A DNA stretch of 64,000 nucleotides from Leptonemataceae bacterium (lineage in GTDB: Bacteria; Spirochaetota; Leptospiria; Leptospirales; Leptonemataceae), in the NCBI GenBank assembly GCA_965227295.1, contig OZ245742.1, positions 832,001-896,000 of the forward strand, given 5' to 3'. Made by a program: the position numbers and the translations under genes. Positions 1-64,000 of the stretch are shown piece by piece (positions within the stretch are counted from its first letter, which is position 1; each line of letters begins with the position of its first letter). The notes under the pieces were generated by a model. It worked only from the letters and a program-made list of their open reading frames with translations, was not told the DNA's origin and ran no database searches.

Positions 1-568
1 CGAGGCGAGCCGGGCCTTCGCCGCCGAAGTACGGGTCCTTCGCTTTCTCGCGATCGCCGAAGTAGATGCCCACCGGCGTCGGCGTAAAAGAATCGGCCAC
101 GCCGAAGTCCGCGGCGGTATCCTGCATGAGCTGATCCACTTCCCAGAGCCGCGGGTTTTTCGTAACACCGAGCATGCGTTCCGCGAGTTTGTAGAACGGC
201 ATGAGTTTCTTCTCGCCGCCCATGCCCCGAACCACGGCACTCCGGAAGAACTCCGGCTTCGGAACGTACAATGTATTCGCGTATACCAGGCTGCCGCCGC
301 CGACGCCGGCCCCGCTCAGAATCATGACGTGATTCAAGAGATTGATGCGCTGAATGCCGTACATAAACAGCTTCGGAAACCAGAAGAACTTGAACGCGTT
401 CCAGTTGCTGTTCGGGAAGTCTTTGCCGGTCCAGCGCTTGCCGGACTCGATCACCGCGACACGATAGCCTTTCTGGCTCAGCCGCATGGCACTGACGCTG
501 CCGCCGAAGCCCGAACCGATGACGATGTAATCATAGTCATACTCCGCCTGCTCGTTCTGGTTGCGCAT
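1..568 (-). CDS. GMC/cholesterol-oxidase-family FAD oxidoreductase (runs off window start)
   Basis: Not in the ORF track. Reverse-strand translation from ATG at 568 gives [46 protein letters not shown] (Rossmann GxGxxG) and later [16 protein letters not shown], typical of cholesterol oxidase-like GMC enzymes. Confidence 0.85.
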
Positions 569-650
569 CGGCACACGGGAAAGCGGCGGGCAAACCAGAG
601 CAATAGAAATTTCTCAAGGTGCCCGGGGAAGTGCCGATATATCCGAATAG

Positions 651-1142
651 ATGCAAGTCCGCACGCTCAGTACCAACGACCGCGAATTGCGGCGGCGTAC
701 CGGCAAGTCCGGGACGCGCGAAGGCTCCGCCGCGAGCCGCACATCCGCCACGGCACCGGTACAGAAGAGCCCCTTCGAAGAAATCCTGGACGAGGTCCTG
801 CCGGCGGAACGCGCGGGAGCGCCGAACGATCTCCACTCGCTCTGGAAGAGCCTGCCGGACGCCGAACGCGAGCTCATGGATCATCCGAGCAACGCGAACC
901 TGTATCGATATCGGGATCTCGTCATCGCCATCGCCCGGGAAACCCTGCGGCGCAACGCCCGCGTCAAGAAGCTACGCCGCCGCAATCGCCACGGCGACGT
1001 GATCGAGCTGTCCATCGTAGAATTCGTGGACGAGCGGCTGCAGAAGATGGCGAACCTCATGCACGCCCCCGGAAATTCGGCCTTCCTCATGTTAAAAACG
1101 GTGGAGGAAATCCGCGGCGCCCTGCTCGATGTTCGGGAATGA
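651..1142 (+). CDS. YaaR/DUF327 family protein
   Basis: 163 aa helical protein; PSNANLYRYRDLV and C-terminal VEEIRGALLDV match the YaaR pattern; stop overlaps next ATG (ATGA). Confidence 0.7.
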   Translation: MQVRTLSTNDRELRRRTGKSGTREGSAASRTSATAPVQKSPFEEILDEVLPAERAGAPNDLHSLWKSLPDAERELMDHPSNANLYRYRDLVIAIARETLRRNARVKKLRRRNRHGDVIELSIVEFVDERLQKMANLMHAPGNSAFLMLKTVEEIRGALLDVRE

Positions 1143-1660
1143 TCCCGGAGTTTCATTTTGCCCGCACGTTTCGTCGCCTGCTCACGTTCACGCTCCTGAC
1201 CTGCGTCGTCGCGGGCATTCCATCCGCCGCCGGCTGGGAGCACCTGCCCCGCGGTGACTGGCAGGAAGAAGAAAACGGCGACCTCCGACTGAACATCGGA
1301 GCGAAGAACACACTAACCTTCGGCGGCGAGCACTTTACTAACGCCATCACCGTGAAGGCCGTAGTAACGGCCCAGGTCCGGCGCGAGTACTGGTGCCTCA
1401 TCCAGGAGATAGAGTCCAGAGATCTCAAAAAGAAAGCGGAGCCGAAAAAGAAAGACGCCGTGGACGACGACAAAGCCGGTGAAAAGAAAGAAGCCGGGCA
1501 ACCGCGGACTCCGGAACCGCTGCGTCTGGATTTTCTACAGAAAGGCGAGCGCCTCGTGCTGACCATCGGCTACGACGAGAAAAAGAAAAAAGACGTCCTG
1601 GAGATTCTGGCCTTTCGCGACGGCAAGGTCGCCCGGGAACTTCGTTTTCTGGAGCCTTAG
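1139..1660 (+). CDS. Hypothetical exported protein
   Basis: 3' part of ORF 329..1660 from ATG 1139 (ATGA overlap with upstream stop); signal-peptide-like N-terminus (RRLLTFTLLTCVVAGIPSAA). Confidence 0.6.
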   Translation: MIPEFHFARTFRRLLTFTLLTCVVAGIPSAAGWEHLPRGDWQEEENGDLRLNIGAKNTLTFGGEHFTNAITVKAVVTAQVRREYWCLIQEIESRDLKKKAEPKKKDAVDDDKAGEKKEAGQPRTPEPLRLDFLQKGERLVLTIGYDEKKKKDVLEILAFRDGKVARELRFLEP

Positions 1661-2640
1661 TCCGCTTCCCAGATCGAATTCAAGAAGTAACGCCGGCTAT
1701 CGTAGAGCATGTCCACGATGGCGAACTCGTTTTGCCGCGCGAGGTCTTCCACGTCCTCGGGCAGGTACTTCCAGGAGTACTCCGTGTGGATGGCCTCCCA
1801 CGGTCGAAAATCGAAGCTGCGTTCCAGCGCGTCGATGTCCACTGTCTGCGCCTCGCGGGAAATGAGATAACTCTCCATGGCACCGCTGTGCACGTTGTAA
1901 GTCGCGAAGTGTTTGAAAGCATCCACGTCGAAGTTCCCGCCTAACTCACGATTGATGCGACTCAACAGATTCAGATTAAAACGCTCCGTAACGCCGTGAG
2001 GATCCGAGTAAGCCGGGATCAACACGTCGGTATCCTTGCGTAAGTCAAAGCCGATGATAACCAGGTCGCCGGGGGACAGCATGTCCCGCAGGCTCCGGCA
2101 AAAGCGGTGCGACTGTTCAAACGTAAAGTTGCCGATGCTGGATCCCAGGAACAGCACGACGTTGCGTTTTTTGTCCTCGCGCAGGAAACGCAGGCCGTGG
2201 TTGTACTCGCAGACCAGGCCCGTGGTACGAATGTCCGGGAACCGCCGGATCACGTTGTCCACGAGCTCGATCATGGCGCCCTCGGAGATGTCGATGGGCG
2301 AATACTCGAAGTTGTAGTCGTTTTCGGCGAAGTAGTCGAGCAGGATGTGCGTCTTGCGTCCGTCCCCGGCGCCCAGTTCCACCAGGCGAAACTCTTCATC
2401 ACCCAAAAGCTCGCCGATGTGCGCGCGAGAATTCAGGAGAATTTCACGCTCGCAGTCCGTAGGATAGTACTCTTCGAGATCCATGATCTCCTGAAAGATG
2501 CGACTGCCTTCATCATCGTAGAAGTACCGCGAAGCAATGCGTTTGCTCGGGTTGGAGAGTCCCTCGAGGACGTCCCGGCGGAACGCCTCGTGCATTTCAG
2601 TGGGATTTTGTTGCTCAAGAACGCGGACGTGAGACGACAT
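1657..2640 (-). CDS. egtD: L-histidine N-alpha-methyltransferase (ergothioneine biosynthesis)
   Basis: YFYDDEGSRIF, EYYPTDCE, VELGAGDGRKT, FLGSSIGNF, AYSD..GVT..FNLNLL and IHTEYSWKY motifs. Confidence 0.92.
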   Translation of the reverse strand: MSSHVRVLEQQNPTEMHEAFRRDVLEGLSNPSKRIASRYFYDDEGSRIFQEIMDLEEYYPTDCEREILLNSRAHIGELLGDEEFRLVELGAGDGRKTHILLDYFAENDYNFEYSPIDISEGAMIELVDNVIRRFPDIRTTGLVCEYNHGLRFLREDKKRNVVLFLGSSIGNFTFEQSHRFCRSLRDMLSPGDLVIIGFDLRKDTDVLIPAYSDPHGVTERFNLNLLSRINRELGGNFDVDAFKHFATYNVHSGAMESYLISREAQTVDIDALERSFDFRPWEAIHTEYSWKYLPEDVEDLARQNEFAIVDMLYDSRRYFLNSIWEAD

Positions 2641-2828
2641 AGGGGCGAACGTTAAACCGGATGGTTGGCTTTACAAGGGAATTCCGGCGCAGGATCGGCC
2701 GTTAAGCTTTGGATGCAAACAACGCTGCGCGGTTACGATTTTTTTAAGATTGTGTCCGTGCGGCCGGGTAGGTAGATCTGCGTAAACGTCATGTGAATGT
2801 GACGGAGCCGCAGTGTACATGTCTTCGC

Positions 2829-4235
2829 CTAACGTTCGCCATAGACAAACTCGGGCAGCCAGGTCACCAGTTCCGGAAAAAGGACGAGGATCAAGAGCAT
2901 CGCGAGCTGAATGCCGATAAAAGGAATCGCCCCGCGGTAAATCTCCACGGTCTTGATTTCGTCCGGGCACACCCCGCGTAAGTAAAAGAGCGCGAATCCG
3001 AAGGGCGGCGTGAGAAACGACGTCTGCAAGTTCAGGGCGATCACCACGCCGAGCCAGATCGGCGACATGGCCCCGGAGCCGTCGTCGAGCGCCAGCAGCA
3101 CCGGCCCGACAATCGGCACGACCACAAACGTAATCTCGAAGAAATCCAGGAAGAAACCGAGCACGAACATTACGAGCATCACGACGAAGAACGCCGCCCA
3201 CTTGCCGCCCGGCAAATTCTCGAGGAACGTCTCGACCAACAGGTCGCCCTCGAAACCGCGGAACACCAGCGAGAACAAAGACGCTCCGATCAAAATCAAG
3301 AACACCATGCAGTTGATCTTCATGGTATCGACGACGGCGTCACGCAGCACCGTGCCGCCGAGACGACTGCGCAACCGTGCGAGCAAAAGCGCGCCCATGC
3401 AGCCCACGGAAGCCGCCTCCGTCGCCGTGGCGGCCCCGGCAATGATCGAACCCAGCACCCCGAGAATCAGCAGCACCGGCGGGATCAACGCGCCGAGGGC
3501 CCGCTTCGCTAACTCGCTCCGATTGTACTTTAAGCGTTCTTCCACGGGAATCGCCGGCGCGAGGTCCGGTTTCACCGCCGCCGCCACGGCAATGTACACG
3601 ATGTAGAGCGTAACCAGCAAAAGTCCCGGCAGGAGCGCACCGACGAACAGATCGCCGACGCTCACCGAACCGCCGGAGAAATCGCCGAGCTTGAGTCGCG
3701 CCTGCTGGTAGGCCGACGAAATTTGATCGCCCAGGATGATCAAAATGATGCTGGGCGGGATGATCTGCCCCAGTGTACCCGAGGCGCTGACGATGCCCGT
3801 GGCGAAGGACGGCCGGTAGTTGTACTTCAACATGGCCGGCAACGAAATGAGTCCCATGGTAACGACGGTGGCGCCGACAATGCCGGTGGACGCGGCGAGC
3901 AGCGCGCCGACAATGCAAATGGAAATGCCGAGACCGCCGCGCAGACCGCCGAAGATCAGTCCCATGACCTCCAGCAATTCTTCAGCGATCTTCGAACGTT
4001 CGAGCAAAACCCCCATGAACACGAACAACGGAATCGCGATCAACGTTTCGTTCGTCATGATGCCGTAGATGCGACCGGGAAAGGCACCGAAGAGCGTTAG
4101 ATCAAACACGCCGAAGAGCGCGCCGAGCAAAGCGAAAGCGAGCGATACGCCGGCAAGACTGAAGGCCACGGGATAACCGCTGAGCAAAACGCCCACGGTC
4201 ACGGCAAAAAGTAAGATGGCGAATACGACTTCCAT
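2829..4235 (-). CDS. dctM: TRAP transporter large permease
   Basis: Polytopic membrane protein with LIAIPLFVFMG, GTLGQIIPPS, SFLTPPFGFALFYL. Confidence 0.95.
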   Translation of the reverse strand: MEVVFAILLFAVTVGVLLSGYPVAFSLAGVSLAFALLGALFGVFDLTLFGAFPGRIYGIMTNETLIAIPLFVFMGVLLERSKIAEELLEVMGLIFGGLRGGLGISICIVGALLAASTGIVGATVVTMGLISLPAMLKYNYRPSFATGIVSASGTLGQIIPPSIILIILGDQISSAYQQARLKLGDFSGGSVSVGDLFVGALLPGLLLVTLYIVYIAVAAAVKPDLAPAIPVEERLKYNRSELAKRALGALIPPVLLILGVLGSIIAGAATATEAASVGCMGALLLARLRSRLGGTVLRDAVVDTMKINCMVFLILIGASLFSLVFRGFEGDLLVETFLENLPGGKWAAFFVVMLVMFVLGFFLDFFEITFVVVPIVGPVLLALDDGSGAMSPIWLGVVIALNLQTSFLTPPFGFALFYLRGVCPDEIKTVEIYRGAIPFIGIQLAMLLILVLFPELVTWLPEFVYGER

Positions 4236-4254
4236 AACCGTCGTTCAGCGAAAC

Positions 4255-4830
4255 TTAAGAGGCGGCCTCTTCCGCGCTTTTCACCGGTGCCGATACATCC
4301 TGCGGGACGGGCGCTGCGTGCATGGCGAGCCAGGCTCGTAGCGCTACGGCAGTGCCCTGCGCCAACAACGCGAGGGGCAACACGAGAATCATCGTCTTGA
4401 GAACAAACACCGCGGGAATGCCGCCGGCCTCGGGACTGCCTTCGAGGCGCGCCCAGGAATCGAAGACATAGGGCACGCCGAACCACAGCAGCAGCAAACA
4501 TACAGGCAAGAGCAACAGCAATGTTCCGTAGAAGTCCACCCGTGCGCGATTCTCGGGAGACCAATCACGAAAGAACACGTCCACGCGTACATGACCGTGC
4601 ACGAGCAGCGTATAACCGGCGGCGCCCATAAACAGGGCCGCATGCAGATAGACCACGAGTTCCTGCAACCAGATCCAGCCCAGACTGAACACGTAGCGCA
4701 GTACCACGATACCGAACGTCAGCGCGGCCATGGCGACGACCACCCACGCCACGGCATGCCCGATCAACCGTTGCACGCCTTCCAGGGCGGTGATGATTCT
4801 ATGAAACAGAGCGATGCGTTCGGGATTCAT
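4255..4830 (-). CDS. dctQ: TRAP transporter small permease
   Basis: 4 TM segments, VVLRYVF..WLQEL, HVRVDVF; immediately upstream of dctM. Confidence 0.93.
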   Translation of the reverse strand: MNPERIALFHRIITALEGVQRLIGHAVAWVVVAMAALTFGIVVLRYVFSLGWIWLQELVVYLHAALFMGAAGYTLLVHGHVRVDVFFRDWSPENRARVDFYGTLLLLLPVCLLLLWFGVPYVFDSWARLEGSPEAGGIPAVFVLKTMILVLPLALLAQGTAVALRAWLAMHAAPVPQDVSAPVKSAEEAAS

Positions 4831-5807
4831 GAACTCTTTGCTTTCGCCGGCAGGAGGCTCTTCATGAGTCGTAGCGAGCCGTTGACCAACTTGTAGCGCA
4901 GCGATTGCTGGTACTCGTAAAACTTAAGATAGTCTTCGGTCGCCTGTCGCCCCTGACCGATCAACCATTCTTTTTGTTCGTCGGAGATCTCGAAGTCCAC
5001 CGGGGAGATGTCGCCGGTATCGATGAACACCGTGCGCCGGCGATGTTCCGGCTGCATGCTGAGCAGATTCAGTTGCACCTTCTTCACGGTCTCGTAGAGA
5101 TGCTCGGCCCAGCGGCGAAACGTGCCGAACTGCAGATCGCTGACGGCACCCAGGTTGTCGTCTTCATCCAGGGAAAAGCCCAGGGTCTCTTTATTGATGC
5201 TGCCGTCGTCGAAGGCCACGATGGGATAATTCAACAACGCGCCCCCGTCGACGTAGATGTGATCGTCGGGATTGTTGTCGGGGAACTGGAACGATTGAAA
5301 GAACGCGGGGATCGTGAGCGAAGCGGTGACGGCGTCGATCACACGCACGGACGGTGTGCGTCTGCGGCTGAATTCGCGGATCGCGCGGCGGTTTAAGTCC
5401 GTGGCGAAGACCCGCATGTTGCGCGCGCCGGCCTGCCCGATCTCTTCAAACGTTTCGTCGCCGCTCAGTTCGACATCGCCGAAATTCTTGCCGGCCTGCT
5501 TAACATGATTTCGCAGCCACTTACGCAGAGGCCCGGTGGTGTACCAGCCGTAGCGCTCGTGAAACTCCAGCGGCCGGGACTCGGACGTAAAGTTCCTGAA
5601 GTCGGCGTCCAGCATGGCCGCCTCCATCTCATCCACGTTGTAGCGCAGCGACAACATGAGCGATGCGATGGCACCGGCCGAGGTTCCGGCGACGTTTTCG
5701 ATCTGCGCGAGAACGCCCTTCTCTTCGAGCACACGGACGGCGCCGGCATACGCGGTGCCGAGGACACCGCCGCCCTGAAAGACGAGATTCTTAAACGGTA
5801 AACTCAC
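4827..5807 (-). CDS. Patatin-like phospholipase
   Basis: Gly-rich GGGVLG, nucleophile GTSAG, catalytic DGG (YVDGG); stop overlaps dctQ ATG. Confidence 0.92.
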   Translation of the reverse strand: MSLPFKNLVFQGGGVLGTAYAGAVRVLEEKGVLAQIENVAGTSAGAIASLMLSLRYNVDEMEAAMLDADFRNFTSESRPLEFHERYGWYTTGPLRKWLRNHVKQAGKNFGDVELSGDETFEEIGQAGARNMRVFATDLNRRAIREFSRRRTPSVRVIDAVTASLTIPAFFQSFQFPDNNPDDHIYVDGGALLNYPIVAFDDGSINKETLGFSLDEDDNLGAVSDLQFGTFRRWAEHLYETVKKVQLNLLSMQPEHRRRTVFIDTGDISPVDFEISDEQKEWLIGQGRQATEDYLKFYEYQQSLRYKLVNGSLRLMKSLLPAKAKSS

Positions 5808-5822
5808 TCGCCCATCAAAGCC

Positions 5823-6416
5823 TTACTTCAGTGCAACGTCGCTTGCTTTTTCTTCCGGCTCCACTCGAGCGCAGCTCAGCAGACCGGCGCCCTGCGGCGG
5901 ATTGCAGAGCAGAGCCAGGTGCGGCTCCGGATTCACGGCACGACCCTTTACACGATATTCAAAGTGCAGGTGATGGCCGCTGGCGAGGCCGGTCTTACCC
6001 AGACGGGCAATCACCTGGCCGCGCTCGACCCTTTGGCCGCGGCGAACGAGGTTCACCTTGTTGTGCGCGTACACGGTCTTTACGTCGTCCCCGTGGTCGA
6101 TGATGATCATGTTGCCGTAGCCCTGGCGTTCCCATCCGGCAAAGACAATGCGTCCCGGGGCACTGGCGAGGATCGGCGCCCCCGGCCGGGCGACGAGATC
6201 GAGGCCCTTATGCATTTTGCCCCAGCGCCAGCCGTAGCGCGAGGAGATGTGAACGCGTTTCGTCGGCCAGTCGTAATGATCTTCGACTTCACTGTGGAGC
6301 GGCGACGGCTCGTCCCGATTGAGAATAGGATCCAGCTGGGCGCAGTGACCCAGGGTGAGCAGAACGGCGGCAAGGATCGTGAATCGGACCGCCGGGGCGT
6401 GTGTATTGCGGTTCAT
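5823..6416 (-). CDS. M23 family metallopeptidase, probable lipoprotein
   Basis: HKGLD, YAH and HLHFE zinc motifs; hydrophobic leader ending LGHC; start taken at MNRNTH (6416). Confidence 0.9.
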   Translation of the reverse strand: MNRNTHAPAVRFTILAAVLLTLGHCAQLDPILNRDEPSPLHSEVEDHYDWPTKRVHISSRYGWRWGKMHKGLDLVARPGAPILASAPGRIVFAGWERQGYGNMIIIDHGDDVKTVYAHNKVNLVRRGQRVERGQVIARLGKTGLASGHHLHFEYRVKGRAVNPEPHLALLCNPPQGAGLLSCARVEPEEKASDVALK

Positions 6417-6430
6417 GGTTGTTTCCAGAA

Positions 6431-6500
6431 CGCGCCGCAAAAGTGCAAATTTCGATGATGCGGCGCACTATGTTTTCAACCATGCTTTTGTGCGCCGCAC
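6431..6500. promoter_or_regulatory. Cluster of TGCRNYGCA palindromic sites upstream of M23-patatin-dctQM operon
   Basis: TGCGGCGCACTA at 6459-6470, TTGTGCGCCGCAC at 6488-6500 and a degenerate CGCGCCGCAAAA at 6431-6442; the same motif recurs at 36843 and 36884. Confidence 0.4.
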
Positions 6501-6571
6501 AGGGGTCAAGCAGGATTCGGGCGAGGGTGTACGGGTTTGGGGCTAATTTGGGTTGGACACGAGAACACAGG

Positions 6572-6721
6572 ATGCGATGTTTTTGTCAGGAGTCGGGCCA
6601 TGGAAGATGTGAAAGAACGTACTTTCGCATCTTGTACCTTCTGAAGCCCGACGGCAATATCGACATTCTGAGTGTTCTGCATGGCTCCATGGATATGGAG
6701 CGCCACTTCGAACTGGAATAA
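6572..6721 (+). pseudogene. RelE/ParE-family toxin remnant (C-terminal fragment)
   Basis: FRILYLLKPDGNIDILSVLHGSMDM matches the RelE/ParE C-terminal beta-hairpin and HG..D pattern; no N-terminal half and no antitoxin. Confidence 0.6.
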
Positions 6722-6723
6722 TC

Positions 6724-7845
6724 CTACAAACTCAAAGCCCGCGCCAGCGTAAAACCTTCCTCGCCAATGCGCGTCCACTCCACCGCCTGCCCGCGGAACT
6801 TCAGATACGATTCAAAGATCTTCTTCGAAGCTGCGTCTTTCGAGCCGATGCCCGCCGCCACATCCGCGCTGAGTTCGCCCATCTTCTTCAATACGTCGTC
6901 CGGGAATTTCTTAAGTTGCACGCCGTGTTTCTTAACGAGTTCTTCCAGCGCCGTATTGTTCCGGGCGGCGAATTCCGAGAGCATGTCCTGGTAAGCGGCC
7001 TTCGTCGCGACGTCGAGGATCGTCTGCAAATCTTTTGGAAGGGATTCGTAGGTCTTGCGATTGACCAGGAACTCCAGGGCCGTACCCGGTTCGTGCCAGC
7101 CCGGCCAGTAATAGAGCTTCGCCGCCTTGTAAAAGCCGAACGCCAGGTCGTTGTACGGGCCGACCCATTCCGTGGCGTCGATGGCCCCGCTCTGGAGTGA
7201 TTGAAAGATTTCCCCGCCCGGGATGTTCACGACGGTGGCGCCGGCTTCGCTCAGGACTTCGCCGCCGAGACCGGGCATGCGAATCTTCAAACCGCGAAAG
7301 TCGTTCACGCTGCCGATGGGTTTGTTAAACCAGCCGCCCATCTGCACACCGGTATTGCCGCAGGCGAACGGCTTCAGGTTAAAGTCCGCGTAGAGATCGT
7401 CCCAGAGTTTCTGCGCCCCGCCGTAGTTGATCCAGCCGGCCATTTCGCTCGCGTTCAACCCGAACGGAACCGCTGCGAAGAACTGCGCCGCTTCGACCTT
7501 GCCCTTCCAGTAGTAGGCCGCGCCGTGGGCCAGGTCCGCCGTACCGTTGGAGACGGCGTCGAAGGCCTCGAAGGCCGGCACGAGTTCGCCCGCGGCATAG
7601 ACCCGCACCTGGATGCGCCCGCCGGACATGGCTTCAATCAACTCCGCGAGTTTGTTCGCGCCGGTGCCCAGGCCGGGAAAGTTCTTCGGCCAGGTGGTGA
7701 CCATCTTGAACTTGTAGGTTTTGCCCGAGTCGGCCGCGCCGCCCCCGCTACTCTGCGGCCCGCACGATGGGAGGGCCGACGCGCCGGCCAGGCCGGCACC
7801 GAGGCCCAGGGATTTTTTGATAAAACTTTTGCGGCTTTCCTGCAT
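6724..7845 (-). CDS. dctP: TRAP substrate-binding protein (TakP-like), lipoprotein
   Basis: KMVTTWP, AGELVPAFEAFDAVS, GNTGVQMGGWF, LKIRMPGLGG, EWVGPYND, GWHEPG; Tat-like SRKSFIK leader with LPSC lipobox. Confidence 0.93.
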   Translation of the reverse strand: MQESRKSFIKKSLGLGAGLAGASALPSCGPQSSGGGAADSGKTYKFKMVTTWPKNFPGLGTGANKLAELIEAMSGGRIQVRVYAAGELVPAFEAFDAVSNGTADLAHGAAYYWKGKVEAAQFFAAVPFGLNASEMAGWINYGGAQKLWDDLYADFNLKPFACGNTGVQMGGWFNKPIGSVNDFRGLKIRMPGLGGEVLSEAGATVVNIPGGEIFQSLQSGAIDATEWVGPYNDLAFGFYKAAKLYYWPGWHEPGTALEFLVNRKTYESLPKDLQTILDVATKAAYQDMLSEFAARNNTALEELVKKHGVQLKKFPDDVLKKMGELSADVAAGIGSKDAASKKIFESYLKFRGQAVEWTRIGEEGFTLARALSL

Positions 7846-7939
7846 GAACGATCTCCGAGTCGCAGACACGATCAACGAAGCGGGGTAGATTTTCCATCAT
7901 CTTTATTGACCGGCAACTTTCCCGTGAGTTTGTGGCGGC

Positions 7940-8788
7940 ATGACCGTACCGGTCATCGACACCCATTGTCACATCGACATCGTCCGCGATCAGGGCATTC
8001 CTCCGGAGACGGCGCTCGCCGAAGCCGCCGCCGCCGGTGTCGAAGCGTGGATTCAGATCTCCACGGGCCTCACGTCCGCACGGTTCAACCGCGACTTCGC
8101 CGCGCAGCACGCCGGGGCGGAAGCACCGCATCCGCGCATCCTCTGGACCGCCGGCCTGCATCCGGAGTCCGCCGAGGACATTCAGGACCTGGAGGACATC
8201 TTCGCCATGATCCGCGAGCACCGCGACGATGCGGCCTTCGTCGGCGTCGGCGAGACCGGCCTGGACTACTTCCACACGACGGACTTCAAGCAGCAGCAAC
8301 TGGAAAGCCTGGAGCGCCACTTTGCCCTGGCCGAAGAACTGAACCTGCCGATCGTCCTGCACCTGCGCGACGAACGCGTGTACAATCCGGACAACATCAA
8401 GACGGCGGAAGATGCAAGTGCCATCCTGCGCAACTTTCCCAAACTGCGCGGCGTTTTGCACTGCTACACCTACACCGAACGCGAGGCGGAACCGTTCCTG
8501 GCCCAGGGCTGGTTCGTGAGTTACAGCGGCATCCTCACGTTCAAGAACGCAAAGACGATCCAGGCGGGGGCAATCAAAGTACCGCTGGATCGACTCATGG
8601 TGGAAACGGACGCGCCGTTTCTCGCGCCCATTCCGTATCGCGGTCAAACCAACCAGCCGGCCTACGTCGGTCACACGCTGGAATACCTGGCGAACCTGCG
8701 CGCGGAGCACTGCGGGGAGGATCCGTTAACAGTGAAACAGACGATCTTAGAGAACTCGAAACGATTTATAGACATCAAGAATCAATAG
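7940..8788 (+). CDS. tatD: TatD family hydrolase/DNase
   Basis: DTHCH, GLHP, GETGLDY, GVLHCY and ETDAPFLAP motifs. Confidence 0.95.
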   Translation: MTVPVIDTHCHIDIVRDQGIPPETALAEAAAAGVEAWIQISTGLTSARFNRDFAAQHAGAEAPHPRILWTAGLHPESAEDIQDLEDIFAMIREHRDDAAFVGVGETGLDYFHTTDFKQQQLESLERHFALAEELNLPIVLHLRDERVYNPDNIKTAEDASAILRNFPKLRGVLHCYTYTEREAEPFLAQGWFVSYSGILTFKNAKTIQAGAIKVPLDRLMVETDAPFLAPIPYRGQTNQPAYVGHTLEYLANLRAEHCGEDPLTVKQTILENSKRFIDIKNQ

Positions 8789-8898
8789 ACTCCGAGGACC
8801 GAGACACCGAGGATCAAAATCAGAGCGCGTCCTTAGCCTGCATACATTCAGCTACGCAAGCCCTCCCAATCTTCCCTCGGTACCTCGATCCTCGGAGT
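8789..8898. repeat. 110-bp element with 24-bp imperfect terminal inverted repeats (MITE/REP-like or RNA stem)
   Basis: ACTCCGAGGACCGAGACACCGAGG (8789-8812) vs reverse complement of 8875-8898 (ACTCCGAGGATCGAGGTACCGAGG): 21/24 match. Confidence 0.7.
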
Positions 8899-8911
8899 AA
8901 ATAACCTACCC

Positions 8912-10189
8912 ATGCTCGATCTAAAACTCATACAAGATAACCCGCAAGCCCTCGAAGACATGCTGCGCCGGCGGCGGGCGAAGGGCGTCGATACTGCCGC
9001 CCTGGGCGCGCTCATCGAAAAACGCAAAGAGAGCATCGCGAAAGTCGAGGCCCTGCGCTCGGAACGCAACGCGGCGAGCAAAGAGATCGGCGCATTGATG
9101 GGCAAAGGCGAAAAAGACGCCGCCGAAGAACGCAAGGCCGAGGTCAAAGGCCTGGGTGACGAAATCAGCGCCCTGGAAGAACAACTGAACGGCGTTGAAA
9201 CTGAGATGAACGAAATCGTGCAGGGCCTGCCCAACTGGCTCGACGATTCCGTTCCCGACGGCGAGGACGACTCCGACAACGTGGAACTTCGCCAGGTCGG
9301 CGATATTCCGAAGTTCGACTTCGAACCGAAGCCGCACTACGAACTCGGCGAGGCCCTGGGCATTCTGGACTTCGAGCGCGGCGTAAAGCTCGCCGGCTCG
9401 CGTTTTTATACGTATCGCGGGCTCGCCGCACAGCTCGAACGTGCGCTCATCTCGTTCATGCTGGACCTGCACACCGGCCGCCACGGTTACACCGAGGTCT
9501 TTGTGCCGCTGCTAACTTCCGATGACAGCATGTTTGCCACCGGCCAGTTCCCGAAGTTCCGCGGCGACTTCTACGCCCTGGAAAACGACGGCCTGAATCT
9601 CATCCCCACGAGCGAAGTGCAACTCGTGAATCTCTACCGCGACGAGATCATCGCCGCGGACGATCTGCCCATCGCCGTCACCGCGTCCACGTCGTGCTTC
9701 CGCCGGGAGGCCGGCGCCGCGGGCAAGGACACCCGCGGTCTGGTGCGCGTGCATCAATTTCAGAAAGTAGAGCTGGTACAGCTCGCGCACCCCGATCAAT
9801 CCGAAGCGATCCACGAGGCCATGCTCGGCCACGCCGAGGCCGTGCTGCAACACCTGGGCATTCCGTACCGCGTGGTACAACTTTGCTCCGGCGACATCGG
9901 CGCCGCGGCGGTAAAGACCTACGATATCGAAGTCTGGATGCCGGGCCTGAACCGCTGGCTCGAAATCTCGTCCGTCTCGAATTGCCGGGACTACCAGGCG
10001 CGACGCGGCATGATTCGCTTCAAAGGTACTGAAAAGAAAGCGAAGACCGCGTATCTGCATACCCTGAACGGCTCCGGTGTCGCCGCCGGTCGCTGCCTCA
10101 TTGCAATCATGGAAAACTACCAGCAGGCCGACGGCACCTTCGCCGTGCCCGCCGCTCTGAAACCGTACATGGAACGGGCACTGCCCTGA
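8912..10189 (+). CDS. serS: Serine--tRNA ligase
   Basis: N-terminal coiled-coil arm, LIPTSEV, FRREAG, RVHQFQKVE, EISSVSNC, HTLNGSG. Confidence 0.98.
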   Translation: MLDLKLIQDNPQALEDMLRRRRAKGVDTAALGALIEKRKESIAKVEALRSERNAASKEIGALMGKGEKDAAEERKAEVKGLGDEISALEEQLNGVETEMNEIVQGLPNWLDDSVPDGEDDSDNVELRQVGDIPKFDFEPKPHYELGEALGILDFERGVKLAGSRFYTYRGLAAQLERALISFMLDLHTGRHGYTEVFVPLLTSDDSMFATGQFPKFRGDFYALENDGLNLIPTSEVQLVNLYRDEIIAADDLPIAVTASTSCFRREAGAAGKDTRGLVRVHQFQKVELVQLAHPDQSEAIHEAMLGHAEAVLQHLGIPYRVVQLCSGDIGAAAVKTYDIEVWMPGLNRWLEISSVSNCRDYQARRGMIRFKGTEKKAKTAYLHTLNGSGVAAGRCLIAIMENYQQADGTFAVPAALKPYMERALP

Positions 10190-10190
10190 A

Positions 10191-10421
10191 TCATTTTCAC
10201 AGGACCACAGTGTCCCGCGCTACGGCGACGTGGAACTGGCCGCCAAAATGATGCGCAAGCACAAGATCCATCATCTGGTCGTAACGCATGAGCAGAAGCT
10301 CGTAGGAATCGTCAGTTCGTTTGATCTGCTTCAACTGATCGAAGGCAAAAGGTTTTCGGCAAAGAACGCGCCGACGCCGAAAAAGAAGGCAGCGGGCAAA
10401 CGGGCCCGGGCAGAGGCCTGA
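10191..10421 (+). pseudogene. CBS-domain protein fragment (single C-terminal CBS repeat)
   Basis: In-frame HSVPRYGDVELAAKMMRKHKIHHLVVTHEQKLVGIVSSFDLL is one CBS motif; first CBS repeat and a convincing start are missing. Confidence 0.6.
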
Positions 10422-10537
10422 CCGGTATTCACTACGGCGAAGCCATCGTCGGCAACGTCGGCTCATCGGAGCGACTGGAGTATACGGTCATCGGCGACAC
10501 TGTGATATTGAGACCTTTGCCGTGGTTCAAGACTTAG
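10421..10537 (+). pseudogene. Class III adenylate/guanylate cyclase catalytic-domain fragment
   Basis: Not in the ORF track. 10421-10504 translates TGIHYGEAIVGNVGSSERLEYTVIGDTV, then unrelated ILRPLPWFKT* in place of the expected NxAxR. Confidence 0.75.
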
Positions 10538-10692
10538 TTACGGATGCACGGTCGTTAAAATCGTAGAGTAAGTTCCGGAATGGTTAAGGGAATTTTTTGG
10601 CTACGGCACCGGGAGAACAGTCACCACTACTCTCCGCATCCTTCGTACCTCTGCGGTAAGAACGCCGCGATTGCCGCTGCGCGACACCGCCA

Positions 10693-11124
10693 CTACAACA
10701 GCGGTTCGAGCGCGTGCACGCCGCGCACCAGGTGACCGATGATTTCCGGAAACTTCGCGCGCTGTTCGTCCGTAAACTCCGCGAAGGAAATCGGCGCGCG
10801 GATGGCATCGAACGTGCGCGCGGTGAAAAACAGAATGCCGTCCGCCGGATTGCCGCGGCGAATCGAATTGCGTAAAAACGACACGTTGCCTTCCAGTTTC
10901 AGAGAGGGCACCATCGCATTCAGTTCACCCAGGCCGTGGACCAACTCCAGCATGGCCGCCTCGAAGCGGCGCCGCTGTTCCTCGTCGAAGCTGTCCTCTT
11001 CGAGAAAGTGCTCCACGTACTCCTCGATGGCCAGAAACGTCTCCGCGAAGGCCGCGATGATTTGATCCAGGGGAACGTTCTTCTTCGCCTGGCTCATGAT
11101 AAATGCGATATTCTTGCGAAACAT
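10693..11124 (-). CDS. Hypothetical helical protein coupled to the MCP gene
   Basis: 143 aa with natural composition; start overlaps the MCP stop (TGATG). Confidence 0.65.
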   Translation of the reverse strand: MFRKNIAFIMSQAKKNVPLDQIIAAFAETFLAIEEYVEHFLEEDSFDEEQRRRFEAAMLELVHGLGELNAMVPSLKLEGNVSFLRNSIRRGNPADGILFFTARTFDAIRAPISFAEFTDEQRAKFPEIIGHLVRGVHALEPLL

Positions 11125-13286
11125 CAGTTTTCCGAGATCTTAAAATCTTCCACTGTCCGTGCAAGAAATTCTGCCTGGTCGGCGACGGTCTTGATGGATC
11201 GCGCCATTTCCTGGGAGTTATTCGAAGAGTTCTGTGCGCTTTCGCTGATGCCGGCAATCGTGTTCATCATCTCTTCCGCCGTGGAACTCTGCTGCTGCTC
11301 CGACGATACGATCTGCTTCGTCATTTCGGTCATGCGCTGCATGGACTCCCGAATGGTTTCGTTTAACTTCGCCTGATTTTTGGCCAGGCTTTCCAGCACC
11401 TCGGCCAATTCGCTGACCTGAGACGCCTCGGTGCGCATGTGCTTCACCGCCTCACCCAGGGATTCGACCTTCTCTTCGCCGGAGCTGACGCTGGAGAGGG
11501 CCTCATGGATCAGTTCTTCAATCTCCCCCGTCGCCTCGGAAGAGCGTTCCGCGAGACGCGAGACCTCATCGGCGACCACGGCAAATCCGCGACCGGCCTC
11601 CCCCGCCCGGGCCGCTTCAATGGCAGCATTCAGAGAAAGCAAGTTAGTGCGATCGGAGATGTCGTTGATGACGCTCAAGATCTCGCTGATCTTCTCGCTG
11701 GAGGACACGATGCGCCGAATGCCCTCCACTGCTTCCTGGGACGACGCCTGGGCCTGCCAGGCCTGGTGCACCGAGGACTCCGAGCGATTACGGATCTCGT
11801 GCGCCTTAATCGTGAGATTCTCGATCGACGCGTTCAAATCTTTTTCGAGGACCGTCAGGATATTCGAAATCAAAGCTGACTGCTCCGAAATTTTGCCGGA
11901 TATCTCCTCGATGGATGCGCTCATTTCCTCCATGGAAGCCGAGGCCTCCTCGGTGGCAGAGGCCTGGTCCTGGGCGCCGTCGGCGAAACCTTCCGCCGAA
12001 CGGGTGAGTGCCTCGTTTTGATCCTGCACCCGGACGGCCACGCCGCGGATCGTATTGATCTTCGCCGAGAGCTGTACAAAAAACGAACTGAGTGTCAACG
12101 CCAGCCGACCGATCTCGTCGAGAGACTCGGCACCGGCCCGGTGACTGAGATCACCGCGCTCCACGCGCTCGGTCATACGCATGAGCCCGTTGATGCTGCG
12201 GGCAATCGTATTCGCAAAGAAGAACGAAAGACTCGCCGCCACGATCAACCCACCCACGGCGAAGATGCCGATCCACATCCACAACGAGTTCAGTCGCTGG
12301 AGCTCAGCCGCCAGATCCCGCACCGAACAGAGGAAGTACTCGCTGCCCCGCGAACAGACGATGATGCGTTCCAGCTCGGTATCGTAGTAGGATCCCCCCG
12401 AAACGTTTTCAAAGACCTTGCGAAAGTGATCGCCGGCATCCGCCTGGCGATGATGCTGAAACAGTTTCGGTCCCGTACTCAGAATCAGATCGTTTTCGTT
12501 AGCATCGTACAGATAAAAGTTACGCTGATATACCGTTTTGGCCTGCCTGAGCCGGAGCTTCATGTTGCTTTCGAACTCATCGTCCAGGAAGGTTTCCGCA
12601 AAGATGTGTTTGTGAATATGTTCCGTGCTGTACTCGATCTCTCGAATGGTTTCGTTGACGCCGGTGTAGTAAGCCATGCCGCCCAGCCAGATGGTATAGC
12701 CGAGGGGAAAGAGCAAAAAGGCCGGCACAATCTTCGACCGAAGGGACCACTGGAATCCGCGGACCTCGTGACCAGCGTCGGCTATGCGCCGGGACAGGCT
12801 TGCCGCCAGGGGACCGAGAAAGGCCGAGAAGCCCGCGTAAACATTGAGGGGGACGGCGATCAACCCGGCGCAAGCACCGAGGACGATGGTTCCCATGGTA
12901 AGCGGGCCGAAGTGCTGCAACTTCCAGAAAACGTAAACCAACGCCGACGCCGCCAGCCACACGACGATGATCACGACGGTCATGCGAACCGGCAACGAGT
13001 AGGATCTCCGGACGGCCCGGTCCAGCTCCGCGGCTTCCACATCTTCGCGCTGGTCCAGCCGCCGTACACAGCTTCGAAGCGGAGCTGACACGAGAAAGTA
13101 ATAAACCAACGCCGCCACGGCGCCGACGAACCAGATTCCGATCACCACCGGCACAAGTACGGGAAAACGCGAAGTCGGATAGTTGCCCAAATAGAACAGG
13201 GCCACTGCCCAGACACCGTTCCACAGGAACCAGTTTGCAAGATAACAGAGCAGCAGTGCCGTGCCGGGGTAACGAAGAATCTCCAT
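11124..13286 (-). CDS. Methyl-accepting chemotaxis protein
   Basis: Several N-terminal TMs, HAMP (DLS..DEIGRLA), hairpin tip [29 protein letters not shown]. Confidence 0.95.
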
Positions 13287-13388
13287 AGAACGGAAGACCT
13301 ACACCGTGCCCGGCAGTGCGATTTGCATAGAAAATTTACAATAGTCGGAGATGCGAAAACAGAAAATCAGCTCCGATTTAAGCAAGCT

Positions 13389-13871
13389 TCAAAGCAACTT
13401 TTCGATGTCACCGGCCATATCTTCGGGTTTCGTATTCGGCGCGTAGCGATCCACCACCTCACCGTTCTTGTTAACGAGGAACTTCGTAAAGTTCCACTTA
13501 ATGGCTTCCGTACCCAGCACACCCTTCTGCGCTTTTTTCAAATGCTGGAAGAGCGGATGCGCGCTCTGTCCGTTGACGTCGACCTTCGTGTGCATGGGAA
13601 AACTGACGCCGTAGTTTACCTGGCAAAAACTTTGAATATCCTCGGCACTGCCCGGTTCTTGCTGACCGAATTGATTGCACGGAAAACCGAGGACGACCAG
13701 ACCCTGGTCCTTAAACTTTTTGTGAAGATTTTCGAGGCCCTCATACTGCGGCGTGAAACCGCACTGGCTCGCCGTGTTGACGATCAACATAACCTGATCT
13801 TTGTATTCACCGAGCTTGCGTTTCTCGCCGCCGATGGACTCCACTTCAATATCATAAATAGAATCTGACAT
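13389..13871 (-). CDS. gpx: Glutathione peroxidase family protein (Cys type)
   Basis: NTASQCG, GFPCNQFG and KWNFTKFLV signatures. Confidence 0.96.
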   Translation of the reverse strand: MSDSIYDIEVESIGGEKRKLGEYKDQVMLIVNTASQCGFTPQYEGLENLHKKFKDQGLVVLGFPCNQFGQQEPGSAEDIQSFCQVNYGVSFPMHTKVDVNGQSAHPLFQHLKKAQKGVLGTEAIKWNFTKFLVNKNGEVVDRYAPNTKPEDMAGDIEKLL

Positions 13872-13981
13872 TTGTTACTCCCTGAATTGCATTCAACTAA
13901 GCCCCGGTCCGCCTTACCCGGCCACCGTAAATCCGCACAAAAAATGCTCCCGGGATCCGTGCGATCATCCGAAGCTGAAAT

Positions 13982-14608
13982 ATGGACTTCTCCTCCGATA
14001 ACCCGATGCTCCGAATCCAGGGCCGGGTAGGCGACATAATCCAGCGCATGCAGAGTATGGAGCAGCGCGTCGGTGGCCGGGCCGGCGCGATCACGGAGCG
14101 CTTCTCCACCGCGACTCCCGCGCCGGAACACGGCGCGCAGCGGGTCGGGCCGGACCGGCCTCCCGAAAAAGCGACAGAGTCATCGCCCGGGACTCCTGAA
14201 ACCGTCGGCGGCATCCCGCGCTCCGGCTTCGCCGCGGAACTGGAAGCCATGATCCAGGCCGAAGCGGGTCGCAGCCGGGTCTCGCCCGACCTGATCCGCG
14301 CCGTGGTGGAAACCGAAAGCGCCGGCAAGGCGGACGCTGTATCCCGGGCGGGCGCCGTCGGTCTCATGCAACTCATGCCGGACACGGCCCGGGAACTCGG
14401 CGTCGATCCCACGGACCCGCAGGAGAACCTCCGCGGCGGCGTGCAGTACCTCACGCAGATGGCGCGGCAGTTCGGCAACCTGGACGAGACCCTGGCCGCC
14501 TACAACGCCGGTCCGGGCGCGGTGAAACGCCACGGCGGCGTGCCGCCCTATCAAGAAACCCAGGATTATGTGAAACGCATCCGTCGAATTCTCGACGAAA
14601 AGAGATGA
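13982..14608 (+). CDS. Lytic transglycosylase (SLT domain)
   Basis: AVVETES, GAVGLMQLMP, AAYNAG, ETQDYV. Confidence 0.93.
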   Translation: MDFSSDNPMLRIQGRVGDIIQRMQSMEQRVGGRAGAITERFSTATPAPEHGAQRVGPDRPPEKATESSPGTPETVGGIPRSGFAAELEAMIQAEAGRSRVSPDLIRAVVETESAGKADAVSRAGAVGLMQLMPDTARELGVDPTDPQENLRGGVQYLTQMARQFGNLDETLAAYNAGPGAVKRHGGVPPYQETQDYVKRIRRILDEKR

Positions 14609-14630
14609 GCACCCGCGCGCGAACTTTACA

Positions 14631-15245
14631 ATGCGATCCTGTTTCTTCCGATGTACAGTGCTGATTCTTTGTGCGCTGATCTTCACTGCCTGTCCGCGCA
14701 ATCCCGAGGACGCGCTGATGCTGCATCTGTATCACTCGTTGCACGAAGAGATTCAGCGCGCGGCGCTGGGAACGGACGTTGCACCGGAGTACATGGCCGC
14801 GCTCATCAGCCTCGAGTCCTCCCCGCCCGGCAATCGCGACAGCGAACGTTTCGAACAGCACGTCTACGAAAAGATCCTGGCGCTGAAACACGAGGGCACG
14901 GCCTGGGGCGGCCTGAATCGCAAACAGGTCCGGCGCATCTCCGACAACGAACTGCGTAAACTCGCCACAAGCTACGGCCTGGTGCAGATCATGGGATACC
15001 ACTGCCTGCAACTCGGCTGCGAAATCGATGAGCTGACCGGCCCGTACCAACTCCAGTGGGCCGCAGCATATATGCAATTCCACTACGGCCGGCAGGCGAA
15101 GCGTAGCGATTGGGAAGACTGTTTTCGCATCCACAATACCGGTCGTCCCGACGGGCGCACCGGACGCCGCGACTACGTGGAACGCGGCATCGTCCGCATG
15201 GAGTACTATCGCGAATGGATGCAAAGAGAAGGACGCATGTTTTGA
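14631..15245 (+). CDS. Lysozyme-fold lipoprotein, DUF3380/N-acetylmuramidase-like
   Basis: Lipobox IFTAC; ALISLES (candidate catalytic Glu), RFEQHVY and TSYGLVQIMGYH resemble the DUF3380 FERH and SWGxFQIMG motifs. Confidence 0.6.
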   Translation: MRSCFFRCTVLILCALIFTACPRNPEDALMLHLYHSLHEEIQRAALGTDVAPEYMAALISLESSPPGNRDSERFEQHVYEKILALKHEGTAWGGLNRKQVRRISDNELRKLATSYGLVQIMGYHCLQLGCEIDELTGPYQLQWAAAYMQFHYGRQAKRSDWEDCFRIHNTGRPDGRTGRRDYVERGIVRMEYYREWMQREGRMF

Positions 15246-15246
15246 C

Positions 15247-15942
15247 TCAAACGCGCTTCGCAAACCAACCGTGCACGAGCGCGGCCCGAAAAAACTCTAC
15301 CGGCGTTTGAAAACCGCCGGCTTCGATCATGGCAGCAACTGATTCCGGCGGCAGGACCGCCACGTCCCCCGCATAAGTTGCGCGCGTTTGCTCCAATTTT
15401 TCGGCGGAGAAGTGCCCGCCGGTCTGCACGCGAATCCAGATGCGCAACAGCGCGTCGTACTGATTGCTACTGATATCCGACGCCAGATCGGCATTCGCCA
15501 GGATGCCTCCGGGAACAAGTCTGTCCGCGATGGCCTGGAAAAAAGCGGAGCGCGCCTTCGGTTCCAGGATAAACTGCGAGACGAGAAAGCACGTGGCCGC
15601 GTGATGCATGTCTTTCGGCGGCAACGAGTCCAGGTAACCTTCGTGAAAGTAACAACGCGAGGCGAAGCCCTGCTCCTCGGCTCGCCGACGACAGACCTCC
15701 AGCATTCCGCCGGATGGCTCGACCGCGGTGAATTGCCAGGCCGGATACGCTTCGGCCAGGTACGCCATCTCGCGGCCGGTTCCGGGACCGACACACAGAA
15801 TCCGCGCCTCCTCCGGAAGCTCCGCGAGTCCGAGTTTCAGCAGATAGTACAGTCCGTTTAAGATCGGCGCGTGCTTCTCCCACTGTTTGTCGTACCCCGA
15901 CGCCTGCTTATCAAAAATAGCTTTGAGATCCTCTTGCCGCAT
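15247..15942 (-). CDS. Class I SAM-dependent methyltransferase (CmoA-like)
   Basis: ILCVGPGTG motif I, AVEPS, LVPGGIL; start taken at MRQEDL. Confidence 0.88.
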   Translation of the reverse strand: MRQEDLKAIFDKQASGYDKQWEKHAPILNGLYYLLKLGLAELPEEARILCVGPGTGREMAYLAEAYPAWQFTAVEPSGGMLEVCRRRAEEQGFASRCYFHEGYLDSLPPKDMHHAATCFLVSQFILEPKARSAFFQAIADRLVPGGILANADLASDISSNQYDALLRIWIRVQTGGHFSAEKLEQTRATYAGDVAVLPPESVAAMIEAGGFQTPVEFFRAALVHGWFAKRV

Positions 15943-15980
15943 GTGATTTCCTGAATAATGCGCACAGAGCACGTGCGCAC

Positions 15981-16020
15981 AAAAAAACCGGGCGACACTT
16001 CGTGTGCCGGCCCGGTTTTT
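15981..16020 (-). terminator. Intrinsic (probably bidirectional) terminator after lipL21
   Basis: AAAAACCGGGC...GCCCGGTTTTT stem; U7 tail on minus strand 21 nt after the lipL21 stop. Confidence 0.85.
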
Positions 16021-16041
16021 CGTTCCACGCTGCCGGTGGAA

Positions 16042-16638
16042 TTACATGTCCGCGTCGATCTCTTCGACCTGCGCTTCGAATGCTTTCTGTCCGCCGGGAT
16101 ACTTGAAGTAACCGACGCACTGGCAATCTTCCCAGGTCTCGGCTTCGCCTTCCGCGGGGTTGGCGCAACGACCGGTGTCCTGGCTCAGAGAGCAGCAGTC
16201 GTAAAGACCGATGCCGCTGATTTTGCCGGCACTCTGCGTAACGATGGCCTGACCGGTCGACTGACCGTCGGAAACACCGGAAGCCTGCTCTACGTAGTCA
16301 CCCACGATTTTGGAGAGGCCGTCACCGGCTACCAGGTCACGAGCGGCGCGGCGGCAGGTCGTTTGTTTCATCGCGATAGAGCGAGCGTTGATGGCGCGCT
16401 GAGAAGCACGCGCGGAGAATTTGAGATACAGATAGTCTTTTTTAGTATCGTCATCGCAGTACTCAGCGGGACTGAGACCGGACTTGGCTTTGGCCGCGTC
16501 GGGGGCGCAGGCCCAACCTTCGAATACCCAGCCCTCGGCACCTACGGTCGTGGCATCGCGACGTGCGTCGCCGCCACCGCCGCATTGAAATCCGAAAGCG
16601 ACAGCCAGTAAAATTGCTACGATTGAAAAGCGGTTCAT
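16042..16638 (-). CDS. lipL21: Surface lipoprotein LipL21 homologue
   Basis: DATTVG..GWxFEGW, YLKFSARAS, QTTCR, ASGVSDG, WEDCQCV..KYPGG match leptospiral LipL21; lipobox GFQC. Confidence 0.88.
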   Translation of the reverse strand: MNRFSIVAILLAVAFGFQCGGGGDARRDATTVGAEGWVFEGWACAPDAAKAKSGLSPAEYCDDDTKKDYLYLKFSARASQRAINARSIAMKQTTCRRAARDLVAGDGLSKIVGDYVEQASGVSDGQSTGQAIVTQSAGKISGIGLYDCCSLSQDTGRCANPAEGEAETWEDCQCVGYFKYPGGQKAFEAQVEEIDADM

Positions 16639-16822
16639 CGTTTATGACTCCTTTGTTTCCGTGCGGGTTGATGTCTTTCCGTGCCCGACAGACCGAAATG
16701 CTGTTCGTGCGCAGGAATTCGTCAATTCAATTTAGGCAGCCCCGCGGCCCACAGGGGGTTTTTGGGACATTTCACGGCTTTAGTCCGGCGGGTTCCTGAA
16801 AAAGTTCGACTTTTCCGGCCCC

Positions 16823-18583
16823 GTGGCGAGTTTCGCAGTGAAAGACGTGTCTATCTCCTTTCTAAAGATTCGGCGTACTGGAAGCCTGCTGCTCTTTGCG
16901 GCGGCACTGGGTGTGCTCATCGGCCTGCCGGCGTACTTTGCCGTGAGCATGCCGGCTGCCGACTTCGGGGCGGTGCAGGGCATCGTGAGTGCCTCGGAGC
17001 AGTGGATCGGAGCGGGCCTGCTCGGGACGGCCTTCCTCCTCCTGCTGCGGAGGATGCGCCGGGGACAGTTCCCCGCCATCGATGGCGGCGGCCCGATTTC
17101 CGGCGCGAGCCTGGCCGTGTTCCTCCCGGCAATACCGTTATTGGTGTATGTGTGGCTCTTCAGTGAGCAGGCCTACTCCAATCTCTTTTTGAGCGATCAG
17201 GACTTTACCAACATATCCAGCGCCATCAACAACACCGCGCGCGGAGACGGCCTGCTGACGACCGCGTTCTTGCAAACCGGGGCCGGCGGATCGTATCTCG
17301 GTCATCATTTTTCTCCGGTACTGTTCCTCTACGTTCCGGTGTACTGGTTCTTTCACGCGGCCGGTCGCTGGCTCGCTCCGGAGGTTTTGCTGGAATGGGG
17401 GAACACCCTGCAGCCCACGCACTGGGTCTACGCCGTGCTGCTCTGGATCACGCTGCTCGCGGCGCTCTGGTTGTGGACTCGCTTCGTGCGCCTGGAATTG
17501 CGCGATCCCCTGGCGGCGGTACTGGTCTCCGCGTTGCTTGTATCGGCGTATCCGTTGTGGCGGTTATCACTTTCGTACCACTATGAGTTGCCGGCCCTGG
17601 TCTTTTCGGCAGCGGCCTTTCTGGCATTGCGACGACGACGCATGCTTGCGTACTGGGTGGCGTTATTCTTATGGATGTCGTGCAAAGAAGACATTGCCGT
17701 ATACGTTGCGCTCTTCGGCATCTACCTGGCTGTCCACCGGCGCGACGGCGGTCCGCGCATCGGCCTGGCAACGGCAATCGTGGGGGTACTCTACTTCCTG
17801 CTCGCCAGCGGGCCGTTCATGGATCTCTTTGCGGGCGCGGAAAAACCGAACTGGGCGTCAGTATGGCAGGACGTCTGGCTCATTGACGGGCGTTCCGCAC
17901 GACCGACGTTTTTTATCGTGGCAGCGTTTGCGCTTCTGCCCCTGCTGAACGGCCGGTTGTTCTGGATCGTCATCGCGCCGATCCTCGCGCTGCACTACTT
18001 CTCGTATCATCCCTGGCATCACAACTTCCTCGGCCACTACAGTTACGATGTGCTGCCCTTTTTAATGTTCGGAACAATTCGCAGCGCGCAACGTCTGGGT
18101 CGCATCGGCCGGGTGTTCGGCGAACGGCTCCGCGAGTTCGCCCTGGTCGCGGCCCTGGGCATAAGCCTGCTTGCCGCGAGCGCGGACCGTTACATGCCCA
18201 TTCCGGGTTTGCCCGAGGATGAACGTTACAGCGTCGTCCACTCGCTACTGGAACGCATCCCCCGCGGGGCGTGTGTGCAAACCCAGGCGCCGTTCAGCGC
18301 TCACGTTCCGTTGCACGCGCGCGTGTTTCCGCTGATGATTCCCGAGACGAATCCGTTTCACGATCGCCTGCCCGGCCCGCATAACTTTGATCGTTTTTAC
18401 TTTCGCGACGCAATCTGTCGCCGCTACTATTTGCTTCTGGATCCGGACGACCCGATCGTCCCGTTCTATGTTCAGGAACATCTGGATGCCTTCGCGAACT
18501 TCGCGCGGCGCAATTTGTTTTTGGAATCGGAGCGAGAGGGCCTGCATCTCTACGTCCTGCCGCTCGTGGACCGAACCTACTGA
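16823..18583 (+). CDS. DUF2079 multi-pass membrane protein (GT-C-like)
   Basis: D-F-T-N early motif, YLGHHFSP, YHYE, CKED and many TM helices. Confidence 0.75.
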   Translation: MASFAVKDVSISFLKIRRTGSLLLFAAALGVLIGLPAYFAVSMPAADFGAVQGIVSASEQWIGAGLLGTAFLLLLRRMRRGQFPAIDGGGPISGASLAVFLPAIPLLVYVWLFSEQAYSNLFLSDQDFTNISSAINNTARGDGLLTTAFLQTGAGGSYLGHHFSPVLFLYVPVYWFFHAAGRWLAPEVLLEWGNTLQPTHWVYAVLLWITLLAALWLWTRFVRLELRDPLAAVLVSALLVSAYPLWRLSLSYHYELPALVFSAAAFLALRRRRMLAYWVALFLWMSCKEDIAVYVALFGIYLAVHRRDGGPRIGLATAIVGVLYFLLASGPFMDLFAGAEKPNWASVWQDVWLIDGRSARPTFFIVAAFALLPLLNGRLFWIVIAPILALHYFSYHPWHHNFLGHYSYDVLPFLMFGTIRSAQRLGRIGRVFGERLREFALVAALGISLLAASADRYMPIPGLPEDERYSVVHSLLERIPRGACVQTQAPFSAHVPLHARVFPLMIPETNPFHDRLPGPHNFDRFYFRDAICRRYYLLLDPDDPIVPFYVQEHLDAFANFARRNLFLESEREGLHLYVLPLVDRTY

Positions 18584-18604
18584 CGACCGGCAGGCCGCAG
18601 TAAA

Positions 18605-18913
18605 TCAGACGTAGACGATGTCGATGTTACCGAGGTAGTCGCGAATTTTGCCGAGGGTTTCCGTGATGGTAGCGGCGTCGCTCGCCTTCGCAGCATCTTC
18701 GATGGTCTTACCGTGTGTCGACAGATCGTGGAATCCGTAGCCGCCTCCGGATCCCTTCATGTTATGCCCCAGAATGCGGGCCTGCTCAAAGTCCCCCGCG
18801 GCGACCGCGGCTGCAAGCTTCTCAAGATTGCCGTCCAGATTCGACAGATACGTGGGGATTAGATCCTCCAGATCGGAGTCCACTTCCACGCGAATTTTTC
18901 CTTCGTTCGACAT
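18605..18913 (-). CDS. Stand-alone Hpt phosphotransfer protein
   Basis: GHNMKGSGGGYGF motif; 102 aa four-helix size. Confidence 0.92.
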   Translation of the reverse strand: MSNEGKIRVEVDSDLEDLIPTYLSNLDGNLEKLAAAVAAGDFEQARILGHNMKGSGGGYGFHDLSTHGKTIEDAAKASDAATITETLGKIRDYLGNIDIVYV

Positions 18914-19007
18914 ACGCCGCTCCCGCCAACCATCGTACGCAGCCCGCGCGGATTTGTTATCTGTTTTTTTTGCGCATAGCCCACTTTTAACGGAAGTCTA
19001 ACAATGA

Positions 19008-19664
19008 TTATAGGTCGGATTTCGTCTGCGAATCGTCCGCGGGTGCTGACCGTGCCGGAGCGGGCCGGCGATTCACGTACTCGGCCTCGATGGCCGCATT
19101 GATATTTCGGGCCAGCACCTGGAGGACACGGCGGCGGGCCTGGTATTCCGATTCCACGAATCCCTCACGATGAGAGTACTCCGTGCGCGCGGAGAGTTCG
19201 CGGCTCAGATACAGCTCGGATCCCGGATTCTCCCGCAGTTTGATGCGACAGGCGATCAGCAATTCATAACGCGTGGGCGTGCGCAGGTTGTCGAACATGC
19301 GGCCCTCTTTGCGGTAGACCGTGATCTCTCCGTAGAGCCAGAGCCGGGCTTCTTCCCGGGAACCGCGAAGAAAAAAGTTCTCCCGGGCCCCGGCGGCGTT
19401 GCGTACGAACTCGGCCAGCTCCACGTTGACATCCGGCTGAAAGGACTCGTTCGTGAAGTTGTGCACGAAGAGGGTGCGCGAATCGGCGGGATACTCCGAG
19501 AGATCCAGGCGCTGAAAATAAGCGCAGCCCCAGAGCGAACACACGAGCGTCGCGAACACACACGTGCGCAGTACGGCGACCGGCAATCCTCGCGGAACGG
19601 GATTATTGCGGGGCTGGCTGTTTGTCGGATGCAGGCGGTTCATCGTTCTCCGGAGGAGGTTCAT
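19008..19664 (-). CDS. lptE: LptE-like LPS assembly lipoprotein (true start probably downstream)
   Basis: Lipobox LWGC; LFVHNFTNESFQPDV, LYGEI..Y and C-terminal helix LARNI fit the LptE fold. Confidence 0.65.
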   Translation of the reverse strand: MNLLRRTMNRLHPTNSQPRNNPVPRGLPVAVLRTCVFATLVCSLWGCAYFQRLDLSEYPADSRTLFVHNFTNESFQPDVNVELAEFVRNAAGARENFFLRGSREEARLWLYGEITVYRKEGRMFDNLRTPTRYELLIACRIKLRENPGSELYLSRELSARTEYSHREGFVESEYQARRRVLQVLARNINAAIEAEYVNRRPAPARSAPADDSQTKSDL

Positions 19665-20763
19665 AATTCACGGCCTGCTTCAGACGGTCCAGTGTGTTCT
19701 CGTAATTTGCCAGGCGCGTCCAGTCCGTTCCCGATTCCAGTCCGGATTGGACCAGCGCCCGCGTGGTGGCCGCTTCGGCGCTAACATCTTCCGGCACGGG
19801 ACGCACCCGGGTGATGAACTCCGCATCACCCTCGCCGGCCAGTTGCAGGCGAATCTTCAGTTCTTTCGCGCCGTCGCTCCGCTTCCAGAGATCTTCGGCA
19901 TCGACTCCGTCCTCAAGCAACTCCGGGTCGTCGCGAAAACGGTCGATGTTCACGCCTTTGGCTGAAGCATCGAGCGGAGACGCGACGTTCATCGGCAACT
20001 CCACACGCTCGCCGTTCATGACGCGAAACCACTTGATCACCGGCGAAGAGCCCTCGCGCCCTTCGCGCTCCTGTTCGATGAGCACACTTTCCGGTTGCCC
20101 GTCACCATCGACGTCGCCGCTGATTTCCAGTTCGCCGGTGTACGACTTCGACTGAAACTCGACGAGACGCTTCTCGCGAAAGTTCATGGCCGGCTGTTGC
20201 AGTCGGGTGATGAGATAATCCGGAATCAACAGGACGAGTCCGGCGTGGTCGGAATGCGTGGAGATGATGTAACGATTGCCGGCGCGCGCTTTGCCCGCCC
20301 GGATCACCACCGGCTCTGCATCGGGTGAGTCGTAGAATCGTACGGTCGCCTCCGGTTCGGTGAGACCGAGCTCGGCAAGTTTGTCGGGATCTTCCACGGA
20401 ATAGTAGGCCTTGAGTTGAGCCTCGCGCCAATCGTTGAACAGATTCGTTACGGCCGGACCACCACGGCGGCGGGTGTAGGCAGCGTCCTCGGCAGTCGTC
20501 TGTGGCTGTGCGGCGGTTTCTTCGTCTTCCTGCGTTTGCAGATGAGCCGACACCGTCTCCACGAAGTACTCGTCCTTAAATAACGAGCCCTGACGAATTA
20601 AGCGCAGCGGCGGTTCTCCGGGCTCCTCGTACTCGATGACCGCCCAGTCCTGTTTCCAGAGATAGCCCTGGGTATCTTTGTCTTCTTCCAGCGGACCGTA
20701 GAGAATCAGCACGAGCACGATCAGCCCCGCGCCCGCGGCGATCAGAGGATAGTAACGCGCCAT
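19603..20763 (-). CDS. DUF4340-like membrane-anchored protein
   Basis: N-terminal TM; LAELGLTEPEATV and FREKRLV motifs; follows a GldG-like gene. Confidence 0.65.
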   Translation of the reverse strand: MARYYPLIAAGAGLIVLVLILYGPLEEDKDTQGYLWKQDWAVIEYEEPGEPPLRLIRQGSLFKDEYFVETVSAHLQTQEDEETAAQPQTTAEDAAYTRRRGGPAVTNLFNDWREAQLKAYYSVEDPDKLAELGLTEPEATVRFYDSPDAEPVVIRAGKARAGNRYIISTHSDHAGLVLLIPDYLITRLQQPAMNFREKRLVEFQSKSYTGELEISGDVDGDGQPESVLIEQEREGREGSSPVIKWFRVMNGERVELPMNVASPLDASAKGVNIDRFRDDPELLEDGVDAEDLWKRSDGAKELKIRLQLAGEGDAEFITRVRPVPEDVSAEAATTRALVQSGLESGTDWTRLANYENTLDRLKQAVNYEPPPENDEPPASDKQPAPQ

Positions 20764-22706
20764 CAGCCTGCTCCCACAAACTTACGATTGCGGCGATAAA
20801 GATAGATGCTCAGCGCCAGACTGAGACTCACCACGAGCGGAAAGATGAAGATGCCGACGGTGATGAGACGAAACTTGCTTTCGTCGGTGACCTCGGTGGT
20901 ACGCTGGAGGCGTTCCTTCGGAACGATGCCGGCGACCAGCGGGCTCTCGGTCAGCCAGAAGAACGCCTGGGATGCCAGCACCAGGTTTTTGTGGCGCACC
21001 TCGTACGCGCGCAGGCCGCGTTCCGCAATCCAATCGGTACCGGAGAAGATAAGGACCCGGGGACCCTCTTCGTTCGCGGCAGCGGCGGCCGGGTTTTCGT
21101 AGGCCAGGGCCGCGGCATGACGCGGCATGGCCTCGGACGCATCCCGGCGACGATTGCGGTTCGCGTCGTGATATGCGTCGTACGGTGTGTTCAGTACTTC
21201 TTTCGGTGTTAGATCCTGGAGCGGACTTTCTTCTTCGGCCTTCGCAGCATCCGGGGAACGCAGCACGCTTTCGAAATAACCGCCGTTGGGATAAACGACC
21301 AGGGCCTGAATGCCGCGGTTGATGTCTTTGAGAATCGGATGATCACCGAAGTTTCGCATGACGGCGACGTTCGGCACCGTGGTATTCGTAAGCGGGCGAT
21401 TGCGATACTCGTAGGGTTTGCCGCCCATGGCGTCGCGCAGCCACTTGAAATCTTCGCGCCCCTCGGGATCGATCGTAATAAAGAGTTTCCCGCCGCGCTG
21501 AACGTAATCGAAGATCGCCTGGCGGGCTTCGTCGCCGAAGGGCACCGTCGGCCCCACGATAAACAATACGGATGTATCGTCTTTCACCGGGCCGGGCCAG
21601 CCGTTCCGCGTATCAAAGTGATCGACACTGCTGTTGAAAAAGCGCAGTTGTTCCTTGAGGCTTTCGATGCTTGCCGCCTGGCTGATGTCCTGCGTGAGGC
21701 CGTAGCGTTCGCCGTTGGCGTTGGTGAAGTAGATCTTGCGACGCGGCGAAGACACGTAGATGAGCGCCTCGGTGGCCTCACGCTCCAGCTTGCTCATGTC
21801 TTTTTCGGACAGAACGTGCACCCGGCGCTCGACGTAGGGTTTGTCCCCGGCCGATACGAAGTCCTTGCGTGTTACCCGAAACACGATGGTGCCGTTGGAA
21901 ACCGTACCGAACTCCTCGGTATTGAAGGCTTCTAAGTCGGCGTTCTTGAAGACGAGTTCGATGTTTGAATTGATCAGCGGAAGTTGCTCGAGCATCACCC
22001 GCAGTTCTTCGACAATGCGATAGAGTTCCGGAGTGCGCACGCGATCGGAACGCTGCTGCACCATCTGTTGCTCCGGCAAAAAGGCCGTGATCTCGACCTT
22101 CTCTTCGATGGAGCCGATGATGGTCCGCGATTCTTCGCCGAAAGAAAAATAACCCGGCGAAAGATCCAGGGCGGGATTCCGCACGGCGCTCACGAAGTTG
22201 AGCAGGATGAGGATCGGCACGAAGGCGAAGATTGAAAACGCCGAGGTCTTGAGAAAGTTCTGCTTTTTGTCACGCAGGCGTGCGCCGCCGGCATCGGCCT
22301 GCACGGAGAAGCTCATGCTGAGCATGAAACGATAGATGACCGAGGCACCGTACGAAATCAAAAAGAGAAACAGCAACGCCAGGCGCAACCGCGGCAGGAA
22401 CGCTTCTTCACCGGCGGCCAGTTGACTCACCGGCACCTCAATGAAATAACGAATCAGAAAAAAAACGAGCGCCGCAAGAGCGAGCCCCCAGGCGATCCAG
22501 AAGCCGCGCTCAATGCTCTCGAGTTTTTGCTGCGCCTTTGCGAGCAACAGCATTGCCGGGTCGCTGAGCGCGGCCAGCGCGCCGAGAATCAAGAAGGCCC
22601 AGCCCCAGACCGTATCCGGAAAACTCGTGGCGACGTAGAATACGAGCGAGCCCGCGAAGTAGATCCAGATACCGAAGCGTTGATAGAGGGGAACGATTCT
22701 TTCCAT
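20763..22706 (-). CDS. GldG/ABC_transp_aux-family protein with extra N-terminal TM helices
   Basis: DLS..FSFGEES, IYFTNANGER, LFIVGPTVPF, YVQRGGKLFI, FFWLTE, C-terminal TM; start taken at MERIV. Confidence 0.8.
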   Translation of the reverse strand: MERIVPLYQRFGIWIYFAGSLVFYVATSFPDTVWGWAFLILGALAALSDPAMLLLAKAQQKLESIERGFWIAWGLALAALVFFLIRYFIEVPVSQLAAGEEAFLPRLRLALLFLFLISYGASVIYRFMLSMSFSVQADAGGARLRDKKQNFLKTSAFSIFAFVPILILLNFVSAVRNPALDLSPGYFSFGEESRTIIGSIEEKVEITAFLPEQQMVQQRSDRVRTPELYRIVEELRVMLEQLPLINSNIELVFKNADLEAFNTEEFGTVSNGTIVFRVTRKDFVSAGDKPYVERRVHVLSEKDMSKLEREATEALIYVSSPRRKIYFTNANGERYGLTQDISQAASIESLKEQLRFFNSSVDHFDTRNGWPGPVKDDTSVLFIVGPTVPFGDEARQAIFDYVQRGGKLFITIDPEGREDFKWLRDAMGGKPYEYRNRPLTNTTVPNVAVMRNFGDHPILKDINRGIQALVVYPNGGYFESVLRSPDAAKAEEESPLQDLTPKEVLNTPYDAYHDANRNRRRDASEAMPRHAAALAYENPAAAAANEEGPRVLIFSGTDWIAERGLRAYEVRHKNLVLASQAFFWLTESPLVAGIVPKERLQRTTEVTDESKFRLITVGIFIFPLVVSLSLALSIYLYRRNRKFVGAG

Positions 22707-22749
22707 AAGAAGTAAACTGTGCGATGATACGTGTGATGCGCCGGTCTGT

Positions 22750-23538
22750 TCAGCCCTGACCGCGCCAGCGCCGGGATTCCAGAACCTTAACCGTAAGAAA
22801 TAAGAACAAAGCCGTGAGGCTCGCAAAGAAGACCATGCCCTTGAGCGGAATCACGCCCCGGGTAAACGGCATGTACTGATGCAATCCGTGCAGATGCGTG
22901 AAGATGCCCTTCGCCGGCTCCGGTAAGAGGCCCGCCATAAAACCGCCGACTTCCACCACGAGCAGCAAGGCCGCGCCGATCAACAACGCCATGAGATAGG
23001 TATCGGAGAGCGACGAAGCGAACAGGCCGATGCTGTAGCCGTAGAGGCCGGCCAGGATGAGTCCGACCAGGCCGGACACGACCATCCACCACGGCGCTTC
23101 GGCGATCCAGAGGATGTAGATCATCGTAACGCCGAACGAGATGCTCGTAATTAAGAACGCGCCCATAAGGAACTTACCGAGGACGATTTCGACATCGGTG
23201 ACGGGCAGCGTGTAGAGCAACTCCAGGGTTCCCTGGCGACGCTCGTGTACGAAGGCCGACATCGAGAGAAAGAGCGACGCAAGCAAGATGATGCGGTAGA
23301 ACGTTTGAAACAGAACGCTCGAAACGGTTTCGTACGTCGTGCCCGGCGTAAGCGCCAGCAGCACGCTGATGAGACCGCACAAGAATGCGACGATGCCGAT
23401 GCTCACCGCGGGCAGGTTGGAACCGAGAAAGGAATCCAGTTCTTTGAGAAAGATCCAGCGGGCCTGGGTAAAGGCCCGCAGCGGGGACAGCCCCTTTTCC
23501 GCGGGCTTTGCTCCCGTAGTTTCTTTTGAATCGCTCAT
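22750..23538 (-). CDS. ABC-2 type permease (GldF-like)
   Basis: IFLKEL, ERRQGTLELLYTLPV..IVLGKF, C-terminal LESRRW; start taken at MSDSK. Confidence 0.9.
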   Translation of the reverse strand: MSDSKETTGAKPAEKGLSPLRAFTQARWIFLKELDSFLGSNLPAVSIGIVAFLCGLISVLLALTPGTTYETVSSVLFQTFYRIILLASLFLSMSAFVHERRQGTLELLYTLPVTDVEIVLGKFLMGAFLITSISFGVTMIYILWIAEAPWWMVVSGLVGLILAGLYGYSIGLFASSLSDTYLMALLIGAALLLVVEVGGFMAGLLPEPAKGIFTHLHGLHQYMPFTRGVIPLKGMVFFASLTALFLFLTVKVLESRRWRGQG

Positions 23539-23555
23539 AACGTTTGTGGTTGTCT

Positions 23556-24278
23556 TCAGCCGCCGACGCGGGTCACGGGATCCCTTGTCATTTCCAGGAA
23601 CTGTGCTTCCAGGTTTTGGTGCAGGGAATCGCCGGAGAGTTCGCCGGCCAATTCGCCCTTGTGGATGACGACGACCCGGTCGCAAGTTTGGCTGACCTCT
23701 GTCAGAATATGACTGGAGATGAGAATCGTATGCTCCCCGGCCAGGCGGCGCATGAGTTTGCGGATCTCGACGATCTGCACGGGATCGAGTCCGGAGATGG
23801 GCTCATCAAAGATGAGCACCTGGGGCGTTCCGATGAGGGCCTGGGAAATCCCTACCCGCTTACGATAGCCGAGGGACAGGTTGCCGATCAAAGAACGCCG
23901 GGCCGGTTCGAGGCGCGTGAGTTCGGTGACGCGCAGGAACTCCGCTTCGAACTCTTCTTTTTCGGTCACCCCGCGGAGGCGGGCGACGAAGCGCAGGTAA
24001 TCCTCAACGGTAAGTTCCGGATACAGGGGCGGCACTTCCGGCAAATAGCCGATGCGGTGTTTCACCGCGAGCGGATCTTCAAAAACGTCAATGCCGTCGA
24101 TGGAACACTCGCCGCTGGTGGGCGTGAGGAAACCGGTGAGAGTACGGAGGCATGTGGTCTTGCCGGCGCCGTTCAAACCCAGCAGTCCAACCACTTCTCC
24201 CGGCTGAATATCGAAGCTGACATTTTTCAGAGCCGGAAACGTGCCGTAGTATTTGGTCAGGTTTTCGACGTGAATCAT
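23556..24278 (-). CDS. ABC transporter ATP-binding protein (GldA-like)
   Basis: Walker A GLNGAGKT, signature LSLGYRKR, Walker B LIFDEP, H-loop SSH. Confidence 0.95.
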   Translation of the reverse strand: MIHVENLTKYYGTFPALKNVSFDIQPGEVVGLLGLNGAGKTTCLRTLTGFLTPTSGECSIDGIDVFEDPLAVKHRIGYLPEVPPLYPELTVEDYLRFVARLRGVTEKEEFEAEFLRVTELTRLEPARRSLIGNLSLGYRKRVGISQALIGTPQVLIFDEPISGLDPVQIVEIRKLMRRLAGEHTILISSHILTEVSQTCDRVVVIHKGELAGELSGDSLHQNLEAQFLEMTRDPVTRVGG

Positions 24279-24366
24279 CTTGCTTACACCTGTCTCACGC
24301 GCACTCGCCCGCTGACTGTCAATAAATTTTATTGGACTCTAATCGACCTGGCGCTACCCTGCCCCT

Positions 24367-26019
24367 GTGAGACTTCCGGCTGCACCGGCGCTCGCCGTTT
24401 CCCTCCTCGTATTTTCCCTGACGGGCCTTGCGGTTCTCGTAAATCCGGAACCGCTGTGCGCGGATGGCGGCTATTATCGCCAGGGTAAAATCCACTTCGG
24501 CGCGCGCCAGTACGACCAGGCCTTCGAATACTTCCAGAAAGCCCTGCGCGCCCAACCGTCCAACGGCAATCCGCTGTTCTACATGGGCTACATCCTGGAA
24601 CAACAGAACCGGCGCGCCGAGGCCGTGGAATCGTATCGCCGGGCGGTGGATCTGCGCATGGATCGCGATCTGCGCGAGAAGGCGTTCTGGAAGATCGTAC
24701 TCCACTATAAGTTCATTCAGGACTGGGAGAATCTCTACGTTTACTCCGAGAAATTCTTAAAATACAACGATTCGAAATCAGTTCGTAAACTTTACGATCT
24801 GGCCGCCGAGAAGCGCGATCCCCGCATGGCGCGCATCACGCCGCTCATGACGGCAGCGGCGAAAGACCGCAAGGCCGGGCGCTACTACGAGGCGGCGGAC
24901 AACTACCGCCGCGCCCTCGGCATTAAGTCGGATCACTACCCGGCTCGCTGGGAACTGGCTTTAATTGAAATGAAGTTAAAGCAGTACCGCTCCGCCGAAC
25001 GGAATTTGCGCACGCTCATGCGGTCCACGTCGGCGCGCTGGGAGTACTTCTACAAGGCGGCCATCTGCAACTATCACATCGAGAACTACGACCAGGCCCT
25101 GAGAGACCTGGAAGCCGCCCGGAAGAACAACGAAGATCCCAACGACGCTTTTATCTACTACGTAAATCTCGCCGAGGGACTCATTCGCCTGGAAGAGAAT
25201 CAGGCAGTGCGCGCCCGGGAAGTTCTCAGCGAGGCCAACGAGAAAAAGAGCACGCCCCGCGTACAGGGCGCCCTGGCCCGGGCCCTCTGGGAAACCGGCG
25301 ACCACGGCAACGCCCACAGCCTGGCCCGGCGCGCGCTCAAAGCGGAACCGCGTCAGGAAGACGCTCTGCTGGTGGACGCCCTGGCTCTCATTCGCGCGAA
25401 CAAATCACAAGCTTATACTCGCAGTAAGTTACTGCTGGACGTCGTGAACGCGGAACTCGGCGAAGAACGCGCCGGTGAACCCGCGCCGCCGCAGTATACA
25501 CCGGCCATGCTGTACCTCGGTCGCGCGGCCGCGGCGAAGCGTGACTGGAAACTCGCCATTGCCGCTTACGAACGCGTGCACCTGCGCAAGCTGCAATCCA
25601 TCTACGAAGGCGAGCGTCGCGCCGGTTCGAAAGACAACTCCCTGCACGAGTACAACTACCATTACGGCACGGCCCTCTATCACGCCGATCGCCTGCCCCA
25701 GGCCATCGTCACTCTCCGACGCGCGGACGACCTGCCCGCGGCGAAGTTTATGATCGCCCAGGCTTACGCGAAACAAGAGGACGAGCGCAACGCCCGCAGT
25801 TGGTTGAAGAGCGCGGCGGAGGCCGATGAAAAGTACTGGCAGGCGGCCGAGCGTGACGCGGCGTTTTCCAAACTCATGCGCGACGCCGACTTCGCCGGTT
25901 TCGTGCGTCGCCGCGGCAAAGAACCGGAACCTGAGCCGCAAGAAACGAAGCAGGTCGAATCATTCACCACGGAAACGAATCAATCGTCTCCGCAATCAAG
26001 TACGGGCGGACGAGAGTAA
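24367..26019 (+). CDS. Exported TPR-repeat protein
   Basis: Signal peptide then many TPR-like repeats (AFEYFQKAL, AVESYRRAV, AADNYRRAL). Confidence 0.85.
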   Translation: MRLPAAPALAVSLLVFSLTGLAVLVNPEPLCADGGYYRQGKIHFGARQYDQAFEYFQKALRAQPSNGNPLFYMGYILEQQNRRAEAVESYRRAVDLRMDRDLREKAFWKIVLHYKFIQDWENLYVYSEKFLKYNDSKSVRKLYDLAAEKRDPRMARITPLMTAAAKDRKAGRYYEAADNYRRALGIKSDHYPARWELALIEMKLKQYRSAERNLRTLMRSTSARWEYFYKAAICNYHIENYDQALRDLEAARKNNEDPNDAFIYYVNLAEGLIRLEENQAVRAREVLSEANEKKSTPRVQGALARALWETGDHGNAHSLARRALKAEPRQEDALLVDALALIRANKSQAYTRSKLLLDVVNAELGEERAGEPAPPQYTPAMLYLGRAAAAKRDWKLAIAAYERVHLRKLQSIYEGERRAGSKDNSLHEYNYHYGTALYHADRLPQAIVTLRRADDLPAAKFMIAQAYAKQEDERNARSWLKSAAEADEKYWQAAERDAAFSKLMRDADFAGFVRRRGKEPEPEPQETKQVESFTTETNQSSPQSSTGGRE

Positions 26020-26021
26020 CC

Positions 26022-27722
26022 ATGCCGTCGCGTAAAACAGCAGACGATCCCGGCGATTCCGCCGGGGGGTTATTCGATCGATCCGGCCTGCAACGCGCAA
26101 AGCGCTACATGCAGGAAGAACTGGACCGGGCCCGCCGTAACTTTCGCGTGCGCGGCAAGCCGCCGATCTATTATCTCTCGTACCTCTTTCGCAATCACCG
26201 CACGCTGAAACTCTGGGGGCGCCTGGGAGCCATCAACGAACGTTCGGATCGCACGCAGAATTCGGTCTACTGCGACGTGCGTGTGGGCTCGCATCGCTAC
26301 GATAACGTGAGCGGCGGCGGCCTCGAGGATAACAGCGACCGCGACGAATCCTACGACTACATCCAGATGCCCCAGGAACCTTCGAAGGATTCCTTTAAGT
26401 TCGGATTGTGGAAACTTACGGACGCCCGCTACCGCGACGCGGCGGAACAGTACTATCATCGCAAGTCCCAGGAACTGCACTACGTCGAAGCCTATCCGGA
26501 ACTGCCGTCCCGGCGCCGCGCAAAAAAAGAACACCACTTCCGCTATCGCGAAGTACCCGAGGTGGACCTCGACTACTGGACGCATCTCTTGCGCCGGGCC
26601 GGCAACCTGGTAAAAAAGTACCGGGAAATCCAGAATTCCTGGTTTGAGTTCATCGCCCGCCAACGCCAGCATCTCTTCGTCTCCAGCGCGGACAGTCTCA
26701 TTCTTCAGCAGTGGGGCATCTACGAACTGCGCGCGCATGTGTGGTTGCTCACACCGGACGGCGAGGGACTCTCGCAGGAAGTCAACTTGATCGAAGGCGA
26801 TCCGTCCGATCTGCCCAACGAAAAAGAGTTTCTGCGTCAGGTCCAGGCGCGCATCGACACGCTGCTGGAATTACAGAAGGCGCCGCGTCTGAACTCGTAC
26901 TCGGGACCGGTGCTGCTCGCCCCGGACCCGGCCGGCGTATTCTTTCACGAGGTCATCGGCCATCGCCTGGAAGGATCCCGGTTGCTGAATCCCGACGAAG
27001 GCGCCACGTTCATGGACCTGCGCGGACAACGCGTGGCGCCGGACTACATCGACATCGTCGACGATCCCACGTTGGAAACCTTCGAAGAGACGGGAGCGGA
27101 CGGACGCAAACGCAAGCGCACGATGATCGGTCGTTTTCGTTACGATGACGAAGGCAGTCGTTCGGAACGCGCGGTGCTCGTAGAACGCGGCGTGCTCAAG
27201 AACTTCCTGACCACCGCGGCGCCGATTCCCGGCCAGCGTACGTTGAACGGTCACGCGCGAAACGAGTTTCACGAGCGGCCCATCTCTCGCATGGGCAATC
27301 TCTACGTGGTAAACCGCAAGCCCGTATCGCGCGAAGAGATGCGCGAACGTTTTATTGAAGAGATCAAACGACAAAAGAAACCGTACGGCATTGTCGTCAA
27401 AGAGGTGCTCGGCGGTGAGACCGGCACCGATAACTACGACTTCCAGGCGTTTAAGGGCGAGATCCTGCACGCCGTCCGCGTCTTTGCCGACGGCCGCGAG
27501 GAACCGGTGCGCGGAGTGGACTTCGTCGGCACGCCCATGTCCGCGCTGGACTCCGTCGTCTGTCTCGGCGACGATGCGATCCTCGATAACTCCTACTGCG
27601 GCGCCGAGTCCGGCATGGTCCCGGTATCGACGATCGCGCCGTCGATGTTGATCCGCAACCTGGAGTTACAGGGCCAGGATCGCGAACGGTTTACACAGTA
27701 CGTCTTGCCGCTGCCGTATTGA
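26022..27722 (+). CDS. tldD: TldD/PmbA family metalloprotease (active TldD type)
   Basis: FHEVIGHRLEG (HExxxH), DDPT, YDDEG, NGHAR, RMGNL and C-terminal YCGAESG Cys ligand. Confidence 0.9.
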   Translation: MPSRKTADDPGDSAGGLFDRSGLQRAKRYMQEELDRARRNFRVRGKPPIYYLSYLFRNHRTLKLWGRLGAINERSDRTQNSVYCDVRVGSHRYDNVSGGGLEDNSDRDESYDYIQMPQEPSKDSFKFGLWKLTDARYRDAAEQYYHRKSQELHYVEAYPELPSRRRAKKEHHFRYREVPEVDLDYWTHLLRRAGNLVKKYREIQNSWFEFIARQRQHLFVSSADSLILQQWGIYELRAHVWLLTPDGEGLSQEVNLIEGDPSDLPNEKEFLRQVQARIDTLLELQKAPRLNSYSGPVLLAPDPAGVFFHEVIGHRLEGSRLLNPDEGATFMDLRGQRVAPDYIDIVDDPTLETFEETGADGRKRKRTMIGRFRYDDEGSRSERAVLVERGVLKNFLTTAAPIPGQRTLNGHARNEFHERPISRMGNLYVVNRKPVSREEMRERFIEEIKRQKKPYGIVVKEVLGGETGTDNYDFQAFKGEILHAVRVFADGREEPVRGVDFVGTPMSALDSVVCLGDDAILDNSYCGAESGMVPVSTIAPSMLIRNLELQGQDRERFTQYVLPLPY

Positions 27723-27727
27723 TTGCG

Positions 27728-29782
27728 ATGCAACTCCGCGACTTCGCACAGCAACTGCTCTACGGCGACGACCTCGCCGACAAGCTCATCCACCCCGCTT
27801 CCTTCGAAGACGAAACGCCCGGCCACGCCCTCATCGAAGCGCCGCGCGCGCCCGGTCGACCACGCAATCTAAAGTTCGAAACAAACAAAGCTAAAAAGCA
27901 CGGCTACCGCCTCAAACAACTCGAACGCGCCGAGAACCGCGCCCATCTGCTGCATCACCTGGCGAACCACGAGCTGCTCGCCATTGAACTTATGGCGCTC
28001 ACCCTGCTGCGTTTTCCCGACGCCCCCGCAAGTTTTCGGCGAAGCATCGCGGCGAGCATCCTCGAAGAACAAAAACACCTGCGCCTGTATCGCTCGCGCA
28101 TGCGCAAACTCGGCTACGACTTCGGCGACTTGCCGGTGAACGATTTTTTCTGGAAGCATCTCCGCGACATGCAGTCGCCCGCGGATTACGCCGTACGCAT
28201 GGGGCTAACATTCGAGCAGGCAAACTTAGACTATGCCTCTCATTACCGGGAGGCCTTCGCGAAAATCGGCGACCGGGCGACGGCGGCGGTTCTGGAAATC
28301 GTGCTGCAAGATGAGATCGGTCACGTGAAAAACGGCGTCGTCTGGTTTGATCGCCTGCGCAAGGGCGAGGCGTCGCAGTGGCACGCGTACTGCGACGCAC
28401 TCCCGGAGAATCTCAGCCCGGTCCGTGCCCGGGGCCTCGGTTACAACGCGGAAGCCCGCCGCCTGGCCGGGATTTCCGCGGAGTTCATCCGCAAGCTGGA
28501 AGTCTTCGCGTACTCGAAGGGTCGGCCGCCGTCCGTGTTTTACTTTTATCCCGCGTGCGAAGACGACATCGCCCGGCCCGGCTCCGTTCCCTCCGCGGCC
28601 GTCCGCGATCTCACGCACGATCTCGCAACCCTGCCGTTGTTCCTCGCGGGACATGAGGACCTGGTCCTGCTTCCGGCAGACGTTCCACTTCCGAATATGG
28701 ACTGGCTGCGCGGCCTGCGTTCCGCCGGCTACGCGATTCCGGAGTTCGTACACAATCTTCCGCCGGACCGCAAACTCGGAGACCTCCTGCCCTGGGGCTG
28801 GTGTCCCACGGTACGCAAAACGTTCGCGCAGGCACTGCACAACGTCGTCGGGCATCGCGGCGAGGCGCTGCGCGCTCAAAATAACGATGAGCACGATGCG
28901 ATCTTCGCCAGGGACTTCGGACTAACCGTACTTCAAGAGTACTTAAACGAGCACGGCGACGCAGAGCTGTGTCCGCCGGAAGAGAGCGGCATTCGTTGCC
29001 GTTCGCTTCCGGAGATTCGCGCGGCATTGCGGGGTTTCGCAGCACCGTTGATTGTGAAAGCGGCCTACAGCGCGTCCGGTCGTCGCCGCGTCATCCTGCA
29101 CGACGACACGCTCCGCCCGCAAGACGAACGCACGCTGGAGAAACTACTCGCTCATTCCCGCAGTGTGATTGTCGAACCGTTCTTCGAACGAGTACTGGAT
29201 CTGTCGGCGCACGTCAGCATTGAATCTGAACAGGAGTCCTTTCGGATCGTCGAGCACGGCATCACGCGATTGTGGAACGACGAACGCGGCTCATACCTCG
29301 GTACGTTTTGCGGCAGCATCCTCGATGATCTCGACGACGACCTGCGTCGTTATGTTGCCGGCGAAAAACGAGGGCGGCACGGGGCCCTTTCCCGGCTGAC
29401 CGAGGCCGCGCGCCATGCCGGCCGCCGCCTCGGCGAAGCCGGCTATCGCGGTCCGGCGGGGATCGACGCCTTTGTGTATCGCAAAGAAAACCGACTCCGA
29501 CTGCGACCGATCGTCGAAATTAATCCGCGCTACACGATGGGTCGCACGGCTCTGGCCGCATCGCGGCGCGTCCGCCGGCATCGCACGTCCCTGTGGACCT
29601 TCGTTCATCCGGAGGACGCGGGTCGCGCCGGTGAAGACGTCCGGCTCGTGGACGGCCTCATCGATCACGGCGTGTTGGTCGCCGGCGACCGCAGGGCCGT
29701 CCGGCAACGCTGCCCCGTCCTGATCGTCGCGGATGATGTTGCGGCGTGCCGTAATTTACTGAGCTCCATCACCAGAAAATGA
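27728..29782 (+). CDS. Fusion of DUF455 ferritin-like di-iron domain, pre-ATP-grasp and ATP-grasp domain
   Basis: N-terminal HELLAIE, EEQKH, FEQANLD, DEIGH (carboxylate/ExxH ligands); C-terminal LPWGW, IVKAAYSASGR, VEPFF..DLS, GPAGIDAF..VEINPRYT. Confidence 0.8.
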   Translation: MQLRDFAQQLLYGDDLADKLIHPASFEDETPGHALIEAPRAPGRPRNLKFETNKAKKHGYRLKQLERAENRAHLLHHLANHELLAIELMALTLLRFPDAPASFRRSIAASILEEQKHLRLYRSRMRKLGYDFGDLPVNDFFWKHLRDMQSPADYAVRMGLTFEQANLDYASHYREAFAKIGDRATAAVLEIVLQDEIGHVKNGVVWFDRLRKGEASQWHAYCDALPENLSPVRARGLGYNAEARRLAGISAEFIRKLEVFAYSKGRPPSVFYFYPACEDDIARPGSVPSAAVRDLTHDLATLPLFLAGHEDLVLLPADVPLPNMDWLRGLRSAGYAIPEFVHNLPPDRKLGDLLPWGWCPTVRKTFAQALHNVVGHRGEALRAQNNDEHDAIFARDFGLTVLQEYLNEHGDAELCPPEESGIRCRSLPEIRAALRGFAAPLIVKAAYSASGRRRVILHDDTLRPQDERTLEKLLAHSRSVIVEPFFERVLDLSAHVSIESEQESFRIVEHGITRLWNDERGSYLGTFCGSILDDLDDDLRRYVAGEKRGRHGALSRLTEAARHAGRRLGEAGYRGPAGIDAFVYRKENRLRLRPIVEINPRYTMGRTALAASRRVRRHRTSLWTFVHPEDAGRAGEDVRLVDGLIDHGVLVAGDRRAVRQRCPVLIVADDVAACRNLLSSITRK

Positions 29783-29850
29783 TCACACTCTTGCGATCCA
29801 GAATGGCTGCGAATCTGTTGCCCCCCGCTATGCGATAGTTAGAATCGACC

Positions 29851-31878
29851 ATGCGCGTATGTCGGGCCTGGATTCTATTGTGGGTATGCGTCGCATTGTC
29901 GTCCGGTTGCTCCGGCACAGCAGAGGACACCGCCCTTCTCTGCGAAATGGGAGACCTGGAATGGATCGCCAGGAAAGGCTGGGAAGATCGGGATCGCTTC
30001 GGAGATTTTTTCGGCGGAGATGTGCGAACGGTGGGCCGCTTTCCCCTGGCCTTGAATCACATCTTCCGTCCGGAGGCCGGTGACGGCGAGGTGGAGTACG
30101 CCCTCGCCGCAACGTTCGAACTCAACGCCGACGATCTCGACGGCCTCCGACCGGCCATTCTGATCCCCGGCATCGGTTCCGCGTGGCAGCTCTATCTCAA
30201 CGGTCGTTTGATTCGCGACGAACTGCCGCTGCATCCCGACGGCAGCCTGCGCGCGCACCGCACGCTGCAACACGTTTTCACCCCGCTAAACCGCGAAGAC
30301 TTGCGCACCGGCACGAACGTCGTGGTGTTCCGACTCCGCGGCGATCGACCGGCGCTGTCGTTTTTGCCGAACCGGGTGCCGGGTTTCTTTTTTCAGAGCG
30401 GCTACTTCCTGGGGGATGCGGACGCGCTCAAGCGAGACCTGAGCGAGTACGGCCTGGTGGCCATGCTCAGCGTGTACCTGCTGTTCGGCCTGTACCACCT
30501 GACCCTCTTTCGATTTCGGCAGAGCGAAGGTTACCTGCTCATGTACGGAACCTTCTGCGTGCTGGTCTTCGTGTACATGTTCACGCGATTGTCTGCGGTG
30601 CTGGAATCCTTTCCGGACACACGACCGCTCAATCGCCTGGAGTACATGGCGCTAATGTTTCTTCCCGGTACGTTTACGGCGTTTTTCCACATGTACTGGG
30701 GCGTCCCCCTGCCGCGCTGGCTCAAATGGTCCGTCTATTTCTGCGCCGCTCTCGCCTTAATCGTAGCTGTCGGGCCCATTGTGTTACTGCAATTCGTGGA
30801 AACCTGTTTTCGTTTCGTCGCCCTGGCAATGGCTCTCCACTGGCCGATTTTCATGTATCGACGCATTCGTGAAGGCCGGCCGCATGTCTATCAAACCGCC
30901 GCGGCCACGGCACTCTTCTTCGCCGCGGTCATGTTCGATCTTGTCAACCCGCTGATCGGTTACGTTACCATCCCGCCCCTTTTTCCGTACGGCTTCTTTG
31001 TTTTTACGATCTACATGGGCGTGCTGCTGGCCGTGCGTTTCGAAAATCTGTACCGGGATTCGGATCGATTGAATCGTGAGCTGGACGAAAAGAACCGCGC
31101 CGTGGAACGCACCGCCCAGGAAATGCGCGCGCTGAACCGTGATCTGGAAAACATCATCGAGGAACGCACCGAAGAACTCAAGCGCAGCTACGGCCGCCTC
31201 AACGAACTGGCCCTCAGCGAGGAACGCGCACGCATCTCCGCCGAACTGCACGACAACATGGGCGGCCACCTGGTGGACACCTCGATGCTGCTCGCGCGTT
31301 TATCGCCGGGAGAGACGCTACAGGGAGAACTCTTAATCGAGCTACGCCGGCAGATGCAGTACGCCATCCGCAGCTTTCGTGAAGGGCTGTCCCGGGTACA
31401 GGACGTCTCGCTTTTGAACCAGGACTTCACCGACGGCCTCGCGCTGATTCTATTGCGACGCTACAGTAACGCCGACCGCCAACTACGCTACGAAGCAGAC
31501 GACGGAGTTCGCGAAGTCCTGAGCCGACCGGAGTCCGAGGACATCCGTCGCATTCTGCTCGCGGTTTCCCGGGAAATCGCCACGAACGACCTGAAGTACG
31601 GCGAAGATCTATCCCGGTGGGATCTAAAGCTGGAATCCGGGGACGACGGGCAAATGGTCGTCCTCAGCGTACGCAGCCGAACCGTCTACGACGAACGCAT
31701 CCGGAACACGGCCGGTGACGGTGAAGGCATGGGGTCCCGCACGATCCAGGAGCGGGTCAGTTCGGCCGGTGGCACGGTGGAATGGTGTCTGGTGCAGCCA
31801 TCGACGGCTTTGGGGGCCGAGCACTTAACTTACTTTGAACTGAACTTACGGTTGCCCGTGAGCCGGCCCGCTTCCTGA
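29851..31878 (+). CDS. 7TM-DISM sensor histidine kinase (HisKA_3 type, degenerate ATPase)
   Basis: Lipoprotein-like leader, beta-sandwich ectodomain (LYLNG, GTNVVVFRL), 7 TMs, coiled coil, H-box ERARISAELHDNMG, N-box EIATNDLKY. Confidence 0.8.
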   Translation: MRVCRAWILLWVCVALSSGCSGTAEDTALLCEMGDLEWIARKGWEDRDRFGDFFGGDVRTVGRFPLALNHIFRPEAGDGEVEYALAATFELNADDLDGLRPAILIPGIGSAWQLYLNGRLIRDELPLHPDGSLRAHRTLQHVFTPLNREDLRTGTNVVVFRLRGDRPALSFLPNRVPGFFFQSGYFLGDADALKRDLSEYGLVAMLSVYLLFGLYHLTLFRFRQSEGYLLMYGTFCVLVFVYMFTRLSAVLESFPDTRPLNRLEYMALMFLPGTFTAFFHMYWGVPLPRWLKWSVYFCAALALIVAVGPIVLLQFVETCFRFVALAMALHWPIFMYRRIREGRPHVYQTAAATALFFAAVMFDLVNPLIGYVTIPPLFPYGFFVFTIYMGVLLAVRFENLYRDSDRLNRELDEKNRAVERTAQEMRALNRDLENIIEERTEELKRSYGRLNELALSEERARISAELHDNMGGHLVDTSMLLARLSPGETLQGELLIELRRQMQYAIRSFREGLSRVQDVSLLNQDFTDGLALILLRRYSNADRQLRYEADDGVREVLSRPESEDIRRILLAVSREIATNDLKYGEDLSRWDLKLESGDDGQMVVLSVRSRTVYDERIRNTAGDGEGMGSRTIQERVSSAGGTVEWCLVQPSTALGAEHLTYFELNLRLPVSRPAS

Positions 31879-32919
31879 TTGCGCGCGAATGCCCTGAATG
31901 CGCCGAAACAAACGCGAGAAACGTTCGCCGGCCACGTCGAAGCGCGGTGTTCGGCGGCGGAAACTCACGAACTCGCCGTTCTTTCCGGGAATCAACTCAA
32001 ATACAAAAATGTAGTCGCCCTCATCGTCCAGCCAGCCGTCCGAGCGACCGAAGCGCAGATCCTGAAATACGACGGCATCCTCCGCGTTCCGCCGGGCCTG
32101 GAACCAGCCCCGGGAAAACCAGAGTAGCCGACTCACTGCACGCTGCGTCTCGGTACCGGCAATCAGGACGGAGTTCTTCTCCACGGACTGAAACTCGATC
32201 GCTCCTCCGTCCAGGTCATCAAAGAACGAATACAGCCCGACCCATATGCGATCCGCGTTACGATCCTCGGCCATGCCCATCCACAGCAACGTCGTCAACG
32301 GCCCCGGGGCGACGAAGATGCGTTCGTACTCGATGCCCCGCTGCTCCAGAGAATGTGCAAACTGTTGCTGCGCCGTAAACTTCGCTCCCACGGAAAACGC
32401 AAGGTACAGCGTACTGAATGTTAAGCCGGCATAATTCCAGAAGCGCCGCTTAGAACTCGCGCGATCATAGCGGAGCGCGACGATCAACGCGCCGGCCAGG
32501 GGCAGCGTATACAGCGGATCGATGATGAAGATCGAGCCCAGGGCCGCCGGATAATCGCTGAAAGGCATGAACAACTGCGTGCCGTAGATGGTGAAGTAGT
32601 CCAGGATCGGATGCGTAACGATGGCGGCGAAGAACACGAGCCACCAGTCGCGGAACGTCGCGTCCCCGCGCCGGTGAAAGAAACGATGCACGAGCCAGCC
32701 GAGAATCGGTGCTGCAATGATCGCAAACAAAAACGAATGACTGATGCCCCGGTGCATGGCGAGTTGCTGCACCGGGCCCAGAAAGGGATTCAACAGAATG
32801 TCCAGATCGGGGATGGTACCACCGACGGCGCCCCAGGCCGCGGCCCGCCCCCCCGCTTTCTTTCCGGCGACGGCTTCGCCCACCGCGGCGCCGAGGGCGA
32901 TCTGAGTTACGGAATCCAT
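31846..32919 (-). CDS. Membrane-bound metal-dependent hydrolase (YdjM/DUF457 family)
   Basis: MDSVTQ, IPDLD, HRGISHS, THPILDYFTIYGT, IIDP. Confidence 0.88.
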   Translation of the reverse strand: MDSVTQIALGAAVGEAVAGKKAGGRAAAWGAVGGTIPDLDILLNPFLGPVQQLAMHRGISHSFLFAIIAAPILGWLVHRFFHRRGDATFRDWWLVFFAAIVTHPILDYFTIYGTQLFMPFSDYPAALGSIFIIDPLYTLPLAGALIVALRYDRASSKRRFWNYAGLTFSTLYLAFSVGAKFTAQQQFAHSLEQRGIEYERIFVAPGPLTTLLWMGMAEDRNADRIWVGLYSFFDDLDGGAIEFQSVEKNSVLIAGTETQRAVSRLLWFSRGWFQARRNAEDAVVFQDLRFGRSDGWLDDEGDYIFVFELIPGKNGEFVSFRRRTPRFDVAGERFSRLFRRIQGIRAQSGSGPAHGQP

Positions 32920-32986
32920 CGCGACAAAAAAATCAACGCGGGAAATTTCGGCGACCCTTTTGGCGCGCGGAGTTCGTAAAGCGAGG

Positions 32987-33889
32987 CTACAAGCCCTGTG
33001 CGTGCCTGTCCCATCCCCGCCCCGCGATCAAAACGCGATCGATGCCGGCGTAGTCTTTGCGAATGCGAGCGTACTCGTACACCTCACCCGCAAAATCCAG
33101 CAGCTCCGCGGCCCAACGCGATCCCAATTCCAGAACAACGGCACCACCGAACACTAACCTCTTGTAAGATTCGATTAAGATTTCGCGGTACAACGCCGGA
33201 GGATCGTCATGAAACAGCGCCAGAGCGGGATCGAAGTTCGCCACGCCCGGACCCAGCCCCGCGCGTTCGTCGGGATGAATATACGGCGGATTACAGGCGA
33301 TCGCGTCGAATTGCGTATCCGGCAAATTCGCGTAGAGATCGCTCTCAAGGAAACGGCAGCGAGATTGCTGTTCCCCGGAAGCGAAGAGCGCCTGCAAATT
33401 TTCCCGCGCGACGGCCAGGGCGGCCGGAGAAACATCGCTGAGCGAAAGATCGAGATCGGGCCGCTCGGCGAGCAGGGACAGGCCGATACAACCGGAGCCG
33501 CAGCAAAGATCCAGTACCCGCGCCCCGATCGGTAACGGTTCGCGCGCATCGGAAGGATTGAGCAGCTCGTCGACGAGTAACTCGGTTTCGGGACGGGGAA
33601 CCAGGACGTCGGCATTCACCCGGAACACGCGCCCGTAAAATTCTTTGCGGCCGGTGATATGAGCGAGCGGCTCTCCGGTTGCCCGGCGTCGCACGCGTTC
33701 CGCAAAGTTCGCCGCCGTCGCCGCGGCCAGGCCAGTGTCCGCAAGACGTTCCTCAATCGAACGACCGCGTAACATCAAACGATCGACACCTAAGAGATCG
33801 GCGAGTAAAAGCTCCGCCTCGAAACGCGGAGACGGAATGCCGGCCCGCCGCAATTGCTCCACGGCGGGACCGAGCAGTCCTTCGATCAA
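32987..33889 (-). CDS. prmC: Release factor glutamine methyltransferase
   Basis: GEPLAHITG.KEFYG, VLVPRPETE, LDLCCGSG, NPPY. Confidence 0.95.
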   Translation of the reverse strand: MIEGLLGPAVEQLRRAGIPSPRFEAELLLADLLGVDRLMLRGRSIEERLADTGLAAATAANFAERVRRRATGEPLAHITGRKEFYGRVFRVNADVLVPRPETELLVDELLNPSDAREPLPIGARVLDLCCGSGCIGLSLLAERPDLDLSLSDVSPAALAVARENLQALFASGEQQSRCRFLESDLYANLPDTQFDAIACNPPYIHPDERAGLGPGVANFDPALALFHDDPPALYREILIESYKRLVFGGAVVLELGSRWAAELLDFAGEVYEYARIRKDYAGIDRVLIAGRGWDRHAQGL

Positions 33890-34194
33890 GACGTGCCGGA
33901 AGACGACGGCGGGGTGGACGAACCGCCGCCGCCGACCTGGGAAAGGACGTTGCGGGTAAGTTCACCGGCGGAACGGTTTGTGTTGCGCACGAGATCGTAA
34001 AAACCCGTGATCATCCCATCCTGGAAGTCCTTGATCTGCTGACCGGCGTCCCCCAGGGGCACGTACTGGCCGACTGTTTCCAGGGCGGTGTTCGCAAACT
34101 CGCGATGATACTGTTCCACGGTGCTGGCGCCGTTATCGATGGCGGTTTCCACATCCTGCTGAACCTTTTTGATTTCGGAAAGATCTCCAAACAT
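33886..34194 (-). CDS. Small amphipathic helical hypothetical protein
   Basis: GAGAGG SD 7 nt before ATG 34194; stop overlaps the prmC start. Confidence 0.65.
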   Translation of the reverse strand: MFGDLSEIKKVQQDVETAIDNGASTVEQYHREFANTALETVGQYVPLGDAGQQIKDFQDGMITGFYDLVRNTNRSAGELTRNVLSQVGGGGSSTPPSSSGTS

Positions 34195-34259
34195 AGCGTT
34201 ACCTCTCTTCAACAAGTGCTGCCATGCTTCCGTCCCGAACGCAACCATTAATTGCGCGC

Positions 34260-35138
34260 TCATTCATAGCGGCGCACGCACTGCTCCAGTTGACCCACAT
34301 AAGAATCACCAAAGATATTCACGTGCACCAGGAGCGGATAGATCTGCCAGAAGGCCGTGCGTTCGGCGTAGCCGTCGGCCAGGCCTGAGCGACTCACAAT
34401 CTCCTGCAGGGAATCCGCACTCAGCGGGCAGCCGAAGAGTTCCAGCATGCCGAGGTCCTGCTCCGGATTGCCGTAGGCGATCGACGGGTCGATGAGATAG
34501 AAGCGGCCGCCGGGACCGCGCAGCAGATTGCCGGACCAGAGGTCTCCGTGGATCAACCGCGGCCGAACTCGATTGAGGGACCAGTCCTCGATGCGGGAGC
34601 GCACCACCGCTTCGATGCGCCCTGCGAACGCCCGGTCCAGGCGACGGCTCGCTTCCCTGGCGCGACGGATCTGCGCCTCGATGCGATCCTCCCACCAGAA
34701 TTCCGCGAAGGAATCGTGCTGGCGATTGGGTTGGGGCAGAGTGCCGATGAAGTTGTCCTCATGCCAGCCGTAGTGATTCGCCTCACCCGTGTACAAACGC
34801 ACCAGGTCCTCGACCAGGTTCCGCGCCGGATCCATGCCGGAACCGTGCTCCGGTTCGAGGAAGTCCATGAGGATCAACGCCGCCCGCGACGAAGCGGCCG
34901 TGTGGTAACCGTAACAATGCGGCGCCGGTGCACCCGCGCGCGTGAGGGCCTGTAGAGCATCGGACTCGGTGCGTGCCATGCGCGGGGACTTCACCGTCTT
35001 CGCGGCCAGAAGGCGACCATCGGCCAATTCCACCCGATACAACGGAAAGAGACTCCGCGAATGAAACTGAATCGAGACCGGCTCCGCCTCCGGCAGAAGT
35101 TCCCGCAGGCTGTCCCGGATCAGGGCCTCGTCGCTCAT
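34260..35138 (-). CDS. Fructosamine kinase family protein
   Basis: YGWHEDNFIG.LPQPN, LIHGDLWSGN, LIDP, YPLLVH; ATG 35138 overlaps the egtB stop. Confidence 0.92.
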   Translation of the reverse strand: MSDEALIRDSLRELLPEAEPVSIQFHSRSLFPLYRVELADGRLLAAKTVKSPRMARTESDALQALTRAGAPAPHCYGYHTAASSRAALILMDFLEPEHGSGMDPARNLVEDLVRLYTGEANHYGWHEDNFIGTLPQPNRQHDSFAEFWWEDRIEAQIRRAREASRRLDRAFAGRIEAVVRSRIEDWSLNRVRPRLIHGDLWSGNLLRGPGGRFYLIDPSIAYGNPEQDLGMLELFGCPLSADSLQEIVSRSGLADGYAERTAFWQIYPLLVHVNIFGDSYVGQLEQCVRRYE

Positions 35139-36427
35139 TCGGCCAGACGCAGCCCGCTGAACTGCCAGCGCTGGTACGATTGAAAAAAGTTCCGGTACGA
35201 AGCGCGAGCATGGCCGCGAGGCGTGGCGCAGGATCCGCCGCGCAGTACCATCTGGTCGCTCATGAACTTTCCGTTGTACTCGCCGAGGGCGCCGTCCAGA
35301 GGACGATACCCGGGATACGGAAGATAGGCGCTCCCGGTCCACTCCCAAACATCGCCGAACATTTGCAGGAGCGCGCTATAGTCGGATGAATGCCCGAGGT
35401 CCGGAGGCTCTGGATGACAGCGACTGCCGTCCGCAAAGTTGCCGGCGTGGGGATCGAGATTCTGCCGGCGCGCGGCGACCTCCCATTCCGCTTCGGTCGG
35501 CAGGCGCCTGCCCGCCCAGGTCGCGTACGCGTTCGCCTCGTAAAAGCTTACGTGACAGACCGGTTCGTTCGGATCCACCTCGCGAAAACCGCCCAGGGTA
35601 AACGCAAACCACTTGCCGTCGCGTTCTTCCCAGTACAGCGGCGCCCGCCAGCCTTCGTTCTGCACTTTCGCCCATCCATCGGACAACCACAGACGAAAGT
35701 CATGATAACCGCCGTCGCGAATGAACTCAATGTACTCACCGCAACTGACCGGACGGTTCGCCAGACGAAAATCTTCTAAGTAAGTACGATGCCGCGGACC
35801 TTCGTTGTCATAGTGAAACGGACCGTCGTCTTCCGTTGCATAACCGATCTCGTGGACCCCGCCTTCGAACTCGACGAAACGCAGGTCCGCAGCACTTCGA
35901 CCACTCACCCAGGCACCGTCTTCGCGGTAGACCGGATGCAACGGACTTTGCGCCAGGATGTGCTTGAGGTCCGTAAACAACAACTCCTGATGCTGCTGTT
36001 CGTGGTGCAGACCAATCTCCACAACATCGCAAAATTCGGCGGCACGCTCCGCCGGCAATCGCTCGACCAGTCGGCGAAAATGTTCATCTACATAATGACG
36101 ATACTCGTAAACCTGCTCTACCGTAGGCCGGGAAAGATGACCGCGGCGCGGCCGGGCCCAGCGCTCACCGACGCTTTCGTAGTAAGAATTGAAAAGATAA
36201 CCGAATTGCGGATGAAACTCGGAGTACGAGGCATCGAATTTTTTTAACACGAAGGTTTCAAAGAACCAGGTGACGTGTGCTATGTGCCACTTCGGCGGGC
36301 TGACGTCGTCCATGGTCTGCACGACGTAGTCTTCGACGACGAGGGGACCGCAGAGATTCTCGGTGAAGGCGCGCACCCCGTCAAACCGGCGGGCAATTTC
36401 AGCGGTGCGATCGGTGATGGTGAGCAT
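35135..36427 (-). CDS. egtB: Ergothioneine sulfoxide synthase
   Basis: DinB-like SPPKWHIAH, HHEQQHQE iron ligands, LFNSYY; FGE-like domain RLPTEAEWE, GDVWEW, EYNGKFM, YRNFF. Confidence 0.93.
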   Translation of the reverse strand: MLTITDRTAEIARRFDGVRAFTENLCGPLVVEDYVVQTMDDVSPPKWHIAHVTWFFETFVLKKFDASYSEFHPQFGYLFNSYYESVGERWARPRRGHLSRPTVEQVYEYRHYVDEHFRRLVERLPAERAAEFCDVVEIGLHHEQQHQELLFTDLKHILAQSPLHPVYREDGAWVSGRSAADLRFVEFEGGVHEIGYATEDDGPFHYDNEGPRHRTYLEDFRLANRPVSCGEYIEFIRDGGYHDFRLWLSDGWAKVQNEGWRAPLYWEERDGKWFAFTLGGFREVDPNEPVCHVSFYEANAYATWAGRRLPTEAEWEVAARRQNLDPHAGNFADGSRCHPEPPDLGHSSDYSALLQMFGDVWEWTGSAYLPYPGYRPLDGALGEYNGKFMSDQMVLRGGSCATPRGHARASYRNFFQSYQRWQFSGLRLAE

Positions 36428-36474
36428 ACTACAGAATGGATGCAGTTTTGCGAAGGGTCAAGAACGGTCCGATC

Positions 36475-36575
36475 AAAAAGAAGAGCGCGGGTCGCCGGGA
36501 TTCAATGAACAGGTGTAAAGCCTAAAGCCCTGGCGATGATCAGAAGGGGATCGAAACAGGGCCGGCGACCCGCGC
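36475..36575 (-). ncRNA. Candidate ~100-nt structured sRNA or leader upstream of egtB
   Basis: Perfect 14-bp closing stem (36485-36498 / 36562-36575), internal helices, TCTTCTTTTT tail on minus strand, and TATGAT -10 box (36583-36588) 7 nt before the stem. Confidence 0.5.
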
Positions 36576-36689
36576 AATGACCATCATAAACAACTATACA
36601 AAAAGATAGGAATTAGAAAATTTCTCCGGCCTGGATTTTTTATCCACACTTTATTCGTGTGCGAGCGCGAGGTGCTCATTTCGACCGCG

Positions 36690-36730
36690 TGTACAATTCA
36701 TGTGCACAGGCACTGCCCTCATTTTGAGCA
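36690..36730. promoter_or_regulatory. Two NtrC-like enhancer sites
   Basis: TGTAC-N7-GTGCA (36690-36706) and TGCCC-N7-GAGCA (36714-36730) vs consensus TGCAC-N7-GTGCA, ~130-170 bp upstream of a sigma54 promoter. Confidence 0.55.
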
Positions 36731-36862
36731 TATTTTTTGAAGATTGGACGGGAATCCCGATTTCCTCCCGCAGAATCATGCATTCGTGTTCAAATTCCGT
36801 TAAACTTTCGCTAAAAACTGGTAAAAATACAACGCAGACTGGTGCGGCGCACAAAAAAAGAG

Positions 36863-36878
36863 TGGCACAATAATTGCT
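36863..36878 (+). promoter_or_regulatory. Sigma54 (-24/-12) promoter
   Basis: TGGCAC-AATAA-TTGCT is an exact match to TGGCAC-N5-TTGCW, 84 nt upstream of the PP2C-amt operon. Confidence 0.85.
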
Positions 36879-36961
36879 TTGTATGCATTGCACTATAATC
36901 ATGTAGCAGTGCTTCAGTCCTCTTCTATACTGTGGAGCAGACTGAATGGAGGCGTAAGGCC

Positions 36962-38755
36962 ATGATCGAGATAAAATTCGGCAAACGCAAAGTCGTAAGT
37001 TACCGCGGCAACCGCATGGTGGTGGGCGGTCTCACGGCCAAGAACAAGATCGACATCCTCTTGTACATCAGCAAGGAGCTGGCGAACACGAACAGCCAGG
37101 ACGAGCTGTACGACCGGGTCCTCGGACTCTGCGAGGAGATCTTCGAGGTCGACAACGTTACCCTGCGTCTCTGGGACGGTGAGTCCCTGCATCCCCATCG
37201 ATTCCTGAAAGAAACGGATCCGCCGCGCCGGGACCTGGAAGAAGGCGAAGGCTATTCCGGCCAGGTTCTCGCCACGCGCACGTCGCTTCTCGTCCCGGAC
37301 CTCGCCCGGCACCCGGAACTCATCGACGAGGGCGAGACCACGCTCTGCGTCGTCTGCGTACCCGTCATGTACAAGGACACGGTGCTCGGAACGATCTCTG
37401 TAGAAAAAGACATCCAGTACTTCTACAAGCAGGACGACCTGGAAATTCTCGAGGCTCTGGCTTCGCAGCTCGGTCTCGCTCTAAACGAGGTTCGCCTCAT
37501 CGAAGGTCTCATCGATGCGCAGAAACGTATCAACGACGACCTGAAGATGGGCCGCATCGTGCAGGGGCAGATCGTGCGCACGGACATTCAACCGTGGAAC
37601 AGCGTACACTTCGGCTGCCACTACGAACCCATGGTGGAAGTCTCCGGGGACTACTTCGACGTCATTCGCAAAGGCAACTCACTCTCCGTCCTCGCGGCGG
37701 ACGTATCCGGCCACGGTGTTTCCGCGGCCCTCGTTACCGTCACGATTCACCATGAATTCCAGCGCTGCGTGGATGCCGGCATGGGCCTGCCCGAAATCAT
37801 GGAAGCCCTGGGCGAGTCCATTCGGCCCAAGCTGCCGGACGAAACGTACTTCACCGCTCAGATCTTTCGCATCTACGCGGATCAGAGCTATTCGTTCGTA
37901 AATGCCGGTCACAATAAGTTAATCCACTACGTGCGTCAGTCGAATTCGTTTGATCAGATCGACGCTCCCGGCATTCCGCTCGGAATCGTACAGGCCCACC
38001 GGAACGACTACCAGGAAATCTTCGGCAAACTCGAACCCGGGGACATCCTCATCTCTTACTCCGACGGCTTCATTGAACAACGCAACGAGCAGGGCGAAGA
38101 GACCGGCCTCGAACGTCTGCTCTACTGGCTGCACGACGAGAACTCAAAGCTCATGGAACTGGAACCGGGCTTTACCGTTTCCAGGCTGGCGGATCAGGTG
38201 GTGGAACGCTGGAAAGAGCACGTGGGCAACGTCCCGCGGCAGGACGACGTCAGCATGGTTATGGCCATGGCGAACCCGAAACTTCCGGAAGCGCAGGATC
38301 TGTACAAAAAAGCCCGCAAGGCTCTCAGTGACGGCCAGTCCTCACGAGCGCTGAGCTACGGCACCTCGGCCTACCAGTTGGAGCCGTCTTTGCACGATAA
38401 CCTCTTGCTGATCGCGAAGCTCTACTACCGGGACGGCGACTACGAGACGGCAGCGAAGTACTTAGAAGAATACGTAGAAACCAGCGGGGAGCGTAGCGCC
38501 CAGACGTTCTTCATGCTCGGCAACATCTATTACAAAGGCGGCGAATTCCTGAAGGCGAAGCGTGAGTTCAAGCAGTCGCTTTCGGTCGATCACGCCTTCA
38601 GCGACTCCAGCCTCATGCTGGCCCGCTGCTACTTGAAAGAAAAACAAAGTCCCAAGGCGGTCAAAACTCTGCGCCAGGCGATCAAGAGTTCGCCGGGCAA
38701 CGATCAACTGCGCCAGGCGCTGGCAAAGATTGAACAACAGCAGACGGGAGCATAA
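36962..38755 (+). CDS. GAF-PP2C(SpoIIE/RsbU)-TPR phosphatase
   Basis: GAF (GEGYSGQV, CVPV..VLGTI), PP2C motifs GDYFD, ADVSGHG, NAGH, YSDG, DDVS, C-terminal TPRs; GGAGG SD. Confidence 0.9.
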   Translation: MIEIKFGKRKVVSYRGNRMVVGGLTAKNKIDILLYISKELANTNSQDELYDRVLGLCEEIFEVDNVTLRLWDGESLHPHRFLKETDPPRRDLEEGEGYSGQVLATRTSLLVPDLARHPELIDEGETTLCVVCVPVMYKDTVLGTISVEKDIQYFYKQDDLEILEALASQLGLALNEVRLIEGLIDAQKRINDDLKMGRIVQGQIVRTDIQPWNSVHFGCHYEPMVEVSGDYFDVIRKGNSLSVLAADVSGHGVSAALVTVTIHHEFQRCVDAGMGLPEIMEALGESIRPKLPDETYFTAQIFRIYADQSYSFVNAGHNKLIHYVRQSNSFDQIDAPGIPLGIVQAHRNDYQEIFGKLEPGDILISYSDGFIEQRNEQGEETGLERLLYWLHDENSKLMELEPGFTVSRLADQVVERWKEHVGNVPRQDDVSMVMAMANPKLPEAQDLYKKARKALSDGQSSRALSYGTSAYQLEPSLHDNLLLIAKLYYRDGDYETAAKYLEEYVETSGERSAQTFFMLGNIYYKGGEFLKAKREFKQSLSVDHAFSDSSLMLARCYLKEKQSPKAVKTLRQAIKSSPGNDQLRQALAKIEQQQTGA

Positions 38756-38759
38756 TCGT

Positions 38760-40178
38760 ATGCGCAAAAACTTCCACATCGTTCTCATTACCCTGACACT
38801 TCTCTGTGCGGGGAGCGGCGTCGTGTTCGCACAGGATGCCGAGGCCGACGGCACGGAAAACACGCCGTCCATAGAATCCCTGCAAGAGGAAAATCGCAAG
38901 TTAAGCGAAAGCCTCGAAACCTTCAAAGGCGACGTGGACATCCTCTGGATTTGTCTCGCGGCCTTTCTGGTATTCGCCATGCAGCCCGGCTTTGCCTTTG
39001 TCGAAGCCGGCTTCATTCGCACCAAGAACGTCGTGAACCTGCTCATGAAGAACCTGGTGGATTTCAGCGCGGGTTCGTTGTTCTTCTGGCTCTCCGGGTT
39101 TTCGCTGATGTTCGGTCCGTTGCTGATCTCCGGCATCGGCCTGGGAGACCCTGGTCTCGCGCATCCGCTGTTGAACGACTCCGACGGCAATCCGGTGAAA
39201 TGGAACTACGCGTTCTTCATTTTCCAGCTCGTGTTCTGCGCCACGGCCGCCACGATCGTTTCCGGCGCCATTGCGGAACGCACGAAGTTCCACGCCTACA
39301 TCGTCAGTACCATCATCATCTCCGGGTTCATTTATCCGATCTTCGGCAGCCTGGCGTGGTCGAATCTGTTCGTCGGCGACAACGTCGGCTACCTGGCGGA
39401 GATCGGCTTCATCGACTTCGCGGGCTCTACCGTGGTCCACAGCGTCGGTGGTTGGCTCGGACTCGCCGGCGCCATCATCGTCGGACCGCGCATCGGTAAG
39501 TATCAAAGCGACGGCGCCATCTTGCCGATATTCGGACACAACATGTCCATGGCCACCCTCGGCGCCTTTCTGTTATGGTTCGGCTGGTTCGGCTTTAACC
39601 CGGGCAGTACCACCGCTGTCGGCGGCGGCGACCTGGCGGTCATTGCGGTCACGACGAATATTGCCGCGGCCTGTGGCGGTCTCGGAGCCATGATTACGTC
39701 CTGGCTTCTGTTTCGCCGCCCGGACATCAGCATGATGATCAACGGCGTGCTCTCCGGTCTCGTGGCGATCACGGCGCCGTGCGCGAACGTCAGCATCCCG
39801 GGCGCCGCGGCCATCGGCGTCATAGCCGGCATCATCTGCGTTTTCTCGGTTATCTTCTTCGATAAGATTCGCGTCGACGATCCCGTCGGTGCGATTTCCG
39901 TACACGGCGTCGGCGGAGCCTGGGGCACACTGGCCGTGGGCATCTTCGCGCATCCGCAGTTCGGCGGAACCGCCGGCCTCATCCACGGCGGCGGCTTCGA
40001 ACTCCTGGGCATTCAGGCCATCGGCGTCGGACTCGGTTTCGCCTGGGCCTTCGGTTGCGGACTGATTCTGTTCGGCTTGATTCGACTGACGATGGGCATG
40101 CGCGTGAGCGAAGAAGAAGAACTGGAAGGACTCGATATCATCGAACACGGCAACCAGGCGTATCCGGAATCCGCGTGA
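38760..40178 (+). CDS. amtB: Ammonium transporter (Amt family)
   Basis: MQPGFAFVEAG, FQLVFCA, SGAIAER, DFAGSTVVH, LWFGWFGFN, DDPVGAISVH (twin His), EELEGLD. Confidence 0.96.
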   Translation: MRKNFHIVLITLTLLCAGSGVVFAQDAEADGTENTPSIESLQEENRKLSESLETFKGDVDILWICLAAFLVFAMQPGFAFVEAGFIRTKNVVNLLMKNLVDFSAGSLFFWLSGFSLMFGPLLISGIGLGDPGLAHPLLNDSDGNPVKWNYAFFIFQLVFCATAATIVSGAIAERTKFHAYIVSTIIISGFIYPIFGSLAWSNLFVGDNVGYLAEIGFIDFAGSTVVHSVGGWLGLAGAIIVGPRIGKYQSDGAILPIFGHNMSMATLGAFLLWFGWFGFNPGSTTAVGGGDLAVIAVTTNIAAACGGLGAMITSWLLFRRPDISMMINGVLSGLVAITAPCANVSIPGAAAIGVIAGIICVFSVIFFDKIRVDDPVGAISVHGVGGAWGTLAVGIFAHPQFGGTAGLIHGGGFELLGIQAIGVGLGFAWAFGCGLILFGLIRLTMGMRVSEEEELEGLDIIEHGNQAYPESA

Positions 40179-40208
40179 GAGCCCGCGCAGTAGTGCACGG
40201 CGTTAGTT

Positions 40209-40880
40209 TTAGAAAATTTCGCGAAAGGGATCGCCGCCGCTGAGGTGGGCGGTGTCGTTCCAGGCCATCAATCGAAAGTAGCCGCCGTGATCGCGGGCAA
40301 AGACGCGACTTACGGCGGTGTTTGCTTTCAGGGCCCGCAGTGCAAAGTGCGGGCCGGTTTCCATTAAGACGGCGCCGAGGCATCGCAACAGGTTCCCGTG
40401 AGCCACGATAAACGTGCGGTGCACGTCTTTTTCCGCAACGGCGTCGACGGGCGCCAACGCCCGGCTCCAATCCGTACGGAAGTTGCGGCAACGATTCATG
40501 ACGTCCAGCAGGCTCTCGCCGTTCGGATAACGAACGTCCACGGAACGGCGGATGTTCTTCAGTAATTCCGCATCCACCTCATCGTTGCGGCGACCTTCCC
40601 AGTCCCCGCAGCGAATTTCGCGCAGATCATCGTGCAGGCCTTCGTCCGGCAGCGCACGGCTCACCGCTCCTCGAATGAGTTGCGACGTCTGACGGGCCCG
40701 TCCCTGAGGCGAACAGTACCAACGATCGATGTGGATGCCGGAACGCTCCAGGGCCTCGCCGAGCAGCACGGCCTCGTTGCGCCCGCGCTCGGTAAGGGGC
40801 GAGTCGAGACCGCCCTGCATACGGCCCTCGCGATTGTACTCGGTTTCTCCGTGACGGACTAAGATGATTTCTGTATACAT
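40209..40880 (-). CDS. Histidine phosphatase family protein
   Basis: LVRHGETEYN, SPQGRARQT, LREI..GDWEG, VAHG. Confidence 0.93.
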   Translation of the reverse strand: MYTEIILVRHGETEYNREGRMQGGLDSPLTERGRNEAVLLGEALERSGIHIDRWYCSPQGRARQTSQLIRGAVSRALPDEGLHDDLREIRCGDWEGRRNDEVDAELLKNIRRSVDVRYPNGESLLDVMNRCRNFRTDWSRALAPVDAVAEKDVHRTFIVAHGNLLRCLGAVLMETGPHFALRALKANTAVSRVFARDHGGYFRLMAWNDTAHLSGGDPFREIF

Positions 40881-40893
40881 TAAGCGGTTGATA

Positions 40894-41568
40894 TCACCAA
40901 TCGTAGAAGCGAATCTCCGAGATGCAGGTATCCGGGGCCTTCGCGCCCTCGGAATCCACGGCAAGGATTTTCACTTCCAGGCCCTGGTAATCCATGGCGG
41001 TCATGTCCTGGGTGAACATGGGGCGGAAGTCCAGGTACTGCTTCTTGGGGAATGCGTTGCGGCCGGAGATCAGTTCACCGACAACGTAGGCCTCGTACGA
41101 ATCCTCGGCCTTCGCTTCGGCCGTTTTGCGAAACTGAACACGTATCCTTTTCACGCGATGATTGTTGCGCCACACGGCCGGATTCCTCGCGTAGCCGGGA
41201 ACGATCATCATGGCGGCGGGCACGTGGGTTTCGGTAAACACGTAGTTTACCTGTTCGTATCTACCGGGCCCGTCCGCGCCTTCGCACCACGCCGTCGACC
41301 GATCGTCGTCGCTCAGGTTGGCAACACCGTAGCGGCTGTCGGGAGCCAGCGTGCTCGACGCTTCCACGGAAGCCACGGCCTTCACCCGGCTAATGTCCAG
41401 CGGTTCGCCGACGGGGGTGCCGTCGTACCACAACAAACGCTTCGGTTGAAAGACGGCCTTCGAAACGGGCTCGTCCTCGGCTCCAGCCGGAGTACACGCC
41501 GTAAGCGCCGTAAATGTGAGCATCGTAAGAAGGGCGAAACTGTATCTGATGATTCCCATTGACCTCAT
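40894..41568 (-). CDS. Lipoprotein with discoidin/NADase-type glycan-binding-like beta-sandwich
   Basis: Lipobox LTAC; ASSTL..Y..NL.D....TAWCEG..GPG, NHRVKRI, DTCISEIRFY. Confidence 0.7.
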   Translation of the reverse strand: MRSMGIIRYSFALLTMLTFTALTACTPAGAEDEPVSKAVFQPKRLLWYDGTPVGEPLDISRVKAVASVEASSTLAPDSRYGVANLSDDDRSTAWCEGADGPGRYEQVNYVFTETHVPAAMMIVPGYARNPAVWRNNHRVKRIRVQFRKTAEAKAEDSYEAYVVGELISGRNAFPKKQYLDFRPMFTQDMTAMDYQGLEVKILAVDSEGAKAPDTCISEIRFYDW

Positions 41569-41610
41569 ACCAACCTGTAGCTTTGTAGACGCAACGTAAA
41601 CTTGAATTCT

Positions 41611-42444
41611 ATGACCGCATCCTCTCGCAACCAGGAACTCCGGCGCAGACTGGACGCCATCGAAAAAATCTTACCGGAAGTCGAAGACGTCCTCCGGCGC
41701 ATTCAAACCGACGAAAGCGAAGACCTGGGCGTTCGCACAAAAACAAACGATATGGACCTGGTAACCCGCGCCGACCTGGAAAGCGAACGCATGATCAAGG
41801 CGGCTATTACCGACAACTTTCCGGACGACGCCATACTGGCCGAAGAGAGCGGGCACAGCGGCGACGAACAGGCGGAGTTCCTGTGGGCCATCGATCCCGT
41901 GGACGGAACCATCAACTACGCCCACGGCCTCCCGCTCTACTGCGTGTCCATCGGCATCCTGTGCCGGAATCGCCCGGTGGCGGGCATCGTTGCCATGCCG
42001 GCGCTCCGAGACCGGTATCGATCCATCGAAGGCGAAGGCGCTTTTAAGAACGGTCATGCGATTCGAGTCAGCGCAACGGACGATTTCTCGCGATCGTTGA
42101 CGGTTACAGGCTTCCCCTATGATCGCGAACGAGTCATGGACGATCTCTTAACCGGTGTTCGTCGCGTGTTAGAGCGGGCCCGGGGCGTACGGCGCACCGG
42201 CAGCGCGGCCCTGGATCTCTGCTGGCTTGCCGAGGGCCGCTTCGATGCCTACTACGAAACAAACCTCAATCCCTGGGACACCTGTGCCGGCACGGTCATC
42301 CTGCGCGAAGCCGGCGGGCGCATCAGTGACTTCAGCGGCACCGACCACGTCCCGGGGGACTACCAGATCGCCGCGTCTAACGGCATCGTGCACGACGCTC
42401 TAATCAAAGCGGTGCAGTCCATCGCTCATATGCAGCGCGGCTGA
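41611..42444 (+). CDS. suhB: Inositol monophosphatase family protein
   Basis: VTRAD, ILAEES, WAIDPVDGTINY, RRTGSAALD, PWDTCAG. Confidence 0.93.
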   Translation: MTASSRNQELRRRLDAIEKILPEVEDVLRRIQTDESEDLGVRTKTNDMDLVTRADLESERMIKAAITDNFPDDAILAEESGHSGDEQAEFLWAIDPVDGTINYAHGLPLYCVSIGILCRNRPVAGIVAMPALRDRYRSIEGEGAFKNGHAIRVSATDDFSRSLTVTGFPYDRERVMDDLLTGVRRVLERARGVRRTGSAALDLCWLAEGRFDAYYETNLNPWDTCAGTVILREAGGRISDFSGTDHVPGDYQIAASNGIVHDALIKAVQSIAHMQRG

Positions 42445-42445
42445 G

Positions 42446-42949
42446 ATGGAAACAACGCCGAACGCTCCGCTCGATGTTCGCCGCGTGGAAGCTGCGGCCT
42501 TTGACGAGTTAACCGCGAAACTTGCGCACTTGCTGCTGGAAGCCGATCCGTCCCGCGACAGAGTCGCCGCTTATGTTAAGACCGGTGAATGTTACGCAGC
42601 CTACGCGGGCGACCGGTTGGTCGGCGTCTACGTCCTGGTTCCCCCGGATCGCCCGGAAGATGCCGACGCCCTGGAACTGATCAACATTGCGGTCGCCGAA
42701 GAACGTCGCGGCACCGGCCTCGGCCGCCGACTGATCGAAGACGCCGTCGAACGGGCACGCCGTGCCGGCGTATCCCGCCTGGTCCTCGGCACGGGGAACT
42801 CAAGCATCGATCAAATTGCGTTTTATCAGAAGCGCGGCTTTTGTATTACGGGTGTGGACCGGGACTTCTTTGTACGCAACTACGACGAACCGATCTACGA
42901 AAACGGGATTCAGTGCCGGGACATGATTCGTTTTGAGTTGCTGTTGTAA
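42446..42949 (+). CDS. GNAT acetyltransferase
   Basis: NIAVAEERRGTGLG, GTGNSS..FYQKRGF, ENGIQCRDMI. Confidence 0.92.
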   Translation: METTPNAPLDVRRVEAAAFDELTAKLAHLLLEADPSRDRVAAYVKTGECYAAYAGDRLVGVYVLVPPDRPEDADALELINIAVAEERRGTGLGRRLIEDAVERARRAGVSRLVLGTGNSSIDQIAFYQKRGFCITGVDRDFFVRNYDEPIYENGIQCRDMIRFELLL

Positions 42950-42979
42950 CCTGAACGCTCCGGAGAATGCACTGCCCTC

Positions 42980-43666
42980 TCAGTCAGAGCCTTTACGAAT
43001 CACATCGCTGCTCGGACAAATATCGTTCAACACACACTCATCACACAGCCGCTTCTTTGCCGTACACCATTTGCGACCGAGAAAGATGAGATACAACGAC
43101 CACTCACGCCAGGCCTTCTTCGGTACAATTTCCACGAGATCCCGCTCAACCTTCACGGCGTCCTTGTGCTGCGTGAGACCGAGCAACCGGGAGATGCGGC
43201 CGACGTGGGTGTCCACGACGACGCCCTGGTTCGCACCGTAAAGTTCCTGTGAGATAACATTAGCCGTCTTCCGACCGATGCCGGGAAGCCCGACCAGTTC
43301 TTTCAAATCCCGCGGGATCACTCCGTCGTAGCGTTCGTTCAGGAGGCGGGCGAACTCGCGGATGTTCTTCGCTTTGTTCTTATAGAAGCCCGTGGAATAG
43401 ATGAGCTTTTCGAGACGCGCGAGCGGCTTCGTGTAAAAATCGCGGACGGTGGAGAACTCGGCGAAGAGGGCCGGCGTGACCTTGTTGACCATCTCGTCCG
43501 TGCACTGGGCCGAGAGAATCACCGCGATGGCCAGTTCGTGAGGGTGCCGGTAATGGAGCGGGGTTTCGGCGGCGCCGAAGACCTTCTTCAGGCGCCGGAG
43601 GACCTCTTTCGCCAGGGCAGGCGGGTCGAGGCCCGGTTGCGACGGCTTACGGGGGGACTTTGCCAA
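42980..43666 (-). CDS. nth: Endonuclease III
   Basis: LSAQCTD, HhH LPGIGRKTANV, VDTHV, [4Fe-4S] Cx6Cx2Cx5C. Confidence 0.96.
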   Translation of the reverse strand: MAKSPRKPSQPGLDPPALAKEVLRRLKKVFGAAETPLHYRHPHELAIAVILSAQCTDEMVNKVTPALFAEFSTVRDFYTKPLARLEKLIYSTGFYKNKAKNIREFARLLNERYDGVIPRDLKELVGLPGIGRKTANVISQELYGANQGVVVDTHVGRISRLLGLTQHKDAVKVERDLVEIVPKKAWREWSLYLIFLGRKWCTAKKRLCDECVLNDICPSSDVIRKGSD

Positions 43667-43909
43667 TCAGGCTTTCAGGACAGAGAGGTCCTGGCCGTAC
43701 TTCTTCATGAGGCTCTTGACCCCGCGATTGTTCAGGGTTTTGAGCATGCGTGCGGACAGCTTGAGGCGGACCCAACGGTTCTCGTCGGCCAGATAGACCT
43801 TCTTCGTAACCAGGTTTACCTTGAACTTGCGCCGGGTCTTGCGGTGCGAGTGAGAGACATTGTTCCCGGAAGCGGTCTGTTTCCCGGAGATTTGACAGCG
43901 TCTGGCCAT
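43667..43909 (-). CDS. rpmB: 50S ribosomal protein L28
   Basis: MARRCQISGK..GNNVSHSHRKTRRKFKVNL. Confidence 0.96.
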   Translation of the reverse strand: MARRCQISGKQTASGNNVSHSHRKTRRKFKVNLVTKKVYLADENRWVRLKLSARMLKTLNNRGVKSLMKKYGQDLSVLKA

Positions 43910-44010
43910 AGTGCCGACCAGATCCCCCGGCTGGCCTCCCCGGTCAAGCAAGACCCCGCATTTTAGAAGAAACATTTGCAAGATTCACCCGGCCCACCAT
44001 GCTCTCCGAT

Positions 44011-44247
44011 ATGGGCGTGATACGCGACATCGACAAGGGCGGCGGTGAGATCATCCGGGTGGAAGTCTCCGAGTTCCGGGGCCAACAATATCTGAACCTC
44101 CGGGTCTGGTATACAGACAAAAACAGCGGGGAGTACAAGCCTACCCAGAAGGGCGTCGCCGTGCGGCTGGATCTCTACGATCAGCTCAAGCAGGCCGTCC
44201 TGGACGCGGAAACGGAAATCCGTGCGGCCGGCTCCGGCGATGCCTGA
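44011..44247 (+). CDS. PC4/YdbC-like ssDNA-binding protein
   Basis: [26 protein letters not shown] motif. Confidence 0.88.
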
Positions 44248-44319
44248 GCGGACCGTTTTCAAATTTAGCCGATAATAGAAGGGCGGTCCTGTTCTCGAAT
44301 CCGGGCCGTCTTTCGACCT

Positions 44320-47118
44320 ATGAACCAGACTCCGGTGGAATCCCAACCGACACGTTTTTCGCATAGCTGCCGGGACTGCGGCGGGCGCTTCAACGTCCTG
44401 ATCCAGACCGGGGTCCACCGGGTGCATCAGGCGGCGTGCCCGCACTGCGGCCGAAAGAATTTCTTCGACAACCGCCGAGGCCAATTGGAACGCGCGGCGC
44501 AACCCGTACGACCGCCGGAATCCCGGGCGGAACGTGTGCCGGATCGATCGCGTCCGCGCTCGCCGGAGCCCTCGCGCGCCGGTTCGAGTCCGCAGACCAC
44601 GCCCCGAAAACCCGCCGCCCCCCGACCGACGAGCTTCCGCACGGAAACGAATCGCGATTATGCCGGACAGCGCTCGCCCGGATCCTCGCAACCCGCGGCG
44701 CGGCGCGGCAACGGCCGCCCCACTTCGCAGACCGAGCGCGGTCTGAAAATCCTCACCCGACCACCCGGGAGCCCGAAGGGCTGGCGCGATCGCCTGGACC
44801 GCGGCCTGCAAAGCCTGCCGGACTTCGGCGACTGGCGCGGCACCGTCGACTACGCCGGCGACTTACTGCGGCAACGCGGGTTGCTGTTGCTCATCCCCGC
44901 CGCGGCGCTGGGCTTCGGCATGATCCTGCTGGTCTTTCTATCGCTGCAACTACCGGGACTATATCTCGCCCACGACACGGATTTCTACATGGACCGCCTG
45001 GAAGTGGTTCGACCGAACCGCGTCCTGGATCGCAACGGTGAGCTCCTCGCCGAATTGTTCTCACGCCGCACGGGTAACCTGGACGAAACCACCATCCCGG
45101 AAACCCTGGCGACGGCCCTGGTGTTTACCGAGGATCAGAACTTCTATTCTCACGGCGGCGTCCACTGGCCGTCAATCTTTCGCGCGTTCCTTGCAAACAT
45201 CTTTAGCGGCGGATATTCCCAGGGCGGTTCAACCATCACCCAACAGCTCGCGCGCATCCTGCTCGACGACCGCGAGAAGAGCATCTTCCGCAAGTTAAAA
45301 GAAACCAGCCTGGCCTATCACCTGGAAGCGAGCCTCACGAAAAAGCAAATCCTGGCCGGGTACATGAACCACGTTTATCTCGGCCACGGCGCCCGGGGCT
45401 TCGAGACCGCGGCGGACTTCTACTTCGACAAAAAGGTCGGCGACCTCACGTTCGAAGAACGCCTGGCGTTGGTCTGCCTGCCGTCGGCACCGGCACGCTA
45501 TTCACCGCTCCGCAATCCCGATCGCCTGCGTGCGAAGATGGACGCCGTCTACGAACGCATGATCGCCGCCGGGTTGCCCGGTGTGCCCGAACCGACGGCC
45601 TACGCAAAAGACGCGGACGATATGCTGCGCTCCCTGTCCGGCAGCCCGGGCGGCAGTGTCTTCGGCGATCGCGTCAATGAAGCCCCGTACGTGGCAGAGT
45701 ACGTCCGCCAGGAAATCAAAAAGCTGCTCGGCGATGAATACGAGTTCGGCGCCGGCCTGAACGTGCGCACCACCATCGACCGCAAGCTGCAACTGGCCGC
45801 CGTCGAAGAATCCCGCAAGTGGATTCGCACCAAAGCGCCGGCGTTCCCCGCCACGCGCATGAAAGACGGCAAACGCCTGCCCGTAAGTACCGAAGAAAAG
45901 ATGTTAAGAGACTACGGCGACATGGCCCTCGGCCCGGCGCTCTTCGGCATCCCGGCCCCGCCGGAATCCAGGCCGCGGTTGCAGACGGCGTCCGTGGGCA
46001 TCGAAAATAAAACCGGCGGCATCCTCTTTCTCCAGGGCGGCGCCGAATTCGCGAGCGGCAATCAACTCAACCGCGCCATCCAGATGCGCCGGCAAACCGG
46101 CAGCGCGGTCAAACCCTTCGTCTACAGCGCGGGCATCGAGTCCGGGGCGGTTACCGCGGGCACATTGCTCGACGACCGGCCCATCTTCGTCTCACTGAAA
46201 AACATCGCCCACAATCAAAAGAAAGACTACTGGCTCCCGGGCAATTACAGCGGCGTCTTCGAAGGGGAGATCCTCGTGCGCCGGGCCCTGGAAAAATCTC
46301 AGAACATCCCCGCCATTCGCGTCGCCGATCGCACCGGGCTCGATCGCCTCGGCGAACAGTTTCGTAAGTTTTTCTTTTACAAAGACGCCGAGTACGAACG
46401 ACGCTTTCGCAAAGACGCAACCGTGGCCATCGGCTCCCTGGAAATGTCCCCGTTGGAAATTGCGACGGCCTTCACCGGCTTCGCGAACAACGGCGTGATC
46501 CGTCGGCCGTTTTTGATCCAGCGCATCGAAGACGCCGACGGCAAGACGCTCTGGTCGCCGTCGCAAAATCACGACGAGTTCAGTCTCGGCGTTCCCGTGG
46601 AACGCACGGTCCTGCCCGGTGATGTTTCCGAAATTATGGTGAGCCTGCTGCGCAGTTCCGCGAAGTACGGCGGAGTCGGCGGCCTGGGTGGCGTGGATTA
46701 CATCGGCAAAACCGGTACTTCCAACGAGTACCGTGACGCCTGGTTCGTCGGCGCGACGCCGGGCGTCACGGCCGCGGTGTGGTTGGGTTTCGACGAACCC
46801 GCGTACTCCATGCCCGGCGGAACCGGGGCGGGCCTGGCCGGACCGCTGTGGGGGCGCATCATGAGCAAGGCGCCGCGCCTGGAGTCCTCGTTTCGATTTT
46901 CGCCGAACGCGGTGTCCATGAAGATCTGCAAGACCACGGGACGCAAACCGGGCCCGAACTGTCCGACCGTCGTCACCGAACTGTTCCGGCCGAACTTTCC
47001 GCCGGAGGATCCGGAACCGGCAACGAACGCATCGGACGATCCCGAAACAAAACCTTCGAACCAGGACAAACCGGACCCGGCCGACTGGAGTATCAACAGT
47101 GATTCGGATTTTGAATGA
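44320..47118 (+). CDS. Class A penicillin-binding protein (PBP1A-like) with N-terminal zinc ribbon
   Basis: CRDC..CPHC, disordered linker, TM, GT51 (EDQNFYSH, GGSTITQQLA), transpeptidase SAVK, SQN, KTGT. Confidence 0.93.
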   Translation: MNQTPVESQPTRFSHSCRDCGGRFNVLIQTGVHRVHQAACPHCGRKNFFDNRRGQLERAAQPVRPPESRAERVPDRSRPRSPEPSRAGSSPQTTPRKPAAPRPTSFRTETNRDYAGQRSPGSSQPAARRGNGRPTSQTERGLKILTRPPGSPKGWRDRLDRGLQSLPDFGDWRGTVDYAGDLLRQRGLLLLIPAAALGFGMILLVFLSLQLPGLYLAHDTDFYMDRLEVVRPNRVLDRNGELLAELFSRRTGNLDETTIPETLATALVFTEDQNFYSHGGVHWPSIFRAFLANIFSGGYSQGGSTITQQLARILLDDREKSIFRKLKETSLAYHLEASLTKKQILAGYMNHVYLGHGARGFETAADFYFDKKVGDLTFEERLALVCLPSAPARYSPLRNPDRLRAKMDAVYERMIAAGLPGVPEPTAYAKDADDMLRSLSGSPGGSVFGDRVNEAPYVAEYVRQEIKKLLGDEYEFGAGLNVRTTIDRKLQLAAVEESRKWIRTKAPAFPATRMKDGKRLPVSTEEKMLRDYGDMALGPALFGIPAPPESRPRLQTASVGIENKTGGILFLQGGAEFASGNQLNRAIQMRRQTGSAVKPFVYSAGIESGAVTAGTLLDDRPIFVSLKNIAHNQKKDYWLPGNYSGVFEGEILVRRALEKSQNIPAIRVADRTGLDRLGEQFRKFFFYKDAEYERRFRKDATVAIGSLEMSPLEIATAFTGFANNGVIRRPFLIQRIEDADGKTLWSPSQNHDEFSLGVPVERTVLPGDVSEIMVSLLRSSAKYGGVGGLGGVDYIGKTGTSNEYRDAWFVGATPGVTAAVWLGFDEPAYSMPGGTGAGLAGPLWGRIMSKAPRLESSFRFSPNAVSMKICKTTGRKPGPNCPTVVTELFRPNFPPEDPEPATNASDDPETKPSNQDKPDPADWSINSDSDFE

Positions 47119-47134
47119 TCGGCGCCGGGCGCTG

Positions 47135-48205
47135 ATGCTTGTGCCGGCCCTCGTTTGCTGCGTCTTGCTGGCGGGTTCGCTGCACGCCCGCGGTGCCCGC
47201 GCGACCTTTGAACAGGCCTATGCCCTGGAGAAAGAAGATCCCGCGGGCGCGATTGAACTCTACGAAGAAGCCTTGCGCGCGGGGCTCGGCACCGAACTCG
47301 CGAAGGCCGCGCGCTGGCGCTTGTTTTATCTGCACCGCGATCAAAAAAACTACGGGCGCGCGTTGAACATCAGCTCTTCTTTGGGTTCGGACAAAAAGCT
47401 TAAGAACGTTTTAGGTGATCTTTACGATGAGATTGCCGTGCACTGGAAGATCTCTCGTTTCGCGGCCGAGCAGTACGCCGCCGGACTGCGCCTGCTCGAC
47501 GCGGGTAAGTCCGCGGAAGCGGTCAAGTATTTCGGTAAGGCCCTGAAGAACAACGTGCGCAACGAGGCCTTTCGACGGGACATCACCGAACGCCTGCTGC
47601 GGGAACGGCGTTTCTCGGACGCACTGGCTCTCTTTGAGAGCCTGGATCATCCGGCGGCACGTCTGGCCCGGGCCGACGTCCTCGTAAAACTCAAGCGCCG
47701 GGAAGAAGCGCGTGTACTGCTGCTCGCCCTTGCCCGGGAAAACACGAGCGACCCTGAAAAAGTCTCCGAGAATCCCGGGCAGAAACCACAGCCTGCTCCG
47801 GTATCGCAACTCAGCGACGCCGATCGCGCGCACATCCTGTACCTGCTCGCGCGGATTCACCGCGACGGCGGGGATCGCGTTTCGGCGGTACGTTATTTTC
47901 GCCTGGCCGCCCGGTACTCCGACGACGTCGGCGCGGTCCGCATGAACGGTCTCGCCGCTTTTAGTCTGTACCGCGACGATCACAAACCACAGGCCCTGGA
48001 AATCCTGCGCAACCTGCCCGGTGTCGAAAGCGACGCTAACGTAAGATTGTTGTACTTGATCTTACGCGTGGAAATCGATCGCGACGGCCCGGCCTTTCAG
48101 TCGCTCCGCAACATGCAGGGCGATCTGATCGAACAACAACGTACCGGCAGTGCTTCGTACCTGACCGATCGCGCGTTGAAGCTCCTGGCCCGGGGAGCGC
48201 CCTGA
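47135..48205 (+). CDS. Exported TPR-like protein
   Basis: Signal peptide; helical repeats (AIELYEEAL, AVKYFGKAL, AVRYFRLAA). Confidence 0.75.
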   Translation: MLVPALVCCVLLAGSLHARGARATFEQAYALEKEDPAGAIELYEEALRAGLGTELAKAARWRLFYLHRDQKNYGRALNISSSLGSDKKLKNVLGDLYDEIAVHWKISRFAAEQYAAGLRLLDAGKSAEAVKYFGKALKNNVRNEAFRRDITERLLRERRFSDALALFESLDHPAARLARADVLVKLKRREEARVLLLALARENTSDPEKVSENPGQKPQPAPVSQLSDADRAHILYLLARIHRDGGDRVSAVRYFRLAARYSDDVGAVRMNGLAAFSLYRDDHKPQALEILRNLPGVESDANVRLLYLILRVEIDRDGPAFQSLRNMQGDLIEQQRTGSASYLTDRALKLLARGAP

Positions 48206-48208
48206 AGC

Positions 48209-48796
48209 ATGCGCCGCAAGCTTACAGTGTTTTTCGTCTTGCTGGGTCTGGCCACGGCTTCCGCGGCCGAGCCCGTCGAAACGACGTTCTGGGGCCGCGA
48301 TTTCCGCAAGCAGTTCGGTGAGTTCCTGGAAGTTCCGGTCCCCGCGGGACGCATCGCCGTTCTTTTCCCGAACGAGGACGTGATGCAGTTGCACGGTCAC
48401 AGTGCGCGCCTCGGCCGCAGCATCAGCGGGCGCCGCTTCGGCAAAGGCCGCAAGATCGAAAATGTGGGGCTACGCTCGGAACTCGGATCGAGCCAGGGCA
48501 ACTTTATGATTCTGCTGCTTCCCGCTCCCCGAGAACAGAGCGCGGACGAGGAATCGGAAGAAACCGCAGGCAAATCCGAAGGGGAAGCAACGCAAGAACC
48601 CCGCTACGATCCGGAACGGGGACAGCCGGCCCTGCTCCGCAAGAAGAACAGGACCTTCCTCCTGCTCAACGTGCACGCAAGCGAGGAAGGGCTCAGCGTA
48701 GAATTAGAAGAACGCCTCGAAAACCGGGCCGGACCGTATCACGCGGGACCGGTGCACGACATCGTCTTTGTGTACGAGGCCGCACCCGATCCCTGA
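48209..48796 (+). CDS. Hypothetical exported protein
   Basis: Signal peptide MRRKLTVFFVLLGLATASA; 3 nt after the upstream stop. Confidence 0.65.
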   Translation: MRRKLTVFFVLLGLATASAAEPVETTFWGRDFRKQFGEFLEVPVPAGRIAVLFPNEDVMQLHGHSARLGRSISGRRFGKGRKIENVGLRSELGSSQGNFMILLLPAPREQSADEESEETAGKSEGEATQEPRYDPERGQPALLRKKNRTFLLLNVHASEEGLSVELEERLENRAGPYHAGPVHDIVFVYEAAPDP

Positions 48797-48829
48797 AAGC
48801 CCCGGGAGCGACTTCCGCTTAACATTTAC

Positions 48830-50773
48830 TCAGGAGCCCTTAAAGAAACTCGTGATTCGCGAGAGCAGACCGCCGCTCTTTTTGGGCTTCGCCGTTTCTT
48901 CCCGGCGCCCACGGTGATCCCCGCGCTTGTCTCCACGTTTATCGCCGCGTTCTTCACGATCACGACCGCCGCGGCCACGTCCGCCCCGGCGACGACGCCC
49001 GCCGCCGCTGCCACTACCGCTGCCGCCACGTCCGGATTTACCGTCGTCGTTCTGCTCGTTGCTGCGCTCTTCGTCGCGGTTCCGGTTGCGACCACGGCCG
49101 CCCCGGCGACGACGACGGCGACCGCCTCCGCCCTCGGAGCCGCCGCGCTCGGAACGTCCGCCGTTTCCGCGCCCGTCGTTTTCAAGGCTGCCCTCGGCAG
49201 CAGCGACGGCTTTGGCACCATAGAGCACCGACAGGCGATCCCGCTCGCGGATGGACATATCCTCGGTAATGATCGGTCCGTCAGGAAGCGACGGGGCTGT
49301 CGTGGTTTCCTGTTTTTCTCCGCCCCGACGTCCCCGGCCGCCCCGGCGACGACGACGGCGACGCCCGCCGCGCTCTCCGTCTCCGGATTCTTCACCGCCG
49401 GAATCCCGGCGATTGCCGCGGTCGTCGTCTTGAGCTTCGTTTGCTTCGCTACCGCTGTCGTTGTCGTTGTCGTTGTCGTTCTCGCGGTCTTCGCCGCCGC
49501 GACCGCCCCGGTCTCGTCGGCGTCCGCCGCGGGAGCGACCGCCGGAACGTTCGCTGCGTTCTGGACGCTCGCCGTCGCGATCCGCGGATTCGCTTCCGTC
49601 ACGGAAGGGTGTAAAATCGTCTCTGTTCGGCATGGTTAGTTTATCCGTATCCACGTCGACGCTCGGGATCTTCTGGCCGATGTAGCGATGAATGCGCGGC
49701 AGACTTTCGTAGTCGTCCTCGGAACAGTACGAGATACTCGTTCCGGTTTTACCCGCGCGTGCCGTGCGGCCGATGCGGTGCACATAGCTGTCACCGTCCT
49801 GGGGAAGATCGTAGTTGAATACGTGTGTGATATCGTCGACATCGAGGCCCCGGCTCGCCACGTCCGTGGCAACCAGGACCGAGTATTTTCCCTGCTTGAA
49901 GTCTTTCAGCAGGCGGATGCGCTTCTTCTGGTCCAACAGCGATGAAATACCCGTTGCCGCCACGCCGTAGCGTCGCAGTAATCGCTGGAGATGCTCTACC
50001 TTGTGCCGGAAGTTCGTGAACACGATGGACCGGGCGGCATCGCCTTCGGCTTCGCTGTTTGCGGTAAGGATCTGGTTTACCAGATAGGGATCCTTTTCCG
50101 CGCGCCCCAGGTGAACGAGTTGCTGATCGATCTTGTCGACAGCGACGGTGTTCGCCTCGATGCGCACTTCCACCGGATCGTGCATGAAGTCCGAGGCCAG
50201 CCGCAGCACGTAGTACGAAAGCGTGGCCGAGAACAACTGGGTCTGCGCTTCCGACGGGCACTGCCGCATGATGTAACGCACGTCGCGGATGAAGCCCATG
50301 TCAAACATGCGATCGGCTTCGTCCAGGACGAGGTGTTTGATGGCGGAGAGATCGATCTTCTTCTGCTTGATGTAGTCGATAAGCCGCCCCGGAGTCGCGG
50401 CGATGATCTGCGCGCCCCGGGCGAGGCCGGCTTCCTGTTCACGGTACTCCGCGCCGCCGTAGATCGGCAGGACTTCCACCGGGCGATACTTGCACAGCTT
50501 CGCGGCCTCTTCGGCAATCTGGAGACAGAGTTCCCGGGTGGGCGTGACGATCAGCGCGGCGGGACCGGGCGGATCGTTCTCGAAGATGTCCTGAAGGATC
50601 GGCAGGAGAAAGGCGACCGTCTTGCCGGTTCCCGTCTGGGAAATGCCGGCGATGTCTTTGCCTTCCAGGCCCGGCCCGATGCACTGCTCCTGGATCGGCG
50701 TCATGGTCTCGAAGCCGGCATCGGCGATGCCTTTGAGCAGGTCGGGGTGGAGTTGAACCTCTGTGAATTGCAC
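48830..50773 (-). CDS. DEAD-box RNA helicase with long RG-rich C-terminal tail
   Basis: Q motif, QTGTGKT, PTRELC, TPGR, DEAD, SAT, SRGLD, HRIGRTAR. Confidence 0.96.
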   Translation of the reverse strand: MQFTEVQLHPDLLKGIADAGFETMTPIQEQCIGPGLEGKDIAGISQTGTGKTVAFLLPILQDIFENDPPGPAALIVTPTRELCLQIAEEAAKLCKYRPVEVLPIYGGAEYREQEAGLARGAQIIAATPGRLIDYIKQKKIDLSAIKHLVLDEADRMFDMGFIRDVRYIMRQCPSEAQTQLFSATLSYYVLRLASDFMHDPVEVRIEANTVAVDKIDQQLVHLGRAEKDPYLVNQILTANSEAEGDAARSIVFTNFRHKVEHLQRLLRRYGVAATGISSLLDQKKRIRLLKDFKQGKYSVLVATDVASRGLDVDDITHVFNYDLPQDGDSYVHRIGRTARAGKTGTSISYCSEDDYESLPRIHRYIGQKIPSVDVDTDKLTMPNRDDFTPFRDGSESADRDGERPERSERSGGRSRGGRRRDRGGRGGEDRENDNDNDNDSGSEANEAQDDDRGNRRDSGGEESGDGERGGRRRRRRRGGRGRRGGEKQETTTAPSLPDGPIITEDMSIRERDRLSVLYGAKAVAAAEGSLENDGRGNGGRSERGGSEGGGGRRRRRRGGRGRNRNRDEERSNEQNDDGKSGRGGSGSGSGGGRRRRGGRGRGGRDREERGDKRGDKRGDHRGRREETAKPKKSGGLLSRITSFFKGS

Positions 50774-50941
50774 CTGATCGGCTAGCCTTTGGGTGAGGAC
50801 TCCCCTGTCAATTTATATCCGGGTTCTCTCTATAATCTATGCGTGCCTCGTTCGCATCGTTGGACCACGAACCGTTCCCTGAACCCCTGTGCTGAAAATA
50901 TTGGTTGCGTACGGCATTACACAGTATGAAATTCCGCCACT

Positions 50942-52843
50942 ATGACAGACACACTTCCTCGTTATTTCTACGATGTTCTTGCGAATGCCGCCCAACGCTG
51001 GCCGGATCAGGAGTCCTTCCGGCGCCGGGTCGGAGACAAACTCGTCGGCCGCACCTACAAGGAGATGAAACGTTGCTCCGACGAACTCGCCGCCGGCCTC
51101 ATTGACCTGGGCGTTCAAGTCGGAGACCGGGTTACCTTTTTGTGCGATGCATCGCATAACTGGTTTCTCACCGACGTGGCCATCGTTGCGTCCGGCGGAG
51201 TCAGTACGCCGCGGGGAACGGACGTTACCGACGACGACATCATCTACATTGTCTCACACTCCGAGAGTAAATATGCCCTCGTGCAGCGCGAAAAAGATCG
51301 CAAGCGTCTGGAAGGACTGCGCTCCAATTTTCCGGCGTTACAGCAGATCTTCGTCATCGAAACCGAGGAAGGCGAACTCGCCACGGGACCGGCAACCGTG
51401 GGCGAACTCATGGAAAAAGGACGCGCGGCTTTGCAAAACGACGCCGAAATCGTACGCAAGCGCGTGAATCAAACCGATCCCAAAGCCATGGCCACGTTGA
51501 TTTATACTTCCGGAACCACCGGCGCGCCCAAAGGCGTGATGCTGAACCAGCACGGTCTGTTGAGCGGCATCCAGCGTGTGCTGGAACGTTTGAACTTTCA
51601 GCAATCCGATCGCGTGGTTTCGTTGCTGCCGCCCTGGCACATCTTCGAACGCGCCAACGAATACGGCGTAGCCTGGACCGGTATCGACTTTCTGATTTCG
51701 AACATCAATGTACTCAAGAAAGACCTGGCCGAATTCAAGCCGACCATCCTGCCGTCCGTCCCGCGCATCTGGGAGTCCGTCTACAACGGCATCATCGGTA
51801 ACGTAAAGAAGGCCAGCCCGGCCCAGCAAAAGATCTTCAATTTCTTTCTGAACGCAGGCACCGCCTGGGCACGCCACCGGTCGATCCTGGGCGGCTACGA
51901 TCTCCAGGTAGAGAAGCCCTTTTTCCTGGTTTCGTTCGTGCGGCGACTGTGGTCGCTGATCGTGCTGATCTTAATGTCACCTCTGAAAGGATTAAGCAAA
52001 GTCATCTTTAAGAAGATCCACCAGGCGGTGGGCGGCGAGCTGCGCATCTCCGTTTCCGGCGGCTCGGCCCTGCCCGCGGTGGTGGATCGTTTTCTCCAGG
52101 CCATCGGAATTCCGGTGATGGAAGGCTACGGCATGACGGAAACCTCGGCCATCATTTCCGTGCGCGAGTTTTCGCGTCCCACCAGCGGCACCGTGGGCCG
52201 GCCGATCCCGGGCTACAGCATCAAGCTCAAGGACGAAACCGGCAAAGACGTTAAGGACGTGCCGGGTCAGAAGGGCACGCTCTGGGTAAAGTCGGATCAG
52301 ATCCTCATGGGATATTACAAACGCCCCGAGCTGAACGACGTTGTCTTCGATGAGGACGGCCACTTCGATACCGGGGACATCATGAAACTGAGCTGGCGCG
52401 GGGAACTCATGTTCGCCGGCCGGGCGAAAGATACGATCGCCCTTGGTGGCGGTGAAAACGTGGAGCCGGTACCGATCGAGGATAAGTTGCTGGAGTCCGA
52501 GTTTATCGATCAGGTGATGGTGGTCGGTGACGATAAAAAGACCCTGGGTGCCATCATCGTACCGAACTTCGAGCGAGTGCAGTCCGAGGTCTCCGGATTG
52601 TCCGAGGACGCGAAGTCCTGGAACGGCAATAAGGACGTGCGCGCACTGTACAAAAAGGAAATCACCCGCCTCATTTCCAAAGATACCGGCTTCAAGACCT
52701 TCGAGGTCGTGCCGGGCAACTGCTTTTACATTTCCGGACGTCCGTTCGAGGCCAACATCGAGATGACCCAAACGCTAAAGATGAAGCGCCCGGTCATAAA
52801 GGAAAACTTCGCGAGCGAAATCGACGCGATGTACGAGAAGTAA
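50942..52843 (+). CDS. fadD: Long-chain fatty acid--CoA ligase
   Basis: YTSGTTGAPKG, LPPWHIFER, EGYGMTE, TGD, GRAKD..GENVEP. Confidence 0.92.
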   Translation: MTDTLPRYFYDVLANAAQRWPDQESFRRRVGDKLVGRTYKEMKRCSDELAAGLIDLGVQVGDRVTFLCDASHNWFLTDVAIVASGGVSTPRGTDVTDDDIIYIVSHSESKYALVQREKDRKRLEGLRSNFPALQQIFVIETEEGELATGPATVGELMEKGRAALQNDAEIVRKRVNQTDPKAMATLIYTSGTTGAPKGVMLNQHGLLSGIQRVLERLNFQQSDRVVSLLPPWHIFERANEYGVAWTGIDFLISNINVLKKDLAEFKPTILPSVPRIWESVYNGIIGNVKKASPAQQKIFNFFLNAGTAWARHRSILGGYDLQVEKPFFLVSFVRRLWSLIVLILMSPLKGLSKVIFKKIHQAVGGELRISVSGGSALPAVVDRFLQAIGIPVMEGYGMTETSAIISVREFSRPTSGTVGRPIPGYSIKLKDETGKDVKDVPGQKGTLWVKSDQILMGYYKRPELNDVVFDEDGHFDTGDIMKLSWRGELMFAGRAKDTIALGGGENVEPVPIEDKLLESEFIDQVMVVGDDKKTLGAIIVPNFERVQSEVSGLSEDAKSWNGNKDVRALYKKEITRLISKDTGFKTFEVVPGNCFYISGRPFEANIEMTQTLKMKRPVIKENFASEIDAMYEK

Positions 52844-52849
52844 GATCCC

Positions 52850-52872
52850 GCGGCCCCGCTCACCGGGGCCGC
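52850..52872 (+). terminator. GC-rich hairpin after fadD (terminator or stabiliser, no U-tract)
   Basis: GCGGCCCCG-ctcac-CGGGGCCGC, 6 nt after the stop. Confidence 0.45.
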
Positions 52873-53081
52873 CTCCGCCCTCCGCAAAAACTCCTCGCCG
52901 ATCGGGCAATCCGTGCCTATTTTTTGAAGCTTCAGAACGGTCGTTCCGGCCGTCGCTGGAAAAACGGCGCATATGTTTGAAAAGAACTTGACGCAGGAGT
53001 GCTTCGTCTGATCAGACGCTTAGTCTGGGGAAAAATATCCCCGCGCCGATCATCGCTCACGCTCTACGGGAATCCACGGAA

Positions 53082-54797
53082 ATGCCTGACATCAGCCAAC
53101 CGCTCATTGTTCAAAACGATAAGACCATGCTCCTGGAAGTTCAAAACGAGAGCTTCGAGGACTGTCGCAGCATCGTAACTCGCTTTGCCGAACTCGAAAA
53201 GAGCCCGGAATACCTTCATACGTACCGAATCACCCCATTGTCGCTCTGGAACGCGGCATCTTCGAAGCTCAGCGCCGAAGACATTATCGAAGCGCTGGAG
53301 AAATACAGCAAGTACCCGGTGCCGAAGAACGTCATCAGCGAGGTGCAAGAGCAAATTTCCCGCTACGGCAAGGTTAAGCTGGTTAAGGAAGACGACGGTA
53401 CTCTCTACATCGTCTCCGACGAGCGCGCGTTCCTGAACGAAATCGCCAACCATCGCACGGTGCAGCCCTACATCGAAGACCGCCAGGGCGATCGCATTAT
53501 CGTAAAAGGCAACTATCGCGGCCACATCAAGCAGGCACTCATTCGCATCGGCTATCCCGTGGAGGACCTGGCCGGCTACGATGACGGCGCCGAATTCGGT
53601 TTCAACTTCCGGCACAAGACCCTGAGCGGCCGTGAGTTCGGTATGCGTGACTACCAGCGCCGCTCCGTCGAAGTCTTTCACGCCAACGGTTCCCGCGAGG
53701 GCGGTTCCGGTGTGATCGTGCTGCCCTGCGGCGCCGGTAAGACCATCGTGGGCATCGGCGTCATGCAGATCGTCGGCGCACAAACGCTCATCCTGGTAAC
53801 GAACACGCTGTCCATCCGCCAGTGGAAGAACGAGATCCTGGACAAGACGGACATCACCGAAGAGGACATCGGTGAGTACAGCGGCGAGAAAAAAGAAATC
53901 AAGCCCATCACCATCGCGACTTACAACATCATCACGCACCGCAAGAAGAAAGGCGGGGAGTTCACGCACTTCAACATCTTCTCCGCTAACAACTGGGGAC
54001 TGATCATTTACGATGAGGTGCACCTGTTGCCGGCGCCGGTATTTCGGATGACCTCCGAACTCCAGGCGAAGCGCCGCCTCGGCCTCACGGCGACCCTCGT
54101 GCGCGAGGACGGCCTGGAAGAGGACGTGTTCTCGCTGATCGGTCCGAAGAAGTACGACGTGCCCTGGAAGGAACTCGAGAAACAGGACTGGATCGCCAAC
54201 GCTCGTTGCATCGAGATTCGCGTGGACATGGAAGAAGAACTGCGCATGCAGTACAGCCTGGCCGACGACCGCGAGAAGTATCGCCTGGCGTCGGAGAATC
54301 CTTCCAAAATGGAAGCCATTCACACCATCATCGAAGAACACGGCCGCGAGAACGTGCTCATCATCGGCCAGTACATCGATCAGCTCGAAAAGATCGCGGC
54401 GCACTTTAACTTTCCTTTAATTACAGGTAAGACGCCGCTCATGGAACGCGAGCGTCTCTACCAGGGCTTCCGCTCCGGTGAGATCCCGTGCCTCATCGTT
54501 TCCCGCGTGGCGAACTTCTCCATCGACCTGCCCGACGCCTCGGTGGCCATTCAGGTTTCGGGGACGTTCGGCTCGCGCCAGGAAGAGGCGCAGCGCCTCG
54601 GCCGCGTGCTGCGTCCGAAGAGCGGCGACAACACTGCGTTCTTTTATTCTCTCGTAAGCCGCGACACCACCGAAGAACGCTTCGGTCAGAACCGGCAGTT
54701 GTTTCTTACGGAACAGGGCTACGAGTACCAGATCTACACTTACGATCAGTTCGAAGAGATGAAGGGCCGCATCCGCGAACACATTCTCCAGGGCTGA
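53082..54797 (+). CDS. xpb: DNA repair helicase XPB
   Basis: PLIVQNDKT..FAELEKSPE..YRIT N-terminus, LPCGAGKT, DEVH, LTATLVRED (RED motif), QRLGRVLR. Confidence 0.95.
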   Translation: MPDISQPLIVQNDKTMLLEVQNESFEDCRSIVTRFAELEKSPEYLHTYRITPLSLWNAASSKLSAEDIIEALEKYSKYPVPKNVISEVQEQISRYGKVKLVKEDDGTLYIVSDERAFLNEIANHRTVQPYIEDRQGDRIIVKGNYRGHIKQALIRIGYPVEDLAGYDDGAEFGFNFRHKTLSGREFGMRDYQRRSVEVFHANGSREGGSGVIVLPCGAGKTIVGIGVMQIVGAQTLILVTNTLSIRQWKNEILDKTDITEEDIGEYSGEKKEIKPITIATYNIITHRKKKGGEFTHFNIFSANNWGLIIYDEVHLLPAPVFRMTSELQAKRRLGLTATLVREDGLEEDVFSLIGPKKYDVPWKELEKQDWIANARCIEIRVDMEEELRMQYSLADDREKYRLASENPSKMEAIHTIIEEHGRENVLIIGQYIDQLEKIAAHFNFPLITGKTPLMERERLYQGFRSGEIPCLIVSRVANFSIDLPDASVAIQVSGTFGSRQEEAQRLGRVLRPKSGDNTAFFYSLVSRDTTEERFGQNRQLFLTEQGYEYQIYTYDQFEEMKGRIREHILQG

Positions 54798-54803
54798 TCG
54801 CGG

Positions 54804-57017
54804 GTGTTGCGCTACGCTTTGTTCCTGCTTCGATCGATCGTATTCGTGACCGCGGCGTCCTGTCTCGTTTCCTGCGGCCAGGACGTCCTCGCGGAGGTCG
54901 ACAGCCACCACGACAACGTCAGCAATGAGCAGCGCTGGCTGGAACAATACCGTCTCCCGGAAAAACTCGGTGCGCCCCTGGCCGGCTTTCCGAACGTCCG
55001 CCGGGACACCGCCGGCACCCCCCGGGGCGAACTGGCAGCCCGCTTGCGCCAGGCCGGTTTCTTAGCTTACGACGGCCGCAAGTTACTGCTGCACGAAGAA
55101 AGCGACGACGATGATCACGAGTCCTTCGATCCCTCCGAGGGTTCCGGCACTTTCTGGACCGGCCGCTTCCGCCCCATCTTTGCAAGACCAATAAAGCTCC
55201 CGAGCGGCAAAGACGGCGTCGCCGTCTCGCTGCGTTTTCGCGGAGTGTTGATCACGGACGACGGCGGCGAGTCGTACCGGTCCATGCCGGGTCTGCCGGA
55301 GCGCGCCGTATCCGTGGACCCCGGCAACACCGGCTTCGGTCCGAAGCTATATCGCGACGTCCTCGATCTCTGGCAAAACCAGCGGCGGCCGAATCAAATG
55401 GTCGCGCTGAACAAACACCACGTCCTGTTCACGGACGACGGCGGCGTTACGTTTCGTAAGATCAGTCTCGGCGGTGAATTCGATAAGGCCACCCTGAACA
55501 CGCTGACCGGCCGCACAAACGACGACGGCGAGATCAGCGAAATCTTTGTAGGCACCTACATTCGCGGCGTCGCGCGCTGCACGCCTGTGCGAGATTTCAC
55601 GGCCCTGCGCTGTCGCCAGCTCGCGAAAGGCATGCCCTTTCTGAAACACGAGCAGGGTTCGTACTTCATCGAAGAGGTCAGCGGCCTCGCCCTGGATCCT
55701 TCACGCGATCGGCTCTACGCCCTGTCTCGATTTCAGGCGGCGATCAACGTCCTTGACTTGAGCAACCGCGGTGAACGCTTTGAGAGTTTCCCGCTACCCG
55801 GCTTCGGCGGTGCCGATCATGCCGAGAGCCTGTGGTTCGACGCCGCCGGCGAAACGGCCTACATCGCGACAAACCGCGGCATCTACGTTTTTACGGCAGG
55901 CGACGGGAGCTTCCGCCACGTTCCCCATGATCGCATCTTTCCCGGTTACGACGAGGACCGTCCGGCGGAATTCCTGGCCACGACGGCCCGGGGCGAAGGA
56001 CGTCTCCTGCTGTCCCGCTATCTTTCGGAAACTCAGCACCGCACGCCCTCTAACTTACGAGCGTTGTATGTTAGCCCCACGTCCGTGCGCCGCAAACGCC
56101 GCACCGTCTTCGATCTCATCGACAACTACGGCTTCAATGCAGCCGTCATCGACGTCAAAGACGACTTCGGCCGACTGACATACGGCAGCGAACTGAAACT
56201 CGCGAAAGAGATGAACAACGCCCGGCGCCGCGTGGATGTACGCGGGCTGCTCAAACAACTGAAAGAACGCGGCGTGTATACCATTGCGCGGCAGGTGGTC
56301 TTCAAAGATCCGGTGCTCTTTCGTTACAAGAACAACGCCTACGCCATTCGGGACCGGCATCACGGCCGGCCCTGGGTCGGCAACGAGAAGGAACGCTGGG
56401 TGGACACCTACTCCAGCGAAGTCCACGATTACAACGTCAGTGTGGCTCAGGAGCTGGCGGAGATCGGCTTCGACGAAATCCAGTTCGACTACATCCGTTT
56501 TCCTTCGGACGGCCCCATCGGCCGTTGCCGCTGGTCGCACCGCCCGGGAGACGCTTACAAATCCGAGGCTCTGGAGAGTTTTCTCATGAAGGCGCGACGG
56601 GCCGTAACAAAGCCCATCTCCGTCGATATATACGGTTACCACGGCATCTATCGCGCGGGCACGGTGATCGGCCAGGACCTGATCGACGTCGGCGAGTTCG
56701 TGGACGTGGTCTCCCCCATGCATTACTCATCGCACTTCGGCAATCGTTACCTGGATCATTTCCCCAAAGACGTGCGCGCGTACGAACTTCTCAAGCTGGG
56801 CAGCGAACGCCCGCTGCGGATGACCCAGGGTCGCGTGCAGATTCGTCCCTGGGTCCAGGCCTTTCGCATGAAGATTTCCATTTGGGGCTACGGTGAACCG
56901 TACATGCGCAACCAGATTCTTGGCTCCGTGCGCGGCGGCGCCGACGGCTTTCTGTGGTGGGGCCCGATCAAAGAGTTTTATATTCCCGGCCGCGTCCACA
57001 TTGAACTACAAAAGTAA
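54804..57017 (+). CDS. Lipoprotein with Asp-box beta-propeller and DUF4015 putative glycoside hydrolase domain
   Basis: Lipobox LVSC; TDDGGESY and TDDGGVTF Asp boxes; AAVIDVKDDFG, FDEIQFDYIRFP, SPMHYSSH, RPWVQAF. Confidence 0.8.
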   Translation: MLRYALFLLRSIVFVTAASCLVSCGQDVLAEVDSHHDNVSNEQRWLEQYRLPEKLGAPLAGFPNVRRDTAGTPRGELAARLRQAGFLAYDGRKLLLHEESDDDDHESFDPSEGSGTFWTGRFRPIFARPIKLPSGKDGVAVSLRFRGVLITDDGGESYRSMPGLPERAVSVDPGNTGFGPKLYRDVLDLWQNQRRPNQMVALNKHHVLFTDDGGVTFRKISLGGEFDKATLNTLTGRTNDDGEISEIFVGTYIRGVARCTPVRDFTALRCRQLAKGMPFLKHEQGSYFIEEVSGLALDPSRDRLYALSRFQAAINVLDLSNRGERFESFPLPGFGGADHAESLWFDAAGETAYIATNRGIYVFTAGDGSFRHVPHDRIFPGYDEDRPAEFLATTARGEGRLLLSRYLSETQHRTPSNLRALYVSPTSVRRKRRTVFDLIDNYGFNAAVIDVKDDFGRLTYGSELKLAKEMNNARRRVDVRGLLKQLKERGVYTIARQVVFKDPVLFRYKNNAYAIRDRHHGRPWVGNEKERWVDTYSSEVHDYNVSVAQELAEIGFDEIQFDYIRFPSDGPIGRCRWSHRPGDAYKSEALESFLMKARRAVTKPISVDIYGYHGIYRAGTVIGQDLIDVGEFVDVVSPMHYSSHFGNRYLDHFPKDVRAYELLKLGSERPLRMTQGRVQIRPWVQAFRMKISIWGYGEPYMRNQILGSVRGGADGFLWWGPIKEFYIPGRVHIELQK

Positions 57018-57072
57018 CTTGCGGATTCCTCCCGCCCGGATCTCCATGGATCTACAAATATTAACACACTGA

Positions 57073-57101
57073 AACATTTTACGAATCATCCGTAAAATGT
57101 T
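57073..57101. promoter_or_regulatory. AT-rich 11-bp inverted repeat (operator-like) upstream of desaturase
   Basis: AACATTTTACG-N7-CGTAAAATGTT. Confidence 0.5.
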
Positions 57102-57167
57102 CGCGCCTCATCCTTTGGGACTATTGTGATGTAGCGCCATCCAACTACATCTCTCCGGAGTTGAGAG

Positions 57168-58079
57168 ATGTTCAGCAGGCAAACGGTATACTACACCGGC
57201 TACCTCGGCGGAGCCCTGTGGCCGCTCGCGGTGGCTCTTTATGCGTGTTTTTACATGTCCGTGATCGACGACAACGCCGGGCCGGCCGCGGTGCGAGACG
57301 GGATCGAGCCGGCCCTTCTCACGCTGATCTTTCTTCTTTTAACGTTAGCGTGGGAGCGCGCCATGCCTTACCGGCGACGCTGGAATCGCCTGGGACGTCG
57401 TGAGTTCCAGGACTGGTTACACTATTTCACGGCGGTCCTGCCGGCGGAAAGCCTCGGCCGTCATCTGGCCTATGCGGTTGTTCCTGTAATTCTCTGGCAG
57501 GTCCTCCCGGACCACGGCGGAGTCTGGCCGCGCGAATGGCCTGTGGCCGTTCAGGTAGTGCTCGGTATCCTGTTGTTCGACCTGGTTTACTACTGGTATC
57601 ACCGGTTGACGCATACGAAGCTATGGCTGTGGCCGCTGCATCACCTGCATCATACGCCGCGCTATCTCATTGTCACCAGGGGCTTTCGCCACACATTCCC
57701 GGAGTGGGGCCTGGATGTCCTGCTGCACACGTCCGCCTTCCTGCTCGTGGGCATGCCGGATCGGATTGCCCTGTGGGTTACAGCCGTCACGCTGCCCATC
57801 GGCATCCTGTCCCATGCGAACGTACGCTTGCCCGTACCGGCGATTATTCCCCGCATCTTCAATTTGCCGCAGACCCATCGCGTGCATCACGATCGCTCGC
57901 TCCACGGCGGCCTGTCGAATTATTCTGGTTTTTTTATGATCTGGGACCACGTCTTCGGAACGTTCGTGGACCCGGGGCGGTACCGGCCCAAACGTTTGGG
58001 CATCACCGGTTACCGGACGCCGCGCAGTTTCTGGAAGCAGTACTGGTCGTTCGTCTACGGTGTGAACCGCAGCTCTTGA
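57168..58079 (+). CDS. Sterol desaturase / fatty acid hydroxylase family protein
   Basis: His boxes HRLTH, HHLHH, SHAN, HRVHH and WDHVFGT. Confidence 0.92.
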   Translation: MFSRQTVYYTGYLGGALWPLAVALYACFYMSVIDDNAGPAAVRDGIEPALLTLIFLLLTLAWERAMPYRRRWNRLGRREFQDWLHYFTAVLPAESLGRHLAYAVVPVILWQVLPDHGGVWPREWPVAVQVVLGILLFDLVYYWYHRLTHTKLWLWPLHHLHHTPRYLIVTRGFRHTFPEWGLDVLLHTSAFLLVGMPDRIALWVTAVTLPIGILSHANVRLPVPAIIPRIFNLPQTHRVHHDRSLHGGLSNYSGFFMIWDHVFGTFVDPGRYRPKRLGITGYRTPRSFWKQYWSFVYGVNRSS

Positions 58080-58410
58080 ATTACCGGAAACGTTCGGGTA
58101 AGTCGCGCACGCCCCGAATCGTGGTGTAAGTGACGGCCAGTGTATATTAAGACTTTTATGGGCACGGCTGGTTCCAGGCGACCACGGAGGTTATGCCGGG
58201 GAATGTGGTAAAGCGCACCGGCAGAATTCTCGCTTCAGCGAGATTTCTGAACCGCCGGCTTTCCGCATCGGCGGAAAGCATAAGTCCCCGGCGTCTTCGT
58301 TGCAAGAAACGCTGCGGTAGCCGAGTCGCAAACCGACGTCCGGGTCGAACGCAGCATTCTTAACAAAACGAAAACCCACAACTCCCGCTTCGCCGTAGCC
58401 CAAAAAAAGA
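58078..58410 (+). ncRNA. Candidate large structured ncRNA, copy 1 (with 67-nt two-hairpin expansion)
   Basis: Nested helices CCCCG/CGGGG, CGTGGT/ACCACG, GGCCAG/CTGGTT, GCGT/ACGC, TGCGG/TCGCA; G-U pairs favour the + strand; ends approximate. Confidence 0.55.
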
Positions 58411-58469
58411 CTGAACGATGCGGCTACACACTTAATCTTTCTCAAGATCCGCCACGAACCGCAGTTCTT

Positions 58470-58740
58470 GAACTACCGGAAACGCTCAAGTAGTTCGCGC
58501 ACGCCCCGGATCGTGGTGTAAGTGACGGCCAGTGTACATTAAGCCTTTTATGGGCACGGCTGGTTCCAGGCGACCACGGAGGTTATGCCGGGGAATGTGG
58601 TAAAGCGCACCGGAACGGCGTCTTCGTTGCAAGAAACGCTGCGGTAGCTGAGTCGCACAACCAGCGTCCGGGTCGAGCGCTGCATTCTTAACAAAACAAA
58701 AAACCACAACTCCCGCTCAGCTGTAGCAAAAAAAGTCCTT
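58470..58740 (+). ncRNA. Candidate large structured ncRNA, copy 2 (compact form)
   Basis: Same helices as copy 1; expansion replaced by CCG-GAA-CGG; ends approximate. Confidence 0.55.
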
Positions 58741-58835
58741 TTACGACTACGCAACTTGTTTCATGTTTCTCGCGGCGACGGTTACGAACCGCGGCTCTTG
58801 AATTACCGGAAACATTTTTGTTTGATGGTGTACGT

Positions 58836-59384
58836 TTACACGGCCACGCGTTCCGTAGCGGCCGTGTCGAGTTCCTCGTTGAATCCGAAGAGACGCGGAT
58901 CCTTAAGACGATCGATATAAAGAACACCCTCCAGGTGATCGCATTCGTGCTGATAGACGACGGCATCGAAGCCCTCGATGATTTCGTCGTGGAACTCTTC
59001 GTCTTCGTCGTACCACTTCAGCCGGATGCGGCGCGGACGCTCCACGTAACCGCGCATTCCGGGAACGGACAGGCAGCCTTCCCAGAATCCCTCGCCGGCT
59101 TCTTCAAGTTGTTCGATCTCGGGGTTGATCAGAATCTTGTGCTCGATGCCGTTGCCGTTCAGCTCCGGGTAACGATCGCTGCGGTCGAAGCCGACCACCA
59201 CAACGCGCTTGAGCACGCCGATCTGAGGAGCCGCCAGGCCGAGGCCGTGAGCATCCTCCATGGTATCGAACATGTCACGGATGAGCTTTTTGATCTCTTT
59301 GCTGCGAATCTCCGTCACCGGAACCGGTTCGGATTTCTTGCGGAGCAGCGGATCGCCTGCGCGCAGAATCTTACGGACTGCCAT
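58836..59384 (-). CDS. def: Peptide deformylase
   Basis: [24 protein letters not shown]. Confidence 0.97.
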
Positions 59385-59396
59385 AATATAGATGAT

Positions 59397-60197
59397 CTAA
59401 TCCGACGTCCCATCGCCGACGATCAATTTTTTTATGGATTTGAGCCAGCGCGCGACCGTGTGCAGCGGCCCGGCCGAACGATGGGCGGCCAGGAACTGTT
59501 CCATGGCCGCGTTCACGAGTTCCGGTTCCTCGCCGTGAGGGCTGTGGCCGAGATGTCCGTAGCGAAGCAGGCGACTCCCGCGCAGATTCTCGCTGAGATA
59601 CTCCCCGGACGCCGACGTGCGCCACGGATCTTCGTCTCCGGCGATCAGAAAGATCGGCACCGGCGCATCCGTCGGTTGCGGCGCTCCGGCGTGACGCAGC
59701 GCCCGCAAATAGGCCAGGGCGGCCTGGCCGCGCAGGTTGGCCCGGGCCTCCCGGAGACGGGGTATCCAGGGTTCGCCCCGACCCGCGGGGTCGGCCAGCA
59801 TCGGGAACAACCAGTTCAGGAACGGCAGGGCGGTGGCGAACGCGGCGAGGCGACGAAACCGTTCCAGGCGATAGATCGGGCAGATGAGGATCAAGGCTGA
59901 GACATGCTGCGGATTCAAGGCCGCGTAGCGCAGGGCCAGCAGGGCGCCGACACCGTGAGCGACAATCGGCATGGGCAGTTCATGGCCGGCGAGAAACCTT
60001 CCCAGTTCGGTCAGGTTTAAGTCGACAGCGGGTTGACCGAACGGCAACTCAGGTCCGCCGGGATGCCCGGCCAGCCGATAATAAAGGCAATGATAGTGTC
60101 GCTCAAAGTAGGTAGCCTGGGTGGCCCAGTCTTCTTCCGGATTCGTATACCAATCGTGAACGAAAAGGAGCGGGCGGTCCGGCGGCGACTGGGTCAT
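59397..60197 (-). CDS. Alpha/beta-hydrolase-fold protein lacking the nucleophile
   Basis: LLFVHDW, LAGH, elbow VAHGVGA (Gly at the Ser position), LIAGDEDP, GHSPH..PE. Confidence 0.8.
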   Translation of the reverse strand: MTQSPPDRPLLFVHDWYTNPEEDWATQATYFERHYHCLYYRLAGHPGGPELPFGQPAVDLNLTELGRFLAGHELPMPIVAHGVGALLALRYAALNPQHVSALILICPIYRLERFRRLAAFATALPFLNWLFPMLADPAGRGEPWIPRLREARANLRGQAALAYLRALRHAGAPQPTDAPVPIFLIAGDEDPWRTSASGEYLSENLRGSRLLRYGHLGHSPHGEEPELVNAAMEQFLAAHRSAGPLHTVARWLKSIKKLIVGDGTSD

Positions 60198-60271
60198 GGG
60201 CCTGGGCTTTCATGTACTCGAAGCGGTACGTGGATGCGATCATCAGGATGGATGACGCAAGTGAGCGACTG

Positions 60272-60344
<73 letters not shown>

Positions 60345-60496
60345 GGTCGTCCGGGTAGAATTTTTGGAGGCCCCGGTTTGTCAATTGAATTGCGTATGAT
60401 GCAGACCGGTGTGCCGGAATCTACATTCGCCGGCTAACGACTGTCCCTGTAAAACTGCTTGAACCGGGTAGGTTCAGGTCTAAAAAAGTAACTAAT

Positions 60497-61855
60497 TTGG
60501 ATCTTACGGTACTTATCGCGGTCGCCTTCCTGGTGCTGCTCCTCGCGGCGGCCGGGTACTATGTGTACCTGTCCATGGCCGGCCCCCGCAAGATTGAAGA
60601 GATCGAGCGGCTCATCAAACAGAACCGCATTCGCGAAGCCCTCTTCGAACTGGAGAAGGTACTGGAGCGCGACGACCGCAACATGCGGGCGCACTTTCTC
60701 GCGGCACGCTGTCACCTGCGCAACAACGCCGCCGGTAAAGCCATCCTCTCGCTCCGCCAGTGCCTTAAGATTGCGAAGTACTCGCCCGAGGTCAGCGAAG
60801 CCGCCGTGCGCCGCCTCCTCGCCCAGTGTCTGGTGGCCATGGGCAATCATTCCGAGGCCAAGAACGAGTACCTCATCCTCACGCAATTAGAGCCGACCGT
60901 CTACGAGCACTTCTATCACGTCGGTGAGATCTTCTTTCGCGCCGGCGTCCACGTGAAGGCGTTGCAGTTCTTAAAAAAAGCAGTGTCGCTCAACCCGAAG
61001 CATGCGGACTCGCTGGCCCTGGTCGGCCAGTGCGAGTACCATCAAAATGCGTATCAGGAAGCGAAGCAGGCCCTGGCCCAGGCCGTGCAGCTCAAGCCCG
61101 ATCACACGGTAGCGCACTACTTCCTCGGACTCACGTTGCGCTACCTCGGTGACGCCGAGTGGGCGGTCAAAGAATTTGAAAAGGCCGAGAAAGACGACGG
61201 CCTCAAAGAAAAAGCCATCCTCGCCAAGGGCATGGCACTCATCGATCTCGAAGCGTATCCGCGCGCGATTATGGAACTACAGCGCGGGCTGAAGCTAACG
61301 AAAGTCGGCTCCGAAACGATGATCAACATGAACTATCTGCTGGCGCTGGCGGCGGAGCGCACCCGGGATCTGGGCACGGCCATTCAACACTGGGAAATCA
61401 TCGAAAAACTGCGGCCTGGTTACCGCGACGTACGGGATAAGCTCAAGCAGTACTCGGAGTTTCGAACCGACGACGTCATCAAAGACTTCATGATCGCCAA
61501 CCGCGAGCAGTTCGAAGAGACGGGACGTTCCATGCTGGAAGGCCTGGGCTACAGCATCAGCGCGTGCAGCGTACTCAACGACACTTCCATGGAAGCGCTG
61601 GTCTACGACAACGACGGCAACAAACGCAATCTTCGTAAGTTCTACACGCTGATCCATATCCAGCGAGACATGACGCCGCTCAACGAACGCAGCGTGCGCG
61701 ACTTTCACGAAAGCATGCGCGAAAAGAACGCGTCCCGGGGCATCATCATGACTACCGGCGACGTCATGCCCCAGGCCTCCAACTTTGCGTCTTCACGGCC
61801 CATCGATATTTACGACGCCGCCAAAACGGCGGAGGCGCTGAAAGCCGGGAGCTAG
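60497..61855 (+). CDS. Membrane-anchored TPR protein with C-terminal Mrr-like restriction-endonuclease-fold domain
   Basis: N-terminal TM, multiple TPRs, then EQFEE...LEGLGY, VRDFHESM..NASRGIIMTTG..A.NFASSRPIDIYD (Mrr_cat pattern). Confidence 0.8.
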   Translation: MDLTVLIAVAFLVLLLAAAGYYVYLSMAGPRKIEEIERLIKQNRIREALFELEKVLERDDRNMRAHFLAARCHLRNNAAGKAILSLRQCLKIAKYSPEVSEAAVRRLLAQCLVAMGNHSEAKNEYLILTQLEPTVYEHFYHVGEIFFRAGVHVKALQFLKKAVSLNPKHADSLALVGQCEYHQNAYQEAKQALAQAVQLKPDHTVAHYFLGLTLRYLGDAEWAVKEFEKAEKDDGLKEKAILAKGMALIDLEAYPRAIMELQRGLKLTKVGSETMINMNYLLALAAERTRDLGTAIQHWEIIEKLRPGYRDVRDKLKQYSEFRTDDVIKDFMIANREQFEETGRSMLEGLGYSISACSVLNDTSMEALVYDNDGNKRNLRKFYTLIHIQRDMTPLNERSVRDFHESMREKNASRGIIMTTGDVMPQASNFASSRPIDIYDAAKTAEALKAGS

Positions 61856-61860
61856 GCACG

Positions 61861-64000
61861 ATGGCGGACACGGCATCCAACGAACCCCTGTTTCGCACCG
61901 CCGGCGGACGTCTGGTCCTGGGCCGCAACGAGGAGCTGAACTACATCCTCGAGATGGCCTTGGACGAAATCAAGAGTATGATCAAGGCGCGCCGCGCCGA
62001 TTTCTACTTCTTCCAGGATGAGAACACCCTCGTGCCGTTCAAGAGCGACGGCAGTCATCCCGGCCTGCGGAATCTCTGCAATTACTGCATTCGCGAACGC
62101 ACGTCGTATAACTTCCGCAAGCGCAAGGACGGCGGCCCCGGCGCGGTGGCCAGTTACCCCGAGGAAATTCAGGACCTCGACGAACCGGCCCTCTGCGTCT
62201 ACCTGGGCCTGCAAGAAGGCGAACTGGGCGCCATCGTACTCAGCGAACCGATCTTCTTCGAACACTTCTTCGAAGCCGACCTGAACCTGGTGAAAAACTT
62301 CGCCGCCACTTTTTCGATTCTGCTCCGCAACGGCTGGACCGATCAGCGCACGTCCGAAATTTATCTGAACTTTCGTTCGTCACTGTTGTTGCTCCTGGAC
62401 AACGCGCATCTCAATCAAAAGATCAAGAACGCCGATTACCGGCTGAACACGGTCCTCGAAGTCTCGAACTTAATCAACTCCTCGCGCGAACTGAACGAGA
62501 TGATTCAGGCCGTGCTCTACAGTTGTCGCCGCGTACTGCGCGCGCAATCCGCTTCGATGTTCCTGGTGGATGAAGAAACGGGCGAGCTTTACTTCGACAT
62601 CGTCACCGGCAAAGAAGGCGAGACCCTCAAGGGCTTTCGCATCCCGCCGGGCCAGGGCATCGTCGGCCTGTGCGCCAGAGAAAAACGATCCATCGTCGTC
62701 AACGACGCCCAGAACGATCCGCGCATCTATCGCGTGGTCGACGAGTTCGCGCACAACATCACGCGCAACCTCATGGCCGCCCCGCTCATGGTCAACGACC
62801 GCTGCATCGGCGTACTCGAAGTCATCAACACCATCGACCGTTCGTACTTTAACGAGAGCGACCTGGAACTCTTTGAAAGTCTTTCGGATTCCGTGGCCAT
62901 CGCCATCCAGCGCCGCATGCTGCTCGACGCGGTCGAAGGACAGAACCTCGAACTGGAACGCAAACTGCGTGAGACCACCACGCTGCACGCCGTAACGCGC
63001 GCCCTGGTCGAAGTCAGCTCCGCTCACGATCTCTTTCAACGCGTCCTGGAAACGATCTACGAGAACATGCACATCCAGCGTTTGTCGGTGATGCTCTTTG
63101 ATCCGCGCAACGATGCGCTGTCCGTGGAAGCCATCGTCGGCCGGCGCTCCGGCAAAGAAGAACCCGGCGTACCCGAACGCGACGGTCGGCCGGCCGACGC
63201 CGAGCGCAGCCTGGCGCGTTACGTTTTTGATCGCAACGAGCCGTTGTTCATCAAGGACCTGTCGCAGCACAAGGAACTGCTGGAGTACTGCACGCCGGGT
63301 CGCTATGCCACGAACACGTTCATTCTCATTCCCCTCACCGGTTCACGGAACGAGAATCCTTACGGTGTCCTCTGCGCCACGGATCCGAGCCTCGACGTCT
63401 TTCTCGAAGAAGATTTTCCGTTGCTTTCGACGATCGCTTCGCAGGTGGTCCGGGGCTACGAGAACTGGCTGTTGAACCAGGAATCCATGGCGAAGAAAGC
63501 CATGGAAAAGGAAGTGGAGATCACTTCGCGCATCCAGAAGAACATTCTACCGTCTTCGATTCCGGAACACATGCACGTCGAACTGGGCGCCCGCTCGGTC
63601 ATGGCCCGGACCACCGGCGGCGACTTCTACGATTACCACGTGCACTCGGACAACGGCCCTATTACCCTGCTCGTCGCCGACGTCTCCGGCAAGTCACTGC
63701 CCGCCGCGATCTTCATGGCCATGTCGTCCTCGATTCTCCGTACCATCATTCGTACGGAAACGGATCCGGTGCAGATCTTAACGAAAGCGAACGATCTTAT
63801 CTACGAAGAATCCCAGTCCGGTATGTTCGTGACCGTCTTTCTGGCGCGCTTCGATCCGCATACCGGACTCTTGCGCTACGCGTCCGCCGGCCACAACGAG
63901 ATGCTGCTCCTGCACAGCGACAGCAGCTACGAGATGCTTTCCGGCCGCGGTCATCCCCTGGGCGTGCTGCCGTCCCACCGACAGAAGTACATGGGCGGCG
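61861..64000 (+). CDS. Multi-GAF PP2C/SpoIIE phosphatase (runs off window end)
   Basis: Not in the ORF track. Open frame from ATG 61861: GAF motifs (GQGIVG..VNDAQNDPR..LMAAPL..IGVLEVIN), then GGDFYD, VADVSGK, MFVTVF, YASAGH. Confidence 0.92.
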   Translation, partial: MADTASNEPLFRTAGGRLVLGRNEELNYILEMALDEIKSMIKARRADFYFFQDENTLVPFKSDGSHPGLRNLCNYCIRERTSYNFRKRKDGGPGAVASYPEEIQDLDEPALCVYLGLQEGELGAIVLSEPIFFEHFFEADLNLVKNFAATFSILLRNGWTDQRTSEIYLNFRSSLLLLLDNAHLNQKIKNADYRLNTVLEVSNLINSSRELNEMIQAVLYSCRRVLRAQSASMFLVDEETGELYFDIVTGKEGETLKGFRIPPGQGIVGLCAREKRSIVVNDAQNDPRIYRVVDEFAHNITRNLMAAPLMVNDRCIGVLEVINTIDRSYFNESDLELFESLSDSVAIAIQRRMLLDAVEGQNLELERKLRETTTLHAVTRALVEVSSAHDLFQRVLETIYENMHIQRLSVMLFDPRNDALSVEAIVGRRSGKEEPGVPERDGRPADAERSLARYVFDRNEPLFIKDLSQHKELLEYCTPGRYATNTFILIPLTGSRNENPYGVLCATDPSLDVFLEEDFPLLSTIASQVVRGYENWLLNQESMAKKAMEKEVEITSRIQKNILPSSIPEHMHVELGARSVMARTTGGDFYDYHVHSDNGPITLLVADVSGKSLPAAIFMAMSSSILRTIIRTETDPVQILTKANDLIYEESQSGMFVTVFLARFDPHTGLLRYASAGHNEMLLLHSDSSYEMLSGRGHPLGVLPSHRQKYMGG

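Follow-up and report, generated by a model that had tools for sequence, protein, structure and literature searches.

We asked what the tandem array between two genes at positions 58064–58813 represents, and whether it encodes an RNA. The window, i.e., the whole stretch of 64,000 nucleotides that was analysed, is related to the genome coordinates by an offset of 832000. An earlier note, made from the letters of the window, had described three 28-bp repeats bounding units of 392 and 330 nt and had interpreted them as copies of a large structured non-coding RNA or, alternatively, of a non-autonomous mobile element inserting in tandem. A repeat search of the window confirmed this layout. The 28-bp repeat occurs at 58064, 58456 and 58786, giving spacings of 392 and 330, and the three 28-mers show 1–3 pairwise differences. 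A direct repeat of 158 nt with 94% identity links 58064–58221 to 58456–58613, and further repeats (76–98%) link the 3′ halves of both units. As had been described, the 119-nt cores of the two units differ at exactly three positions by direct count (58117, 58145 and 58152). The array was not reported by Tandem Repeats Finder.

The gene upstream of the array encodes a protein of the fatty-acid hydroxylase family (57168–58079, plus strand in the ORF list; Pfam FA_hydroxylase, E 8.5e-23). Its last five sense codons and TGA stop codon (58077–58079) lie inside the first boundary repeat, and homology of the protein to that of congeners stops at about WSFV, just ahead of the array. Downstream, a convergent peptide deformylase gene (58836–59384, minus strand in the ORF list; Pfam Pep_deformylase, E 1.2e-53) has its stop 22 nt from the array. 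A 9-nt stretch located 14 nt upstream of the array equals unit positions 34–42; it may be a microhomology trace or a degenerate extra unit, and the congeners are merely 68–76% identical there.

The unit consists of a linker module L (~45 nt, with a small hairpin), followed by module A and then by module B with a tail. The first 28 nt of L constitute the boundary repeat; that is, the 28-bp "boundary repeats" are the unit's own start met again at the next unit. Boundary repeat 1 (58064–58091, plus strand) corresponds to unit positions 1–28. Unit 1 (58064–58455, plus strand) is a 392-nt long form composed of L, A, a 67-nt insert D, B and tail. Module A of unit 1 (58108–58221, plus strand) is the most conserved part of the family and holds the 119-nt core. 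Insert D (58222–58288, plus strand) contains two perfect hairpins and occurs exclusively in long units, where it separates A from B, and module B of unit 1 is followed by a variant tail (58289–58455, plus strand). Unit 2 (58456–58785, plus strand) has the canonical 330-nt form of L, A, B and tail. The third boundary repeat (58786–58813, plus strand) is the start of a truncated unit containing L only. The array in the window therefore begins precisely at position 1 of the unit and stops right after position 28. Within the conserved core of module B, a terminator-like hairpin precedes a minus-strand T-run (58703–58727, minus strand), a result of a consensus scan only and not evidence of function. 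Using nhmmer, a second, fragmentary family copy covering unit positions ~257–355 was located in the window at 10518–10615 on the minus strand (genome 842518–842615).

One reading to be considered was that a single unit had been falsely duplicated during assembly. Short-read contigs from two independent runs crossed both outer junctions without mismatch (57600–58091 and 58784–59300). Within the array, word depth was ~5 to 250 times as high as in the flanks; such depth is consistent with a high-copy repeat but not with a chance duplication. In a third sequencing run with the identical species label, almost none of the stretch was present. The short-read contigs end within the array and leave the junction between units 1 and 2 unbridged, as a false duplication would allow. 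However, the two units are distinguished by the 67-nt insert, diverged tails and point differences, and ~70 other loci in this single-contig genome have the same tandem layout. Together with the confirmed outer junctions, these observations make an artefact extremely improbable.

If the units were RNA genes, the plus strand would give an RNA of ~300 nt in which a conserved, rod-like scaffold is followed by a variable 3′ guide segment. We searched Rfam, whose families include RNase P, tmRNA, SRP, ribozymes, group II domains, riboswitches and OLE/GOLLD/ROOL-type RNAs. At the gathering threshold, the sole match in the whole window was a tRNA (60272–60344). When E values up to 10 were allowed for 57900–59000, only chance-level matches to istR (16.3 bits versus 45) and isrK (13.7 versus 50) were obtained. 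Group II intron motifs were also missing from the array; at other sites of the genome, the models used recovered genuine group II introns. No strong hit to a known family was found. Folding showed no excess energy in the core, with minimum free energy z values of +0.3 and +0.5 on the plus strand and +1.6 and +0.9 on the minus strand for the two copies, and z values of the whole unit were near 0; taken together, the values ranged from −0.02 to +1.6. The consensus structure from RNAalifold was nearly nil: 146 copies gave −2.7 kcal/mol with 8 pairs, and 46 copies gave −21.75 kcal/mol, to which covariation contributed −1.1, with double changes in 2 of 42 pairs.

The nested rod drawn in the earlier note, with its G-U pairs, is present in both window copies; however, it was no more stable than shuffled sequence. 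Across the family, the proposed helices were 78.2% paired compared with 77.9% in shuffled columns, a level equalled by 75 of 500 shuffles, and several of the pairs are broken in most copies. The bases of the compensatory pair are as had been given (T58081/A58101 in unit 1 and C58473/G58493 in unit 2), but it is a standard pair, and both sides differ in just one of 46 aligned copies. The argument that G-U pairs favour the plus strand rests on invariant columns. The pairs with the highest mutual information were adjacent haplotype blocks and not helices. The strong conservation of module A, in which 43 of 135 columns are invariant, would be expected of a structured RNA, and so would the genuinely strong hairpins of insert D and of module C, a second hairpin module. 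Nevertheless, in tandem-gene contexts the unit lies in the sense direction at 20 loci and antisense at 30, and it is missing from the congeners. A structured RNA gene is thus very unlikely, and the main interpretation of the earlier note did not survive the absence of an Rfam match, of excess folding and of covariation in 46–146 copies.

The last ~50 nt of units 1 and 2 align poorly, as had been observed, and this divergence had suggested a conserved scaffold carrying a variable segment. However, a consensus across the family exists for this "variable tail", and the tails are family variants rather than unique segments; the tail of unit 1 recurs with 36 of 36 positions identical in another array (genome 3467621–3467656). 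A search for genomic or phage targets gave seven tail hits, all inside arrays, and none in phages or plasmids. A CRISPR-like or guide-RNA array was rejected because the tails share a consensus and none is unique with a foreign or genomic target. The lack of a conserved reading frame was also verified: each of the six frames contains stops in most of 73 family copies, and 3-base periodicity is absent. The array in the window is probably repeat DNA rather than an RNA gene.

The genome search suggested in the earlier note returned more than 205 BLAST matches. The 330-nt unit is present in ~200 copies at ~108 intergenic loci of the 5.94-Mb genome, mostly in arrays of 2–8 units that are strictly head-to-tail, and unit length is held tightly at 328–331 nt. 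One genome search found module A 198 times and module B 164 times, grouped into 90 clusters, and the module count was 206 A and 183 B. Using nhmmer, we obtained 302 hits in 110 clusters with a span of 82,967 bp, or ~76 kb minus six embedded genes, and the family makes up 1.3–1.4% of the genome. The six large gaps within arrays contain ordinary genes (Dps-like, lipoproteins and acyltransferase-like) and one unrelated IS-like ORF, as named by eye. Approximately 60% of the arrays are co-oriented with the leading strand (500-kb bins), which is similar to the gene bias.

Such a dispersed family, which is absent from the orthologous site of two congeners, fits the tandem-element option much better than the RNA option. 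The observation made in the earlier note was accurate; its interpretation was supported in part, since the main RNA reading failed and the alternative that it had offered is the better fit. We consider it probable that the array belongs to a lineage-restricted, high-copy, non-coding mosaic intergenic repeat with selfish-like behaviour.

The lineage restriction was seen at several levels. The 330-nt unit had no real match in the 40 relatives searched, and a profile of module A matched 0 of 41 other genomes of the bacterial family. At the orthologous site, both congeners have 122–147 nt between the genes compared with ~875 nt here, without an array. Solo B-cores are present in both congeners, behind gene ends. 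In JGI metagenome contigs, the A-core and B-core patterns had 0 matches each, and the unit had no match in phages or plasmids. A non-exhaustive full-text search of the literature found a description neither of the element nor of comparable long-unit dispersed arrays in bacteria.

The placement of the arrays raised the alternative that the host selects them as DNA or cis-acting RNA, i.e., as platforms for protein binding or for termination or insulation where genes converge. Based on crude in-house gene calls, the context of 108 loci was 51 convergent, 50 tandem and 7 divergent, compared with 18.6%, 62.8% and 18.6% in the genome overall; that is, arrays are 2.5-fold overrepresented between convergent genes and underrepresented between divergent ones. 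In 81 of the 108 arrays, moreover, the side of the minus-strand terminator-like hairpin and T-run of the B-core is turned towards a gene end. The tight unit length and the solo B-cores kept behind gene ends in both congeners would also fit a host function, and Bacillus tandem repeats of constant size, to which no function has been assigned, have been interpreted likewise (PMC8161180). However, the consensus scan found three terminator-like sites compared with 1.8 ± 1.3 in shuffles, the congeners lack arrays at the same locus, and the arrays differ freely in length, phase and module content. Purifying selection alone also places selfish repeats behind gene ends. Arrays selected by the host are therefore quite unlikely. 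At the level of single modules, the higher conservation of A (81% identity between loci) than of B (75%), and that of D across loci, could reflect selection for function rather than drift.

We compared the copies with each other to follow how the family evolves. Of 206 A modules, 57 had their nearest relative within their own array (median 96.2%), and the remaining 149 had it at a different locus (median 91.5%, none at least 98%). Since no copies at different loci are at least 98% alike, the spread of the family appears to be past and not current. Mean pairwise identity across the family is only 78%, indicating that the family is old and not a fresh burst. Multi-base variant blocks reassort nearly freely, with nine of nine combinations seen for three block pairs. 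Optional hairpin modules join at one hotspot, the A/B junction: module D inside units and module C at array ends. All 20 genomic copies of insert D are inside arrays, at one precise site and with 93–100% identity, and D folds with z values of −5.2 (plus strand) and −4.1 (minus strand). Module C is likewise confined to arrays in 42 of 44 copies. By eye, the arms of modules C and D seem to change together.

Two singleton copies match the profile on both strands and fold with z values of −5.0 and −8.0; that is, they are long imperfect palindromes. Alignment of the A arm to the B arm gave a z value of 11 in a variant copy and of 2.5 in the consensus, the latter reached by 15 of 500 shuffles. Canonical units are without terminal inverted repeats. 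From the folding of the singletons and the arm-to-arm similarity, A and B look like the decayed arms of a foldback element, as far as sequence comparison can tell. Under the reading that we prefer, a selfish-like mosaic repeat, the unit would descend from a MITE-type foldback element whose two arms became A and B. It would have spread in the past to new intergenic sites by means of an enzyme supplied in trans, since lost or still to be found. At present, the family would change chiefly through tandem duplication, caused by unequal recombination or slippage, together with gene conversion among its copies, and selection would purge insertions from promoter regions, leaving arrays behind gene ends.

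A different origin of the arrays would be active site-specific recombination, in which a unit-length circle or single strand recombines at the 28–45-nt L with the aid of a recombinase encoded elsewhere. By analogy with an integron cassette or with an IS110, Xer-dependent or rolling-circle element, the site would be regenerated at every insertion. The exact phase of the window array agrees with this model, and so do the good conservation and alternative hairpins of L and the single precise site of insert D. Among 110 arrays, 18 start at positions 1–10 and 18 end at 351–357. No consistent target-site duplication was found at the edges of 14 full-length singletons, and this feature, with the lack of terminal inverted repeats, resembles HUH and tyrosine-recombinase systems. 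However, most arrays neither begin nor end at L. Starts were found at unit phases 1–10, 21–50 and 151–200 and ends at 181–220 and 331–357, and the coupling of start and end phases that integration of a permuted circle would give was not seen. The absence of inter-locus copies at least 98% identical likewise gives no sign of recent movement, and L has no integron core-site consensus by inspection.

The search for an enzyme yielded no candidate in the families covered. The Y1 transposase/RAYT profile PF01797 had 0 matches in the genome, with positive controls in 6 of 14 genomes, and the TnpB profile PF07282 also had 0 matches, with positive controls. PF04986, used for Y2/IS91, had 0 matches here but was silent in all 14 control genomes as well, so that this result carries no weight. 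One IS110 transposase (PF01548, genome 95.5 kb) was found; its sequence does not resemble the unit, and no array lies next to it. An IS110/bridge-RNA element was thus rejected, as the sole DEDD transposase shares neither sequence nor neighbourhood with the arrays, and so was an IS200/IS605-derived PATE or TnpB omega-RNA, as the genome is without PF01797 and PF07282. The earlier note had expected any partner protein to lie outside the window; in line with this, no partner gene lies beside the array in the window, and no mobile gene or recombinase recurs among 421 flanking ORFs. On this balance, active recombination at L is unlikely.

We also considered a bolder reading, which we judge to be unlikely: the unit would be still-active mobile DNA of a kind undescribed in bacteria or, alternatively, the arrays would be transcribed with A as a repeated protein-binding RNA. 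In the former case, a unit-length single strand or circle would re-insert beside its own hairpin linker, without target duplication or an enzyme in cis, and satellite-like arrays would thereby be built behind genes. The 67-nt double hairpin D would then be a second, smaller element targeting one site within the unit.

REP/BIME, BOX, MIRU and MITEs are well-known dispersed intergenic repeats of bacteria, and we compared the mosaic repeat with each of them. Like REP/BIME of Enterobacteria and Pseudomonas, it is high-copy, non-coding and intergenic, combines a few modules variously, has hairpin parts and prefers sites between convergent genes and behind gene ends. A bias of Pseudomonas syringae REPs to sites between convergent genes is described in PMC3184786. 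The arrays form the intergenic module mosaic behind gene ends that characterizes REP/BIME; the 20–40-nt GC-rich palindromic units with a RAYT were not found. REP units are 20–40-nt palindromes in alternating orientation and tied to the RAYT (Y1), whereas the units here are 330 nt, head-to-tail and without Y1.

BOX of Streptococcus pneumoniae (boxA-boxB(n)-boxC) and SPRITE are similarly modular and non-autonomous, with an internally repeated module. The modules of BOX are ~45–60 nt, and one module is repeated within one element, whereas here whole 330-nt composite units are repeated up to 8 times. MIRU has units of ~40–100 nt at ~40 loci and can provide the preceding gene with its stop codon, as the repeat does at 58077–58079. 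With MIRU and the NIMEs of Neisseria, the arrays share tandem direct repeats at many intergenic loci of one lineage and a variable copy number; in contrast to MIRU, the unit is 3–8 times longer and occupies ~108 loci and 1.3–1.4% of the genome. NIME and MIRU are both mentioned in PMC3184786.

The family resembles MITE or foldback elements in being small, non-coding and dispersed and in its two palindromic variant copies; however, target-site duplications were not found, canonical units are without terminal inverted repeats, and neither the Y1, TnpB and IS110 profiles nor the large gaps within arrays revealed a related autonomous IS. In eukaryotes, satellite DNA is known to arise from tandem arrays of units derived from transposons; for bacteria, the non-exhaustive full-text search brought up no satellite-like arrays with a unit this large at more than 100 loci. 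The constant-size tandem repeats of Bacillus reported by Subirana and Messeguer are likewise species-specific and non-coding, with a tight unit length and no known function. In Bacillus and other bacteria, they comprise 20–23 or 52 nt of variable sequence (PMC8161180), whereas a single 330-nt sequence family is present here.

As judged from these sequence comparisons, the best reading is a new, lineage-specific repeat comparable to BIME, BOX and MIRU but with an unusually large unit. A 330-nt composite unit that forms head-to-tail arrays at ~108 loci and is undetectable in sister species would represent, with unusual clarity, the bacterial equivalent of a satellite derived from a transposon. 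The arrays break short-read assemblies of the lineage and could be mistaken for RNA genes or CRISPR-like loci. The family may serve as a natural system to study spread without an obvious transposase, homogenisation and shuffling by gene conversion, and the termination effects of arrays behind converging genes.

The array between the fatty-acid hydroxylase family gene and the peptide deformylase gene is real, and its layout was recounted directly. A repeat search of the window found the 28-bp sequence three times (58064, 58456 and 58786), with 1–3 differing positions in pairwise comparison; the units between its copies measured 392 and 330 nt, and the 119-nt cores of units 1 and 2 were mismatched at exactly three positions, as the earlier note had stated. 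The extra length of unit 1 (58064–58455) over unit 2 (58456–58785) comes from a 67-nt insert (58222–58288). The two flanking genes are convergent: the hydroxylase gene lies upstream (57168–58079, + strand), its final codons and TGA stop falling within the first 28-mer, and the deformylase gene lies downstream (58836–59384, − strand). Both outer junctions of the array were matched without mismatch by contigs from two public DNA runs, in which word depth in the array was approximately 5- to 250-fold that of the flanks and the inner unit 1/unit 2 junction was unbridged. A further family fragment was located at 10518–10615. Other genes of the window include an XPB/ERCC3-like helicase gene (571 aa) followed directly by a 737-aa DUF4015 protein, a domain of putative glycosyl hydrolases (53082–57017, + strand), and a 452-aa protein with TPR repeats and a C-terminal Mrr-type restriction endonuclease domain (60497–61855, + strand; Pfam Mrr_cat, E 5.4e-12).

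The array had been proposed to encode an undescribed structured RNA, possibly with a conserved scaffold and a variable segment. We rejected this identity, as it failed each test run: Rfam, folding energy, consensus structure, helix pairing and guide uniqueness. The array had no Rfam match at gathering thresholds and two chance-level ones at E up to 10; the only match in the window at the gathering threshold was a tRNA gene (60272–60344, − strand). Whole units had no folding advantage over dinucleotide shuffles: folded as RNA, they had z-scores of +0.26 on one strand and +0.11 on the other, and folded as DNA, −0.02. For the 119-nt cores, the z-scores were +0.32 and +0.47 (+ strand) and +1.59 and +0.93 (− strand). 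RNAalifold predicted eight pairs (−2.7 kcal/mol) on the + strand and three on the − strand from 146 copies; for 46 canonical units, the consensus energy was −21.75 kcal/mol with a covariation share of −1.1, and only 2 of 42 pairs showed a double change. The helices drawn in the earlier note were 78.2% paired in the 46-unit alignment versus 77.9% in column shuffles, 75 of 500 shuffles reaching 78.2%, and some of their pairs were broken in most copies (e.g., in 33, 41 and 35 of the 46). The bases quoted for a "compensatory" pair proved correct on direct check. The top mutual-information pairs were adjacent positions within alternative multi-base blocks rather than antiparallel helices. The tails were not unique guides; that of unit 1 recurred, 36 of 36 bases, at one edge of a different array, and every one of the seven tail matches fell inside an array. 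The absence of a conserved ORF was confirmed, as each of the six frames contained stops in most copies and variability showed no codon periodicity.

We searched the genome itself, a single contig of 5.94 Mb with 59.8% G+C. BLAST returned more than 200 matches to unit 1, and two nhmmer rounds returned 302, approximately 125 of them near full length. These fell in 110 clusters, two of which were opposite-strand matches to already counted copies, with a total span of 82,967 bp; six cluster spans contained an embedded gene, and the repeat proper amounted to approximately 76 kb. Arrays held 1–8 units at a most frequent spacing of 328–331 nt, and the family consensus extended over all 330 nt, including the supposedly variable tail.

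The unit is modular. Module L (unit positions ~331–357 and 1–45) starts with the 28-mer and contains one of two alternative small hairpins; module A (~45–175; 206 copies) is the best conserved, as 43 of its 135 columns are invariant and its identity between loci is 81%; and module B (183 copies) with the tail (~176–330) shows 75% identity between loci. Array edges were variable: among the 110 clusters, starts concentrated at unit positions 1–10 (n = 18), 21–50 (n = 41) and 151–200 (n = 26) and ends at 181–220 (n = 38) and 331–357 (n = 37), with no coupling of start and end phase seen. The 28-bp "boundary repeats" are therefore no more than the start of each following unit. Extra modules concentrate at the A/B junction. 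The 67-nt insert D, with two perfect hairpins (z −5.2), occurs in unit 1 and at 19 other places in the genome, at this junction in all 20 copies; its identity across loci was 93–100% compared with ~85% for the surrounding unit. Insert D may be under selection or may represent a younger mini-element in its own right. Module C, a strong GC-rich hairpin of ~60 nt unlike D (e.g., 3805530–3805706 of the genome's contig, C1), takes the place of B at the 3' end of ~40 arrays and lay at arrays in 42 of 44 copies; by eye, its outer stem varies among copies with both arms altered together.

Context was counted with crude gene calls (5,017 ORFs picked by codon score). Of 108 array loci, 51 lay between convergent genes (18.6% genome-wide), 50 between tandem genes (20 sense and 30 antisense; 62.8% genome-wide) and 7 between divergent genes (18.6% genome-wide). 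Arrays avoid promoter regions and have no strand preference relative to transcription, which argues against a strand-specific RNA. REP and SPRITE repeats are reported to show the same pattern (PMC3184786). An array directly followed each of three paralogous hydroxylase family genes (C1:889168–890079, i.e., the gene in the window, C1:50091–51407 and C1:1838158–1839510); this association may reflect chance or duplication of the gene along with its downstream repeat.

The unit had no real match among 40 relatives, two of them congeneric, and the module A profile matched none of 41 other genomes from its taxonomic family. The A-core and B-core patterns had no match in JGI metagenome contigs, nor did the array in phage and plasmid collections. 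Among the genomes examined, the repeat unit is restricted to this species. Both congeners retain the hydroxylase and deformylase genes as neighbours, 122–147 nt apart compared with ~875 nt in this genome. Relative to the congeners, the array is thus inserted sequence, its boundary not exactly readable at 68–76% identity. The sole part found outside the genome was a stretch of ~65 nt from module B, in which four conserved blocks keep a fixed spacing, present as solo copies three times in one congener (L057:2301–2418, L058:4759–4873 and L059:4047–4187, in stretches holding individual copies) and once in the other (L060:4634–4752, the same copy as L035:1478–1596). In a scan of 185,579 species, with a single genome per species, this B-core was seen in this genus only. 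The one solo copy whose surroundings were read lay in a short gap directly behind a gene end.

Two singletons in the genome (C1:776280–776591 and C1:1378563–1378870) matched the nhmmer profile on both strands, with a folding z of −5.0 in one and −8.0 in the other. In both, the A part is the reverse complement of the B part, forming long imperfect hairpins unlike canonical units. Arm-to-arm alignment gave z 11 in such a singleton but only z 2.5 in the canonical consensus, a score reached by 15 of 500 shuffles. These sequences suggest a foldback element as the ancestor of the unit, with later divergence of its arms, and the solo B-cores in the two congeners may be relics of that stock. The nearest relative lay within the same array for 57 of 206 A modules (median identity 96.2%) and at another locus for 149 (median 91.5%, never ≥98%), indicating that local tandem duplication is recent and inter-locus spread older. 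Mean pairwise identity in the family was 78%. Each of five variable blocks exists in two or three alternative versions, and these were found in nearly all combinations (9 of 9 for three block pairs), which shows that copies exchange sequence through gene conversion or recombination.

No mobilising enzyme was found among Y1/RAYT, TnpB, IS110, reverse transcriptases and 421 array-flanking ORFs. Y1/RAYT and TnpB had no matches in the genome, with controls responding; a Y2/IS91 search carried no information, its control genomes being silent. The single IS110 transposase gene has no sequence in common with the unit and lies away from the arrays. Ten reverse-transcriptase matches, in several identical sets (e.g., C1:40883–41494, 2021332–2021955 and 32821–33507), belong to group II introns and adjoin no array; Rfam confirmed group II intron RNA domains next to four of them, and several such introns are thus present in multiple copies in the genome. 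Recurrent flanking ORFs were ordinary paralogue families only, and none of 14 full-length singletons had a target-site duplication. One array is split by a ~1.15-kb insert (C1:1034817–1035969) with a 366-aa ORF that by eye resembles a DDE (IS3/IS481-type) transposase.

The unit behaves like REP/BIME, BOX, MIRU or MITE families and resembles transposon-derived satellites of eukaryotes. It has the defining features of none of these: RAYT and target-site duplications are absent, canonical units lack terminal inverted repeats, and the unit is 3–8 times longer. The array in the window is one of many formed by a mosaic intergenic repeat that is lineage-specific and present in high copy number.
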